From a virus (taxonomy: Duplodnaviria > Caudoviricetes): DNA of 57,192 nt. The notes under the pieces are model-generated. The model worked only from the letters and a program-made list of their open reading frames with translations. It searched no databases and was not told where the DNA came from. The DNA is taken from positions 1 to 57,192 of IMG/VR virus record IMGVR_UViG_3300028025_001682. One strand, given 5' to 3'. Made by a program: the position numbers and the translations under genes. Positions 1 through 57,192 of the stretch are shown here, in pieces (the first letter of the stretch is position 1; each line of letters starts with the position of its first letter).

Positions 1-1
1 G

Positions 2-1690
2 GTGCTAGGATCTAACCTAGACCTAGGTGGAGATGACACAGGTTCACGTAACGGCACGGGCAAGACCACAATGATCAATGCACTAAGTTATGCATTGTAC
101 GGGCAGGCTCTAACTAACATCAAAAAAGAGAATTTGATCAATAAAACTAACGGCAAAGCTATGTTAGTCACTGTTGAGTTTGAGAAAAACGGCGTTAATT
201 ATCGCATCGAGCGAGGCCGCAAACCTAATGTTCTTAAATTGTATGTCAACGATCAAGAACTAAAGTCAGAAGAAAAAGAAGACGAAGCTCAGGGCGATAG
301 TCGCGAAACGCAAAAAGCCATTGAACAGATGTTAGAGATGACTCACACTATGTTCAAGCACTTAGTAGCTCTTAACACTTACACAGAACCGTTCCTGAGT
401 ATGAAGGCTGCTGAACAGCGTGAAGTTATTGAACAACTATTGGGCATTACTTTGCTTTCAGAAAAAGCAGAAGCACTAAAAGCACAGATTAAAGAAAGCA
501 AAGATTCTATTCAAATTGAAACTGTTAGAATTGAAGCGATTAAAACTGCCAACAGTAACGTACAAAAAAGTATCGACAGCTTAAAAATTAAAAGTTCAGC
601 TTGGGAATCTAAGAAAGAAGCAGACATAGAAAATCTAGGTCGTGCTATGATGCGACTTGAGAATGTTGACATTGAAGCAGAGCTAGCGGCTCATTTGCGG
701 ATAAGAGAGTGGGCTGAAAATGATACAAAGATTAAAAATCTTAACAAACAGCGAGCTACATTAGAGTCAGCTGTAGGACAAGCTGAAAAGTCTGTTAAGA
801 AATACAGCAAAGATCTTGAAAGTCTAGCAGATAAAAAGTGTCATGCCTGCGAACAACAGCTTCACGATCACAAACACGAAGAAATGTCTGCTACAGCTAA
901 CAAGCATTTGTTAGAAGCAGTAGAATATTTTGAAAAAGTCAGTGTTGGTCTTAATAAAATCATAGAAGAAATTGCTGCCATTGGTGAGTTGCCCCGCAAG
1001 CCGCAGACGTTCTATGACACAGAAGCCGAAGCACTGGGTCATAAAAACAACTTGGACGGTTTAGAAAAGAGTCTAACTGCTAAGATTGATGAACAAAATC
1101 CCTATGAAGAACAGATTGAAGAACTAAACAATACTGCTATTCAAGAAATTAACTGGGAAGAAGTTAACACATTGACCAAGTTAAAGGACCATCAAGAGTT
1201 CTTACACAAACTGTTAACTAACAAAGACTCGTTTATTCGTAAGAAAATCATTGATCAAAACTTGAGTTACTTAAATAAACGACTAAGCTACTATATCGAC
1301 AAGCTAGGACTTCCGCATAGAGTAGTTTTCCAAAATGATCTTAATGTTGAGATTACTCAACTAGGACAAGATCTCGATTTTGATAATCTGAGTCGTGGCG
1401 AACGTAACAGATTAATCTTAAGTATGAGCTTTGCCTTCCGTGATGTATGGGAAGGACTGTATCAAAGTATTAATTTATTGTTTATTGATGAACTTGTAGA
1501 CGCTGGAATGGATAGTGCTGGTGTAGAGTCTGCACTGGCTGTCCTGAAAAAGATGGCCAGGGAGCGCAATAAGAATATATACTTAATATCGCACAAGGAT
1601 GAACTTGTAGGCCGAGTAAACAATGTACTCCGAGTTATCAAAGAGAACGGTTTTACCAGTTATTCAAACGATGTAGACTATGTTGAATGA
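2..1690 (+). CDS. gp46: Recombination endonuclease ATPase subunit (T4 gp46 / SbcC / Rad50-like), 5'-truncated
   Basis: Walker A NGTGKT, long coiled coil with CHAC zinc hook, signature LSRGE, Walker B LLFIDE, H-loop ISH; ORF runs off the window start. Confidence 0.93.
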   Translation: MLGSNLDLGGDDTGSRNGTGKTTMINALSYALYGQALTNIKKENLINKTNGKAMLVTVEFEKNGVNYRIERGRKPNVLKLYVNDQELKSEEKEDEAQGDSRETQKAIEQMLEMTHTMFKHLVALNTYTEPFLSMKAAEQREVIEQLLGITLLSEKAEALKAQIKESKDSIQIETVRIEAIKTANSNVQKSIDSLKIKSSAWESKKEADIENLGRAMMRLENVDIEAELAAHLRIREWAENDTKIKNLNKQRATLESAVGQAEKSVKKYSKDLESLADKKCHACEQQLHDHKHEEMSATANKHLLEAVEYFEKVSVGLNKIIEEIAAIGELPRKPQTFYDTEAEALGHKNNLDGLEKSLTAKIDEQNPYEEQIEELNNTAIQEINWEEVNTLTKLKDHQEFLHKLLTNKDSFIRKKIIDQNLSYLNKRLSYYIDKLGLPHRVVFQNDLNVEITQLGQDLDFDNLSRGERNRLILSMSFAFRDVWEGLYQSINLLFIDELVDAGMDSAGVESALAVLKKMARERNKNIYLISHKDELVGRVNNVLRVIKENGFTSYSNDVDYVE

Positions 1691-1967
1691 AGAGATAAAC
1701 AAGTATAACAATTTGTATTCACAGTTAGTCAGTGCCTTTGCAGAACTACATAATCATAATTTGGTTTTTGTAAAGACGCAGGGCAGAGAACCTGGCTTCC
1801 GCTGTAGAGAACAACTTAGAATTGTTGAAGAAGCGGCCAAGCAATTAAAACGGCAAAGCCAATTAGTCTGCAAAGAAAATTTAGCTAATATAAGATTAGA
1901 AAAGAAACTTAAAAAAGAGGAAAAGAAAAATGTCAAACACCGTAGAACAACTAAAAAGTCAATTTGA
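1680..1967 (+). CDS. Small basic helical protein, possible divergent Hc1-like paralog
   Basis: Overlaps both neighbours; GFRCREQL..AKQLKR echoes GTRSRKAL..VKARR of the next gene; Lys-rich tail. Confidence 0.55.
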   Translation: MLNEEINKYNNLYSQLVSAFAELHNHNLVFVKTQGREPGFRCREQLRIVEEAAKQLKRQSQLVCKENLANIRLEKKLKKEEKKNVKHRRTTKKSI

Positions 1968-2127
1968 AGCATTCTTAGCAGAAGATGCAAAATTCACAGG
2001 AGGCAATAGCGCAGCCGGAACTCGCAGTCGTAAAGCTCTAGCAGAGTTAAGTAAGCTAGTAAAAGCAAGACGCAATGAGATCACAGAAGAAAAGAATGCC
2101 CGCAAGGAAGCTAAGGCAGCAAAATAA
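1930..2127 (+). CDS. Histone H1-like (Hc1 family) DNA-binding protein
   Basis: GNSAAGTRSRKALAELSKLVKARR matches the Hc1-type GNxAAxxRxRK motif; GAGG upstream. Confidence 0.75.
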   Translation: MSNTVEQLKSQFEAFLAEDAKFTGGNSAAGTRSRKALAELSKLVKARRNEITEEKNARKEAKAAK

Positions 2128-2130
2128 TTA

Positions 2131-2559
2131 ATGACTTGGACTTATCAAGGACAAGTTGTAAATGAATTACCTGAAGACTGTGTTGGTTTTGTATATTGCA
2201 TTACCAATATAGCTTCGGGGCGCCAATACATTGGCAAAAAATTAGCAAAATTTAGTAAAACGACCTACAAGACTGTAAAGTTGAAGAACGGCACCAAGAA
2301 GAAAAAGAAGATTCGAAGCAAAATCGACAGCGACTGGCAGGAATATTACGGGTCCAGTCCTAATTTAACAGCAGACATCAACGCACTAGGCAAAGACAAT
2401 TTCTCAAGAGAAATACTATACTATTGTACATCTAAAGCACAAACATCTTACATTGAGGCCCGAGAACAATTCGACCGCAAAGTATTAGAATCCGATGATT
2501 ATTATAACGGACATATTCAAGTCCGTGTACATGGCTCCCACATAAAATCTAAAATTTAA
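2131..2559 (+). CDS. GIY-YIG family endonuclease (Seg-like), catalytic domain only
   Basis: GFVYCITN...QYIGKK, YYGSS, FSREIL, YIE, YYN motifs; Lys-rich insertion. Confidence 0.85.
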   Translation: MTWTYQGQVVNELPEDCVGFVYCITNIASGRQYIGKKLAKFSKTTYKTVKLKNGTKKKKKIRSKIDSDWQEYYGSSPNLTADINALGKDNFSREILYYCTSKAQTSYIEAREQFDRKVLESDDYYNGHIQVRVHGSHIKSKI

Positions 2560-2996
2560 GGCACCTTAAGCGGTAACAAGCAAGCGTCAGCTAATATCGG
2601 ACGCCCAATACCTGGACCTCGGGTCGCAGGGAACGGAAATCTCTTGCCGCTAAGAGTACTCAACCACTGCCCGGATGGATGAAGATCGCTAATAAGACCT
2701 GCGATTTGGTTGTTTGAAAAGGAATGAATAGGCAAAATGAGGGGATAGAGACACCCCACGTTTACTAATATGTTAGCGTATATTTGTAAACCGCCGCTGG
2801 AATAAGACTGAGCTCGTGGTACAGGCCAACCGCCACTGTAATGCTTTAACGCTAAGTGACATATGTTCGACTCGAATAATGTTTCTTTGCCCGTCCTGGG
2901 CAAAGTGTGACTGAACGATCTGAATAATATTATTTCGTCTTCGACGAAGTATGTGCTCTGAGTGTTAACGAAAGAGCAAATGAGCGTCAGCTCATT
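2560..2996 (+). ncRNA. Candidate large structured non-coding RNA (or structured origin region)
   Basis: No credible ORF; GC-richer than other spacers; many stems and a 7-bp loop-distal pairing (see findings); strand inferred from flanking genes. Confidence 0.5.
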
Positions 2997-3003
2997 ATAA
3001 ATA
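2996..3003 (+). promoter_or_regulatory. T4-type late promoter TATAAATA
   Basis: Exact T4 gp55 consensus 26 nt before ATG 3030. Confidence 0.75.
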
Positions 3004-3029
3004 AAAGAAATATTATAGGAATTCCCTAA

Positions 3030-3908
3030 ATGAAAATTAATGAACTTATCGCTGAACAACAAAATATAGAAGAGGGTATTGGGTCGTTCCTCGGTAAAGC
3101 AGCTGGACATGTAGCAGGTGCAACAGGTGCCGCATGGAGAGATGCCAAACAGGGATACAAAGATGCAAAAGCTGTATGGGATCCAAAAGATCCTCCTGGA
3201 ACCTATAATAATGATCCTGCAACAAATGGAGCCGCACCTGCAGGTGGTCCAAATCCTGATGAACTAAGAAAGCAGGCAGCCGAATTAACTAAACAAGCTG
3301 ATCAAATAGAAAAGACTGCTAGTCAACCTGCACCAGCTCCTACTACACCTCCGCCCGCTCCAACAAATACAACAGCTCCTGCACCTAATACTGAACCTGC
3401 TGCTCAAACAGAACCAGCAGCGCCCGATCAATGGCCAGCAGGGCTTCCTAAGTTTAATTCAGTTACAGGACAAAAATTTACAAGCCCTGAAGAAGCAGAA
3501 CAGGTAACTAATTCTCCAGAATTTAAACAACAAATGGCAGACGTTGCCGCTGGCAAAGATCCAGGAGGTGTTCAAGCTACACAACAGCCAGCACCGGCAC
3601 CTACTACTCCTGCGCCAACTGCACCGGCTCCAACAACTCCTGCACCTACAACTCCGCCAGCAAGTACGCCTCCTACAACAGGCGGCAAGTTAACTAAAGC
3701 ACAACAGGATGCTATGAAAGCTAAATTACAAGGTAAGAGAGCAGCAGGTCAAACTACCGCTAGTCAAACAGGTTCTGGATTTAAGGACTACGTAGGTGGC
3801 AGTGGAGAAAGAATGACCGGTGTTGATGCCAGTGGTGCTCCAGTTTATCAAAAGATACAGCGCGAAGGCGTTGAGTTCCGTAGTAACTTCTTGGGAATGA
3901 TGATTTAA
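3030..3908 (+). CDS. Pro/Ala/Thr-rich putative internal head protein
   Basis: N-terminus MKINELIAE resembles T4 capsid-targeting/gp21-cleaved leaders; PAPTT repeats; late promoter and AGGA. Confidence 0.6.
   Translation: MKINELIAEQQNIEEGIGSFLGKAAGHVAGATGAAWRDAKQGYKDAKAVWDPKDPPGTYNNDPATNGAAPAGGPNPDELRKQAAELTKQADQIEKTASQPAPAPTTPPPAPTNTTAPAPNTEPAAQTEPAAPDQWPAGLPKFNSVTGQKFTSPEEAEQVTNSPEFKQQMADVAAGKDPGGVQATQQPAPAPTTPAPTAPAPTTPAPTTPPASTPPTTGGKLTKAQQDAMKAKLQGKRAAGQTTASQTGSGFKDYVGGSGERMTGVDASGAPVYQKIQREGVEFRSNFLGMMI
3589..3680 (+). repeat. Imperfect 15-nt coding tandem repeat (PAPTT)n
   Basis: PAPAPTTPAPTAPAPTTPAPTTPP encoded by cct/cca-gca-cct-act-act variants. Confidence 0.6.
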
Positions 3909-4135
3909 AAGAACGGCAAGCCCGAATCTTTGGTTATATTTAAATTCTCTTCGATTAGCTGTCCAATAAGTAATCGATCATCTACGGTCAACATAAATGC
4001 TTCTGATATGGTCATGCCCCCGCGCATGTACCAACATAATTTAAAAAGCTCCTCTCTTAAGGCTTTTGTATCTTTTTCATATTCTTTAACAACGCGATCA
4101 ATGCCTTCGTTGTCAAGATACAAAAGCCTTAGACG
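3905..4135 (-). CDS. Frameshift extension (GT-like) of the upstream tail chaperone/hub protein
   Basis: -1 frame open from 4150; only a TTG start (4123) buried in a hairpin; CWYMRGG..SEAF.L..DDR segment. Confidence 0.7.
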   Translation of the reverse strand, partial: RLRLLYLDNEGIDRVVKEYEKDTKALREELFKLCWYMRGGMTISEAFMLTVDDRLLIGQLIEENLNITKDSGLPFF

Positions 4136-4141
4136 AAAAAA
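4058..4141 (-). promoter_or_regulatory. Predicted -1 ribosomal frameshift signal: T TTT TTC heptamer plus 17-bp stem
   Basis: Heptamer at 4141-4135 in XXXYYYZ register; perfect inverted repeat 4131-4115 / 4074-4058. Confidence 0.75.
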
Positions 4142-5004
4142 GTTGCAGGATCAAATACCATTGGTACTTCAACAGTGTCACCTGTAAATCCTTTTTCACG
4201 CATTTCGTCTGTGACGTTTACAATAACAGGCTTGATAGTATTAATTTCTCTCAACCGATCCAAGTGTTCCTGAATCTTATTAAAGATATCTTTGTCAACA
4301 TTCTCAATAAACTCAGCAATAAATCTTGGATTATCAGTACTGCCTTCGCTAGAATCGATTCTAATGATACTTGACTGTACCATACCTAGTGTAATATCAG
4401 TTAACTTACTAAAACTTTCTTTAAACAGCTTTAACTTTTCTGCTTCTTCAAGTTTATCGTTGTTGACTACTTGTATGATTTTTTGAGTTTCAAAAGTTTT
4501 TAGAGCACTTTCGCTGATTTGTTTATAGGTCATAGGACGTACAAACACAGTTAGATCATCAGTGACTTGTACAACAGGATCCCAAGTAACGTTATTGAGC
4601 AAGGAGTCCATGACAGTTCTTAGGTCAACAGTATATTCCATTTCGATATCATCACCGAATGTAATGGGAGTTGTCATTTTTTCACCGTAGGTTGCTAGTC
4701 TGATAGCAATTAGGGCAACATCTAAATCAATGTTAGGCATGTGCCAAGCATTTTTAATATTTGGAATACAATGCTGGATAACATCTACAACTGCTTGCCC
4801 GCTCATAACAGCGTCTGGAACTTTCAACATTAATTCATCTTTGGCAGTCATGGAGTAAACTGGATATTCTCCAGTTTCTGTAGGAATAATAGTGCCTGCT
4901 GGCCAATATTCACCGTTGCTGGGCAATCTAATATAGATCTTTGGTTGCCTCATAAACGAAGCTAACGGGTTAGGTTGTTGCATTGGTGGGACGTTGGCTA
5001 CCAT
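4129..5004 (-). CDS. Baseplate hub assembly / tail assembly chaperone (T4 gp26/gp51-like)
   Basis: NPL..FMRQPKIYIRLPS, MTAKDELML, LIAIRLATYG motifs; start moved to ATG 5004 (GGAGA at 5017-5013); ends FDPATFFV. Confidence 0.7.
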   Translation of the reverse strand: MVANVPPMQQPNPLASFMRQPKIYIRLPSNGEYWPAGTIIPTETGEYPVYSMTAKDELMLKVPDAVMSGQAVVDVIQHCIPNIKNAWHMPNIDLDVALIAIRLATYGEKMTTPITFGDDIEMEYTVDLRTVMDSLLNNVTWDPVVQVTDDLTVFVRPMTYKQISESALKTFETQKIIQVVNNDKLEEAEKLKLFKESFSKLTDITLGMVQSSIIRIDSSEGSTDNPRFIAEFIENVDKDIFNKIQEHLDRLREINTIKPVIVNVTDEMREKGFTGDTVEVPMVFDPATFFV

Positions 5005-5017
5005 GGTTTGTATCTCC

Positions 5018-5054
5018 GATAAATAAATGATGCTAAATGAATACAATATTTATC
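5018..5054. promoter_or_regulatory. Face-to-face late promoters (GATAAATA on + at 5018-5025 and on - at 5054-5047)
   Basis: Identical octamer on each strand serving the divergent chaperone and tape measure genes. Confidence 0.6.
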
Positions 5055-5078
5055 TACGCAGATAACCACTGAGAAACA

Positions 5079-7196
5079 ATGGCAGACGTCACCGGATCGA
5101 TAGGCAACGAATATGTAGAACTGAATAATGCAGCCACGGAGGCTACATTAAAGCAACTCGTGCAGGCTGTTCAAAAACAGGCCGGAGCAGGTGCCGCAGG
5201 TGCAGTAGGATCAACAGCTGGAGCCGCTGGTGTTAATACTGCTTCAATTGAAGCAGCCAAAGCCGCAGCCAAAGCCCAAAAAGAGCTTGGCGAAAAAGCA
5301 GATAATCTTAAAAAGACATTCTCCGCCCTAGCAGAAGGCATGATGCAGTTAGGTGGAAAGCTACTTGACGGCACTGACAAGAGCAGCGATCTATTTTCAG
5401 CGTTTGAAAGATTACCAGGTGCCGCAGGATTAGTTGCTAGCGGATTTGCAAAAGTAGCAAGATTTCAAGAAGAAAACTTAGGGGCTTATCAAAAGATTAC
5501 AGATGCTGGAGTTAGCTTTGGCGGCAGTCTAACTGATATGCGAACTGCGGCGGCCAGCACATATATGACATTAGATCAGTTTGCAGGCCTAATGAAACGC
5601 AACAGTGAAACATTTGCAAAGATGGGAGGTACTGCTGAACAGGGCGCAAGAGCGTTTACTGGACTTAGTAATTCATTAATGAAAAGTGAAGCTGGAGATA
5701 ATCTAAGAGCATTGGGATATACTTCAGAACAAGTTAATGAAGGACTTGCAGGATATTTGGCCAACACAGGTGCTCGCACTAAACAAGAAATGCAAAATAC
5801 CGCGGCAATTACCAAAGGTGCTAGCGAGTATTTGACTCAATTAGATGGACTGGCTGCTATTACAGGTAAGAGCAGAGAAGAACAAGAAAAAGCATTAAAA
5901 CAAGCTAATGCTAATGCAGCCTACGAACAATTTAAAATGGGCATGTCTGAAGAACAACGTGCGGCATACGATAAAGGCATGGCAGAAATGAGTGCTAAGT
6001 TTGGTAAAGCAGGCGAAGATTTGTTTAAATCTCAGGCTATGGGATTACCTCCTATGACTGAAGCTGCACAAAAATTACAAGCACTAAGTCCTGAGGTAGC
6101 TAAAGCAAGTCAAGGTATGGCTGATGTAGGTAAGCGAGGAGGGTCGGCTGCTGAAACTCTTAAGCTATCTGCACAAGCAACTGAAGGTGCTGCCAATGCT
6201 GCTAAACGATTATCAGGCGTAGCAGGAGCTTTAAGTTTTTCAACGGACAGCACGAGTCAAGCAATGATGGGATTAACTAAAGAGTCAAATAGAGCAAGAG
6301 CGCAGGGTACAGAAACAGCAGCCGCAGGTGAAAGACAACAACGAGAAATTGCAGAAGAACAAAAGAAACGTCAAGAGTCTGAAGCTAAAGCCGCAGTTGA
6401 ATCTCAGAAAGCTATACAAGAACTTGGTCAGGCACTATTAAGTATTTTAATGCCTGCAATTAAATTATTAACCGCTGTAATAAATCCTTTGGCTAAATTT
6501 GTCAGCGCAGTTATGGTACAGTTTGAAAAGTTAGGCACTACTTTGCAGTTGATAACCGTAGCAGGCTTAGCGTTTCTAGCTTTTAAAAAATTAGAATTAG
6601 CAAGGGCACAGGCAGGACAAATTCCAACAGGCGGTGGTGGTGGAGCAGGCGGTCTTGGTGGCTCAGGTATTGGCAAAGGTATTGGCAGCAGACTAGCCGG
6701 ATCAGTTAAAGGTGGCGTAGGTGGTCTAGTTGGTGGACTTGCTCTTGGTGCAGCCGCAGACTATGCTGCCAGTAACGGAATGGAAAAGACGGGTGCAGGA
6801 TTAGATATTGCAGGCCAGGCAGCTACCTTTGCAGGTACTGGTGCTATGTTGGGTAGTATTGTTCCAGGAGTAGGTACAGCTATAGGTGCTGGACTAGGAG
6901 CAGCGGCAGGTGGCGCATACGGACTTTACCAAAATTGGGGCAAGTTATTTGGCGAGTCTGGACAGAAAAAAGCCGCAGATGGATTAATGGTAAACACTCC
7001 GACTAGTATCCTAGCTGGAGAAGCAGGTCCGGAGATTGTAGCACCGACTAGACACTTTGAAAATTTACAGAACGAGCTACAGACGTTAAATAAACAAACA
7101 GCAGAGATGCTAAGGTACCTTAAAGAAACCTCAGAGTATACTAGAAATACTGCGGATGCTACCAAAGGATTAAGCGGGAACCTTTTTAAATTTTAA
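5079..7196 (+). CDS. Tail tape measure protein
   Basis: 705 aa Ala/Gly-rich helical protein with hydrophobic and Gly-rich segments, AGEAGPE motif; adjacent to chaperone-like gene. Confidence 0.7.
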   Translation: MADVTGSIGNEYVELNNAATEATLKQLVQAVQKQAGAGAAGAVGSTAGAAGVNTASIEAAKAAAKAQKELGEKADNLKKTFSALAEGMMQLGGKLLDGTDKSSDLFSAFERLPGAAGLVASGFAKVARFQEENLGAYQKITDAGVSFGGSLTDMRTAAASTYMTLDQFAGLMKRNSETFAKMGGTAEQGARAFTGLSNSLMKSEAGDNLRALGYTSEQVNEGLAGYLANTGARTKQEMQNTAAITKGASEYLTQLDGLAAITGKSREEQEKALKQANANAAYEQFKMGMSEEQRAAYDKGMAEMSAKFGKAGEDLFKSQAMGLPPMTEAAQKLQALSPEVAKASQGMADVGKRGGSAAETLKLSAQATEGAANAAKRLSGVAGALSFSTDSTSQAMMGLTKESNRARAQGTETAAAGERQQREIAEEQKKRQESEAKAAVESQKAIQELGQALLSILMPAIKLLTAVINPLAKFVSAVMVQFEKLGTTLQLITVAGLAFLAFKKLELARAQAGQIPTGGGGGAGGLGGSGIGKGIGSRLAGSVKGGVGGLVGGLALGAAADYAASNGMEKTGAGLDIAGQAATFAGTGAMLGSIVPGVGTAIGAGLGAAAGGAYGLYQNWGKLFGESGQKKAADGLMVNTPTSILAGEAGPEIVAPTRHFENLQNELQTLNKQTAEMLRYLKETSEYTRNTADATKGLSGNLFKF

Positions 7197-7199
7197 ATT

Positions 7200-8921
7200 A
7201 TGGCTTGGAAAAAATACTTTACTTTAGTTGATACATCAGGACAAATGAGTCCTATCAACGGTTCTGTTAATTCAGACAGCCGTGCTAATCCTACGCATAG
7301 AAATTATTCAAGCTATTTGCCAGATGTATATTCTGGACATCCAAATCGTTTAGAGCGTTATGGTCAGTACGATACCATGGACAGCGACAGTGAAGTTAAT
7401 GCCGCACTGGACATTCTTGCAGAATTCTGCAGCCAAACAAATGAAGACAGCGGTACTCCGTTCCGTGTATTCTTCAAAGAACAAGCTACAGGTACTGAAA
7501 CTAAGATTATTAAAAAGTTCATGCAACAGTGGACTAAACTTAATAAATTTGACAAACGAATTTTTAAAATTGTAAGAAATACATTCAAGTACGGTGATGC
7601 ATTCTTTGTTCGTGATCCAGAAACACAGGCTTGGATGTTCGTTGATTCACAGAAAGTTGATCGCATTATTGTCAACGAAAGCGAAGGTAAGAAACCTGAA
7701 CAATATGTTATCCGCGATTTTAATCCTAACTTAGAAACATTGGCTACAACTGCTATCAGTCCTAGTAATGTAACAGGTGGTGGAAGCCAATATGCTAGTA
7801 GCTATGCTGCAGGACAAGGCGGTGCAGGCGGCTCACGAGGAATGACTGGTGCGTTCCCTACAAACTTAAATGGAAATAGATTTTCTAAAACAGAAAATCA
7901 GTATAACATTGATGCAAGACACGTTATTCATATCAGTTTAAGTGAAGGTCTTGACAACAATTTTCCTTTTGGAACAAGCCTTTTAGAAAGTATTTTTAAA
8001 GTCTACAAGCAAAAAGAACTGCTTGAAGATGCTATTATTATCTATCGTATACAACGTGCTCCTGAGCGTAGAGTGTTCTATATTGACGTTGGTAACATGC
8101 CAAGTCACTTAGCCATGAGCTTTGTTGAACGAGTTAAAAACGAAGTAAATCAAAGACGAATACCTAGTGTAACAGGTGGTGGACAGACCGTTGTTGACGC
8201 TGGTTACAATCCATTAAGTATCAACGAAGATTACTTCTTCCCACAGACAGCAGAAGGCCGCGGTAGTAAAGTTGAAGTCTTACCAGGCGGCACTAACTTG
8301 GGAGAGATTGATGATCTTAAATATTTTACTAATAAGTTGTTTAGGGCTTTACGCATTCCTAGCAGTTATCTACCTACTGGTCCCGATGACGGCGGATCTA
8401 ACTTTAATGATGGTAGAGTTGGAACAGCCTACATCCAAGAACTCCGATTTAACAAGTACTGCGAACGATTACAAAGCCTAATGAATGATGTATTTGATAC
8501 AGAGTTTAAACTGTATCTACACAACAAAGGCATTAATGTTGACAGCAACATATTTGATGTTAAGTTTAATCCTCCACAGAATTTTGCCGCTTTCCGTCAA
8601 ACAGAAATGGATACTGCCCGTGTAACCACATACACTACAGTAGCAGCCGTTCCGTTTATCAGCAAACGTTTTGCATTAAAACGCTTCTTAGGACTAACAC
8701 AAGAAGAAATTGTAGAAAACGAAACACTATGGAAAGAAGAAAACGTAGACGAGGATACAGAATTGCCAGCAAATGCTGAACTACGTTCAGTAGGTATTAC
8801 AGCAAATGGTATGGGTGCAGACATGAATTCGCTATCAGGTGCAACATCTGCACCTCCTCCAGAAGGTGAACCTGGTGCAGAAGCAGCTCCGGCAGCTCCA
8901 GGATCTGCACCTCCAGCATAA
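7200..8921 (+). CDS. gp20: Portal protein
   Basis: LLEDAIIIYRIQRAPERRVFYIDVGNMP, EDYFFP, LPGGTNLGEIDD: T4 gp20 hallmarks. Confidence 0.96.
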   Translation: MAWKKYFTLVDTSGQMSPINGSVNSDSRANPTHRNYSSYLPDVYSGHPNRLERYGQYDTMDSDSEVNAALDILAEFCSQTNEDSGTPFRVFFKEQATGTETKIIKKFMQQWTKLNKFDKRIFKIVRNTFKYGDAFFVRDPETQAWMFVDSQKVDRIIVNESEGKKPEQYVIRDFNPNLETLATTAISPSNVTGGGSQYASSYAAGQGGAGGSRGMTGAFPTNLNGNRFSKTENQYNIDARHVIHISLSEGLDNNFPFGTSLLESIFKVYKQKELLEDAIIIYRIQRAPERRVFYIDVGNMPSHLAMSFVERVKNEVNQRRIPSVTGGGQTVVDAGYNPLSINEDYFFPQTAEGRGSKVEVLPGGTNLGEIDDLKYFTNKLFRALRIPSSYLPTGPDDGGSNFNDGRVGTAYIQELRFNKYCERLQSLMNDVFDTEFKLYLHNKGINVDSNIFDVKFNPPQNFAAFRQTEMDTARVTTYTTVAAVPFISKRFALKRFLGLTQEEIVENETLWKEENVDEDTELPANAELRSVGITANGMGADMNSLSGATSAPPPEGEPGAEAAPAAPGSAPPA

Positions 8922-8924
8922 ATA
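8919..8924 (+). promoter_or_regulatory. Late promoter core TAAATA overlapping portal stop, 5 nt before ATG 8930
   Basis: CATAAATA-TTACT-ATG. Confidence 0.6.
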
Positions 8925-8929
8925 TTACT

Positions 8930-9175
8930 ATGTTTTTAAGAGAATTCATTTACTTTGATAAAAATCAGGCAAGTATGACTGATGATAATCGCTATAATTC
9001 GGACAACGATACTAGCGTTTTAAAGTCTAGTGACCTTAGAAAAACACGGTTAACACTTCGTATGTTAAACGATTTGCGTAAAGCAGGTGACGCTAGAGAG
9101 TCCGAAAAGAAGGAAGAACTAGCATTAGTTAGAAAGATGTACGCTACGCCTCCTCCGGAAGCAGCAGCCGTATAA
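8930..9175 (+). CDS. Small head-module protein (hypothetical)
   Basis: 81 aa between portal and core gene; RKTRLTLRMLNDLRK helix. Confidence 0.7.
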   Translation: MFLREFIYFDKNQASMTDDNRYNSDNDTSVLKSSDLRKTRLTLRMLNDLRKAGDARESEKKEELALVRKMYATPPPEAAAV

Positions 9176-9247
9176 TCAGGTAGTTTAATATTTTTCGTCA
9201 AGAATTTAAATATTTTAGACAAAAACTTATTAAATTTCATCTTCTTC

Positions 9248-9277
9248 GGTCAAAAAGAGACGCTTTTTGGCCTATTT
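9248..9277 (+). terminator. Possible intrinsic terminator / hairpin
   Basis: GGTCAAAAAG-AGACG-CTTTTTGGCC then TATTT. Confidence 0.35.
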
Positions 9278-9301
9278 CCAACACGTTTATATAATAGTGT
9301 T

Positions 9302-9307
9302 TAAATA
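9302..9307 (+). promoter_or_regulatory. Late promoter core TAAATA for the head operon
   Basis: TTTAAATA upstream of AAGGAG and ATG 9352. Confidence 0.6.
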
Positions 9308-9351
9308 ACAACACAGCCTTGCCGCGAAACTAATTAAGGAGAAAACCCGCA

Positions 9352-10353
9352 ATGTCTACAAAGTTTGAACAACTATTAGACTTGATCGTCAATGAAGAAA
9401 TGGATAAAGCCAATGAGCTATTCCATGAGATCGTTGTTGAGAAGTCAAGAGATATCTATGAGAATTTAATTGCTGAAGAAGCAGAAGAAGAAATGGACGA
9501 AGCCGCTGACGAAGAAATGGACGAAAGCAGCGATGAAGAAGAAATGGATGAGTCCGCTGACGAAGAAGAAATGGACGAGTCTGCAGAAGAAACAGAAGAA
9601 TCCGTTGACCTAGAAGACAGCTACAGCATGGAAGCTGACGACGAAGAAGGCGATATGGGCGGTGACGCTACAGACGACTTCGGCGCTGACGTTGGTGCTA
9701 TGGACGGTGAAATGGGTGGCGAAGAAGGTGAAGACGCAGCCATTTTTGACATCAAGAACGCCATTGAAGAACTAGAAGCAGCCTTTGCTAAACTAGAACA
9801 AGCCCAAGGTTCTGAAGAGCCACACGGTGAGTTCGGTGACGAAGAAGGTGGCGAAGAAGACGAAATGGAAATGATGGGTCAACCAGCATTCGAAGGTCGT
9901 CGTATGACACGTGAGTACACTGAGAACGTTGGTACTAACTGGGAAAAAGGTAGCACACAGAAAGCTCAAGGCCAATACGCAGGTGCTGGTACAGGCGATA
10001 AAGAAGGTGCTCCAGTAGAAGGTAAAAGCCCAATCAGCAGTGGTTCTGGTAAGCCAAACAGCGGCGCTAATGCTAAAAATCTAGCACAAGGCCAAGCTGA
10101 AGGTCAGAGCAACACTGGTACAAGCCCAGGTAAAGTAAACAACGGCATTACAAAAACAGCCGGTGAAAAACTTGCTAGTGGCATGCACAATGTTGACGGA
10201 GTTAAGTCTGGCGTTAAGACACTAAGCAAAGTTGCTGGTGGCCATGGCGCTGAGAAGAAGGGTGCTGCTCCAGGACCAGTAGGTTCCGGAACAGGCGACA
10301 AAGCTGGTCAAACCAGTGTTGCTAAGATCCCTACATTTCTTAAGAAACTATAA
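9352..10353 (+). CDS. Acidic prohead core/scaffold-like protein
   Basis: Very Glu/Asp-rich N-half, Gly/Lys-rich C-half; sits between portal and protease like T4 gp67/gp68. Confidence 0.65.
   Translation: MSTKFEQLLDLIVNEEMDKANELFHEIVVEKSRDIYENLIAEEAEEEMDEAADEEMDESSDEEEMDESADEEEMDESAEETEESVDLEDSYSMEADDEEGDMGGDATDDFGADVGAMDGEMGGEEGEDAAIFDIKNAIEELEAAFAKLEQAQGSEEPHGEFGDEEGGEEDEMEMMGQPAFEGRRMTREYTENVGTNWEKGSTQKAQGQYAGAGTGDKEGAPVEGKSPISSGSGKPNSGANAKNLAQGQAEGQSNTGTSPGKVNNGITKTAGEKLASGMHNVDGVKSGVKTLSKVAGGHGAEKKGAAPGPVGSGTGDKAGQTSVAKIPTFLKKL
9484..9591 (+). repeat. Four imperfect 24-27 nt tandem repeats encoding EE(E)MDE(A/S)xD
   Basis: gaagaaatgga(c/t)ga(a/g) occurs four times. Confidence 0.75.
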
Positions 10354-10366
10354 TTAGAGAACCTGG

Positions 10367-10996
10367 ATGAAACCCACGTATCTAAGAGAACACCTAAGTT
10401 TTGATCAGTCCGGCATCATTCTTGAGTCGGATGACAAGGATGGCAAGAATCTTCACTTGAAGGGCATTGCCATTCAAGGTGGTATTCGCAACGCTAATCA
10501 ACGTGTCTACCCTGTAGACGAAATTGAACGTGCTGTGAAAACACTTAATGATCAGATTCAGAACGGTTATTCTGTCTTAGGTGAAGTTGATCACCCAGAT
10601 GATCTTAAAGTAAATTTGGACCGTGTGTCCCATATGATAACAAATATGTGGATGGAAGGTCCTAACGGTTATGGTAAGTTTAAAATCTTACCAACACCGA
10701 TGGGTAACTTAATTCGAACTATGTTAGAAGCCGGTGTAAAACTTGGCGTCAGCTCAAGAGGCAGCGGCAACGTTGACGATATGAGCGGCAAAGTATCTGA
10801 CTTCGAAATTATCACAGTTGATATAGTTGCACAGCCAAGCGCACCAGGTGCGTATCCTACACCCGTTTATGAGCATTTGATGAACGCACGTGGTGGATAC
10901 AAAGCATTCCAGGTTGCAAAAGAAGTAAAAGAAGATCCAAAGGCCCAGAAATATTTGCAAGAATCTCTCTTGCAGATTATTAAAGGTCTAAAATAA
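10367..10996 (+). CDS. gp21: Prohead protease
   Basis: NANQRVYP, LGEVDHP, VSH, GVSSRGSG, DIVAQPSAPGA. Confidence 0.95.
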   Translation: MKPTYLREHLSFDQSGIILESDDKDGKNLHLKGIAIQGGIRNANQRVYPVDEIERAVKTLNDQIQNGYSVLGEVDHPDDLKVNLDRVSHMITNMWMEGPNGYGKFKILPTPMGNLIRTMLEAGVKLGVSSRGSGNVDDMSGKVSDFEIITVDIVAQPSAPGAYPTPVYEHLMNARGGYKAFQVAKEVKEDPKAQKYLQESLLQIIKGLK

Positions 10997-11012
10997 GCCC
11001 GAGGAGAAATTA

Positions 11013-12098
11013 ATGTTGGACGCATTCAAACAATTAGTAGAGTCAGGTGTTATGTCAGAAGAAGTAAAATCTGCTGTCGAAAACGCTTTCACTCAAAAGA
11101 TTCAAGAAAATCGCGACCAAGTAACCGCAGAACTTCGTGAAGAGTTTGCACAAAAATACAGCCATGATAAGTCTGTTATGGTTGAAGCAATCGACAAGAT
11201 GTTAAGCGATAGATTGGCCGCAGAAATGGCCGAATTGCACAATGACAAGAAAGCACTAGCTGAAGCAAAAGCACAATACCAAACACGTATTAGTGAAGAT
11301 GCTAAGAAGTTAGAGAGTTTTGTTATGAACCAATTAGGCAGAGAGTTAGTAGAGTTCCAAGGAGACCGTAAGAAAGTTTCTGAGAACTTTGGTAAGTTAG
11401 AGCAATTTGTTGTACACGCTCTAGCAAAAGAGATCAGTGAATTTGCCGCTGACAAGAAGGATCTAGCTGAAACTAAAGTTAAGTTAGTTCGTGAAGCCAA
11501 GAGCAAGTTTGATGAGATTCGTCAAGCCTTTATTACACAAAGCGCAAAAGTAGTTGAAAGCGTAGTCACTAACAAGTTGACATCTGAAATTCACCAGTTG
11601 AAAGAAGATATTGACAGTGCTCGTAACAACGACTTTGGTCGTAGATTGTATGAAGCGTTTGCACAAGAGTATGCAGGTTCCTTCCTAAACGAGAAGTCTG
11701 AGACAAGTAAATTGTTAAAGATCATTGCTAAGAAAGATCAAGAACTAGCAGAGTCTAAACAAGTTATTGCAGAAAAAGCAAATCTAGTTGAATCCACACA
11801 ACGCGAAATTCGTGTTACTAAGGATTTGATGGAGCGCAAGAATGTAATGGCTGAGTTAGTAGCACCATTAAGTGGTGAAAAGAGAGTCGTAATGCAAGAA
11901 TTGTTAGAGTCTGTACAAACAGGCAAACTACATGCTGCATTTGACAAATACCTACCCGCAGTAATGGAAGGTGCCAAGCCTGTAGCTAAAAAAGCTATGT
12001 TAGCAGAAAGCACTGAAGTAACTGGTAATCGTGAAAGCAAGCCCGAGGTAGGCTTAGATAACATCTTAGACATCCGCAAGTTAGCGGGTCTAAAATAA
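11013..12098 (+). CDS. gp22: Prohead scaffold protein
   Basis: Long Glu/Lys coiled coil between protease and major capsid; GAGGAG SD. Confidence 0.8.
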   Translation: MLDAFKQLVESGVMSEEVKSAVENAFTQKIQENRDQVTAELREEFAQKYSHDKSVMVEAIDKMLSDRLAAEMAELHNDKKALAEAKAQYQTRISEDAKKLESFVMNQLGRELVEFQGDRKKVSENFGKLEQFVVHALAKEISEFAADKKDLAETKVKLVREAKSKFDEIRQAFITQSAKVVESVVTNKLTSEIHQLKEDIDSARNNDFGRRLYEAFAQEYAGSFLNEKSETSKLLKIIAKKDQELAESKQVIAEKANLVESTQREIRVTKDLMERKNVMAELVAPLSGEKRVVMQELLESVQTGKLHAAFDKYLPAVMEGAKPVAKKAMLAESTEVTGNRESKPEVGLDNILDIRKLAGLK

Positions 12099-12122
12099 TT
12101 AAATTCAAGGAGAAGACATAAA

Positions 12123-13304
12123 ATGTCACAATTATTAAATGAAAGATGGTCAGAGACCAAAGAAGCTCTGCTTGAAGGCCTATCTGGTACACGTAAGTCA
12201 TCTATGGCAGTTTGCCTAGAGAACACACGCCGTCACTTGGCTGAGAGCGCAACTGCTGGTGCTACAAGCGCTGGTAACATCGCAACACTTAACCGTGTTA
12301 TTCTTCCAGTAATCCGTCGTGTTATGCCGACTGTTATTGCTAACGAAATCATCGGCGTTCAGCCAATGACTGGACCTGTTGCACAGATCCACACTCTACG
12401 TGTTCGTTATGCTGACGGTGTTGCATCTGGCGACACAGTTACAGCCGGTGAAGAGGCACTAAGCCCATTCAAGATCGCTCAAGCGTATTCTGGTAACAAC
12501 GCTTCTAACGGTGGTGCTAATACCACAGCCGCTCTAGAAGGTACACCAGGTAAGCGTATGAGCATTCAGATCTTAAAGAGCCCAGTTGAAGCTAAGTCTC
12601 GTAAACTAAGCGCTCGCTGGACTTTTGAAGCTGCTCAAGATGCACAAGCCCAACAAGGTATTGACATCGAAGCAGAAATCATGGCTGCTCTAGCACAAGA
12701 AATCACAGCTGAAATCGACCAAGAGATTCTAACATCTCTACGTTCTTTAGCTTCTGTTGAAGAAACTTATGACCAATCTTTAGTATCTGGTACAGCTACT
12801 TTCGTTGGTGATGAGCACGCTGCTCTTGCTATCCAGATCAACCGCGTAAGCAACTTGATCGCCCAACGTACACGTCGTGGCGCAGGTAACTGGGCTGTTG
12901 TTTCTAACCAAGCATTGACAATTCTACAATCTGCTACTACCAGCGCTTTTGCTCGTACAACAGAAGGCACATTCGAAGCTCCTACAAACACTAAGTTTGT
13001 TGGTACATTGAATGGCGCTATGAGAATTTATGTTGACGCATACAAGTCTGACACAGACGACAACAACCAAGTTCTAATTGGTTACAAAGGAACTTCTGAG
13101 GCAGATGCTGCTGCATTCTATTGCCCATACATTCCTCTAATGTCTTCTGGCGTTGTTCTAGACCCAGCAACATTCGAGCCAGTAGTTGGCTTCCTAACAC
13201 GTTACGGCTACGTAGAGTTGAGCAACACTGCTTCTTCTCTAGGTAACGCTGCTGACTATCTAGGTAAAGTTGCTATCACTAGCGCAAACGTAAGCTTCAA
13301 GTAA
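12123..13304 (+). CDS. gp23: Major capsid protein
   Basis: GVQPMTGP, AKSRKLSARWTFEAAQD, EITAEIDQE, FYCPYIPL, TRYG; strong codon bias. Confidence 0.97.
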   Translation: MSQLLNERWSETKEALLEGLSGTRKSSMAVCLENTRRHLAESATAGATSAGNIATLNRVILPVIRRVMPTVIANEIIGVQPMTGPVAQIHTLRVRYADGVASGDTVTAGEEALSPFKIAQAYSGNNASNGGANTTAALEGTPGKRMSIQILKSPVEAKSRKLSARWTFEAAQDAQAQQGIDIEAEIMAALAQEITAEIDQEILTSLRSLASVEETYDQSLVSGTATFVGDEHAALAIQINRVSNLIAQRTRRGAGNWAVVSNQALTILQSATTSAFARTTEGTFEAPTNTKFVGTLNGAMRIYVDAYKSDTDDNNQVLIGYKGTSEADAAAFYCPYIPLMSSGVVLDPATFEPVVGFLTRYGYVELSNTASSLGNAADYLGKVAITSANVSFK

Positions 13305-13331
13305 TCCGTTACTTGTTTTTACAAACAAAAC

Positions 13332-13353
13332 AACCCGCTTCGGCGGGTTTTTT
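13332..13353 (+). terminator. Intrinsic terminator with C(UUCG)G loop
   Basis: AACCCGC-TTCG-GCGGGTT-TTTT after capsid gene. Confidence 0.9.
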
Positions 13354-13366
13354 GTTGACTATCCAA

Positions 13367-13372
13367 TAAATA
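13367..13372 (+). promoter_or_regulatory. Late promoter core TAAATA
   Basis: AATAAATA just downstream of terminator. Confidence 0.65.
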
Positions 13373-13387
13373 AACAGTCTAGATTAT

Positions 13388-13422
13388 TATGCTGTACCCA
13401 CAGCGTATGTCATAGAATGACA
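13388..13422 (+). promoter_or_regulatory. Two-hairpin leader motif, copy 1
   Basis: TATGCTGT-ACCC-ACAGCGTA then TGTCA-TAGAA-TGACA, directly before AAGGA. Confidence 0.65.
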
Positions 13423-13438
13423 CTTAAGGAATTAAAAA

Positions 13439-14557
13439 ATGGGAAGACCTCTCAAGAAAAAATTGTTTGGCGCTAATGCCAATAACAATCTTAAAGTACA
13501 ATTCAGCACAGGAACTAACGCAAGTGTTCCTGGATACATTGTTGAACAACTGGGTACTAAAAAATTTAAATGCCGAGATGCAAATGGTTATACAGCAATT
13601 TGCAGATTAGTTACAAAGCCAGCCGCACTATTAAGTTCTGGAGAAATGAGTATTACTGTTAAGTATGATGACAACACAGTAAGACAAGTTTACAAAATTG
13701 CGGCACACAGAATTTCTGTCAATCCTATTAGCACAGGTACTACTACAGTAGGTATGGCTACAGCAGGATGGACATTCTCTACAAGCACAACAGATACATT
13801 ATGGCAGATTGAAGAAGCTGGTACTGACACTACAGTTACTGGTGATATTGATCTTGAAGGTGACGACGGCCCAACATTACCGTTTGGAATGGATCGTAAT
13901 GCTCCGTTGCCAGGAAGTGGTGCTCCTCTCTTTACAACAGCAACATCTGGCATTGTAGCCTACACATTAAAAGGTACAGCATACAATCCAGGCGCTGGCG
14001 TAGCAAGTGTTACAAACAGCACAGCTGGTCTATACCGTAAGAAGTATGTTGGTTTAGCTTTAACTGCTGCTGGAAATACAAGTACATGGAACATGAACTT
14101 CTTTAGTACAGGTACATCGATCTCGACAGCAGATAAAGAAGTTGATACTTTTGTTAGCTTTGGACAACGCGATGACTTGCCCTACGAAGATGGTTACAGT
14201 TTTGAGTGGAAAGGTTATATCTACGCAGATACAACAGCTACCTATAACACTGCTATTACCTGCGATGACGATGTAGTTATGTGGGTTGGTAGTGCAGCCT
14301 TAGCACCTGCTAAGACAAACGCTCACCATGCACAGGCCTACATCAATCAAGGTCAAGTTGGATACAATCCTAACAGTTTATCTTTAACTGGCGGTTTGTA
14401 TTATCCAGTTAGAATTTGGTTTACTGAATACGGCGGCAGCGAACGCTTCCAGCTATTCATGAATCGTTCTACAGGAGCTCAAACAATGTTAGGTGGTACT
14501 GGAACAAGTGCAATTACATTTGCTCACAACAGTGCTACACAAGGATACAACCCATAA
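13439..14557 (+). CDS. Putative capsid decoration protein with C-terminal PA14/GLEYA-like domain
   Basis: MGRPLKKK start; EWKGYIY..TATY....CDD...MWVG and GLYYPVRIWFTEYGG are PA14-like; follows capsid gene. Confidence 0.65.
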   Translation: MGRPLKKKLFGANANNNLKVQFSTGTNASVPGYIVEQLGTKKFKCRDANGYTAICRLVTKPAALLSSGEMSITVKYDDNTVRQVYKIAAHRISVNPISTGTTTVGMATAGWTFSTSTTDTLWQIEEAGTDTTVTGDIDLEGDDGPTLPFGMDRNAPLPGSGAPLFTTATSGIVAYTLKGTAYNPGAGVASVTNSTAGLYRKKYVGLALTAAGNTSTWNMNFFSTGTSISTADKEVDTFVSFGQRDDLPYEDGYSFEWKGYIYADTTATYNTAITCDDDVVMWVGSAALAPAKTNAHHAQAYINQGQVGYNPNSLSLTGGLYYPVRIWFTEYGGSERFQLFMNRSTGAQTMLGGTGTSAITFAHNSATQGYNP

Positions 14558-14564
14558 TGGGTTT

Positions 14565-14601
14565 TATGCGGTACCCACTCCGCGTAGCAGATAGATTCTG
14601 C
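14565..14601 (+). promoter_or_regulatory. Two-hairpin leader motif, copy 2
   Basis: TATGCGG-TACCCACT-CCGCGTA then GCAGA-TAGAT-TCTGC, before AAGGA. Confidence 0.65.
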
Positions 14602-14626
14602 TAATTTTTATATAAAGGAAAACAAA

Positions 14627-15343
14627 ATGGGACGCCCAATTAAAAAGAAATTCTTCGGTAATCTAATTACCCCTTATCAAAATCAAGCAACCGGTGGCCG
14701 TACTGGTGTCGGCGGTGAAGGTATCACTACTTTATTAGTTACAAACACTGCAACTAACAGCGGATATAGCACAACAACTTCAGTTACTTGGGTAGCAAGT
14801 GCTCCTCAGATTGCTGGTGGTGTTGCTGCCAGCGGTACAGCCGCAGTTACCTATGTAGGTGGCACAGGCCGTATTCAAAGTTTAACTGTTGTTGATTCTG
14901 GTACTGGCTATACAACAACAGGTAGTTTAGCATTAACATTTACACCTAGCTCAGCAGGTACAGCCGCAACTTTTGTTGCTACAACATCTACAACACGTCA
15001 AAATGCTATTGCATTTGTTTCTTACCTAACAACAGGTTCTAGTGCGGTTAATTCTGGTGACATTCTAAAACAAGAAGCCAGCAAGCGTTATCTAGTTCAA
15101 AATTCTCAAGGTCAAGGCCAGTGCAAACTAGTAGCATCACCGACTCTAGCAGCAGGTCAAATGAATATCATTGCTACTGATGCTAATGGAAGCACTTACT
15201 TTGTTAAGAAGCTAACAGCTCGTAAAGCAGTTGTTGCACAATCTACAATGAGTACTGCATTCTTAGTAGGTGACGGTGTATCTACAGGATGGACTTTAGA
15301 TGCGCCATCTGGAACTATTGTCTCTATTAGAGATACTGTCTAA
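14627..15343 (+). CDS. Putative capsid decoration protein, paralog of 13439
   Basis: MGRPIKKKFFG start; shared I..Q...K.(Y/F).....G...C.LV and G.M.I motifs. Confidence 0.65.
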   Translation: MGRPIKKKFFGNLITPYQNQATGGRTGVGGEGITTLLVTNTATNSGYSTTTSVTWVASAPQIAGGVAASGTAAVTYVGGTGRIQSLTVVDSGTGYTTTGSLALTFTPSSAGTAATFVATTSTTRQNAIAFVSYLTTGSSAVNSGDILKQEASKRYLVQNSQGQGQCKLVASPTLAAGQMNIIATDANGSTYFVKKLTARKAVVAQSTMSTAFLVGDGVSTGWTLDAPSGTIVSIRDTV

Positions 15344-15361
15344 TATTTTTAGATATAATAA

Positions 15362-15384
15362 AGGGACTCTTCGGAGTCCTTTTT
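15362..15384 (+). terminator. Intrinsic terminator with C(UUCG)G loop
   Basis: GGACTC-TTCG-GAGTCC-TTTTT. Confidence 0.88.
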
Positions 15385-15423
15385 CATTTAATATGTATAA
15401 AATCTATTTAGGTAAATATAGGT

Positions 15424-15948
15424 ATGACCACTAATTGGACCTTACCTAGATCGATAATTCAATATGCAGAAGTTGGCGGAGAAGATGCTCATGTTTCTTG
15501 GCAGGATGTCAGCGATTTTCATGGATTAAAGAATTTAGATGGCAAGTCTGTAAGAACTACTAGAGATTTAGTTCATATTGCTAGAGAACCTAGACACGAT
15601 ATAACAGAAAAAACTTACTATCTAAAACTTACAAATTTTAATTTTGTAAATTTACCAGCTACGTTATCTGGTATTGAATTAAAACTGTCAATGAATAGAC
15701 TAGGTAGAATTACGGACGAAACTGTTCAACTATGCCGCAACGATGAACTTATAGGTGATAATCATGCATCTTTAAATTTAGATCCTATAAAGATTTATGG
15801 TAGCGAAACAGACAATTGGAACACTAACTTAACTATGTCAGATATACAAAATTCTTCATTTGGAGTTGTAATAAGATTTCAAAGCCATCCAAATTGGCCT
15901 CATAAAAGCAGTCCTTTGATAGACGCAGTTGAACTAAGGATTCACTAA
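15424..15948 (+). CDS. Hypothetical virion protein
   Basis: 174 aa beta-rich ORF; TAAATA at 15413-15418, 5 nt before ATG. Confidence 0.7.
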   Translation: MTTNWTLPRSIIQYAEVGGEDAHVSWQDVSDFHGLKNLDGKSVRTTRDLVHIAREPRHDITEKTYYLKLTNFNFVNLPATLSGIELKLSMNRLGRITDETVQLCRNDELIGDNHASLNLDPIKIYGSETDNWNTNLTMSDIQNSSFGVVIRFQSHPNWPHKSSPLIDAVELRIH

Positions 15949-15974
15949 ACAAATAAATACACTGAGGATCAACT

Positions 15975-18900
15975 ATGGCAATCACTACCTATTACTCTAC
16001 CACACCAAACGGCAGCACTGCTACCGGAACTAATCAATCTAATGTTTTAAACATTCCTAACGACTATTTGTTAAATGTTGCTGGAGGAAAAATAAACGTT
16101 ATATCTGGTGGTGATACTATTGTCGAAGCAGGAGGCAATGCAGAAATATATGCAGGCACTGAAATCATTATTGAAGCTACTGGTGATAATGTTACCATTG
16201 AATCAGTTGGCAGTAAGGTTACCATAGATGCTGCTTCTAATATTGAACTAACTGCAAATACAAAAGTAATTGTAGATGCTCCCGACACAGAAATATGGGG
16301 TAATACTCAACTAGGCAACGATTTAAATGGTGATGAAACAGATTTCCAATCTAGAATTATCAGTGATTTTCTTCCTAAAGTAGCCAGCGGTGAAACAACA
16401 TCAACATACAGTATCGGTTCATCTTCAACTCAATGGTTAAAGACAAATATCTCTGAAGGTGAATATTTCAGCGGTAAGAATCCCGGTAACCCATATTTTG
16501 AATTTGGACCAAACGGCCGCCCATACGATCCAGGTGACATTTATGATACAGCTGAACATAGAAAACAAGCATCTGTATATGTTGCAGGTGGAGTGGGTAT
16601 TGAAAAAGATTTGAACGTAGGTGGTAGAATCTATGGTAGAATTGAAATCGCTAATACTTCTTTCCAATTAGTAATTACTTCAACAAACGTAGATCAAGTA
16701 TTCCATCCGCTGTTTGCCTTGAACTCAGGAGAACAGTTTGTTTATGTTGACAACGTTGGACTTGAAAATGGTTTAACTTACAATCCATTTTCTGGAAGAC
16801 TTGGTGTTGAATTATTGAAAGTTGTAAACACACAAACTGCTACAGCGACCACTGGCTCTATAAGAGTTGAAGGTGGTATTAGCGTCGGTGAAAATATTGT
16901 TACCAAAGAAGTTACTCCTCTTGAAGATGCAGAAACAGCCACTGAAGTATATGGACTAGGTACGACTTCTTCACAGTGGGCAGAAGCATACGTACACAAT
17001 CTTTACACTAAAGTAATTGCATCTACTGATAACAGTAATATAGAAATTAAACCTCAAGGTGGTCGAGCTGACATATTTGGAGACCTTAGAGTTAGAGGCA
17101 CTAACCCAATTGGAACTGCTCCTGTAGTTTCAAATACCTTGTATGTTACCATGGACGGTGATGATACCAATGACGGTCGAGCCATGGATGCAAGCCGTGC
17201 TTGCCGCACTATTGGCGGCGCTGTAAACAGCCCGTACTATCAACCAGGTACACAAATTTTAGTCAGTGCCGGCTTCTACTTAGAAGACAATCCTATTAGA
17301 ATGAAGCCTTACACTTCTATTAGAGGCAGTGACATTCGTACAACATTTATTGAACCAATTAATAAAACACAAGATTTATTCCATGTCGACAGTGGATGTT
17401 ATCTAAACTATATGACATTCTTGAACGGACGTTCAGGATTACTTGAAGGTGATTACGAACCTCAATTTAATAGAGGTGCCTATGCTACATCATTCCCTCC
17501 ATTAGAAGGCGATGAGCGTATTGACTTGTTCCACTCTCCATACATTCAAAACTGTACTAATCAAAGTGGCCCATGGTTGAAAGATGGTACAATGTTTGTA
17601 CCAAATCAAACAGTCCAAGTTCCTAGAGCAGTTGGCACAGGCACTTGGGTTGCTAATACTACTACGTTAATTGTTAATGTAAATGCTGGCACAATTACAC
17701 AAGGCGATTCTGTAAATGCAGGACAACAGAATCCAGGGTTCTTCAATGCTCGTACATTGATGTTGGCTAACAAGCCATTCTTACAAGAGCAAGTTGTTGC
17801 CTATGTTGATGCTACATTCAACAGCGGATCATTTACATATAATGTGCCCAAGTGCAGACGAGATCTAGGACTTATTGTAGATTCTATCTCCATGGACATG
17901 TTGTACAACAGTGACAGTGATAGTATATTTGCAGGTCTTCAATATTGGAGTCAAAGCAGTTCTGCTATTCCAGGAGAAGAAACAACTACTACCGCAGCTA
18001 TTACTAATCTAAAAAGTTTGGCAGCAACAGTGGCATTAAATGCTGGTGGTGCAACTCCTCAAACCACTGTTAACACTCTGTTCTCTACAATTACAAATAT
18101 TATCACCAATGGAACAGTTAACATCAGTGATCAAATTTTAGCTAATGGATTACCAAGTACTGATTCAAATACAGTTGCAGCCTATACAGCATTGTTGGCT
18201 AACAAAGCAAGTTTGCAAACTCAAACATTGGCCTGGATCGCTACAAACCATCCAACGTTTGTTTATAACACTACTACATGCGCCAGAGACGTAGGATACA
18301 TTATTGACAGTGTAGCATTTGACTTGTTACACGGTGGAACAAAACAAAGTGTTAAGTCTGGAGTTTATTACTACAACTACAGTACAACCAGCACAACTAT
18401 ACCTAATGAAATTCCGCAGACTACTGCGGCCTACAGTTATCTAAAGAGAATTATTCCTAACATTGTCACGGGTGAACCTCTTGCAACAGTTTATCAAACT
18501 GGAACAACACAGGTAATTATTGGTCAGCCAATTGCCAGCACCTATGAAGCTGAAGCATTGCAGGCTAAGATTGATGTTATCACTAATATTATTAGAAACG
18601 GTCCCGATGTTGTTACAAGTCAAGAACCTATTGATTTAGAAATTAACCCATCTGAAGAAGCAGTACACGCATTCAATCTATTAGAAGCTAATAAAACTTT
18701 TATCAAAGATGAGGTAATTGCTTATATTAATGCAACTACGGGTGTATTTGATTATAGTAGAGAATATTGCTACAGAGACGTGGGTATTCTAGTAGAGAAT
18801 ATTGCCTACGATGCTGCATTTGGTGGAAACCAAAAAGCAGTTGAAAGCGGTCTAGCTTACTATGACGGTGTTATCAGTAAGATATCAGGACAAGAATCAC

Positions 18901-21900
18901 AGACATCAGCAGCCATTGATTATTTGAATCAAATGGTTCAATCTATTATTGTTAACAATACTTGGACTAATATATTAACGGTTCCGACATCAGTTGCACC
19001 GTTTGGTACTAGCTCTCAGGTTAGAAATACAGTATTACTAAACGGTGACATTGCCGCAGCCTCTTTAGACAGTTTGTTTAACACTGTAGTTACAATTATT
19101 AACAATGGTCCAGACGCTGCTCCTGCGGTATACAAATCAGCAGGACCCGACGCTGCCTTTGTTAGTGCTGAAATTTTAATGCAGGCTAATAGAAGATTTA
19201 TTCAGGAAGATACAATCAACTATGTTAATAACTTAGTTAAGGCATTCCCTTATAGTAAAATAGCTTGTAAGAGAGACGTTGGATTAATTGTCGATTCTAT
19301 TGCAACAGATTTACTATACCAGACAACTAACAGAAGTCAGAGTACTTTCTCTGGATTGCAGTACTGGGCTCAAGGAACATACACTGGTGATATTCCAGCG
19401 CAGATTGGCCCTACAATTGATGCAGTAACTTACTTAAAAGAGTTGTCTTTAAAAGTTATTAGAAATATCACACCAGCAGATGACCTAGTTAACAGATATC
19501 AATTTGCTGTTACACAGGATACTTCACTAACTCCTGCTAGTGCAGTTGAAGCCGCAATTATTTCTGCAGACTTTGATATTGTTCTTGAAATTATGAGAGG
19601 CAATAAGAAAGGCTGGACAGACCGCATTGTACCTAATGGAGATGAAACAAATCTACAAGGTGTTAAGAATGCCTACAATTTATTAATTGCAAACAAAGAA
19701 TACATGGCTGCTGAAGTACTAGCCTACATCAATGCAATTCATCCAGACATTACATTTAACACATCTACATGTGCAAGAGATGTTGGACTAATAACTAATT
19801 CAATTGCCTTTGACTTAACACACGGCGGTAACAGACAAGCTATCCAAGCAGGTCTAAGTTATTATGCAGCGTCTGGTTCAACTAGTACCATCCATGGTCA
19901 AGAAACACAGACTATTGTTGCATTCAATAGAATTAAAGATATTGTAGCTGGCATTATGACTGGAACACCAGTTGTACCTACTACAGGTACTAATGTTGCT
20001 CAAGTACTGTCAACATCTACGGCAACTGTCACTGAAGTTGCTTATGTACAAGGTTCTATTACAACAATTACAGATATTATTATCTACGGTGCAACAGTAG
20101 CCGCTGACTTAACCAGCGTTGGCTTAACTGCAACTACTGCAACATCCGTAATCAATGGCTTCAATTTATTAAAAGCCAACAGAGAGTTTATTGTTGATGA
20201 CGTAGTTAAATTTGTTGATTGGACCTACAATCAAGGTAGCTTCAATTACAATGAAGAAAAATGTTTTAGAGATACTGGATTACTAGTTGACGCAGTAAGT
20301 CAGGATATCTTGTTAGGCGGAAATGCTAAATCTATCGAAGCAGGTCTTGGATATTGGGTAGGAAACTACAGTTACATAACTGGCCAGGAAACTACAACAA
20401 CACTAGCCATTAACCATGCAAGAGATATTGCCCTACAAGTTATTGCCAATACTCCTGTAACTGTACAAACTGGTACTGAGATTGCTCAAGTTATTAATAC
20501 TTTCTTCCAATACGGTGGTGACTATATGCCACAAGAGGCTGTTAAGAGAGGATTTAATACTATCACCGATATTATTAATAGAGGTCCAGCGTTTGCTCCT
20601 CCATCATATATCGGTGGCGGCTTGTTTGCATTAACAGGTATCAATGGGGCAGACGTAAAGATTTCTCCAACAGTTACTTCAGTGACTACTATTACTACTG
20701 GAACATATCTTGTATCTCTTGATATGCCTACTATTGGTTTTGGTAACAATGCTACATTATACTTTGGTGATACATTAATTTACCCTCAAAGAGATTCCGA
20801 AGTTGAGGCATTGAGTTTAGAGTACACAGGAAATGCAAGTACTTGGAACCAACGTAAAGTTGATCCTATCGGTAGTATGGGTGGAAGTTTAGTCGACGGT
20901 GGAGTTATTAGTGCTCGTAGTCCTATTAACTCTTTTGTTTATGATGCGTTTACACAAGTTAACCAAGGTGGTCGCGGAGTTAGAATTACCAACGACGGCT
21001 ACGCACAGTTAGTTTCCGTGTTTACAATTTTCTGTTCTACTGGTGTACAAGTTGACAACGGTGGTATTGCCTCCATTGTTAACAGTAACGCTAACTTCGG
21101 TGATCTTTGCTTGGTTGCTAAAGGATTTGGTAAGAGAACATTTAGCGGTACAGTTTATAATCCGATCAACAAAGCATACCCAGACGATGCAGAATTTAAT
21201 CAATATTATCCAACTGGTTACTGGCCAAACAATGCTCAAGTTCGAGTATTCATTCCTGACCTAGATGATCGTCCACACATTTCCTTGGTAATGGAAGTAG
21301 TACCTCCAGACTTGTATACTGATTACACTGGTTCAGTAGTTCCATATGTTAACGAACAAGGATTTGAAGGGTTCTTAAATGCTGTTCCTAACCTAGGAGT
21401 GTTGTCTACAGGAACTATTACTATTACTGGAATTGACACTACTGGTATTGCAGTGGGCAATTCGTTGTACATTAGAGACCAATTTGGTAGCCAAACTGGC
21501 ACCAATGGTATATTATACGTAGCTACCGATACTGTTGTAACTGACATTGGTTATCAAAGTGTTACATTGAGCAAAGCATTAATTAGCGGCGGTGAAGATC
21601 CAACAAATACTACCTCAACTATTAACGCTAACTACTTTAATTTATATTTCTGCGGTAATGCTTACTACACAGTATTAAGTAGCGAAATTGGTGACAATCC
21701 TATTCCAGTAGGAACAAATGTATTGAGAGATGCACCAACAGGCGACCAACGTCCTGAACACATTGCATCACTACAGCGTTTAAATTCTATAGTTGTTCAA
21801 GCAATTAAAAATGAAGCAATTGTTCCTACAACTGGAAATACTAGTACACAGGTTACAATGCCGTTGCTAACTGATGGTGGACTAGCAGAAACATTTATCA

Positions 21901-22619
21901 ATCAAAGATTTGATAATATGATTGAAATTATCAATCCAACACTAGCAACTCCAGTGCAAGCAGATACACTAGCCGGAGCAGAAGCAGTAGTTAAACCAAG
22001 TTTAAGAACTAAGACTGGACCAACAGTGCAAGGTGCTGGCGCTGCCATTGCTTTGATTACAGAAAACTTAGATTACTTTGTTGAAGAAATTAGTGCGTAT
22101 GTGCAAGATGCTTTCCCAACATTAGTGTATAATGATCTCAAGTGTCGTAGAGATACTAAATTAATATTACAACGATTAATTTATGATATTGAAACAGGCG
22201 GAAGATACAATTCAGTTATGATTGGCCTAAGTTACTGGCAACGAGAAGGAACGCATCATCTTGTTCAGCTAGGTGAAAACGTTACAAGAACAGACTTGTT
22301 CCCAGATGGTGCAAGTGTTAACTTCTACCAACGCAGTTATATTAGTGCCAGTGGATACGTATTTGAATACGTAGGTGCAGGAACGAACTATGGTGCATTG
22401 CCACAACGAGGTGTAGCAGATCCTGTTCAATCTAAAGAGGTTGTTCAATTAGACAGTGGTAAAGTATTCTTTACATCAACAGATCAAAACGGTGACTTCC
22501 GTATTGGTCCAGGACTAGTAATTAGCCAGGCAACTGGTGTTCTAAGTGGTAGAACATTTACTAAATCATTATTTGCTAATATGACTCCGTTCATATTAGC
22601 TATCGAGGCCGGAGGCTAA
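15975..22619 (+). CDS. Giant virion structural protein: beta-helix-like scaffold interrupted by seven CxRD helical repeats
   Basis: 2214 aa; LYVTMDGDDTNDG..ACRTI, SPYIQNCT, FTQVNQGG, YAQLVSVFTIFC, STDQNGDFRIG; TAAATA 15954 and GAGG. Confidence 0.8.
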   Translation: MAITTYYSTTPNGSTATGTNQSNVLNIPNDYLLNVAGGKINVISGGDTIVEAGGNAEIYAGTEIIIEATGDNVTIESVGSKVTIDAASNIELTANTKVIVDAPDTEIWGNTQLGNDLNGDETDFQSRIISDFLPKVASGETTSTYSIGSSSTQWLKTNISEGEYFSGKNPGNPYFEFGPNGRPYDPGDIYDTAEHRKQASVYVAGGVGIEKDLNVGGRIYGRIEIANTSFQLVITSTNVDQVFHPLFALNSGEQFVYVDNVGLENGLTYNPFSGRLGVELLKVVNTQTATATTGSIRVEGGISVGENIVTKEVTPLEDAETATEVYGLGTTSSQWAEAYVHNLYTKVIASTDNSNIEIKPQGGRADIFGDLRVRGTNPIGTAPVVSNTLYVTMDGDDTNDGRAMDASRACRTIGGAVNSPYYQPGTQILVSAGFYLEDNPIRMKPYTSIRGSDIRTTFIEPINKTQDLFHVDSGCYLNYMTFLNGRSGLLEGDYEPQFNRGAYATSFPPLEGDERIDLFHSPYIQNCTNQSGPWLKDGTMFVPNQTVQVPRAVGTGTWVANTTTLIVNVNAGTITQGDSVNAGQQNPGFFNARTLMLANKPFLQEQVVAYVDATFNSGSFTYNVPKCRRDLGLIVDSISMDMLYNSDSDSIFAGLQYWSQSSSAIPGEETTTTAAITNLKSLAATVALNAGGATPQTTVNTLFSTITNIITNGTVNISDQILANGLPSTDSNTVAAYTALLANKASLQTQTLAWIATNHPTFVYNTTTCARDVGYIIDSVAFDLLHGGTKQSVKSGVYYYNYSTTSTTIPNEIPQTTAAYSYLKRIIPNIVTGEPLATVYQTGTTQVIIGQPIASTYEAEALQAKIDVITNIIRNGPDVVTSQEPIDLEINPSEEAVHAFNLLEANKTFIKDEVIAYINATTGVFDYSREYCYRDVGILVENIAYDAAFGGNQKAVESGLAYYDGVISKISGQESQTSAAIDYLNQMVQSIIVNNTWTNILTVPTSVAPFGTSSQVRNTVLLNGDIAAASLDSLFNTVVTIINNGPDAAPAVYKSAGPDAAFVSAEILMQANRRFIQEDTINYVNNLVKAFPYSKIACKRDVGLIVDSIATDLLYQTTNRSQSTFSGLQYWAQGTYTGDIPAQIGPTIDAVTYLKELSLKVIRNITPADDLVNRYQFAVTQDTSLTPASAVEAAIISADFDIVLEIMRGNKKGWTDRIVPNGDETNLQGVKNAYNLLIANKEYMAAEVLAYINAIHPDITFNTSTCARDVGLITNSIAFDLTHGGNRQAIQAGLSYYAASGSTSTIHGQETQTIVAFNRIKDIVAGIMTGTPVVPTTGTNVAQVLSTSTATVTEVAYVQGSITTITDIIIYGATVAADLTSVGLTATTATSVINGFNLLKANREFIVDDVVKFVDWTYNQGSFNYNEEKCFRDTGLLVDAVSQDILLGGNAKSIEAGLGYWVGNYSYITGQETTTTLAINHARDIALQVIANTPVTVQTGTEIAQVINTFFQYGGDYMPQEAVKRGFNTITDIINRGPAFAPPSYIGGGLFALTGINGADVKISPTVTSVTTITTGTYLVSLDMPTIGFGNNATLYFGDTLIYPQRDSEVEALSLEYTGNASTWNQRKVDPIGSMGGSLVDGGVISARSPINSFVYDAFTQVNQGGRGVRITNDGYAQLVSVFTIFCSTGVQVDNGGIASIVNSNANFGDLCLVAKGFGKRTFSGTVYNPINKAYPDDAEFNQYYPTGYWPNNAQVRVFIPDLDDRPHISLVMEVVPPDLYTDYTGSVVPYVNEQGFEGFLNAVPNLGVLSTGTITITGIDTTGIAVGNSLYIRDQFGSQTGTNGILYVATDTVVTDIGYQSVTLSKALISGGEDPTNTTSTINANYFNLYFCGNAYYTVLSSEIGDNPIPVGTNVLRDAPTGDQRPEHIASLQRLNSIVVQAIKNEAIVPTTGNTSTQVTMPLLTDGGLAETFINQRFDNMIEIINPTLATPVQADTLAGAEAVVKPSLRTKTGPTVQGAGAAIALITENLDYFVEEISAYVQDAFPTLVYNDLKCRRDTKLILQRLIYDIETGGRYNSVMIGLSYWQREGTHHLVQLGENVTRTDLFPDGASVNFYQRSYISASGYVFEYVGAGTNYGALPQRGVADPVQSKEVVQLDSGKVFFTSTDQNGDFRIGPGLVISQATGVLSGRTFTKSLFANMTPFILAIEAGG
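17853..22200 (+). repeat. Seven protein-level CxRD repeats (Cys codons 17853, 18279, 18768, 19266, 19770, 20262, 22143)
   Basis: Approximate consensus (F)xYxxxxCxRDxGxIVDxxxxDxxxGGNxxxxxxGLxY; spacing 142-168 aa for the first six. Confidence 0.85.
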
Positions 22620-22630
22620 AAGGAAATATT

Positions 22631-23026
22631 ATGGCATTGATTCCATTAAACACATTCAAGACAAAGACTAAAATTTTACCGTCGTATACTCCTACGACTT
22701 CAACTGTAACTGCATACGTTGCACCAATTGGTGTAACTTCAATTATATTGATGGCACAGGTAGCTAATGTTAGTACACAAACACAAACGGTAAGTTTTAT
22801 TCATTATAGAAATAGACCCGTGTTACGTGATGCCCAAGGTAACGGTGCTCAAGATGCACAAACTCCGACTTATCTAGTCAAAGATTTTGCAATCCCGGCA
22901 GGTGATGCTGGAACTGTGTTATCAGGTAAACTTATTGTTGAAAGTTTAGATAGTGTTCAAGCATTTGCTAGTACTACTGGAACATGTCAGCTAACATTGA
23001 GCATCTTAGAAACTGCTAACAATTAA
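22631..23026 (+). CDS. Small virion structural protein
   Basis: 131 aa beta-rich, ends LSILETAN; AAGGA SD. Confidence 0.75.
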   Translation: MALIPLNTFKTKTKILPSYTPTTSTVTAYVAPIGVTSIILMAQVANVSTQTQTVSFIHYRNRPVLRDAQGNGAQDAQTPTYLVKDFAIPAGDAGTVLSGKLIVESLDSVQAFASTTGTCQLTLSILETANN

Positions 23027-23040
23027 TAGGATAATATATA

Positions 23041-24438
23041 ATGCCAGGATTATTAAGTGGATCATTACTACGACGAGGAGGCAGCGGGGAATTCATTGAC
23101 CTTGCAAGCGCCCAGCCTCAATTGCCGCCAACTGACACCACGTCCACGGGCTACACACTGGTAACAGATGGATTATTAAGAACTTCGTATCGTTCAAGTT
23201 TAGGTAACGTTGAATTTAGAAATGCCGAACTTTGGAGCAATTTAACCACAGGTACAATTAGAATTCTTGCCACAGGCACAGATATTATATCAACGAGTAC
23301 TAACACTGGGTTGTTCGTAGTTAATGGAGATGTTGGTGTTTGGGGAACAATGAACATTGGCGAAGATATTGTTGTTAACGGCATCACTATTGGTCAAGGT
23401 TACGAAGGAATTAATAATATTGTTGTTAGAGGCGCAGCACTGCCCTTACCTAACGATTTTGAAACTGGACAATCGAGCATTGCTGTTGGCCACGACACTC
23501 TGTTAGGAATTGCAACTTCTTATAAAACTATTGCCGTTGGTAGGTATGCGCTAAGTTCTGGAACAGAAATATCAAATTCTATTGCCATAGGTGACAGTGC
23601 ATTAAAACTTGCAGGAGTTTATCAAAGTGTAGTTATAACAACAATTACAAATGTTACGTTATCTAATCCAGTATTAATTACAGCGCCTAATCATAATCTA
23701 ACAACCGGTACTGCTATTAAGTTGTTTAATATTGACGGCACCGTCGAATTGAATGATGTTGTTTATTATGTTGGAACTCCAACAACATCAACATTTGTAC
23801 TGTATTCAGATATTCTAGCAACAACACCAATTGACGGTACTGGATTTACTCCGTATATTAGTGGAACAACTGGAACTGTTAATAGATTATACTATCAAGA
23901 CAGCAACATTGCCATAGGTGCTGGTGCAGGTGAGTTATTAATAGATGGCGAAGATAATATTTTCATTGCACATAGAGCAGCCAGACTTTGGACCACAGGA
24001 TCTAACAACATTATTCTAGGACAGAATACTGCGAAGTTTATTAACAGTGGCTCTGGAATAATCAGCATCGGTGGTGACAACCTAGTAGATGGACTAGACA
24101 ACCAAGTCAACATTGGATCAGTATTCTATTATGATGGTAGAGGTTACGCATATATTGCTGCCGAGGTATCCGTTGGACTAGGAACCGACTCTACTGGTAC
24201 AAGTTCTGGAGCATTGATAGTAGCAGGCGGCGTAGGTATTGCTGGAAACGTGTATAGCGAGCCTTGTGGTAATCCGGATGAAAACTATCTGTTGTATACT
24301 CCTAGAGTGACTACTACTTCAACAGCACCAACAGGTGCACGAATTGGAGATATTTGGATTGATGAAACTATTCCTGCATACCTCCAATATATTAAAGACG
24401 GCACTAGCACTTTCTGGATTCAGGTAGGTGCAGTATAA
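23041..24438 (+). CDS. Fibre/adhesin-like protein with YadA-like repeats and an FCCH-like insert
   Basis: SIAVG/NIAIG repeats; ITNVTLSNPVLITAPNHNLTTG..ELN insert; GALIVAGGVGI. Confidence 0.7.
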   Translation: MPGLLSGSLLRRGGSGEFIDLASAQPQLPPTDTTSTGYTLVTDGLLRTSYRSSLGNVEFRNAELWSNLTTGTIRILATGTDIISTSTNTGLFVVNGDVGVWGTMNIGEDIVVNGITIGQGYEGINNIVVRGAALPLPNDFETGQSSIAVGHDTLLGIATSYKTIAVGRYALSSGTEISNSIAIGDSALKLAGVYQSVVITTITNVTLSNPVLITAPNHNLTTGTAIKLFNIDGTVELNDVVYYVGTPTTSTFVLYSDILATTPIDGTGFTPYISGTTGTVNRLYYQDSNIAIGAGAGELLIDGEDNIFIAHRAARLWTTGSNNIILGQNTAKFINSGSGIISIGGDNLVDGLDNQVNIGSVFYYDGRGYAYIAAEVSVGLGTDSTGTSSGALIVAGGVGIAGNVYSEPCGNPDENYLLYTPRVTTTSTAPTGARIGDIWIDETIPAYLQYIKDGTSTFWIQVGAV

Positions 24439-24460
24439 ATTATGAAACGAGTAAACTAAC

Positions 24461-25336
24461 ATGGCATTAAATTTTCCAACAAATCCAGCTATTGGCGATC
24501 AATGGACCGTGGGTTCAAAAGTGTATCAGTGGAGTGGCGAGGCTTGGTTAGTAGTATCACAGGCATCGTCTGCAGCAACATTAATTGTTACTTCATCTAC
24601 TAATGCAACCTCTACTAACTCCGGTGCTCTGCAAGTTGTAGGTGGCGCAGGTATTGGGGGCGACTTATGGATTGGTGGTACGCTATATTCGAATAATGCC
24701 CCTGTACTTACTACATCTACACTGAACGCTTCTATCTTTGGTGGTACTGACATTAATATTACTACTATAAGCACTGGATCCGTAACTTATCTAAGATTTG
24801 ACAATACTAGTACGCTACAATCAGTAACTGGCCGTGGATTTACAACTACTAATAAAATAAATGTTACAAACATCACTGAATCTACGAATACCACAACAGG
24901 TGCTGTAACTATTGCAGGTGGCCTAGGAGTTGGTAAGAGAGTAAATTGTGAAAGTTTAAGAATAGCAGATAGTATTTTTGATTCAACATTAATTATAGTA
25001 AACGATACTAGCCCAGCATTGATAGATAGTTTCTCAGCAGCTGATTTTAGATCTGCAAAATACTTTATTCAAATATCATCAGGTGGTGGTGCAAATCACA
25101 CAGCATCAACTGCAACTTTTCAAGCAGTTGAATTAATTTTAATTACTGACAATGTAGGCACAGTATATTCTACAGAATACGGGTTGGTTAGTACAGGCGG
25201 AGTTGGCAGCAGCGGTAGTCTAGGAGCATTTACTTCAGATTTAAGTATTATTGACAATACTGCAAGATTATATTTTACAGCATCGGCAGCAACAAACAAA
25301 ACTATAAAAGTTCTCAGAACCGGCATGGCATCTTAA
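24461..25336 (+). CDS. Fibre-related virion protein
   Basis: MALNFPTNP..GD...Y.WSG.AW start; GALQVVGGAGIG repeats; FRSAKYFIQI C-terminal domain. Confidence 0.7.
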   Translation: MALNFPTNPAIGDQWTVGSKVYQWSGEAWLVVSQASSAATLIVTSSTNATSTNSGALQVVGGAGIGGDLWIGGTLYSNNAPVLTTSTLNASIFGGTDINITTISTGSVTYLRFDNTSTLQSVTGRGFTTTNKINVTNITESTNTTTGAVTIAGGLGVGKRVNCESLRIADSIFDSTLIIVNDTSPALIDSFSAADFRSAKYFIQISSGGGANHTASTATFQAVELILITDNVGTVYSTEYGLVSTGGVGSSGSLGAFTSDLSIIDNTARLYFTASAATNKTIKVLRTGMAS

Positions 25337-25350
25337 GGAGATAATTAGGC

Positions 25351-27972
25351 ATGGCAACAGCTCCAACGCAAGACTTTATTGTAAAGTCTGGATTAAATGT
25401 CCAAGGTACATCTACTGTAACATCCTCTACAGGAAATACCAGCACGTTACAAGTTGACGGCGGAGCCGCCATCGCTCAAAATCTTATAGTCGGTACTGAT
25501 GCTACTGTTTATGGAGATTTAACTGTTTATGGAAGCATTCCTAATGTAAGTATTACAACAGGAACTTTTACAAATTTAATAGTTACAGACCTTAGTACAC
25601 TGAATGCAGTAACCGCAGGTGTAACTACAGCGACATCACTTGATGTTTCCGCTAGACTAGCAGTAGGCGGCTTGAGTCAACTTAATAATGCAACTCTAGC
25701 CAACGCTACAAACTCTACTTCTTCAACAACGGGCGCATTAACTGTCACTGGCGGCGTAGGAATACAAAAAGATTTATGGGTTGGCGGGCGTGCCTATGTT
25801 AACGGATTTGAAGTTGTAACTACAGCCACAGTTATTGCCAGTACATTGCAGGCAGTAAGTGAACAAGGTTCGACTACCACAGTAGCACTAGCTCTTTTAA
25901 ACACATCTTCCTCTACTTCAACAACCACAGGCGCATTAGTAGTCAGCGGAGGTGTAGGAGTTGGCGGATCTATCAACGTTGAGTCAACTAGTTATATCAG
26001 CGGTTCAAAGATTTTAACTGCTGGAGATCTAGAAACTGTTACATATACTGCTACGTACTTGACCAATGATCCAACATCTGTCACTGGATTAGTAGCTGTA
26101 GCTGGTACAAGTACAGCCTACGGTACCTACAATTTTGGTACAGTAACAGACATACAAACATTCAACGATTATAATACAGCAACAAACACCGGCTTCTATA
26201 GCATAAATGATGCTACAGGTGCACCTGGTGCAATGACCTATATTGGATTCACCGGAATTGTAGATTTTAATCGCTTTGTTTTAAACATTAATTACACTCA
26301 GAATTCAGGACACACACAAGAGCTTGATATCTACAACTGGGTAACTGCAACTTGGGATACTTTTACAACATATTCTGGAAGCACTGGATGGTTCCAATTT
26401 ATTTTAGGTATCATTGATCCAGCTCCTTATATTTCTAGCGGCGATGTTTGGACCAGAGTATATCACGTATCCAACGGCAGTCCAAGTCATAGAACATGGA
26501 TTGATTATGCTGCCTTAGAAAAGAGTATTCAAGGTGGTCAAGGTCCTAGGGGTGCAACAGGCGCCACAGGTGCTCAAGGTCCACAAGGTCTAACGACTAC
26601 CACCACTAGCACATTCTTATTCAATAATTTTACTGAAAGCAACAGCACTGATACTGGAGCAGTAGTTGTATATGGCGGCGTTGGTATTGGTAAAAACTTA
26701 AATGTAGGTAAAGATCTACGTGTAACTGGTAAGACAATATTCGATGACACAGTAACATTTAGCGGCAGTGCAACCTATGTTTTAAGCACGAATACTTACT
26801 ATACAGATAACTTAATTGAATTGCATCTACACTCAAGTGATGTTAATTCTGTTTGGCCCAGTGACGATGGCAAAGATATTGGACTACGTTTCCACTACTA
26901 TTCAGGTACTGATACAAATGGTGCATTGATACTTGCCAATGACAGCAAATATCTAGTTTGGTACGAAAACGCCAGTTCTACAAATACAAATGTAATAAGC
27001 AACGGTGTTTACGGAACATTTAAAACTGGTGCAATAGTACTAACAAGTACCACTGGTTCAGTGTCAACAAATACAGGAGCATTAACTGTAGCAGGTGGCG
27101 TGGGCATTGGCGAAAGTATATATGTAGGCAGCAATGCTACAGTAACAAATAATGTAAGAATACTAGGAACAACTAATGCTACTTCAACTACTACTGGTGC
27201 ATTAACTGTAGCAGGTGGTGTAGGTATAGGCAAAGATTTACACGTTGGCGGACAAATTGTTGCTGCTTCAATTACCGCAACTATAATTACTGCTACTCAT
27301 TTAACAGTATTAGGATCAGCATCAATACCAGGTGGCTTAACAGCTACTAACTTTACAACAACAGAATTAGTAGTTGTTGGAGTTGCAACTTTAAATGCTT
27401 TTGTTGCTGCAATTGCCACTGTTACTAATTTAACAGTATCAGGTTTGCGCGACACTGGCAACATGTCAGTGGAAGGTTGGTTTACAGCCAGCACTGCTAC
27501 TGTTTACAGTTTAAACATACTCAGTAATCAGGCATCTACAAGTACAACAACAGGTGCGCTAGTAGTTGCTGGGGGAGTTGGAGTAGGCGGAAGCATTTAT
27601 GCCGGCGACATTTATTCTAATGGATCTAAAGTATTAACCAGTGCAGGTGGCGGCGGCTACGTAAGTGCTATTAATGCTGGTACAGATACTGCGGTTAGTA
27701 GTTCAACTGGTATTATTACTATATGGAACACTAGTACACTTCAATCAGTGACCAGCAGAGGAGCTACTACTAACGTTGCTGTAAGTATAACAAACTTAAC
27801 AGCAAGTACTGGAACAACTACTGGAGCACTAAAAGTAAGCGGCGGAGTTGGTGTTGGTGGTAGTGTCTACGTTGGGAACAGAGTAGGATTTGTAAACACA
27901 GCAGGTAATGCCAGTGCGGTCTATCAATTCTACAATACTCTTACAAATAGTTTAGACACGGTGTTTGGCTAA
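25351..27972 (+). CDS. Tail fibre-like protein with STTTGALxVxGGVG repeats and a short collagen-like stretch
   Basis: About seven GA(L/V)xVxGGVG units; GQGPRGATGATGAQGPQG; AAGGAG SD. Confidence 0.75.
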   Translation: MATAPTQDFIVKSGLNVQGTSTVTSSTGNTSTLQVDGGAAIAQNLIVGTDATVYGDLTVYGSIPNVSITTGTFTNLIVTDLSTLNAVTAGVTTATSLDVSARLAVGGLSQLNNATLANATNSTSSTTGALTVTGGVGIQKDLWVGGRAYVNGFEVVTTATVIASTLQAVSEQGSTTTVALALLNTSSSTSTTTGALVVSGGVGVGGSINVESTSYISGSKILTAGDLETVTYTATYLTNDPTSVTGLVAVAGTSTAYGTYNFGTVTDIQTFNDYNTATNTGFYSINDATGAPGAMTYIGFTGIVDFNRFVLNINYTQNSGHTQELDIYNWVTATWDTFTTYSGSTGWFQFILGIIDPAPYISSGDVWTRVYHVSNGSPSHRTWIDYAALEKSIQGGQGPRGATGATGAQGPQGLTTTTTSTFLFNNFTESNSTDTGAVVVYGGVGIGKNLNVGKDLRVTGKTIFDDTVTFSGSATYVLSTNTYYTDNLIELHLHSSDVNSVWPSDDGKDIGLRFHYYSGTDTNGALILANDSKYLVWYENASSTNTNVISNGVYGTFKTGAIVLTSTTGSVSTNTGALTVAGGVGIGESIYVGSNATVTNNVRILGTTNATSTTTGALTVAGGVGIGKDLHVGGQIVAASITATIITATHLTVLGSASIPGGLTATNFTTTELVVVGVATLNAFVAAIATVTNLTVSGLRDTGNMSVEGWFTASTATVYSLNILSNQASTSTTTGALVVAGGVGVGGSIYAGDIYSNGSKVLTSAGGGGYVSAINAGTDTAVSSSTGIITIWNTSTLQSVTSRGATTNVAVSITNLTASTGTTTGALKVSGGVGVGGSVYVGNRVGFVNTAGNASAVYQFYNTLTNSLDTVFG

Positions 27973-27973
27973 C

Positions 27974-28531
27974 ATGGCAACAACATTAACTAAACTGTTT
28001 CCCAACGGGGTACTTCAAACAAGAGTAGAATTAGACGAAATAACGTATAGTTCTATTAAAGTAGGACCTAGCGGTGTTTATGCAGCACAGTTTGATGAAA
28101 TTAGTTTATCTACTAGCACTGCCGAACGCAGAACTAGTACAGGCACATACCTAGTCAGTGGGTACTTTGACGAATATACTATTGCTCCACCTCCTCCGAT
28201 AACGTATTATACCAACAAGCAGGTATTTGGTGATCCTTCTTATTATTTGCCTATTACTAGATTGGGCGGAAAATACACAGACGGTACACATTTTAACGAC
28301 GCTATTTTCGACGACTTAATAGTATTAGGATCAAGGGTAATAGTTAAGTGGAATAATCAACCTAACGAAATTGACATGGGCATAGTTACACTGGTTGACA
28401 AAGCTCCGTATTCATTTAGTAATCATTATGTTTATGTAACTAATCCAAGTAATTTTGCCGTGTCAGAACCATTTAACGGATCTCCTCTTGTTGATTATCA
28501 AGCATCGTATTTTAGAATAGTAGCACCATAA
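27974..28531 (+). CDS. Hypothetical virion protein
   Basis: ATG 27974 right after previous stop; repeated (L/F)DE motif in N-half, poly-Pro linker, distinct C-half. Confidence 0.65.
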   Translation: MATTLTKLFPNGVLQTRVELDEITYSSIKVGPSGVYAAQFDEISLSTSTAERRTSTGTYLVSGYFDEYTIAPPPPITYYTNKQVFGDPSYYLPITRLGGKYTDGTHFNDAIFDDLIVLGSRVIVKWNNQPNEIDMGIVTLVDKAPYSFSNHYVYVTNPSNFAVSEPFNGSPLVDYQASYFRIVAP

Positions 28532-28573
28532 CATGTAATTTTTTGTTTTAAAATATGAATAAATAGACATACT

Positions 28574-31500
28574 ATGGCAAAACTCTTAACAGGAACACGA
28601 ATTTATGGTACCGGCACAGTTGACACTCAACTGTTTGTAAGCGGATCTAATGCGGCAACATCAACTATTACCGGTGCTCTACAAATTGTAGGAGGCCTGG
28701 GAGTTGGGGGTGCTGGCTATTTTGGCGGCAACGTTAATGCATCAACATTTATTGGTAATTTAACTGGAGTTGCAACTACAGCCACGCTGGCTTTAAATGC
28801 TAATACTGCTACAAATCTAGCAGGCGGCGCAACAGGAAGTCTTCCTTATCAAAGTACTACAGGAACAACAGCAATGTTGTCTCTTAGCACCAGCGGATAT
28901 ATTTTAACCGCAGGCGCAACAGCTCCCCAATGGACTTCTACTAGTAGTTTAAGTGTAGGATCTGCTACTAATGCAGACAATGTTAAGACAGTTTTACAAA
29001 CAGCAAGTGCTAGTTATTATCCAACATTTGTTGATGCAAATAATTCAACAGGCGCTTATGAAGCGTTATATACTACAAGTAGTTTTGTAGTCAATCCGGC
29101 AACAGGCGCAATTACTATTAGCGGATTAACAGTAAATGGTGTATCATCTTTAAATGGTAGAACTACTGTAAAGGATACAATCAATGCTGACACATCATAC
29201 CCATTAGGTATTCAAAATGGTTCTCAGCAAATATGGTGGCTACGAGCACAAACAACTTCAAACAAATTTTCTCTACACTTGAACGGCACTGGCGATTTAG
29301 TAACAGTCGATACTAGTGGCACTGTCGGTATTGGATTTACTGCTCCTAACGGTAAACTAGATGTAGCAGGCGATTTATATGTTGGCGCAACACAGAATAC
29401 TGCACGTTTTAAATCTGACGGTACAGATACTTTTGTAGATTCTATTCCGGTTGCCGGCGGAGTGGTTATTAGAACTGGTGGCAGTGTTGAGAGATTGAGA
29501 GTAACTGCCAACGGGGGCGTGGCCTTTGGTGGCGCAAGTAATTATGGTCTTGTTGGACAAGTACTACAAAGCAACGGCGATGCAGCTCCTACATGGACAG
29601 CTATCAGTGGTTTGTCTGCTGGTAACGCAACTACTGCTACAAATTTAGCAGGAGGTACAGCAGGTCAAGTTCCTTATCAAACTGCTCCGGGCGTAACAAG
29701 TTTTTATGGACCAGGCACAGCCGGCAATGTACTAGTTAGTAACGGCACAGGTGCTCCAACTTATAACAACACATTAACCCTAACAGGAACAACGGCAGCT
29801 ACTTCAACTACTACAGGTGCATTACAGGTAGTAGGTGGATTTGGTCTAGGTGGTGATTTATTCATTCGTGGTGATATTGCCACCAATGACACTACATTTA
29901 ATTTAATCAATGCCACTGCTACTACGGTTAATTTTGCCGGAGCTGCCACTGCACTCAATGTTGGTGCAACATCTGGTTCTACCAACGTAAGAAATAATTT
30001 AACAGTTAGTGGTAATCTAACAGTACAGGGCACCACAACCATTGTAGACAGTACTGTTACTAACGTTGCTGATCCTATTTTAACTCTAGGTGGCGGTGCA
30101 AATAATGCTGCTCCTACAGTAGACGACAACAAAGATCGTGGTATTGCATTCAAGTGGATGAACAACGGCGGTACAACAAGTACCGGATTCTTTGGATATG
30201 ATGATAGCACCGGTTATTTTACCTACATTCAGACTGCTACAATTGCCAACGAAGTTGTCAGCGGAACTAAAGGTGCCATAGATGCTAATATTGCTGGTGG
30301 ATCGGCACAGGCTTTGGTATATCAAAGTGCGGCTGATACTACAGCTTTCTTACCCGCAGGAACAAGCGGTTATGTATTACAAACCAACGGTACAGGCGCA
30401 GCTCCAAGTTGGGTAGCAGCCAGTGGTATTGGAGCAGGCAGTGCTACCTATGCTGACAATGTAAGAACTATTGCACAAACTGCCAGCGCAACTTATTATC
30501 CAACATTTGTTGATAGTAACAATGCTACTAATGCCTATGAGTTAGTTTATACTACTTCAACTTTTACTATCAACGCTGCCACAGGAGCAGTAGCCATCGG
30601 TGGAGCAGTCAGTATCAGCAGTGGTAATAATACTGTTACTACTCCTACATGGGAAAAATTTAAATTAGTAACAACCGGAGTTACTGCCGCAGCTCGTCAA
30701 GGCAGTGACGGCAACGGATTAAACTTCACAAGTAATGCACTATGGAATGGTGCATGGAGTGAAGACGATGCTACTAAAAAGAAATTTGCCTACATACAAC
30801 ATTTAGGCAATAGCAGACACGAATTTAGAACCGCTGCCTCAGGGGCAGGCGTTTCTTGGATTACAAGTTTAACGTTAGATGACAATGCTGGTACATTTAA
30901 CGTACCAGTAACAATCACTGCTACTACTGCTAGTGTATCTACTTCAACTGGTGCGTTAATAGTTAACGGTGGCGTTGGCATTGCTGGAACATTGTTTGTT
31001 GGCGCATTAAGAGCTGACTCGTCAACTAGTGCAACAACCTGGACAGTTAACTATAATCCGGTTACTAAAGAACTAACGACGGCTACGGCAGGTTCAACAA
31101 CATCTGCCAGTGGTACAGGAACAACCAGTACATTTGTAATTCAAAACTCTACTAATGCTACGTCAACTAACACAGGCGCACTACAAGTATGGGGTGGTGC
31201 TGGCATTGGCCGAGATTTATATGTTGGCGGCACAATTTACTCAGGCGGCAATCCTGTTTCACCACTGGCATCAACTACACAAGAGATTATTGCTACGGCA
31301 GGTCAAACATCATTTACTTTAAGTGCTGGTTATATTGTTGGTTATGTACAAGTGTTTGCTAACGGTATATTGTTGAACACTGGTGATTATACAGCTACCA
31401 ATGGAACAACTGTAGTAGTTGTTGAACCACGTAAGGCCGGTGATGTCATGCGTTTTGTTGCTCCAGTGACTTATGTTGTAAATTCCGGTAGCAACGCAAT

Positions 31501-34027
31501 AACAGCAGGACAGGTTAGTGTAATAGCACAAACAGCCAGCGCAACTTATTATCCAACATTTGTTGACAGTAACAATGCAACATCTCAATATGAATTAGTC
31601 TACACTACATCAAGTTTCTCTATTAATCCTGCAACAGGACTGGTAACTATAGCGGCTCCTGCAGGCGGAGATGGTATCCCTGCATTCAGAATAACACAGG
31701 GCACAGCACCTAGTACATTTAACTGGGCTAGTTCAATTCTAAATTCTAGTCTGTCTGGTGGTAAGAATTTACTTAATATAGTCGGACAGGCAGAAAGCGG
31801 CAACAATTCTGCATACTTTGGATTTAAGTATGTAGGTGCCGGCAATGCATTAAACTTTGCAACCATAGGTTTGTTTGGTGCCGATAACCTACTTAACGTA
31901 TTAGGTAACGGTAACGTTGGTGTTGGTACAACCAGCCCCGGCTACAAACTTGTTGTTTCAGGAAGCACAGCGGCATCTGCGACCACAGCAAGTTCAATAT
32001 TATTACATTTGTTTAATTCTGCAACAGACGGAACCTCACCAGCAAACCAGGTTGGTATTGGATTTGGACAAAGTACTACTCGTTCAGCTATCGTTGCCGG
32101 TACATACGGAAATGATTATATAGACTTTTACACCAACGGTGATATAACAACTCCTAAAGTAAGAATGCGTTCCACTGGTGCGATTGCATTTAACGGAGTT
32201 AGTAATTATGGTACTAGCGGTTATGTATTAAAGAGTAACGGTGATGCTGCTCCAACCTGGGTTGATCCAGCAACGTTGAGTGCATCTGCTACAACTTCTA
32301 CTTATTTGGCCACAGTACGACAAACTGCCAGCGGCACATACTATCCTGCGTTTGTTGACAGTAATAATAGTAGCATTGCCTACGAAGCATATTACACAAC
32401 AAGTACCTTTACAATTAATCCCGCAACAGGTGTAGTAGGTATTAATGGTGTTGGCGGCACAGCTCTTAATATTACTGTTCCTTCTACAGTCACTGATAGA
32501 TACTTTATTAATGCAACTGCCGCAGTAAACTCTTTTAGTATCTACGATAATGCCAATACTCCATACATAAACAGTTATGCTGGTATGACATTCCGCGCAA
32601 ATCAAATTGGCGGAAGCGGCGGACTAATTAACTTCACAGGCGGTAACGTTTATGTTGCAAGCAACCTTGGAGTTGGTATAAACGTACCTAGTACAAAACT
32701 CGAAGTTTCTGGAAATATTGGCCTTTCCCCGGGTGCCACTGCTGGTATCATCAGAAGAACTGCTGTTAACGGTAGCAATGGCATACGAATCCAAGGTAAT
32801 GCTACTGATACGATAAACACTGATGCAGCCGCAGGTGCATATATAACTGTTGGCGGTGGTGTAATTGGTGATACATATGAGGGCAATATTGACATTGTTG
32901 CCTACGGTGGAAATGTTGATGCTAACCGCAATCAAATTAGATTTAGTAATCGTTCCGGTACCAATACTATTGCAGAACGTATGCGTATTGACAAAGACGG
33001 TAATGTTGGTATTGGAAATGCATCGCCGACTGCAAAATTAGACGTTAGCGGTACTATCCGTACTGAATTCTACGGAACTGACACGTCGAGTCCAGCAGAT
33101 GCAATGAACATTACAGGCAATGGTGTTGCAAGAGCACTAGGTACAGGTGCAAGCCTTACATTCACAGCTCCTGCTAATACAGATGGCTCTAACATGTGGG
33201 CACAGGCTAGAATTATAGGCGGCGGCGACAACAGTAGTAACGGTGATGCTAACGGTGCCTTAACATTCCAAACAAGATCATTATATAATCCTGGCGGCGG
33301 AGGCTCTTGGAACTGGCGTACTGTTATGACCCTAAGGGCATCTGGCGCAGTTTCTTTTGGTAACGGTGGCACATCTGTTGGCACTAGCGGATATATATTA
33401 AAGAGCAATGGTAATGCTGCCCCAAGTTGGGTTGATCCGAGTACTGTAGGTGCAAGTGTTTCGTTAACTAATACCTATATTGGGTATGGTTCAGCAAGTA
33501 ATACTGTTACAGGTAGTAGTAGTCTAACATGGAGTGGATCACAATTATACGTATCCGGTACCAATACATCTAGTGTTCCGTTACTGGCTCTAAGAGCAAC
33601 CGGAACTGGCTCATTCCAACGTGGTGTTCAACTATTCAATACCAGTTTAGGTGTTGGTGATTCTATTATGTATTCAGTAGGTATCGCTGACAGTTCTAGA
33701 CAAATGGGACAGATGTATTATGTCTATGCTGGCTCGAACTCTGTTAACAATAGATTGTCATTTGGTCTGCACAGTGTTGACGATGTATTAAACATCACAG
33801 GAAATGGATATGTCGGTATTGGAACTACATCCCCAGCAGCCAAATTAGATATTAAACTAGCGTCTGATGGAGATTTCCTAGTAGGTCGACATAGTGCTAG
33901 TACTGCAAAATTAATTTATGCATATCAATCAGGTTCTGACGGGTATCTAGAACTAAGAACTGGTGCAGACGCTATTGTTAACAAAACTATCTGGTTACAC
34001 AGGTACTGCCGGATACACCTTAGCTAA
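28574..34027 (+). CDS. Long tail fibre, N-terminal part (frame broken near 33980)
   Basis: 1817 aa with GNVGIG, GYVLxSNGxxAPxW and YYPTFVD modules; last ~15 aa look out of frame; TAAATA 28560. Confidence 0.8.
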   Translation: MAKLLTGTRIYGTGTVDTQLFVSGSNAATSTITGALQIVGGLGVGGAGYFGGNVNASTFIGNLTGVATTATLALNANTATNLAGGATGSLPYQSTTGTTAMLSLSTSGYILTAGATAPQWTSTSSLSVGSATNADNVKTVLQTASASYYPTFVDANNSTGAYEALYTTSSFVVNPATGAITISGLTVNGVSSLNGRTTVKDTINADTSYPLGIQNGSQQIWWLRAQTTSNKFSLHLNGTGDLVTVDTSGTVGIGFTAPNGKLDVAGDLYVGATQNTARFKSDGTDTFVDSIPVAGGVVIRTGGSVERLRVTANGGVAFGGASNYGLVGQVLQSNGDAAPTWTAISGLSAGNATTATNLAGGTAGQVPYQTAPGVTSFYGPGTAGNVLVSNGTGAPTYNNTLTLTGTTAATSTTTGALQVVGGFGLGGDLFIRGDIATNDTTFNLINATATTVNFAGAATALNVGATSGSTNVRNNLTVSGNLTVQGTTTIVDSTVTNVADPILTLGGGANNAAPTVDDNKDRGIAFKWMNNGGTTSTGFFGYDDSTGYFTYIQTATIANEVVSGTKGAIDANIAGGSAQALVYQSAADTTAFLPAGTSGYVLQTNGTGAAPSWVAASGIGAGSATYADNVRTIAQTASATYYPTFVDSNNATNAYELVYTTSTFTINAATGAVAIGGAVSISSGNNTVTTPTWEKFKLVTTGVTAAARQGSDGNGLNFTSNALWNGAWSEDDATKKKFAYIQHLGNSRHEFRTAASGAGVSWITSLTLDDNAGTFNVPVTITATTASVSTSTGALIVNGGVGIAGTLFVGALRADSSTSATTWTVNYNPVTKELTTATAGSTTSASGTGTTSTFVIQNSTNATSTNTGALQVWGGAGIGRDLYVGGTIYSGGNPVSPLASTTQEIIATAGQTSFTLSAGYIVGYVQVFANGILLNTGDYTATNGTTVVVVEPRKAGDVMRFVAPVTYVVNSGSNAITAGQVSVIAQTASATYYPTFVDSNNATSQYELVYTTSSFSINPATGLVTIAAPAGGDGIPAFRITQGTAPSTFNWASSILNSSLSGGKNLLNIVGQAESGNNSAYFGFKYVGAGNALNFATIGLFGADNLLNVLGNGNVGVGTTSPGYKLVVSGSTAASATTASSILLHLFNSATDGTSPANQVGIGFGQSTTRSAIVAGTYGNDYIDFYTNGDITTPKVRMRSTGAIAFNGVSNYGTSGYVLKSNGDAAPTWVDPATLSASATTSTYLATVRQTASGTYYPAFVDSNNSSIAYEAYYTTSTFTINPATGVVGINGVGGTALNITVPSTVTDRYFINATAAVNSFSIYDNANTPYINSYAGMTFRANQIGGSGGLINFTGGNVYVASNLGVGINVPSTKLEVSGNIGLSPGATAGIIRRTAVNGSNGIRIQGNATDTINTDAAAGAYITVGGGVIGDTYEGNIDIVAYGGNVDANRNQIRFSNRSGTNTIAERMRIDKDGNVGIGNASPTAKLDVSGTIRTEFYGTDTSSPADAMNITGNGVARALGTGASLTFTAPANTDGSNMWAQARIIGGGDNSSNGDANGALTFQTRSLYNPGGGGSWNWRTVMTLRASGAVSFGNGGTSVGTSGYILKSNGNAAPSWVDPSTVGASVSLTNTYIGYGSASNTVTGSSSLTWSGSQLYVSGTNTSSVPLLALRATGTGSFQRGVQLFNTSLGVGDSIMYSVGIADSSRQMGQMYYVYAGSNSVNNRLSFGLHSVDDVLNITGNGYVGIGTTSPAAKLDIKLASDGDFLVGRHSASTAKLIYAYQSGSDGYLELRTGADAIVNKTIWLHRYCRIHLS

Positions 34028-35060
34028 CTTTGGTGTTGGCCTTACTTCACCAACTACTAGATTGCACGTTCAAGAAACAGGCGCAACTATCTCCGGTGGC
34101 AATGCTATTAACGGTACTTCCATGAAGGGTATCATGGTTAACAATGCGCTTAACGGAGACGAGTCAGTTGGTCTTTGGTTTAGCACTGGACCTGGAAGTC
34201 ACTGGAGCGGCATTAGTGGACAAAGAACTGCAAGTGCATCGACCTGGGGTACACATTTATCGTTCTACACACACGAAGACGCCGCCGTAGATTTAACTTA
34301 CACGCGAGAAAGAATGCGTATCAGTTCTGCGGGTAACGTCGGTATTGGACAAACATCGCCGACTTACAAATTAGATGTCAGTGGTACAGGTAGATTTACA
34401 AATACTTTAACTGTTGGTATACCGAATGGTAGCGGCTCTGGCGATAATAACGTAGCAACATTATTCAGCCAAGACTACAGTGGTTGGGCAACAATGTTTG
34501 CAGGATCTAGTGGTAGCTCTAACGGCTGGGGTATATTCTGGGCAGGAAATCAAAGTGCTGCCTACGGTACCAACGGTACAGGCGGCCCTGGTAATATCTG
34601 GAGTAACAGTACTAATCCCAACGAACTAGTATTTGTAGGTAATGGTAGAACAGACTGGACTCTCCAATTGTACGACGGTAGAGTATGGCAGCGTGGTGCA
34701 TTCTATTGTGCAGGTGACGTTTATTCTAGCTATTCTGATCTACGATTAAAAACTGTTGTAGGTAAGATAGAACGTGCTGTAGATAAAGTACAGGCAATTG
34801 AAACATTCTACTACGAAGCCAACGAAACAGCATTAGAACTGGGAGCAAGCAAAGGTCGCAAGATTGGCGTAAGTGCTCAAAGTGTTAAAGAGGTTGTACC
34901 CGAAGTTGTAAATACAAGTCCACTATCGGAAGAGTACATGACTGTACAGTACGAAAGACTGGTACCGTTATTAATTGAAGCAACTAAAGAACAACAAACT
35001 ATGATTGAACTACTACAGAAAGAACTAGCAGAACTGAAAAGCAAGTTGGGAGTAGAATAA
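33981..35060 (+). CDS. Long tail fibre, C-terminal part with peptidase S74 intramolecular chaperone
   Basis: Continues TKLSGYTG..ERMRISSAGNVGIG; YSDLRLK, IGVSAQSV..VVPEVV, VQYERLVPLLIEA.KE; no SD at GTG 33963. Confidence 0.8.
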   Translation, partial: TKLSGYTGTAGYTLANFGVGLTSPTTRLHVQETGATISGGNAINGTSMKGIMVNNALNGDESVGLWFSTGPGSHWSGISGQRTASASTWGTHLSFYTHEDAAVDLTYTRERMRISSAGNVGIGQTSPTYKLDVSGTGRFTNTLTVGIPNGSGSGDNNVATLFSQDYSGWATMFAGSSGSSNGWGIFWAGNQSAAYGTNGTGGPGNIWSNSTNPNELVFVGNGRTDWTLQLYDGRVWQRGAFYCAGDVYSSYSDLRLKTVVGKIERAVDKVQAIETFYYEANETALELGASKGRKIGVSAQSVKEVVPEVVNTSPLSEEYMTVQYERLVPLLIEATKEQQTMIELLQKELAELKSKLGVE

Positions 35061-35061
35061 C

Positions 35062-36219
35062 ATGGCATTTATTATAGGTGGCGCTAATGCAGGATCAACC
35101 GGTGTTACTGCCCCTTCATTTACAACAGCTACTAGACCCAGCAGTCCAATTGAGGGACAGATAATCTACAATACTTCTAATCAACTATTGGAAGTATATG
35201 CTAACGGTGCATGGCGTCCTGTTAATAACAATGCAACTTCTTCTGGTTTCTTATATAGACAAATTATCACAACTAGTTACGTTATGGGAGGCTACAAAGA
35301 TAGCAGTCCCTGGCGTAATGTTAATAGAATGGTACACGCTACAGATATCTGCACCAATTTGGGCGATCTATTAACCCATGTTGCAGTTTACACCAGCGGT
35401 GCATGTAGTTTAACCAAAGGATTTATTTGGGGTACAAATACGTTTGGTGCCGGTACAGTAACCTGCGCTATAAATCTTGCCACTGAAACTTCAGCAGGAA
35501 CTAACAGTGTTTGGGATATAAGGAACAGTCGTGATGATATGGGCACAGGTTTTCAAGAACATCTGTATGCCTATATCACAGGTGGTGGAACTACTGCTGT
35601 TGACGTATTCAATTTGACCAACGAAACTATGTTGTCAAATCTCAGTCAAGCTAGTTATGTAGGCGCAGGAACTGGCGCAAGTGCAATCAGCGATGAAAAA
35701 TGTTGCTACTTCTGGGGAGACAGCGGCGCTGTTACTAAATTTATTTTTAACACTCACACTTATTATTATGATCAAACACAACGAGCGCTGGATAGAAACA
35801 CAGGCTTGGGCAGTGGTGGAACATTGTTTGGACCTGAATATATTAGACAAACATACTACGGATCGGGATCTAATCTAAATGTATCTCCGGGAGCTCATGG
35901 CCAACAAAAAGGCATCAATAGTAAAGTAGGTAAAGGTTATGGCGGCAATGAAGGTACATATAATGGCGGCTATAATCTACGAAGATTTGTATTCAGTACT
36001 GAAACTTATACCACGGTGGCTAAACCTATAGGTAATAGTGGAGAAGAAAATTTCGATATGGGACAAGCTCATCAATATATGATGGGCATGTATGATGGAG
36101 CACAAAATAATCGTGGATGGAAATTTACCTATGCCACAGATAACGGATTTGAATTAAGCACGGGCTCACTGAGAACAGGAGTACCCGGCGGGAGCTCCGG
36201 CCACTGCGTATGGAAGTAA
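35062..36219 (+). CDS. Fibre-tip/adhesin-like protein with Kelch-like beta-propeller, paralog A
   Basis: RPSSP..GQIIYNT..LEVY...W N-domain; YVMGGY, YITGGG, YMMGMY blades. Confidence 0.65.
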   Translation: MAFIIGGANAGSTGVTAPSFTTATRPSSPIEGQIIYNTSNQLLEVYANGAWRPVNNNATSSGFLYRQIITTSYVMGGYKDSSPWRNVNRMVHATDICTNLGDLLTHVAVYTSGACSLTKGFIWGTNTFGAGTVTCAINLATETSAGTNSVWDIRNSRDDMGTGFQEHLYAYITGGGTTAVDVFNLTNETMLSNLSQASYVGAGTGASAISDEKCCYFWGDSGAVTKFIFNTHTYYYDQTQRALDRNTGLGSGGTLFGPEYIRQTYYGSGSNLNVSPGAHGQQKGINSKVGKGYGGNEGTYNGGYNLRRFVFSTETYTTVAKPIGNSGEENFDMGQAHQYMMGMYDGAQNNRGWKFTYATDNGFELSTGSLRTGVPGGSSGHCVWK

Positions 36220-36231
36220 TTTGGAGATAAC

Positions 36232-37305
36232 ATGGCATTTAAGATCAATAATACAACAATTATGGATACTACGGGAATTAATGTTCCTACGTTTGTATCA
36301 TCAGGGCGCCCAGCGAGTCCAGTAACCGGTCAGATAATTTACAACACACAAACAAACTTCATGGAAATCTATGACCAGGGGTTATGGAAAGACGTTACGC
36401 AAAACGTTAGCGGAGGCGCATTCTTGTATAGACAAATTATAACGTCTAGCTATGTCATGGGAGGTTATAAAGATCTCAGCCCGTGGAAAAACGTAAACCG
36501 CATGGTCCATTCTACAGACATTACGACTAACTTAGGGGACTTATTATCATATGCTGGAGTTTATACCAGTGGAGTAAACAGCTTAACTAGAGGTTTCCTA
36601 TGGAGTGCTGATGATAGTTGGCCAGGAACTAGCGCACAAACTGTGGCAATCAACCTTGCTACTGAAACAAATGCTGGCATTAACAGCGCTTGGAATATGA
36701 GCACGGGTCGCAACGATTGCGGTACTTGTTTTAAAGAACATTTGTATGCGTATATCACAGGCGGCGGCAGCGGATCATTAGATTTATTTAATTTAACCAC
36801 AGAAACAATGAGTGTTGGAGCAACTAGTCCGGGAGTTGGCGGCGATGAACAAGGTGCTATAACATCAATAAATGATGAAACTGTAGGATATTTCTTGTCA
36901 ACATCTGCCAGGAAGATTAATTTTGCAAATGCCACAAGTTACACTATATCTACTCCTGGTGGAGGCGCCAATCAAACTAGTGGACAGCAGAAAGGTATTA
37001 ACTCTAAATTAGGCCGTGGCTATTTTGGCAACGAAGGAACTTACAACGGAGGTTACAATCTTCGAAGATATGTGATCTCAACCGAAACATACACTACTGT
37101 AGCCAAACCCATAGGTGATTCCGGCGAAGAAAACTTTGATATGGGACAGGCTTGGCAATATATGATGGGAATGTATAACTCCGCTGGACAAAATAACCGC
37201 GGTTGGAAATTTACCTATGCTACAGATTCTGGATTTGAACTAGGAGCCGGTTCTATCAGAACCGGAGTACCAGGCGGAAGTTCTGGCCACTGTGTCTGGA
37301 AATGA
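36232..37305 (+). CDS. Fibre-tip/adhesin-like protein with Kelch-like beta-propeller, paralog B
   Basis: Colinear with paralog A; identical C-terminus RTGVPGGSSGHCVWK. Confidence 0.65.
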   Translation: MAFKINNTTIMDTTGINVPTFVSSGRPASPVTGQIIYNTQTNFMEIYDQGLWKDVTQNVSGGAFLYRQIITSSYVMGGYKDLSPWKNVNRMVHSTDITTNLGDLLSYAGVYTSGVNSLTRGFLWSADDSWPGTSAQTVAINLATETNAGINSAWNMSTGRNDCGTCFKEHLYAYITGGGSGSLDLFNLTTETMSVGATSPGVGGDEQGAITSINDETVGYFLSTSARKINFANATSYTISTPGGGANQTSGQQKGINSKLGRGYFGNEGTYNGGYNLRRYVISTETYTTVAKPIGDSGEENFDMGQAWQYMMGMYNSAGQNNRGWKFTYATDSGFELGAGSIRTGVPGGSSGHCVWK

Positions 37306-37334
37306 TAATTATATACATACAAAAGAGGAAGTAA

Positions 37335-38081
37335 ATGCCAAAAGAATTAACCACAGAACACGATAATTTAATAAATTTGTCTATTAGCAGATCTTGGACT
37401 ATGCCCGAATTTAAAATTAAAAACTTTGTGGGCAATGCTCAGATTACACCGTATGCTAAACTCAAGCAGTACTTAACTGAATTAAGCGGACGACAATCTG
37501 CAGTTGAAAACATGGAATACGAGCACAGTAAGTTACAATTACAGATAGAACTAGAAAAAGAATTTGCAGAATTAGCAGATAGTCCTGCTAAAAGAAAATT
37601 ACACGAGTTAGAAGTATTTAAATTAACAACTATGTTTGAAAAATCTTCGTATCGTCTGCGTGATACGTATGCAGAAAGAGACTTGTATATAAAAGTGATT
37701 GAAGATTTTAATAACAGCCCCGAAGCCACTCTGCCTGATGGTCGTCGGTTAATGGACGTATTAGATGATCCAATAACATGCGAACAGTTAGAAAGAGAAC
37801 ACTGGACACTACGATTGGCAAAACAAACAGCTATGGACATGATTGCCTATGGTCGTGCTGGAGTGGGTAATATGGAAGCCGTAACTATGTTAGAACCTGA
37901 TCAACAAATGGATGTAATGAAGATGGCCTGCGAGTTCTTCATTAGAAATGAAAATAGAACAACAGCATTATTGAATGCTACTAACGAAGCATTAATGTCA
38001 AATAGACTGCCACCGTCCGCACTAACAGCACAGTTAGTATTCAATGGACAGCAAATATCTGTTTCACAACAGGGAGAATAA
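37335..38081 (+). CDS. Helical/coiled-coil protein (homologous to 43728)
   Basis: GAGG SD; WxxxLAKQxAMDMIxxGR..M motif. Confidence 0.7.
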   Translation: MPKELTTEHDNLINLSISRSWTMPEFKIKNFVGNAQITPYAKLKQYLTELSGRQSAVENMEYEHSKLQLQIELEKEFAELADSPAKRKLHELEVFKLTTMFEKSSYRLRDTYAERDLYIKVIEDFNNSPEATLPDGRRLMDVLDDPITCEQLEREHWTLRLAKQTAMDMIAYGRAGVGNMEAVTMLEPDQQMDVMKMACEFFIRNENRTTALLNATNEALMSNRLPPSALTAQLVFNGQQISVSQQGE

Positions 38082-38082
38082 A

Positions 38083-38811
38083 ATGTACCTACTATTTAAA
38101 AATCCAGGAGAACAACGACAGGGAATAATTAAACGTGTTGGCGACTATCTTGACTATGTAGTGGGATTTCTCGATGATTCAGTTAAGGATATTGTTCCAA
38201 TTTCTCATTTGGATGCAACAATAATAGAAGATGAAGCAGTAGCATTAGCATGGAAATTTGTAGGAAACTATGCAGGGTATGTAACAGTTAGAGCAAATAC
38301 ATTAGCCGATGACCAGTTAAATATTATTTCTAGCGCAGAGCCCGATGCTATAAAAGTTAAGTATTACTTAACTGATGATGACAAAACAAATGCTGCTAAG
38401 TTTATGAAAATTGCTCTAAGAAAAATTCTTGACGAAGTTTATGATCGCAGACTCGAACAACTAAATCTCGAAGTATCTACATTAGAAACAAAAACGTGGG
38501 CGGCCCAATTGTCTGAAGCCCAGGCATTTCAACTTGATAATACCAAACCGACTCCGACTTTAGACGCTCTTGCAACCGCCAGAGGAATTACAGTATCTGA
38601 AATGGCTGTAAAGGTAATTGCCGCATCTAACAACTACAATGCACAAGTAGCCAACATGTTAGCATCCAAACAGACTGTTGAGGCTGAAATTAAGGCTTGC
38701 CAAAATATAAGTGATTTAAACATATTAATACATCAGAGATTTGGTTATAATATGCCTGTAAAACAGCAAGAAGCTCTTGGATATCAAGGAAGTTCAGTGT
38801 ATAATTTGTAA
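38083..38811 (+). CDS. Tail fibre assembly-like protein
   Basis: ATG 38083 with GGAG; ETKTWAAQLSEA..TPTLDALATARGITVSEMA.KV motif seen in fibre-associated proteins. Confidence 0.6.
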   Translation: MYLLFKNPGEQRQGIIKRVGDYLDYVVGFLDDSVKDIVPISHLDATIIEDEAVALAWKFVGNYAGYVTVRANTLADDQLNIISSAEPDAIKVKYYLTDDDKTNAAKFMKIALRKILDEVYDRRLEQLNLEVSTLETKTWAAQLSEAQAFQLDNTKPTPTLDALATARGITVSEMAVKVIAASNNYNAQVANMLASKQTVEAEIKACQNISDLNILIHQRFGYNMPVKQQEALGYQGSSVYNL

Positions 38812-40431
38812 ATGTTCTCCATACCAATTAACTTCAAATTAGACGAAAAACAATTTAAAGAATTTTACGACTTCCTAAGTGAACATAAAGATGTTATACA
38901 TGATCTTTATTTTACTTCGAGAATGCCTCCGTTTGTGCAGGATGCCATGGGCGATGTTTTCGACATCAATGATACTGCACCTATCGAAGCGGCCTTGTAT
39001 ATTCAAAATACGCTAGGCATCCCTGTATCAGCAACTTTTAATAATATCATGGTTAGACCTAGTCAAGAAAATCTTGACTTGTTTATACATAATTTTAAAA
39101 TGCTCTACGATGCAGGGGTGCGTTCTGCAACTATTCCCCACACGCATTGGATTGCTACAGGACAAATACAGCGGGCATTCCCCGACCTGTTCATTAAGAA
39201 TACAATTCTAAGGAATGTTGTACAAGCCAATGATGCAGCCAAACTAGCAGAAGCAGGCTTCCATTATGTAAACCTTGATCGAGACTTAATGAGAGACAGA
39301 GATGCTCTCATTAAGATGAAAAAGGTCAAAGACAAGTACGGTATTAAATTAAGTCTATTAGCCAATGAAGGCTGTCTAGGTGGTTGTGCTGTAATGGACG
39401 AACACTTTCAATTCAACAACACTAGAGGTCCAGATGGAGCACAGTACTTTAATGATACAATCAGTAGAGTGAGTTGTACTAAATGGGACTACGAAGATCC
39501 TAGCACTCCATTAAAGACTGCAAACTTTACACCTTGGAGAGAAGATTGGGTTGAATTATTAGAATTTGTTGATGTTATTAAAATGCACGGTCGCGAGTCA
39601 GTGTCTAGACTCTATGAAACTATGGATATTGTTAGACGTTATAAAAAGAATGAAGAAATATTGTTTGATACATTCAATGAATACCTAACAGATACAAATT
39701 TAAAAGATCGCCCGATTGACGCTTGGCGTAAGAAAATTAAAAATTGTAAGTTTGATTGCTGGGACTGTAATTTTTGCGATAACTTATATGCTGTCAAATC
39801 TAAAATAACCGCAGATCCTAAAGTATTAGCAGTAACAGAAGAACTGGTAAATTCTGTTAACAGTGATTTTAGTTCAGACGTGCAAGGATTAACATCTCCT
39901 AGAGTTCAAAAATTAATATATGCCCTAGCAAAGCGTAGTTCTAAATATCTAGAAGTAGGCAGTGCTTTAGGTGCAACGGCAATTGCAGCCCTAACAGCCG
40001 GAGTTGAAACTCATTGCGTAGACAACTGGGGCGAAAATGTACAGCCTATGAGTCATGAATTCACTTTGCCCGATAATACTAAAGATGAATTCTTAAATAA
40101 TATCAAAGGATACAACGCACACATTCACGATAATGATATGATGGCCACAGATCTCAGCAAGATTAAAGATGTAGACTTGTTCTTCTATGATGGTCCCCAT
40201 GATGTTAATGCCACAGTCCGAGCAGTAAAGTACTATTCAGAATGTCTAGCAAAAACAGCAATACTAATCTTTGATGATGCAAATTGGAAAGGTGTAGTAC
40301 AGGGCGCAGATATGGGAATATCGTTGGCAAAGTTAACTCCTATCTATAAAAAGATGATGTTAAATTCTCCAGAAAACAAAGGTCAATGGTGGAACGGATT
40401 GTACATAGTTGTAGTACAAAAAAATGATTAA
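38812..40431 (+). CDS. Peptidase U32-family (Fe-S) domain fused to class I SAM methyltransferase (Methyltransf_24-like)
   Basis: VNLDRDLMRD, LLANEGCLGGC, IKMHGRE, CKFDCWDCNFC; then YLEVGSALG, VDNW, FYDGPH, IFDD..W.GV. Confidence 0.75.
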   Translation: MFSIPINFKLDEKQFKEFYDFLSEHKDVIHDLYFTSRMPPFVQDAMGDVFDINDTAPIEAALYIQNTLGIPVSATFNNIMVRPSQENLDLFIHNFKMLYDAGVRSATIPHTHWIATGQIQRAFPDLFIKNTILRNVVQANDAAKLAEAGFHYVNLDRDLMRDRDALIKMKKVKDKYGIKLSLLANEGCLGGCAVMDEHFQFNNTRGPDGAQYFNDTISRVSCTKWDYEDPSTPLKTANFTPWREDWVELLEFVDVIKMHGRESVSRLYETMDIVRRYKKNEEILFDTFNEYLTDTNLKDRPIDAWRKKIKNCKFDCWDCNFCDNLYAVKSKITADPKVLAVTEELVNSVNSDFSSDVQGLTSPRVQKLIYALAKRSSKYLEVGSALGATAIAALTAGVETHCVDNWGENVQPMSHEFTLPDNTKDEFLNNIKGYNAHIHDNDMMATDLSKIKDVDLFFYDGPHDVNATVRAVKYYSECLAKTAILIFDDANWKGVVQGADMGISLAKLTPIYKKMMLNSPENKGQWWNGLYIVVVQKND

Positions 40432-41026
40432 AAAATTTCCCATAGTAGCAGCAGATGTATTTGCTAAAACAAATGTTGGTACATCTGAACAACGACAGCA
40501 ATTACTAGACGAGGCATGGGGTGCATTTATGGCCAACGATGCTGAAATGAGCTTTAGTAATAGAGGCAGCTGGCGCAGTTATTTTAAGTACAAGAATTTA
40601 GACTGGTTCATGAATGAACTAAAACTGCTAGTCAATGAAGCAGGAATACATTATCAATCAATGGATCCTATCTACAAAGAAAAGACCACTCATTTTATTG
40701 CTCCTGAAATCAAGTACTGGACTAATATTAACAAACCCGGCAGCAGGAATTCTTTACATGATCACAAACTATACCATTATGTAGCAGTCTACTATCTGCA
40801 AGGTACTGGTACAGGCGATATTGTATTTTCTAATCCTAACAATGTATTAGAAGGTTGTAATCCTTATGCTCCTTTTGTAAGTCCTATAGCGTTTAGTCCC
40901 AACGACGGAGACTTGTATTTGTGGCCAGCTTGGCTACCTCACGAAACTGAAGTAAACACATCCGACCGCCATAGAATAAACATTGCGATAAACATTAGAT
41001 TTACCGCTCCAGGAAACTTTGATTAG
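40424..41026 (+). CDS. 2OG-Fe(II) oxygenase (TIGR02466-like)
   Basis: WTNINKPG..N.LHDH, VYY, WPAWLPHE, RINIAIN. Confidence 0.8.
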   Translation: MIKKFPIVAADVFAKTNVGTSEQRQQLLDEAWGAFMANDAEMSFSNRGSWRSYFKYKNLDWFMNELKLLVNEAGIHYQSMDPIYKEKTTHFIAPEIKYWTNINKPGSRNSLHDHKLYHYVAVYYLQGTGTGDIVFSNPNNVLEGCNPYAPFVSPIAFSPNDGDLYLWPAWLPHETEVNTSDRHRINIAINIRFTAPGNFD

Positions 41027-41030
41027 TAAT

Positions 41031-41795
41031 ATGAAAAAAATAGAATTCTATAGCGATATACACGGGTTAACAAGTACAGTACCTATTTTAAAAACCAGTG
41101 AAGCACTGCCTAAATGGGTTAATACTCTAAGAGCAGATTACAAACAAAATTCCAAAGAAAAGTCACATCTATATCGTTGTCCGGGAGTATTTGATCTGTT
41201 TACCACGGGCTACATTGTTACTGCCTGGCACGATATTACTCTAAAAACTGACGGTGAAAACTACGGCTGGGAATTGCCTAGTGCAGAACTGCAAATTTTA
41301 ATGGGTGCTAATCAACTGGCACAGGCACACAGCCACAGAACTACTGCTAAACATTTGCCTAGACCACCTTGGGCACATCCTAGTGTACTAAAATTAAACA
41401 CACCTTGGCATGTAGTTGCTCCTAAGGGTGTTAAGTTTTTAATAACACATGCCCCTTACCCTGATAGTTTTGAATTTCAAGCCATGAACGGTATATTAGA
41501 TCCTGGAATTAGTACTGAAATTAACATACAATTAGACTGGCATGTCCCTGCAGGTACGCACGTTATTCGTGCAGGTACTCCGCTGGCACAGCTTATACCC
41601 TTATCAGAAGAAAATTTTGAACTGGTTGTACGGGATAAAACACCGCACGATGAAGAATGGTCTCTAAAACGTAGATTTGTCAATGGTATGAGCTATATGC
41701 TAAACAGACCTAGAATTAAAAGACTCTACGAAGAGCACTTTAACCTAGACAAACCGCAGAAAACTTGTCCATTTAGCTTCTGGAAAAAGAAGTAA
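41031..41795 (+). CDS. Hypothetical protein, possible dUTPase-like beta fold
   Basis: CPGVFD...GYIV..W.D, KLNTPW, IRAGTPLAQLIP; ATG 41031 chosen over TTG 41019. Confidence 0.6.
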   Translation: MKKIEFYSDIHGLTSTVPILKTSEALPKWVNTLRADYKQNSKEKSHLYRCPGVFDLFTTGYIVTAWHDITLKTDGENYGWELPSAELQILMGANQLAQAHSHRTTAKHLPRPPWAHPSVLKLNTPWHVVAPKGVKFLITHAPYPDSFEFQAMNGILDPGISTEINIQLDWHVPAGTHVIRAGTPLAQLIPLSEENFELVVRDKTPHDEEWSLKRRFVNGMSYMLNRPRIKRLYEEHFNLDKPQKTCPFSFWKKK

Positions 41796-41863
41796 TTTAG
41801 CTCATTTCCTGTAGGCTAATAAGAGTTTAACTCTTAATAAATAGCTTATAATTGGAACATTAA

Positions 41864-43483
41864 ATGAGCATAGCTAGTCAACTATCGTTTTCAACCGCGA
41901 CATCCTTGTTAGCCGGAGCCGCGGGCTCAATCCCCTATCAAACAGCATCGAGTGCTACTACATTTTTAGCTATCGGTACTAACGGTTATGTATTAACTAG
42001 TAACGGATCAGCACCTTATTGGGCAGTGTCTAGCGGTGGATCTAGCGGGTCAAGTACTAGTACTAATACTATATTACAAACAGCTAATGCAAGTTATTAT
42101 CCGACATTTGTTGATGCTAATAATGCAACAGCAACCGGAGAATTATTCTATACTACAAGTAGCTTTGTAATTAATCCACAGAGTGGTAGAGTTGGTATCG
42201 GCACAACATCTCCCGGTTCGAGGCTGGAAATAAAATATGGAGTACAAGGTGCGCTAACACTTCCTCTTACAATCAACCCAGGGTTTTATCAATCAGGATC
42301 TTCTACAGGAATAGGGTTTCTAACAGACGGTGATACAACATACACAAAGGGCGCTCTAGTTTATACAAGTAATGGCACTGGTTGGAATATCGGAGATTTC
42401 CAATTCTTAATGCGTAATGACAATAATACTAACCCTGTAACCTTGTCCGATGCAGTAATGACTATCTATCGTAACGGTAATGTAGGCATCGGTAACACTA
42501 GTCCTGCAAATAAATTTGTCGTTAGTAATAGTGGTGCAGCTGGTTTAGAAATCGCACCAACTGGTGGATTAAGTTCAGGACCTGCTATTATTTCTTATAA
42601 TCGCAGTGGTGCAGCCTACACCCCAATTACTAGTTATGGACTAAATCATGCATGGTACGCAGGCAGCGCAGGTACTACTCGAGCAGTTGATATCGATTCA
42701 AGCGGTAATGTATTTGTTGCAACAACTGCTCAGTTAAACACTGGATTTACTCATAAATTAACAGTCAATGGAAGTATTGTTTCAGGATCGTCTGCAAGTA
42801 CTAACGGCACTATTATGTTGCAAGGTTATTACGGATCTAATGGTGCGTTAACAAACTTTGGTACAGAATATAGCAGTGGCGGGCCTTCTATTGGGTATGC
42901 GTGTTATCCATCAAATGCAGGAGCTGGAGCATTTTTCTCATCATATAATGCAGGAGCAATCGGTAGAGCAGCAATGAATATGAGTGATTCTGTAAAATGG
43001 TATACAGGATCGAGTCAAAACATAGCAATTGGTTCTGCGCTAACAATGTCTGAAAAAATGCGGTTAAGTAACGCAGGGGGTCTTAGTGTAGGAACAGCAT
43101 CGGATGGTGTTGCAGGAGAAATTCGAGCATCTAATGAAATCACAGCCTACTATAGTTCAGATATTAACTTAAAAGAAAATATTAAATTAATTGTAGATCC
43201 TCTGGGTAAGTTAGAACAGATTCGTGGAGTAAGCTACGATTGGAAAGATGAACATATCCAACAGCGCGGCGGCGAAGATGGGTATTTTGTAAGGAAACAT
43301 GACATAGGTGTTATAGCACAAGAAGTAGAAGCAGTGCTTCCGGAAATTGTAGCCACAAGAGACGACGGTACAAAAGTGGTTAAATACGAGAAGCTTGTAG
43401 CTTTGTTAATCGAAGCTGTCAAGGATCAGCAACGCCAAATTAATCAGATCTCACAGGCGCTGCAAAACATGGCCGTTAAATAA
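41864..43483 (+). CDS. Second tail fibre with peptidase S74 chaperone domain
   Basis: Shares YYPTFVD and GNVGIG modules; SSDINLKENI, GVIAQEVEAVLPE, YEKLVALLIEAVK; TAAATA 41838. Confidence 0.85.
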   Translation: MSIASQLSFSTATSLLAGAAGSIPYQTASSATTFLAIGTNGYVLTSNGSAPYWAVSSGGSSGSSTSTNTILQTANASYYPTFVDANNATATGELFYTTSSFVINPQSGRVGIGTTSPGSRLEIKYGVQGALTLPLTINPGFYQSGSSTGIGFLTDGDTTYTKGALVYTSNGTGWNIGDFQFLMRNDNNTNPVTLSDAVMTIYRNGNVGIGNTSPANKFVVSNSGAAGLEIAPTGGLSSGPAIISYNRSGAAYTPITSYGLNHAWYAGSAGTTRAVDIDSSGNVFVATTAQLNTGFTHKLTVNGSIVSGSSASTNGTIMLQGYYGSNGALTNFGTEYSSGGPSIGYACYPSNAGAGAFFSSYNAGAIGRAAMNMSDSVKWYTGSSQNIAIGSALTMSEKMRLSNAGGLSVGTASDGVAGEIRASNEITAYYSSDINLKENIKLIVDPLGKLEQIRGVSYDWKDEHIQQRGGEDGYFVRKHDIGVIAQEVEAVLPEIVATRDDGTKVVKYEKLVALLIEAVKDQQRQINQISQALQNMAVK

Positions 43484-43503
43484 GGAGGCCGCAAGAGAAC
43501 TTT

Positions 43504-43731
43504 ATGCCAGGAATTTTACCAGCAACAGGATCAGCAATTGCCATGGGCAAGGTCCAACAAGCATTTAATAACGTAACCCCAGGAACGGGAGGTAATGCCC
43601 CTACAGGTACACAGAACGTTAAGTTAAGTGCAGTGCTTGGTGTTAACTATGGCGGTAAAGTAGCTGGAGCATCAATTCCGTTCTCCTCAACTCTTGGTGG
43701 CAAAGTTACTCCAAATCCTTACGTACCATGA
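43504..43731 (+). CDS. Small Gly-rich fibre-tip-associated protein
   Basis: LPATGSAIAM..V...F N-terminus of the kind found after S74 fibres. Confidence 0.55.
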   Translation: MPGILPATGSAIAMGKVQQAFNNVTPGTGGNAPTGTQNVKLSAVLGVNYGGKVAGASIPFSSTLGGKVTPNPYVP

Positions 43732-44201
43732 AATTAACACAAATAAAAAACATACTGCCTAAAATTATCGTCGGACCAAGTAAATGGGAATTAGATTCTA
43801 TCACTTACTACGATAGAACATCCAATCTCCAAACGTTAACTAAATTTTTAACAAGAATTCAAGACCTTCAAAGTTTAAAAACTAAAGCAACTGCTGAGGA
43901 AAAACAAGAACTTGAATACCTTGTTCAATTATTAGAAGACCTAGACGAAGAAGAATGTTTAGAACTTTTAGGCAGAACTGAAGAAGACCACAAAACTTCA
44001 TTTATCGAAAACCTAGCAAGAACTAGCGCCATTGAAATCTTAACTGGAGGAAAAATCAGCTTTGAATCAATGAATACCGCTTGCAAATTGAGTCCTACTG
44101 ACTTTATACTATGTGCTAAACGCACTCAAGATTTAATCAATGCTATCCAAAGTTTGGTTATCAAGGGTGAAACACTTAGTATGGATGTTGCAGGCACATG
44201 A
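43728..44201 (+). CDS. Helical protein (homologous to 37335)
   Basis: ATGA-coupled; FxxxLARxxAIEILxxGK..M motif. Confidence 0.65.
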   Translation: MKLTQIKNILPKIIVGPSKWELDSITYYDRTSNLQTLTKFLTRIQDLQSLKTKATAEEKQELEYLVQLLEDLDEEECLELLGRTEEDHKTSFIENLARTSAIEILTGGKISFESMNTACKLSPTDFILCAKRTQDLINAIQSLVIKGETLSMDVAGT

Positions 44202-44854
44202 AGAATAAAAGCGTATTTTCATCAAGCAGTTGGTCAAATAAAAAAGGTAAGTTAGCAGTATTAATTCCGTGTAGAGATACACTGCATTCTGCTCACGCCC
44301 TTGCACTAGCTGAACTGGTTAAATTTAATACAATGAATAACATAGACACTCATGTGTTTATGGATGCCAGTACTATTTTGCTCACACAACGAGAACGTTT
44401 AGCCACTGCCGCAGTCGAATTGGATGCAGAATATGCACTATGGTTAGACAGCGACATGGTATTCCCTGCAACCACAGCAGTTAGACTTATGAGTCATAAT
44501 GAACCTGTAGTGGCGGCTAACTATGTTCGACGTCAAAAACCTTACAAAGGTGTTGCCTACGAAACTATCGGCGACTGGGAAAATCCCCTATCATTTGATG
44601 TGCAAGACGAACTAGTTCCAGTTGCAGGTATAGGTATGGGATGTATATTAACCAAAGTCAGCATTTTTAAAGAACTTAGCAAACCCTGGTTTGATTTCCA
44701 GTGGAGTCCTGAGTCAAATGATTTTCTCGGTGAAGACATGTACCTATGTCAAAAAATAGCCAACGCTGGATATACGGTTAAAGTTGATACAACATTAAGT
44801 CAAGAATTGCATCATCTTGGCACATACGCATTTAACGTAGATTTGTTAGATTAA
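44198..44854 (+). CDS. Glycosyltransferase, GT-A/GT2-like
   Basis: VLIP, R..L, LWLDSDMVFP (DxD), GMGCIL, GEDMYLC, H.G. Confidence 0.8.
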   Translation: MKNKSVFSSSSWSNKKGKLAVLIPCRDTLHSAHALALAELVKFNTMNNIDTHVFMDASTILLTQRERLATAAVELDAEYALWLDSDMVFPATTAVRLMSHNEPVVAANYVRRQKPYKGVAYETIGDWENPLSFDVQDELVPVAGIGMGCILTKVSIFKELSKPWFDFQWSPESNDFLGEDMYLCQKIANAGYTVKVDTTLSQELHHLGTYAFNVDLLD

Positions 44855-45286
44855 ATCTAACAGCAATTCTAGTTTAGCTCTAATAATTTTATTTGTAAAA
44901 GAGTTCTTAACGCCCTGGTGCAAGGGCTTAGGGTAGTTTTCGTAATCGCACCAAGCATACCCTGAATGTTCTTCATTGAGTGTTGGGGTAAATTCTCGAT
45001 CAACTAACAACACGTAGGTGTTATACTGAAAGTGTTGATCATTGCTAACAAACAGTTCTAAGGGAATAATCTTTTTAATAGTAGGAGCTTTTCCTACTTC
45101 TTCTTCTATTTCTCTTGTTAACGCATCGTAGGCAGTGTTATCAGTGGGTTCTTTCTTGCCGCCAACAAGACCCCAAGTACCAGCTGTCTTACCTTGTGTG
45201 CGTAGTAGAAATAAAAATCGACGAGTATCTTTGGCAAGAAAGATCCCGCCACTGCATATAACTTGATTTAAAGAATTAGTCGCCAT
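44846..45286 (-). CDS. Nudix hydrolase
   Basis: Nudix box GGKKEPTDNTAYDALTREIEEEVG; LNEEHSGYAW. Confidence 0.9.
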   Translation of the reverse strand: MATNSLNQVICSGGIFLAKDTRRFLFLLRTQGKTAGTWGLVGGKKEPTDNTAYDALTREIEEEVGKAPTIKKIIPLELFVSNDQHFQYNTYVLLVDREFTPTLNEEHSGYAWCDYENYPKPLHQGVKNSFTNKIIRAKLELLLDLI

Positions 45287-46668
45287 AGTTTTGCTTCGTA
45301 GATACCTTCATAACTCTTACTCCAAGAACCTTCATTCCACTTGTACTGTGTTCCTGTATATGAGTTAGTTATGTAAGTTACTTCCGTAGCGGCTGCAGAA
45401 TCGAATACAATGCTCCATGCACCGCTATTCCATTCTATGATGTCATTAGCATGTGCTTGAAAATCACTGAGGTCTGTGTTCTTCCAAGCGTCTGGACCAT
45501 CGTAACCTGGTTGCCCGTAATGACTGTTAATATTAATATCTTCTAAGATTAGATACCTTGTACCGTTAGCAACTCCTGTGGGATTAAATGTTTCTGGATT
45601 TATAACGGCATCAACTGTACCCCTACCTGAAATGGTAGTATTGCTTGGTATCGTATCGTTGTCGATACTTAATCTCATGGCAAAATCATCGCTGGGATCT
45701 AAGCTGAGATAAGCAATAACATCGTTGCCAGCAGGTTGTGTAAATCTCAATTGACTTAGCCCGGCTCTAAACTTGCCAGGATACATGTCTAATAATCTAG
45801 GCCATGAAGAAATATTGTTTGGATTAGCAACGTCTATGTCATCACCTTGACCATTTCTAGAAATCAATCTTGCTGTGTTATTAAGCACTAATAAATCAAA
45901 GTCTCCAGGAGTAACTGTTATAGTAGCATCCGGACTTGCGTTCTCAAACATCTCTGCGGCATTTACATCACTGTATTCAGTATGTATAGTACCTTGGACA
46001 GTTTCAGCAAACATGTTAGAAATAATTTTAGTAATGATACCTAATTTTTTAACTTTAGCAGGTGGAGTGATCCATATAGGTGCAGAGAACGTTATAGTCA
46101 TTATGTCAATATCTTCGTTGACGCCTTGTGGGACTGTTCTGCTACTCCACGTTTGATTTTCCAATGTTATAGTTGATAAACTTGTCCAATCAAGATAGTT
46201 GTCTGTTGTTTGAATTTCAAAACTAGGATTAAAAAATACAACTAACTGTTCCCATATTTGTAGTTTTTGTTCAGTGTTAGTTGACCATATGTCTGCAGAA
46301 AATGTTATCTTATAAGGACTAGGCATTATACGCTCAATAGTATAATTATTACCCTGAACGTTTAAGTATTCGTTGTTGTCTTCATCGAACGCACGTTCTC
46401 TAATATGGACTTTACTGACAAATGTAGGATCTTGTAATCTACTAAGATCATATTGCATGTCTTTAATGTAGCAAGAAATAAAAGGAGCACTGGGAATTGT
46501 GTTCTCGCTGTTCTTTTTAAGAATCTGACTAACTTGTCTAGTCATGTCTCCATACCGTACAGGTACACGAACTAACTGCCCTTTGGCATCTTTATAAGCA
46601 AAGTTGCTCATAATCTGTATAAACTGTGACAAGTATCTTCTTACTTGCCCGTCGTAAAAATAGTCCAT
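45268..46668 (-). CDS. gp15: Tail terminator / sheath stabilizer (T4 gp15-like) with C-terminal extension
   Basis: YFYD.QVRRY..QF, VPVRYG, PSPY.I, QIWEQL..FFNP. Confidence 0.75.
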   Translation of the reverse strand: MDYFYDGQVRRYLSQFIQIMSNFAYKDAKGQLVRVPVRYGDMTRQVSQILKKNSENTIPSAPFISCYIKDMQYDLSRLQDPTFVSKVHIRERAFDEDNNEYLNVQGNNYTIERIMPSPYKITFSADIWSTNTEQKLQIWEQLVVFFNPSFEIQTTDNYLDWTSLSTITLENQTWSSRTVPQGVNEDIDIMTITFSAPIWITPPAKVKKLGIITKIISNMFAETVQGTIHTEYSDVNAAEMFENASPDATITVTPGDFDLLVLNNTARLISRNGQGDDIDVANPNNISSWPRLLDMYPGKFRAGLSQLRFTQPAGNDVIAYLSLDPSDDFAMRLSIDNDTIPSNTTISGRGTVDAVINPETFNPTGVANGTRYLILEDININSHYGQPGYDGPDAWKNTDLSDFQAHANDIIEWNSGAWSIVFDSAAATEVTYITNSYTGTQYKWNEGSWSKSYEGIYEAKLWRLIL

Positions 46669-47855
46669 TAATTATCTGCCCTTGCTTTTAATGCTTTGCT
46701 CAATGCCTGTCTTTCTTGAACAACTTCACCGCCTATAGTTGCAGTTGATGTGTTATTAACAAAGCCTGACTTCTGTGTTTTTCTTACTTTAGTAGAGTCT
46801 GCAGTCTGCGTTTCGCCCAACATACTATTAGTCATTCTTACATTATCTTCAAACTTGATCCAATTCTTACCATCATATCTAAACAATCTGTTTGGCAAAT
46901 AATCAGTTCTAAGATAAAACTGTCCGGGTATAGCGCCACCTGGGAATGCTATACCAAAACCATACGGAGCACCGTTTGGCGGAACGCCGTCACCTGTTAG
47001 GTATCCTAGGTAATAATTCTTATCAGGAGTTGAAAGGACTGCACTGGCATCTAAAGCAGTTGAGCTAACATCGACTTCACCACTGGCAACATCTTCAACA
47101 TCAACTAGTCCGTTTTCATCTTTAGGGATTACATAAAATTGGTTTGTTACGTAACCGCTAGCACCAGTGTCTTCTTGTGCCTGTGCTATAATCTGATCAT
47201 TAATATCAATATTCTTTTGGTATGTGGACAACAGATCTCGTAGAGTGCTACCATCGCCTGCTCCAGAATCTCCGTCAAGTATTTCTTTAAATTCTTGAGT
47301 ATCAACAAGCGGTTGACATTTAGCACGAATTAAGTGCGGGTACCAAGTCTGACTGTAACCGCTAGCAGGACGAGTTACTTCGCTGACTACATAAAATCTT
47401 TTTAGTGCTACTAGACTGTCATCTAGTGCATACTCATCTTTCTGATGCGGCAGTTCAATGACATCACCTGCCATGATTTTTCTACCTATAGAATCATAAC
47501 TTCCACGTAAGTGGAATGTGATCATAATATTATCGTTTTGTAAAAATAACCCAAACTGGCTTAGGTTAAAATCAATGTCTTGTAGTGTATAAATTCCACG
47601 GATAACATAAACATCAGGATCATAATGCCGATCCCTGTTTTCCATGAATAGTACATCTTGAATGCCTAGCTCGCCTGCTTCAGCAACGTTTGCTGGTTTT
47701 GTAGGACTACTTTCGCCCTCTGCTGGATTTACTGCTCCTAGATATTTGTGTAGGTATACATCAGTGCCGCCAACCTGAAATTGCTCGTTGATTGTACGAT
47801 CTAGAAATTTAAAATCATTGCCCTTTTCGGGACGGTAAAGAGAAAGTCTTGGCAT
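46668..47855 (-). CDS. Neck / head-closure protein (T4 gp14-like)
   Basis: LSQFGLF..D...ITF, GDVIELPH; next to gp13- and gp15-like genes. Confidence 0.6.
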   Translation of the reverse strand: MPRLSLYRPEKGNDFKFLDRTINEQFQVGGTDVYLHKYLGAVNPAEGESSPTKPANVAEAGELGIQDVLFMENRDRHYDPDVYVIRGIYTLQDIDFNLSQFGLFLQNDNIMITFHLRGSYDSIGRKIMAGDVIELPHQKDEYALDDSLVALKRFYVVSEVTRPASGYSQTWYPHLIRAKCQPLVDTQEFKEILDGDSGAGDGSTLRDLLSTYQKNIDINDQIIAQAQEDTGASGYVTNQFYVIPKDENGLVDVEDVASGEVDVSSTALDASAVLSTPDKNYYLGYLTGDGVPPNGAPYGFGIAFPGGAIPGQFYLRTDYLPNRLFRYDGKNWIKFEDNVRMTNSMLGETQTADSTKVRKTQKSGFVNNTSTATIGGEVVQERQALSKALKARADN

Positions 47856-47862
47856 AGTCTAC

Positions 47863-47878
47863 TATTTATAGCTAAATA
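47863..47878. promoter_or_regulatory. Back-to-back late promoters TATTTA-TAGC-TAAATA
   Basis: TATAAATA on - (47870-47863), 7 nt before ATG 47855; TAAATA on + (47873-47878), 5 nt before ATG 47884. Confidence 0.75.
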
Positions 47879-47883
47879 TTGAT

Positions 47884-48642
47884 ATGACTGAGAACGAAAA
47901 CGAACGCCAAAAAGTAATAGACTATTGCAAACTGATGCTAGGTGATGGCATGGTTGACGTAGAGCTAGATCCTGCCCACTATAACACTGCCATTGACCGT
48001 GCTTTAAATAAGTTCCGTCAACGTAGCAGTAATGCGGTAGAAGAAAGTTTCGGCTTTTTAATGATAGAAATTGATAAAAACGACTACATTTTGCCTCAAG
48101 AAGTAACAAATGTACGTCAAATCTTTAGACGCAGTATCGGTTCTAGGTCAGGGGGCGGACAAGGTGGAACTTTGTTTGAACCATTTAATTTAGCGTATTC
48201 AAATACCTATCTATTAACTTCTTCGAACATGGGCGGCTTAGCTACCTATTATGCTTTTGCTTCATATCAGAAGCAAGTAGGCAAAATGTTCGGTAGTGAT
48301 ATTAATTTTACATTTAATAAAACTACTAAAAAACTAACTATCATGCAACGTCCTAGAAGTGAAGAAGAAGTGCTTCTGTGGTTGTTCAACTATCGTCCTG
48401 ACTTTAATCTATTACAGGACCCTTTTGCTAACCAGTGGCTCAAGGACTATTCGCTGGCTACCTGCAAGATGATGCTAGGTGAAGCCCGTGAAAAATTCAA
48501 TCAGATTGCTAGTCCGCAAGGCGGCACCGCTCTAAACGGTACTGCATTAAAAGGCGAAGGCAAAGCCGAAATGGAAACACTAGAGATGGATCTAGTAAAC
48601 TACAAAGACGGCGGCACACCACTTACATTCGTAATTGGTTAA
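47884..48642 (+). CDS. gp13: Neck protein (T4 gp13-like)
   Basis: LG..MVDVEL, WLKDYSLA.CK.MLG..R.KF, P.GG..LNG, P..FVIG. Confidence 0.8.
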   Translation: MTENENERQKVIDYCKLMLGDGMVDVELDPAHYNTAIDRALNKFRQRSSNAVEESFGFLMIEIDKNDYILPQEVTNVRQIFRRSIGSRSGGGQGGTLFEPFNLAYSNTYLLTSSNMGGLATYYAFASYQKQVGKMFGSDINFTFNKTTKKLTIMQRPRSEEEVLLWLFNYRPDFNLLQDPFANQWLKDYSLATCKMMLGEAREKFNQIASPQGGTALNGTALKGEGKAEMETLEMDLVNYKDGGTPLTFVIG

Positions 48643-48650
48643 TAAAAATC

Positions 48651-48679
48651 TTGACATCGCAGTAAAAAACCTATAAATT
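48651..48679 (+). promoter_or_regulatory. Sigma70-like promoter upstream of dNMP kinase
   Basis: TTGACA (48651-48656), 17 nt, TAAATT (48674-48679); AAGGAG SD follows. Confidence 0.55.
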
Positions 48680-48700
48680 ATAGTATCGCAAGGAGATGCT

Positions 48701-49339
48701 ATGATTATCGGATTCGTGGGTTTTATTGGCTCTGGCAAAGACACTGCCGCAGATTATTTGGTTAACTTTCACGGATTTCGTCGAGACTCGTTTGCTAATA
48801 CTCTTAAAGATGCTGTAGCCGCAGTGTTTGGATGGGACCGCACACTCCTAGAAGGCCGTACCAAAGAAGCTCGTGAATGGCGTGAACAAGTAGATCCTTG
48901 GTGGGCAAAACGCTTAGATATGCCGCAGTTAACTCCCCGTTGGATTTTACAATACTGGGGCACTGAAGTTTGCCGTCAAGGTTTCCACGACGATATTTGG
49001 ATTGCTTCAGTAGAAAACAAAATGCGTAAAACCACTGACAACATTGTTATCAGTGATGTACGTTTTCCTAACGAAATTAAGGCTATTCATAATGCAGGCG
49101 GAAAAGTAATCTGGGTGCAACGTGGTGAATTACCTAGCTGGCATATTATGGCTGGCAAAGCAAATAATGGTGATACGTTTGCCGCCGAAAAACTTAAAGC
49201 ACTAGGCGTGCATGCCAGCGAAACTGCATGGGTGGGCAAAGACATCGACTACACTATACAGAACAATTCATCCATAGACGACTTATTTGAGCAGATTAAA
49301 AATCTGGTCGAAGATCGCCCTGTTTCCAAGGTAGCTTGA
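48701..49339 (+). CDS. gp1: Deoxynucleoside monophosphate kinase (T4 gp1-like)
   Basis: IIGFVGFIGSGKDT, SFANTLK, PRWILQYWGTE, ISDVRFPNE. Confidence 0.92.
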   Translation: MIIGFVGFIGSGKDTAADYLVNFHGFRRDSFANTLKDAVAAVFGWDRTLLEGRTKEAREWREQVDPWWAKRLDMPQLTPRWILQYWGTEVCRQGFHDDIWIASVENKMRKTTDNIVISDVRFPNEIKAIHNAGGKVIWVQRGELPSWHIMAGKANNGDTFAAEKLKALGVHASETAWVGKDIDYTIQNNSSIDDLFEQIKNLVEDRPVSKVA

Positions 49340-49631
49340 GCCTGTGCAATAGTCGTTGGCAGTTAGCACACACTGTTTTTAAATTTGTATATCTACAATT
49401 ACTAGGGTCTCCATCAACGTAGAACACATTAAACTGTTCACTGTATTTAGAAGTGTAGTTACACTTATCGCAGACAGTTTTCTTTTTGTAACCAGCTAAC
49501 TCCCACTTTGGAGTACCGTCACTTCGATTATTAGCACAGTGGTCGCATTTTGACCTGTAGAATGCACGACCTTCTTTGTAGTAGTTAACTGCTACAGGTC
49601 TTTGTTTACATATTCTACATAAATTTCTCAT
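49296..49631 (-). CDS. Zinc-binding degenerate HNH-like protein
   Basis: Four CxxC pairs; VDGD.SN...NL..VCANC pattern; TAAATA on - at 49667-49662. Confidence 0.65.
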   Translation of the reverse strand: MRNLCRICKQRPVAVNYYKEGRAFYRSKCDHCANNRSDGTPKWELAGYKKKTVCDKCNYTSKYSEQFNVFYVDGDPSNCRYTNLKTVCANCQRLLHRLKLPWKQGDLRPDF

Positions 49632-49729
49632 ACCCCGCCCTTTTTGCGCCCTTTTGTTACGTATTTAACCAGGAGTTTTTATCATCATCTTGGTAAATAA
49701 CTCAAGTAATCCATATAGGAGACAGTTAA

Positions 49730-52675
49730 ATGGCAACATTGAATTCACCAGGCGTACAAGTAAGCGTTATTGACGAGAGTTTTTACACTCCGTCAGCCCC
49801 CGGCACGGTGCCGATGCTATTTGTAGCCACACAAGAAGATAAAACAAACCCAAGCGGAACAACAGCTTTGGGTACCACAGCCGCTAATGCAGGTAAAGTA
49901 TGGTTAATCACAAGTCAACGTGATCTAACAGATACATTCGGAACACCTTTGTTCTACACTGACAGCAGTGGCAATCCATTACACGGTAATGAATTAAACG
50001 AATATGGCTTACAAGCTGCCTATAGTGCATTAGGTGTAAGCTCACGTGCATACATAGTACGTGCAGACATGGACCTAGCTGCGTTAACACCGACTAGTAC
50101 AGAACCAGTAGGCGCACCAGTTAGCGGAACATATTGGGTAGATACTGCATCGTCAGTATTTGGTGTCAAAGAGTGGAATGCAACTACACAGAAATTTACT
50201 GCTAAGACTCCTATTGTTTTAGATGATAATTCACAGGCAGCTAACTTTGACGGAAGTGCCCCTGCAGCCAGTGTTGGTCAGATTGGTGATTATTGCATGG
50301 TTGTAACCAGCAACAATACAAATCAGTTATACTACAAGAGATCAAATAACACTTGGACAGCAGTAGCTGATGGTTTTGATAGCGGTAAACAAGTTGCAAT
50401 TAGTCAACACTATTCTTATCCAAACTTTAACGGTAGTACTGCTACTGGCAGCGTTTGGGTAACAACAACCACTCCTGCAAATGGTGCAAACTGGTCAATC
50501 AAATTATACAATAGTTCAAGTCAGTCTTGGACTACTGTAACTACACCGATTTATTCTAATATCCCTAGTGCTAACTATGCATTAGATGCTACAGGCGGCG
50601 GTAAAAATATTCCAGTAGGATCGTTATTCATTGAATCTAACTACGATCACAGTGTTACTGAATCTGCTAGTTTTAAAGTTTGGAGAAAAGCTGTAACAGG
50701 TGTTACAACAATCACTGGATCAGCTAGTGGTAACATTGCAAATCCTTCAACAGATTATAAATTTGTTGTAAGAGAAACAACATTATCTGGTACTTGGAGT
50801 AGCACACAAACTGTAACTGTTAACACCTTAAATACCGGACTAAAATTAGGATCATTAATTCCAGCAGCTCTTTCAGCGGCAGGTTTAACTTACCTAAGCG
50901 CAACCTGGGATAACACTACAAACGTGTTATCTATCACACACTCTGGTGGTGGCGCTTTTGAGTTATACGACGATACTAATACCCCATTAGGAAACTTCTT
51001 TGCCCTAGGGTCAACTGCAAATCTATATTCAACACCTACCAATGATTTTGTCTTTGGCACAACACAATTCAACTATATTGCTACTGCTTGGAAGTCATTA
51101 GTCTATGAAGCAACTCCAACTGCTCCATATACAGTTCCTGCAGACGGAGCATTATGGTACAACAGTGTTGTCGATGAAGTGGATGTTATGTATCACAACG
51201 GTACAACATGGGTTGGCTATAGCAACTCATTCCCTAACGCTGATCCAGCTGGTCCAATCATTAGTGCCACAGAGCCTGACAAAACTACAGGACAATCTGA
51301 TGGTTCAGCACTAGTCACGGGCGATATCTGGGTTGACACTAGTGATATCGATCAGTATGGTAGAAACATTTATGTTTACAGCGGTACTGAGTGGGTCAAA
51401 CAAGATGTAACAGATCAATCAACACCAGATGGATGGTTGTTTGCCGATGCACGTTGGGCAGAGCAAGGTTCTAGCTCTACACCATCTAGCATTTCAAGAT
51501 TGTTAGGCAGTAACAACCTAGATCCAGATGCACCAGATCCAGCATTGTATCCAAAAGGTATGCGTCTATGGAACACACGCCGTAGCGGATTCAACGTTAA
51601 GAGATATGTTTCTGGTTACATCGATGTTACTGAAACAAACCCTCGACTTAACAATGCTAGCATGTCTTCATATGCAGCTGATCGCTGGGTATCACAGAAT
51701 GCTGTAGCCGCTGACGGTGGTCCGCAGTTTGGTAGACTAAGTCAACGAGCACAAGTAATTGAGGCTATGAAATCTCTAATTGATACTAATCAAAGTATCC
51801 GTGATAATGACACGCTAGGATTTAATTTGCTAGCAACTCCTGGTTATCCTGAAGTTATTCAGAACATGATTGGATTGAACACTGATCGCGGTATTACTGC
51901 GTTTGTTGTAGGTGATACACCATTCCGCTTAGAGCCAACTGGCACTGCGTTGAATGCTTGGGGTTTAAACACTGCTGGTGCATTAGACAACGGTGATGCA
52001 GGTGCTACAAGCTATGACGAATACATGGCCATGTACTACCCAAGTGGCTATGCTACTGACAACACAGGCAACAAGATTGTTGTTCCACCAAGTCACATGA
52101 TGTTGCGTACAATCATTAACAGTGATGCTAAGAGCTACCCATGGTTTGCTCCAGCAGGAACACGTCGTGGTGGTGTTGACAATGCAACTAGTGTTGGTTA
52201 TATCAATGCTGAAGGCGAGTTCAAGACTACTGCATTGCCACAAGGTCTACGTGACGTACTTGACGATGTTAAGATTAACCCAATTGCTACACTAACTGGT
52301 GTTGGCGTATTGGCCTATGGTCAGCGTACTCGTGCTAGAAATGCCAGCGCACTAGATAGAATTAACGTAGCACGTTTAGTTTGCTATCTACGTAAACAAC
52401 TAGATGTTCTTGCAAGACCATTCTTGTTTGAACCTAACGATGCTCAGACACGTCGCGAAATTAAAGCAGCAGCCGAAAGTCTAATGCTTGAGTTAGTAGG
52501 ACAAAGAGCACTATATGATTATGTTGTAGTCTGCGATGAGACAAACAACACTCCTTCTAGAATTGACAGAAATGAGTTGTATGTTGACATTGCCATTGAG
52601 CCAGTAAAAGCTATTGAATACATTTATATTCCACTACGCTTGAAAAATACTGGTGACATTGCAGCCGGACTATAA
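49730..52675 (+). CDS. gp18: Tail sheath protein
   Basis: SPGVQVSVIDES, PWFAPAGTRRG, INPI, DRINVARL, FEPND, VVCDETNNT; TAAATA 49694 and AGGAG. Confidence 0.95.
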   Translation: MATLNSPGVQVSVIDESFYTPSAPGTVPMLFVATQEDKTNPSGTTALGTTAANAGKVWLITSQRDLTDTFGTPLFYTDSSGNPLHGNELNEYGLQAAYSALGVSSRAYIVRADMDLAALTPTSTEPVGAPVSGTYWVDTASSVFGVKEWNATTQKFTAKTPIVLDDNSQAANFDGSAPAASVGQIGDYCMVVTSNNTNQLYYKRSNNTWTAVADGFDSGKQVAISQHYSYPNFNGSTATGSVWVTTTTPANGANWSIKLYNSSSQSWTTVTTPIYSNIPSANYALDATGGGKNIPVGSLFIESNYDHSVTESASFKVWRKAVTGVTTITGSASGNIANPSTDYKFVVRETTLSGTWSSTQTVTVNTLNTGLKLGSLIPAALSAAGLTYLSATWDNTTNVLSITHSGGGAFELYDDTNTPLGNFFALGSTANLYSTPTNDFVFGTTQFNYIATAWKSLVYEATPTAPYTVPADGALWYNSVVDEVDVMYHNGTTWVGYSNSFPNADPAGPIISATEPDKTTGQSDGSALVTGDIWVDTSDIDQYGRNIYVYSGTEWVKQDVTDQSTPDGWLFADARWAEQGSSSTPSSISRLLGSNNLDPDAPDPALYPKGMRLWNTRRSGFNVKRYVSGYIDVTETNPRLNNASMSSYAADRWVSQNAVAADGGPQFGRLSQRAQVIEAMKSLIDTNQSIRDNDTLGFNLLATPGYPEVIQNMIGLNTDRGITAFVVGDTPFRLEPTGTALNAWGLNTAGALDNGDAGATSYDEYMAMYYPSGYATDNTGNKIVVPPSHMMLRTIINSDAKSYPWFAPAGTRRGGVDNATSVGYINAEGEFKTTALPQGLRDVLDDVKINPIATLTGVGVLAYGQRTRARNASALDRINVARLVCYLRKQLDVLARPFLFEPNDAQTRREIKAAAESLMLELVGQRALYDYVVVCDETNNTPSRIDRNELYVDIAIEPVKAIEYIYIPLRLKNTGDIAAGL

Positions 52676-52706
52676 TAGGTAAATACAAAGAATAAGGAGC
52701 ATTTAT

Positions 52707-53357
52707 ATGCCAATCGCAAGTTTATCAAGATTTACAGTACCTATTAGTGGAAGTCAGGCTTCCACTACACAGGGTCTGTTGATGCCAAAACTAAAGTACC
52801 GCTTCCGTGTTACTTTAGACAGTTTTGGTGTTCCAGGGCAACCTACAACTGAACTAACTAAACAGGTAATGAACGTTAGCCGTCCTGAAGTTAGTTTTGA
52901 AGAAATCAAATTACCTGTTTACAACAGCACAGTTAAGCTATTAGGTAAGCACAATTTTGCAGATGCAAAATTAACTATCCGTGATGACGCGAGCGGTGTT
53001 GTTAGTCGCAAGGTAGGTGAGCAACTACAGAAACAATTTGACTTCTTTGAACAAAGCGGTGCTGCTAGCGGTATTGATTATAAGTTCAGAATGCGTGTTG
53101 AAATGCTTGACGGTGGTAACGGTCAATTTGAACCAGTTACACTAGAAAGTTTTGAATTCTTAGGATGCTTTATTAAGCAGGCTACTTATCAAGGCGGTGA
53201 CTACGCAGATGCAACTAACCCAATGGATATTGCACTAACTATCACTTATGATAATGCTATTCAACTAGATGCTCCAGGTGGTGCAGCCAGCGGCATTGGT
53301 ATCGACGTAGGTCGTGTAGTACGTCCGGCAGGCGCACAAGGTCTAAGTACAGGTTAA
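52707..53357 (+). CDS. gp19: Tail tube protein
   Basis: Follows sheath; YRFRV, VSRP, LTIRDD, LTITYDNA; TAAATA 52680 and AAGGAG. Confidence 0.85.
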   Translation: MPIASLSRFTVPISGSQASTTQGLLMPKLKYRFRVTLDSFGVPGQPTTELTKQVMNVSRPEVSFEEIKLPVYNSTVKLLGKHNFADAKLTIRDDASGVVSRKVGEQLQKQFDFFEQSGAASGIDYKFRMRVEMLDGGNGQFEPVTLESFEFLGCFIKQATYQGGDYADATNPMDIALTITYDNAIQLDAPGGAASGIGIDVGRVVRPAGAQGLSTG

Positions 53358-53374
53358 TAGTTAAATTAACTATC

Positions 53375-53405
53375 AAAAAGCTCGGCATAAAAACCCGGGC
53401 TTTTT
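53375..53405 (+). terminator. Intrinsic terminator
   Basis: AAAAAGCTCGG...CCGGGCTTTTT after tube gene. Confidence 0.7.
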
Positions 53406-53423
53406 ATTTGGCTAAATATTTGT

Positions 53424-54569
53424 ATGAGTAATGCGTTCAATAACTTTTTAGCGTCAACAGGATATACTAGTGGTTATCCTAATTTAAAAGACTACCAACA
53501 TGCTAGTCGACTTTATGTTGACGATAATTATGCATATTCTCCCAAAGTTGGTTTCCTCTACTATGTAGTATTCAATATCAATCCTAATGCTATTATAGAT
53601 CAAGAATGGAGGAATAAAAGTTCAATGGATGTTGGGCTGTTGGTTAAAAAAGTCGACCTTCCTAAATTTACCATTGCTACTGAGACATTAAATCAGTACA
53701 ATAGAAAAACAGTAGTACCTACTAAATTAACCTATACTCCAGTGGGGGTTGAGTTCCATGATGACAACATCGATATCATTAATAAACTATGGATCAACTA
53801 TTACAAACATTATTTTGCAGACAGTAGTTACGGAACAAATGGCGAAGTACCTGTAGAATTTAGAGATACTAAGTACGGTGAAACAGATTATCAATATGGT
53901 ATCTACGATAACAATGTCAAAGTTCCTTTCTTAACTTCTATAGAAATTTATAGTCTACATCAACAGAATTTTACGCAGGTAACTTTGATTAATCCTAAGA
54001 TTACAGAATGGGCACATGATAGTTTAAATCAAAGTGAAGGCAGCAAGACTATGCAGAATAGAATGCAGGTTGCCTATGAAAACGTCCTTTATGATTATGG
54101 TCAGATTGTTGCAGAAACTAATCCTCCAGGTTTTACAACAGTGTATTATGATAAGACGCCAAGTCCACTGCAGATTGCCGGCAACCCTATAAACAATCCC
54201 TACTATGTTAAAAAAGAAACAGGCTTTGATAAACCGGGCGCTCAGCGAGTGTTTGGCAAAGTAGGCGGCCAATATAATTCGCCTAACCCACTGTTAGATA
54301 TTGCTACAATCCTTGCTAAGAATTATGTAAACACTAAAGGTATTGTTCGAACCAAGGCTACAGGTTATAATATTGCCAGCGGAGCACTTGGTGCTCTAAC
54401 TAAAACATCTCCAGGAAAATATTATACACCTCCAAGCACGGAATACAATCCAGGAGTGTTCAATTTGCCAGGCGGGGTGGGTATCAACATCTTCAAAGCG
54501 TTTAATACCAGTGTTGACGGGAAGATTAGAGCAAATCCTGCCGCACTTATATTTCCTCCTAAAAGGTAA
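53424..54569 (+). CDS. Tube-fold baseplate protein (gp48/gp54-like)
   Basis: VKKVDLPKF....LNQYNRK...Y.PV.VEFHDD tube-like motifs; TAAATA 53413. Confidence 0.6.
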   Translation: MSNAFNNFLASTGYTSGYPNLKDYQHASRLYVDDNYAYSPKVGFLYYVVFNINPNAIIDQEWRNKSSMDVGLLVKKVDLPKFTIATETLNQYNRKTVVPTKLTYTPVGVEFHDDNIDIINKLWINYYKHYFADSSYGTNGEVPVEFRDTKYGETDYQYGIYDNNVKVPFLTSIEIYSLHQQNFTQVTLINPKITEWAHDSLNQSEGSKTMQNRMQVAYENVLYDYGQIVAETNPPGFTTVYYDKTPSPLQIAGNPINNPYYVKKETGFDKPGAQRVFGKVGGQYNSPNPLLDIATILAKNYVNTKGIVRTKATGYNIASGALGALTKTSPGKYYTPPSTEYNPGVFNLPGGVGINIFKAFNTSVDGKIRANPAALIFPPKR

Positions 54570-54571
54570 TT

Positions 54572-54940
54572 ATGAATCAAAATTATTCTAACATCCCTGT
54601 TAGTAAATCTCAAGACTCAACAGTACAAGCATTTGACTCATATATGAGTGCACCAGTTGAAATTAATTCATCTGTACTAGCCGCTATGAAGGGCTATTTT
54701 ACTAATAGAGATTTCGGCGAAGTAGCCGCAGAATCTATTGCTGTTACAATTATTAGACAGGCCAAACAAGACGGCTATAATCCTATGCAAATTTTAGATA
54801 CACTAAAAGGATTAGACAACGTACAGTTATCTGGACTAGTTTCTGAGATACTAAATTACAATAGATTTAAAAGTAGCAGTCTAGGTTACGCTGAAAAATT
54901 CCAAACACATCCTGAAATTCAAAGAAACATTGTAGCATGA
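54572..54940 (+). CDS. Hypothetical protein
   Basis: 122 aa, tightly coupled to neighbours. Confidence 0.7.
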   Translation: MNQNYSNIPVSKSQDSTVQAFDSYMSAPVEINSSVLAAMKGYFTNRDFGEVAAESIAVTIIRQAKQDGYNPMQILDTLKGLDNVQLSGLVSEILNYNRFKSSSLGYAEKFQTHPEIQRNIVA

Positions 54941-55383
54941 GCTTAAAGTTTAGTCAGGGTGTTTATAAAATAAAAAATCCCGAAAAATATATAGGACAAG
55001 GTGCTCCTAGGTATAGAAGTTCTTGGGAATTCACATTTATGACTTTCTGCGATAACAATCCTAGCATACAGCAGTGGGCCAGTGAAAGTGTAAAGATACC
55101 TTATAGAGATCCATTAACTGGCAAGCATACAATATACGTTCCTGATTTCTTAATTTCTTATGTCGATAAGAATATGAAAAAGCACGTTGAGATTGTAGAA
55201 ATAAAACCTGCTAATCAAACCCTAAAAGAACGTGTGGGTAAAAACCCCTACAATCAAGCACAGTTTATTAAGAATCAAGCCAAATGGTCAGCAGCCGCAG
55301 ATTGGTGCAGTCAGCAGGGCATTAAGTTTAGGATTGTCAACGAAAGCGATATTTTCCAGAATGGTGGAAAACGGAATAAGTAA
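54937..55383 (+). CDS. gp4: Head completion nuclease (T4 gp4-like, TnsA-type PD-(D/E)xK)
   Basis: NPEKYIG, YRSSWE, W.SE...IPY, YVPDF, EIKP, N.AKW.AA. Confidence 0.88.
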   Translation: MSLKFSQGVYKIKNPEKYIGQGAPRYRSSWEFTFMTFCDNNPSIQQWASESVKIPYRDPLTGKHTIYVPDFLISYVDKNMKKHVEIVEIKPANQTLKERVGKNPYNQAQFIKNQAKWSAAADWCSQQGIKFRIVNESDIFQNGGKRNK

Positions 55384-55387
55384 AAAT

Positions 55388-55867
55388 ATGACAAAAAAGT
55401 TAGAAGAACTCTTAAACATAGAACCAGCTGAGCCTGTTATTCAAGCAGAAGCAGTTGATGTAAGTCCAGTGCCTACAATTAATCTAGAAGAAAAGTTAGA
55501 AGAATTTGATAAGATTGCAGCCGCGTTACCTCGTGTAAAAGGGCTGGGAGATATCAGTGATGCAGAGCTAGATGCACTTGCAGACAAAGCTGAAAAAGCC
55601 TACGATGACTTAATGGACCTAGGAATGAACGTAGAAGCACGCTACGGTTCTCGTATGTTTGAAGTAGCCGCACAGATGATGAATGCCGCTATCACAGCTA
55701 AAACTAACAAAATCGATAAGAAGTTAAAGATGGTTGATTTACAGCTTAAGAAGCTGGCCATAGACAAAAAACACGGTGAAGGTAGCGGAAATACCGTTGA
55801 GGGCGAAGGATATATTATTACAGATCGTAATAGCATCCTGGAGAAACTAAAGAATCTTAATAAATAA
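55388..55867 (+). CDS. Probable terminase small subunit (gp16-like)
   Basis: RMFEVAAQMM...K...DLQLKK helical core; start ATG 55388 after TAAGTA. Confidence 0.6.
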   Translation: MTKKLEELLNIEPAEPVIQAEAVDVSPVPTINLEEKLEEFDKIAAALPRVKGLGDISDAELDALADKAEKAYDDLMDLGMNVEARYGSRMFEVAAQMMNAAITAKTNKIDKKLKMVDLQLKKLAIDKKHGEGSGNTVEGEGYIITDRNSILEKLKNLNK

Positions 55868-55873
55868 TACACT

Positions 55874-56461
55874 ATGAAATCATTCAAAGAACACCTAACC
55901 GAATCTAAAAAGAAGTATGACTTCCGTATCAAAATTGCCGGCGAAATGACCACTGAGCAAGAAGATACTATGAAGAGCTTACTAAGCCGTTTCACTACAG
56001 GCAATGCTCCAGCAGGATTCAAAAAATCAAAGACTCCTATTCAAGCGCTACCATTAGATTTCCCCCAAGTTAAAAATTGCGAAGTTAATATCTATGAAGT
56101 TGTATTAGACTATCCAACTACACAATTTGAACTAACAGAATATCTAAGTTCAGGTCTTGGTGTAGGTAAACAACATTTAGTAGTTCGCAGTCCTATGGAA
56201 CCTACTGAAGAATATCAAAATATTGAACCTAAAAGAGAAGGCGCTTTGTTAGCTGATCCAGATTACAAAGAAGCTCCTAATGCTCAAATGGAAGATTTTT
56301 ACGGTGACAAATACAACAGTGGATTTGTCAAAGAATTGAATGATATCTTGAAATTACAAAGACGCGAGCGTGGAGAAGAAATTCCCACAGACGGTCCTGC
56401 CAAGTTCAATACAGATGCAGAACCAGGAAACATTGGCCCTATAAGTGGCAAAGGAAAATAA
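55874..56461 (+). CDS. Putative head protein with capsid-targeting-like N-terminus
   Basis: MKSFKEHLTES resembles the T4 internal protein leader; TAAATA 55861. Confidence 0.65.
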   Translation: MKSFKEHLTESKKKYDFRIKIAGEMTTEQEDTMKSLLSRFTTGNAPAGFKKSKTPIQALPLDFPQVKNCEVNIYEVVLDYPTTQFELTEYLSSGLGVGKQHLVVRSPMEPTEEYQNIEPKREGALLADPDYKEAPNAQMEDFYGDKYNSGFVKELNDILKLQRRERGEEIPTDGPAKFNTDAEPGNIGPISGKGK

Positions 56462-56462
56462 T

Positions 56463-57122
56463 ATGCAAATGATTGACGTACTAAAAAGATTGGCAGAACT
56501 AGATGCCGACAATCCTAACATTATCAAGGAAAGTCAGCAAGTTGAAGAGTGTGGTATGATGCCAGGTATGGTTCCAGAAATGGGCATGGACATTGCTCCA
56601 GAGAAGCCATCTATGCCAGCAAGCATTAACATGTCAGCAGGCAGCGGTGATGAACTAAGCAACATGTTAGCTACTATCATGCAACTTGCAGGTCAAAACA
56701 AACCTGTATCAGCATCTCCTCCATTAGACAATGCACCACCAGCACCGGGAACACTAGAGCCAGCAGGCAGCGGAAGCCCAGCAGATACTATGCGTAGTGT
56801 TATTGACAAGTTAAATCCAATGGATGGCGATGACGAAGGCGGTGATGATGTTAACAAAGCACACGGCGACCTAGACAATGACGGTGATCACGACATGGAT
56901 GATCATGACATGGAAAAGAAAGAGCCAGTTGACGAGTATGACAACACTCCATCTGACCCTAACAAAAAGAATGAGTTCGATGCAAACCAGTTTGCACATC
57001 AAGAGAATCAGCCAGGGCAAGGCGATAGAATGGACGGAACAAGTCCAAAAGCATACGCAGATATGAACGAAGCAGTAACAGATCTATTTGCACAATACAA
57101 AAGGTTTGTCAGCGAAAACTGA
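56463..57122 (+). CDS. Acidic low-complexity putative head protein
   Basis: ATG 56463 after AAGGA; Asp/Pro/Met-rich, DLDNDGDHDMDDH. Confidence 0.65.
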   Translation: MQMIDVLKRLAELDADNPNIIKESQQVEECGMMPGMVPEMGMDIAPEKPSMPASINMSAGSGDELSNMLATIMQLAGQNKPVSASPPLDNAPPAPGTLEPAGSGSPADTMRSVIDKLNPMDGDDEGGDDVNKAHGDLDNDGDHDMDDHDMEKKEPVDEYDNTPSDPNKKNEFDANQFAHQENQPGQGDRMDGTSPKAYADMNEAVTDLFAQYKRFVSEN

Positions 57123-57139
57123 TAAGTTTTACCTTTACC

Positions 57140-57167
57140 AAATAGACCCTTCGGGGTCTATTTTTTT
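57140..57167 (+). terminator. Intrinsic terminator with C(UUCG)G loop
   Basis: AAATAGACCC-TTCG-GGGTCTATTT-TTTT. Confidence 0.9.
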
Positions 57168-57170
57168 CAT

Positions 57171-57192
57171 TAAATAAATGCATGGCATATAC
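57171..57192 (+). promoter_or_regulatory. Late promoter core TAAATA and start of next gene (ATG 57182, truncated)
   Basis: TAAATA-AATGC-ATGGCATAT. Confidence 0.55.

Follow-up and report, generated by a model that had tools for sequence, protein, structure and literature searches.

Freshwater-2 RNA leaders in late transcripts of uncultured jumbo phages, beside the capsid gene, and their possible role as a translational operator

Background

Freshwater-2 (RF02980) is an RNA family that Rfam holds under the type Cis-reg; its source is the 2017 survey of 224 candidate RNAs (PMC5737381), and the Rfam entry states no function. The word "freshwater" occurs 0 times in the main text of that survey, whose supplement may hold remarks on phage origin or gene context, and a search of the literature found no paper text that discusses the motif.

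The closest described system in outline is the operator of rpsO in E. coli, where the Shine-Dalgarno site lies on a long pseudoknot loop and the 30S subunit is trapped once the S15 protein has bound the pseudoknot (PMC3985624). The anatomy proposed below resembles that operator in how it would work and in nothing more, as the two have no relation of sequence or family and the freshwater-2 pseudoknot is inferred from complementarity and partial covariation. Moreover, rpsO encodes a ribosomal protein with known self-binding, whereas the leader described here precedes the gene of a phage virion protein.

Two further systems concern the phages themselves. In the jumbo phage CBB the motif ATAAATA is found at 35 sites, where it is predicted to drive late structural genes and has been compared with the T4 late promoter TATAAATA, and a gp55-like sigma factor is encoded (PMC5259590). 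In virions of the Agrobacterium phage Atu_ph07 the proteins gp498 and gp466 were detected with 75.5% and 62.8% coverage respectively (PMC6102473, supplementary table S5).

Here we analyzed a stretch of 57,192 nucleotides of a tailed-phage genome fragment (IMG/VR record IMGVR_UViG_3300028025_001682), called the window below, in which an RNA leader of two hairpins stands in front of each of two neighbouring genes whose proteins begin with MGRP. The leader is the catalogued but unexplained motif freshwater-2, and it is part of late transcripts of a clade of uncultured aquatic jumbo phages, where it lies beside the capsid gene; taken jointly, these two statements are held as nearly certain.

Gene context of the leaders in the window

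All features are given on the plus strand. The gene of the gp23-like major capsid protein (12123..13304; Pfam PF07068 Gp23, E 3.5e-97) has about 70% nucleotide identity to the capsid genes of Rak2/121Q/CBB-like jumbo phages. It is followed by an intrinsic terminator-like hairpin with a T-run (13332..13355; stem 13332-13349 with 7 pairs, 5 of them GC, then TTTTGTTG), which would end the capsid transcript, and by a T4-type late-promoter-like motif, AATAAATA, at 13365..13372, 14 nt upstream of the TTATGC of leader copy 1. MGRP gene 1 (13439..14557, 372 aa) comes next, then leader copy 2, which is intercistronic, and MGRP gene 2 (14627..15343, 238 aa). A hairpin GGACTCTTCGGAGTCC with a T-run (15364..15384), read from the sequence, would close this two-gene unit, and in the terminator listing this inverted repeat is present on the minus strand only.

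Copy 1 thus has a -10 element like that of T4 late promoters and copy 2 has no late-promoter motif upstream. For the window both promoter activity and transcript start are predictions. The same class of motif precedes many other ORFs of the window, and NATAAATA or NCTAAATA is found upstream of the leader as well as of many of these ORFs. When contigs of four freshwater or estuary metatranscriptome sets were aligned at a likeness of at least 88%, coverage took in the 3′ end of the capsid gene (to about 13323) and, in a few low-depth pieces, the MGRP genes, but neither leader; contigs of this kind cannot show transcript ends.

Leader copies and their membership of freshwater-2

Hairpin P2 of copy 1 occupies 13388..13407 (stem TATGCTG 13388-13394, loop TACCCA 13395-13400, stem CAGCGTA 13401-13407), and hairpin P3 follows at 13408..13422 (TGTCA-TAGAA-TGACA). 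The Shine-Dalgarno site AAGGAA at 13426..13431, read from the sequence, serves the ATG at 13439. In copy 2 there is an additional 5′ hairpin P1 at 14549..14563 (AACCCA-UAA-UGGGUU, from the RF02980 alignment and the sequence), whose loop is the stop codon of MGRP gene 1; P2 lies at 14565..14586 (stem TATGCGG 14565-14571, loop TACCCACT 14572-14579, or UACCCACU as RNA, stem CCGCGTA 14580-14586), P3 at 14587..14601 (GCAGA-TAGAT-TCTGC, loop UAGAU), and the Shine-Dalgarno site AAGGA, again read from the sequence, at 14615..14619 in front of the ATG at 14627.

The initial annotation had described these paired hairpins, with no spacer between them and with a compensatory T-A to G-C change in the first stem, and in all of this it was borne out. 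New with respect to it are the membership of a catalogued Rfam family, the variable hairpin P1, the late-promoter motif in front of copy 1 and the complementarity of the first loop to the start codon. The pairs were found at the coordinates above; P3 abuts P2 in both copies; the P2 stem has 7 bp with a U.G wobble in each (the copy 1 loop being UACCCA in RNA), and the change from T-A in copy 1 to G-C in copy 2 is at stem position 6. Both copies also fold far better than their shuffles, with -12.5 kcal/mol for the 35 nt of copy 1 (z -4.40; 0 of 200 shuffles as good) and -15.3 kcal/mol for the 37 nt of copy 2 (z -3.95; 1 of 200). The exact 13-mer TATGCNGTACCCA occurs twice in the whole record, both times at the leaders. 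When up to 2 mismatches were allowed, the 6 matches found were at chance level (4.66 on average in shuffles, with 6 attained by 32 of 100), so the significance is carried by the two exact copies and their placement.

By cmscan, copy 2 matches RF02980 with 59.3 bits (E 6.7e-8), above the curated gathering cut-off of 49.9 bits, and copy 1 with 42.3 bits (E 1.8e-4), which is a clear match below that cut-off. The model ends on the ATG of both MGRP genes. The RF02980 consensus runs from a variable P1 through a P2 of UUAUGCNG...CNGCGUA and a P3 loop UAGAAC to AAGGAGAAAAcAAAUG, and this is the general architecture of the window copies. The P2 stem UAUGCNG/CNGCGUA is exact in both, with U-A as the variable pair in copy 1 and G-C in copy 2, and P3 is present with its abutment. 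They differ in the P3 loop, which reads UAGAAU or UAGAUU where the family has UAGAAC (AUAGAAU and AUAGAUU against the near-invariant YUAGAAC), and in Shine-Dalgarno sites weaker than the family consensus AAGGAGAAAAcAAAUG. Copy 1 also has no real P1, because the promoter motif occupies the site on which the P1 columns of the model fall. Its TAAATA-to-P2 spacing of 14 nt is within the 12-16 nt seen in 17 of 136 leaders with TAAATA, so P1 looks dispensable. Under a leader model built in this analysis (R1), copies 1 and 2 score 71.6 and 69.1 bits, matches that hold by construction since both copies are in its training alignment.

Family structure and covariation

Across the family, the core is a pair of hairpins that abut coaxially. 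The 7-bp stem of P2, UAUGCNG/CNGCGUA with the U.G wobble, is nearly invariant and closes a loop of 5 to 15 nt; in P3 it is the loop, YUAGAAC, that hardly varies, and the stem covaries freely. P3 is followed by an A-rich flank and, at a variable distance of about 3-35 nt, by a strong Shine-Dalgarno site which is mostly unpaired (mean unpaired probability 0.68 against 0.05 for the P2 5′ strand). Many members carry the variable third hairpin P1 on the 5′ side.

In an alignment of 65 leaders, 96.9% of the cells are paired, a level that none of 500 shuffles attains (75.8%), and the covariation score is 0.457 against 0.090 in shuffles and at most 0.062 in slid controls. The 61 leaders that were found independently of the leader pattern give a similar picture, with 94.9% paired against 76.8% and both-sided changes in 8 of 11 pairs. 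Pair 6 of P2 covaries across the family (G-C 35, U-A 19, A-U 9), as do all 4 pairs of P3. This covariation supports both helices, P2 and P3.

Two other readings of the conserved bases were tried and rejected. An upstream ORF starting from the AUG of UUAUGC in P2 has no Shine-Dalgarno site before it and no conserved reading frame, as the P2 loop length varies. A pairing of GGAC, present in a subgroup, with GUCC of codons 3-4 shows, on our reading, no association with the Arg codon used.

Carriers and distribution

To our knowledge no carrier of freshwater-2 has been assigned or classified so far. The carriers found here are pieces of jumbo-phage genomes whose full size CheckV completeness puts at about 350 kb; the window itself is 16% complete. 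Among 80 capsid-anchored loci, 61 carry the leader, on the same strand and 48-1412 nt after the gp23-like capsid gene, and 10 of the 19 negative loci have 334 nt or less of downstream sequence. Across the capsid lineages with the leader, which are only 75-99% identical, the P3 loop and the P2 stem hardly change. Of 138 unique leaders, 136 have a TAAATA at 12-51 nt upstream of P2; 118 of 1190 random windows carry it on either strand.

In the species-representative genomes of bacteria 38 pattern matches were obtained, of which 7 are true leaders, all of them in metagenome-assembled bins of unrelated taxa and most likely mis-binned phage contigs; the isolate genomes in this set gave no leader match, and the matches point to no host. 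A search of 50,697 phage records with the leader (blastn) and with both MGRP proteins (tblastn) returned nothing usable, and a scan for leaders in front of genes that do not start with AUGG (...ATGH) returned chance matches only.

Proteins encoded behind the leader

In the capsid-anchored loci 54 of 55 MGRP ORFs have the leader, the exception being one L275 gene. Together with the Rfam match and the covariation this upholds the initial annotation of a structured, covarying, cis-acting leader tied to MGRP genes. The protein of gene 1 has an N-terminal family domain and a C-terminal PA14/GLEYA domain. On our reading of the results, the conserved beta domain of the family is present in both window proteins, at different positions. 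Pfam and PHROGs searches with 20-22 family proteins gave no family for the shared domain, matches being confined to the inserted structural-repeat parts, and its fold has a weak SH3/Tudor/KOW-like match (Z 5.9 or less), which says nothing about RNA binding.

Homologues were found in Atu_ph07 by structure and profile searches, and not by BLAST: the family profile matches gp498 (E 6.8e-14) and gp466 (E 2.9e-11), and the fold matches in BFVD have E 9.1e-7 and 1.5e-5 respectively, the accessions being mapped to gp numbers by inference from gene order and mass. Both proteins have the MGRP N-terminus and the family domain as in the window, and a late-promoter motif is found upstream of each gene. 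Their leaders, however, are short, unstructured and not freshwater-2, and the genes do not adjoin the capsid gene, unlike those of the window. An RF02980 search of the whole Atu_ph07 genome gave 21.7 bits at best (E 0.1), at a place away from the MGRP genes.

The earlier link of the MGRP genes to the capsid is therefore sustained, as these are late virion-protein genes beside the capsid gene with homologues in Atu_ph07 virions. The name decoration protein, also given then, is plausible, and its documented part is the virion association of distant homologues. The idea that the basic MGRP N-terminus and the leader need each other is weakened, since the Atu_ph07 genes have the peptide and a late promoter without the leader, the L275 gene is without it as well, and 21 leaders precede genes that start with MA.. 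instead of MG...

Complementarity of the P2 loop and the start codon

The loop of P2 is complementary to the start of the gene behind it. In copy 1 the bases CCCA at 13397..13400 could pair with UGGG at 13440-13443, and in copy 2 CCCA at 14574..14577 with UGGG at 14628-14631. At least 4 contiguous pairs with the start region (-1..+8) are available to 34 of 38 unique P2 loops, the other 4 having 3 pairs, while for shuffled loops this count averages 18 and does not exceed 27 in any of 1000 shuffles. When the position was scanned along the transcript, the complementarity was present only in windows over the AUG. Pairing of the loop with the Shine-Dalgarno site was also considered and is rejected, as only 1-4 of 38 loops fit in windows from -15 to -6, compared with 34 of 38 over the AUG. 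In a recount over all loci 37 of 42 loops keep 4 pairs or more, and in 33 of these 37 the duplex reaches to within 0-1 nt of the loop's 3′ end in spite of loop lengths of 5-15 nt, which is the geometry expected of an H-type pseudoknot.

Genes that start with AUGGC offer a further comparison. Exact compensation, with GCCA in the loop, is seen in 12 of their 21 unique leaders and in 0 of 38 loops of the AUGGG class. The compensated cases span at least 3 protein subfamilies (L671 MARPLHKRFFG, L621 MANKVNNRYFG and the MARG/MAKG/MAKF group), the independent compensations having been counted by reading of subfamilies and not on a tree. In the cross-control, loops of the AUGGG class fit their own start in 34 of 38 and an AUGGCA start in 6 of 38; for leaders of the AUGGC class the figures are 14 of 21 with their own start and 3 of 21 with an AUGGGA start. 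The Fisher p for compensation is 2.6e-7, and it is not a true probability because it was computed on related sequences. Nine of the 21 AUGGC-class leaders are uncompensated: a CACCA(A) group of 5, L423 with UCCCC, L367, L628 and L356. All these counts are sequence-based and not column-wise, because the model alignment puts loops of the CCCA and CCAA types in different registers. The helix is no longer than 4 bp and, taken as a free duplex, is worth about -5.5 to -6.5 kcal/mol. The conservation of CCCA and of AUGGG could also have separate causes, since conservation of MGRP at the protein level persists without the leader in Atu_ph07.

Interpretation

The best explanation, given a weight just short of even, is that the leader is a translational operator which would switch between a double hairpin and a pseudoknot, as suggested by the complementarity and the partial covariation; the open Shine-Dalgarno site agrees with it. 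The leader may thus mask the start codon of the MGRP genes. The last four bases of the P2 loop, CCCA, would pair with UGGG, that is, with the UG of the start codon and the first two bases of codon 2, forming an H-type pseudoknot that would loop out P3 together with an exposed Shine-Dalgarno site and mask the AUG. The double hairpin would be translatable; in the pseudoknot the start codon would be masked, with the 30S subunit possibly bound but stalled. Such a switch would set the output of an abundant virion protein relative to the capsid, or would let a factor regulate it.

More speculatively, the invariant P2 stem and P3 loop may be contacted by a trans-acting protein, which would stabilise one of the states, candidates being the MGRP protein itself, by autogenous control, or another late protein. 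The complete form, a pseudoknot operator bound by its own virion (probably capsid-accessory) protein when this is in excess of assembling capsids, is rather unlikely, and autogenous binding of the leader by the MGRP protein is, by itself, graded as unlikely or slightly more so. The complete form would couple protein supply to capsid output, as in the autoregulation by S15 or by T4 gp32, though here for a structural protein of a phage. As the distance from P3 to the Shine-Dalgarno site is variable, a factor on P2/P3 would not in every leader reach into the ribosome site.

An unlikely alternative is a constitutive module of stability and expression without any regulator, in which the 5′ hairpins P1-P3 protect the late mRNA from 5′-end-dependent decay, the A-rich ribosome site is kept free for a high and fixed output, and conservation reflects common descent. 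In its favour, 110 of the 119 leaders that have room for P1 show it starting only a few bases downstream of the predicted start of the transcript, and the Shine-Dalgarno region is close to consensus and mostly unpaired. The leaders of the window's remaining late genes are very short, so a long structured leader marks a special need of expression, as this module would also have it. Protection, however, needs no specific loop bases, and here the P3 loop and P2 stem are nearly invariant while the P3 stem varies; copy 2 is internal to a transcript and without a promoter; and the fit of loop and start codon, with its GCCA/AUGGC switch, is left unexplained.

Promoter-stem-loop cassettes for recombination have been proposed for T4-type phages, and the block of promoter, leader and first 11 codons could likewise serve for swapping or duplicating the bodies of surface-exposed virion proteins, which we consider very doubtful. 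The block is indeed conserved although the proteins behind it differ in architecture and range from 117 to 464 aa, BLASTP aligns the two window paralogues over their first 11 residues only (MGRPxKKKxFG), and tandem copies are found in the window, G008 and G021. Against this, compensatory changes keep both helices paired, which indicates selection on RNA structure and not just on DNA identity, and the copy number, 1-2 in 24 of 25 records, is low for a shuffling system. A cassette of this kind would in any case be compatible with an RNA function rather than an alternative to it.

A small riboswitch, as the initial annotation had also entertained, whose two hairpins would bind a metabolite or ion and thereby alter how accessible the start site is, is highly improbable: two adjacent hairpins do carry conserved unpaired bases, two alternative states are conceivable, and in our reading of the alignments an extra element of a subgroup, GGACUUCU, could pair with the Shine-Dalgarno site or the P3 loop, but the conserved bases are in two small loops and one stem, no conserved internal loop, bulge or junction could form a pocket, and the 1-2 copies per genome always precede the same late structural gene, which is neither metabolic nor of transport. 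Equally improbable is a role in transcription, as an intergenic terminator or attenuator or as a DNA element of the late promoter, for although P3 of copy 2 is directly followed by UAAUUUUUAU, which gives it a weak terminator-like look and was flagged as such, and copy 1 is only 14 nt from the promoter motif, the family P3 precedes A-rich sequence and not a U-run, a TAAATA-to-P2 distance of 12-51 nt does not fit a promoter element, and the covariation points to a folded single strand.

Value of the findings

With these data freshwater-2 is tied to the late transcripts of uncultured jumbo phages of about 350 kb, and within them to one gene family beside the capsid gene, the homologues of which are virion proteins in the cultured relative Atu_ph07. 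The pairing of the hairpin loop with the start codon is a concrete structural hypothesis which can be tested by mutation. If it is true, the pseudoknot operator would rank among the few examples of a phage structural gene controlled by a structured RNA, and the leader would be a compact and portable element of translational control. Should the operator reading fail, freshwater-2 is still a precise marker for this phage clade in metagenomes.

Leader elements and their genomic setting

The window, a 57 kb fragment from a virus record rated 16% complete by CheckV, carries a prohead protease gene and a gp23-like major capsid gene (12123-13304, plus strand), the DNA of which is about 70% identical to the capsid genes of Rak2/121Q/CBB-like jumbo phages. 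On the same strand the capsid gene is followed by a terminator-like hairpin (13332-13349) and the late-promoter-type motif AATAAATA (13365-13372). Next come copy 1 of the leader with MGRP gene 1 (13439-14557; 372 aa, ending in a PA14/GLEYA domain that Pfam scores at E 6.6e-14 and 3e-8) and copy 2 with MGRP gene 2 (ATG at 14627; 238 aa), behind which a hairpin with a T-run closes the segment. A very acidic protein of 333 aa is encoded 5′ of the protease gene (9352-10353), and an ORF of 2214 aa with internal repeats (15975-22619) starts 23 nt past a late-promoter-like motif.

In copy 1 the hairpin P2 (TATGCTG/TACCCA/CAGCGTA, 13388-13407) is joined without spacer to P3 (TGTCA/TAGAA/TGACA, starting at 13408 and ending at 13422), and AAGGAA follows at 13426-13431 ahead of the ATG at 13439. 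In copy 2, P2 (TATGCGG/TACCCACT/CCGCGTA, 14565-14586) and P3 (GCAGA/TAGAT/TCTGC, 14587-14601) are preceded by a further hairpin in the Rfam alignment, P1 (14549-14563), which has the stop codon of MGRP gene 1 as its loop. The hairpin sequences and coordinates of the initial annotation are exact in both copies, as are the abutting stems and their place just before the Shine-Dalgarno site that it described. The exact core TATGCNGTACCCA has two sites in the whole record, namely copies 1 and 2; with up to 2 mismatches it has 6 matches in the record, which is not above chance. Both two-hairpin units were predicted to fold as drawn, at -12.5 kcal/mol for copy 1 (z -4.40, equalled by 0/200 shuffles) and -15.3 kcal/mol for copy 2 (z -3.95, 1/200). 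In copy 2 only, UAAUUUUUAU after P3 (14587-14610) makes a weak terminator-like site between the MGRP genes, which might lower the expression of MGRP gene 2.

Both copies are freshwater-2 (Rfam RF02980, type Cis-reg, cut-off 49.9 bits). The comparison with Rfam proposed in the initial annotation gave 59.3 bits (E 6.7e-8) for copy 2 and, under the cut-off, 42.3 bits (E 1.8e-4) for copy 1, where the P1 columns overlie the promoter motif. The consensus runs from a variable P1 through P2 and P3 to AAGGAGAAAAcAAAUG. The finding is real and was well seen, though the motif is not new, being already catalogued. The family originates from the survey PMC5737381, in whose main text the word "freshwater" does not occur, and literature searches on the motif returned no paper text.

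Distribution of the leader

An exact-pattern scan of IMG/VR with TTATGCNGTACCCAC gave at least 120 loci; among the 120 matches listed, 20 were due to chance and 100 were full arrangements that run into an MGRP start, comprising 79 unique leaders. Of 118 loci matched by a second pattern, in which P2 was left free, 69 are true. The RF02980 model found 1-2 copies per record in 24/25 records, the remaining one being a chance pattern match. Carrier genome size, as implied by the CheckV completeness of the fragments, is roughly 350 kb throughout. The capsid gene (77-92% protein identity) is present in 18/23 motif records, and in 15 of these 18 the motif lies 50-1063 nt behind it on the same strand; in the other three it is 1.8 kb behind (one) or far off (two).

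For a pattern-independent sample, the best 80 capsid-gene relatives (75-99% identity) were searched with our own leader model, R1. The leader was found in 61/80, at 48-1412 nt downstream of the capsid gene and in every case on its strand. Ten of the 19 leaderless loci have at most 334 nt of sequence past the capsid gene, and the other nine have different genes there and no MGRP gene. In these capsid-anchored loci the leader accompanies 54/55 MGRP ORFs (60 aa or longer), and 58/61 leaders stand before an MGRP start.

True freshwater-2 leaders are also present in GTDB contigs (loci L710, L712, L713, L717, L722, L726 and L727). These seven belong to metagenome-assembled bins assigned to as many unrelated bacterial taxa and are most likely jumbo-phage contigs wrongly binned. 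Many pieces with 95-100% identity to the capsid gene's 3′ end (12900-13323) are present in metatranscriptome assemblies from freshwater and estuaries, so close relatives of the window phage occur in the RNA libraries of such waters, where DNA carry-over may be the source of the pieces; the matching contigs end at the capsid gene, short of the leaders.

Late-promoter context

TAAATA is located 12-51 nt upstream of P2 in 136/138 unique leaders, against 118/1190 random windows searched on either strand, and its commonest forms are GATAAATA (80), GCTAAATA (19) and CATAAATA (17). For the related phage CBB, PMC5259590 proposes this motif class as a late promoter driving structural genes and likens it to T4 TATAAATA. 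Many other ORFs of the window have the motif at only 10-25 nt, and for this reason the 74-nt structured MGRP leader stands out.

NATAAATA or NCTAAATA occurs 10-50 nt before many ORF starts in the window (plus strand 2996, 15952, 28558, 41836, 47871, 53411 and 55859; minus strand 47870 and 5054). Several of these motifs are very near the ORF start, for example GCTAAATATTGATATG at 47871, and such spacing would give near-leaderless mRNAs if transcription begins about 6 nt past the motif, as in T4.

RNA structure and covariation

In the alignment of 65 leaders (A1), 96.9% of cells are paired as compared to 75.8% in shuffles, none of 500 shuffles reaching this value, and covariation scores 0.457 versus 0.090, with all slid controls at or below 0.062. 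The pattern-independent set gave 94.9% against 76.8%, with 8/11 pairs changed on both sides, in an alignment biased toward the model because it was fitted to it. All four pairs of P3 covary around an almost constant loop, YUAGAAC. In P2 six of the seven pairs are almost constant, a U.G wobble among them, and the single covarying pair is G-C in 35, U-A in 19 and A-U in 9; the covarying hairpins and the compensatory change in P2 claimed from the two copies are supported in the family. P1 was found in 110/119 leaders having room for it. In ensemble folds the Shine-Dalgarno region is mostly unpaired, at 0.68 as compared to 0.05 for the P2 strand.

A subgroup (L010, L027, L131, L145 and others) has an extra conserved element, AUCGGACUUCU, AUAGGACUACU or AUUGGACUCCU, between P3 and the Shine-Dalgarno site. 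Through CUUCU/CUCCU this element could pair with AGGAG of the Shine-Dalgarno site or, partly, with the P3 loop UAGAA, which would be a possible second switch; the window leaders are without it.

Proposed pairing of the P2 loop with the start codon

CCCA at the 3′ end of the P2 loop is complementary to UGGG, made up of UG of the AUG and the two leading bases of the Gly codon. Of 38 unique loops, 34 retain 4 or more contiguous pairs with the start region (-1..+8), through variants including UCCA, CCAU, UCCC, CCCG, CCUA and GUCC, while shuffled loops average 18 and reach at most 27 (0/1000 reach 34); over all loci the count is 37/42. When the transcript was scanned, only windows covering the AUG showed the complementarity. 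Although loop length ranges from 5 to 15 nt, the duplex ends 0-1 nt from the loop 3′ end in 33 of these 37, as stacking on P2 in an H-type pseudoknot would require.

When leaders with a different second codon were sought, AUGGC starts were the only ones found. In this class GCCA in the loop is the exact compensation; it is present in 12/21 unique leaders, spanning at least 3 protein subfamilies, and in 0/38 AUGGG-class loops (the nominal p of 2.6e-7 overstates the compensation because the sequences are related). The 9/21 uncompensated leaders are a CACCA(A) group of five together with L423, L367, L628 and L356. On cross-fitting, AUGGG-class loops fit their own start in 34/38 and that of the other class in 6/38, and AUGGC-class loops in 14/21 and 3/21, which confirms the class specificity of the fit. 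The putative helix is a short one; the free duplex comes to about -5.5 to -6.5 kcal/mol.

Possible mechanism

A terminator is argued against by the A-rich sequence after P3 (copy 2 excepted), and a promoter element by the rigid P2-P3 unit with variable spacing on both sides. We tentatively propose, at a little under even chance and from sequence comparison, that the leader is a two-state translational operator alternating between double hairpin and pseudoknot. The double hairpin would permit translation start; the pseudoknot would mask the AUG and leave the Shine-Dalgarno site exposed on the long connecting loop. This proposed anatomy resembles in outline that of the rpsO operator of E. coli (PMC3985624), in which a double hairpin alternates with a pseudoknot made by the loop of hairpin 1, the Shine-Dalgarno site is on a loop, and the product S15 binds the pseudoknot and traps the 30S subunit. 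The P2 stem and the P3 loop, both invariant, look like a candidate protein contact surface.

MGRP proteins and their link to the virion

The products of MGRP genes 1 and 2 have only MGRPxKKKxFG in common by BLASTP. Proteins of the family are 117 to 464 aa long and have in common the N-terminus and a beta-rich domain, about 120 aa in size, for which Pfam and PHROG gave no family. The predicted model of gene 1 residues 1-150 (pLDDT 76.8) resembles an SH3/Tudor/KOW-like barrel, a weak match (Z at most 5.9). The PA14/GLEYA domain at the gene 1 C-terminus is of carbohydrate-binding type and fits an exposed, sugar-binding virion surface protein.

The best named matches among predicted viral structures were two proteins of Agrobacterium phage Atu_ph07, and a search with the MGRP family profile led to the same pair (E 6.8e-14 and 2.9e-11). 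Both have the MGRP start, the late-promoter motif and short, plain leaders, and the whole Atu_ph07 genome gave no freshwater-2 match beyond noise. From gene order, anchored on the tail-fibre gene gp472 six genes away, and from mass we infer that they are gp466 and gp498. Virion analysis detected these two by 21 and 23 unique peptides (62.8% and 75.5% coverage; PMC6102473, supplementary table S5), which links the MGRP family to the virion. A capsid decoration role is plausible from the position beside the capsid gene. Upstream of gp466 (L692:2700-2800) a tRNA-like end, GGTTCGAGTCC...ACCA, lies just 5′ of the late-promoter motif.

At L275:4369-6100 a freshwater-2 leader precedes a MANG-start gene (184 aa), directly followed by an MGRP gene (368 aa) without its own leader, and some freshwater-2 leaders stand before genes starting MA... 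Together with the leaderless Atu_ph07 genes, these cases indicate that the peptide and the leader are not strictly interdependent.

Significance

The analysis assigns freshwater-2 to an aquatic jumbo phage clade, ties it to late leaders, to one gene family and to the virion link of that family, and provides a testable pseudoknot model for it.
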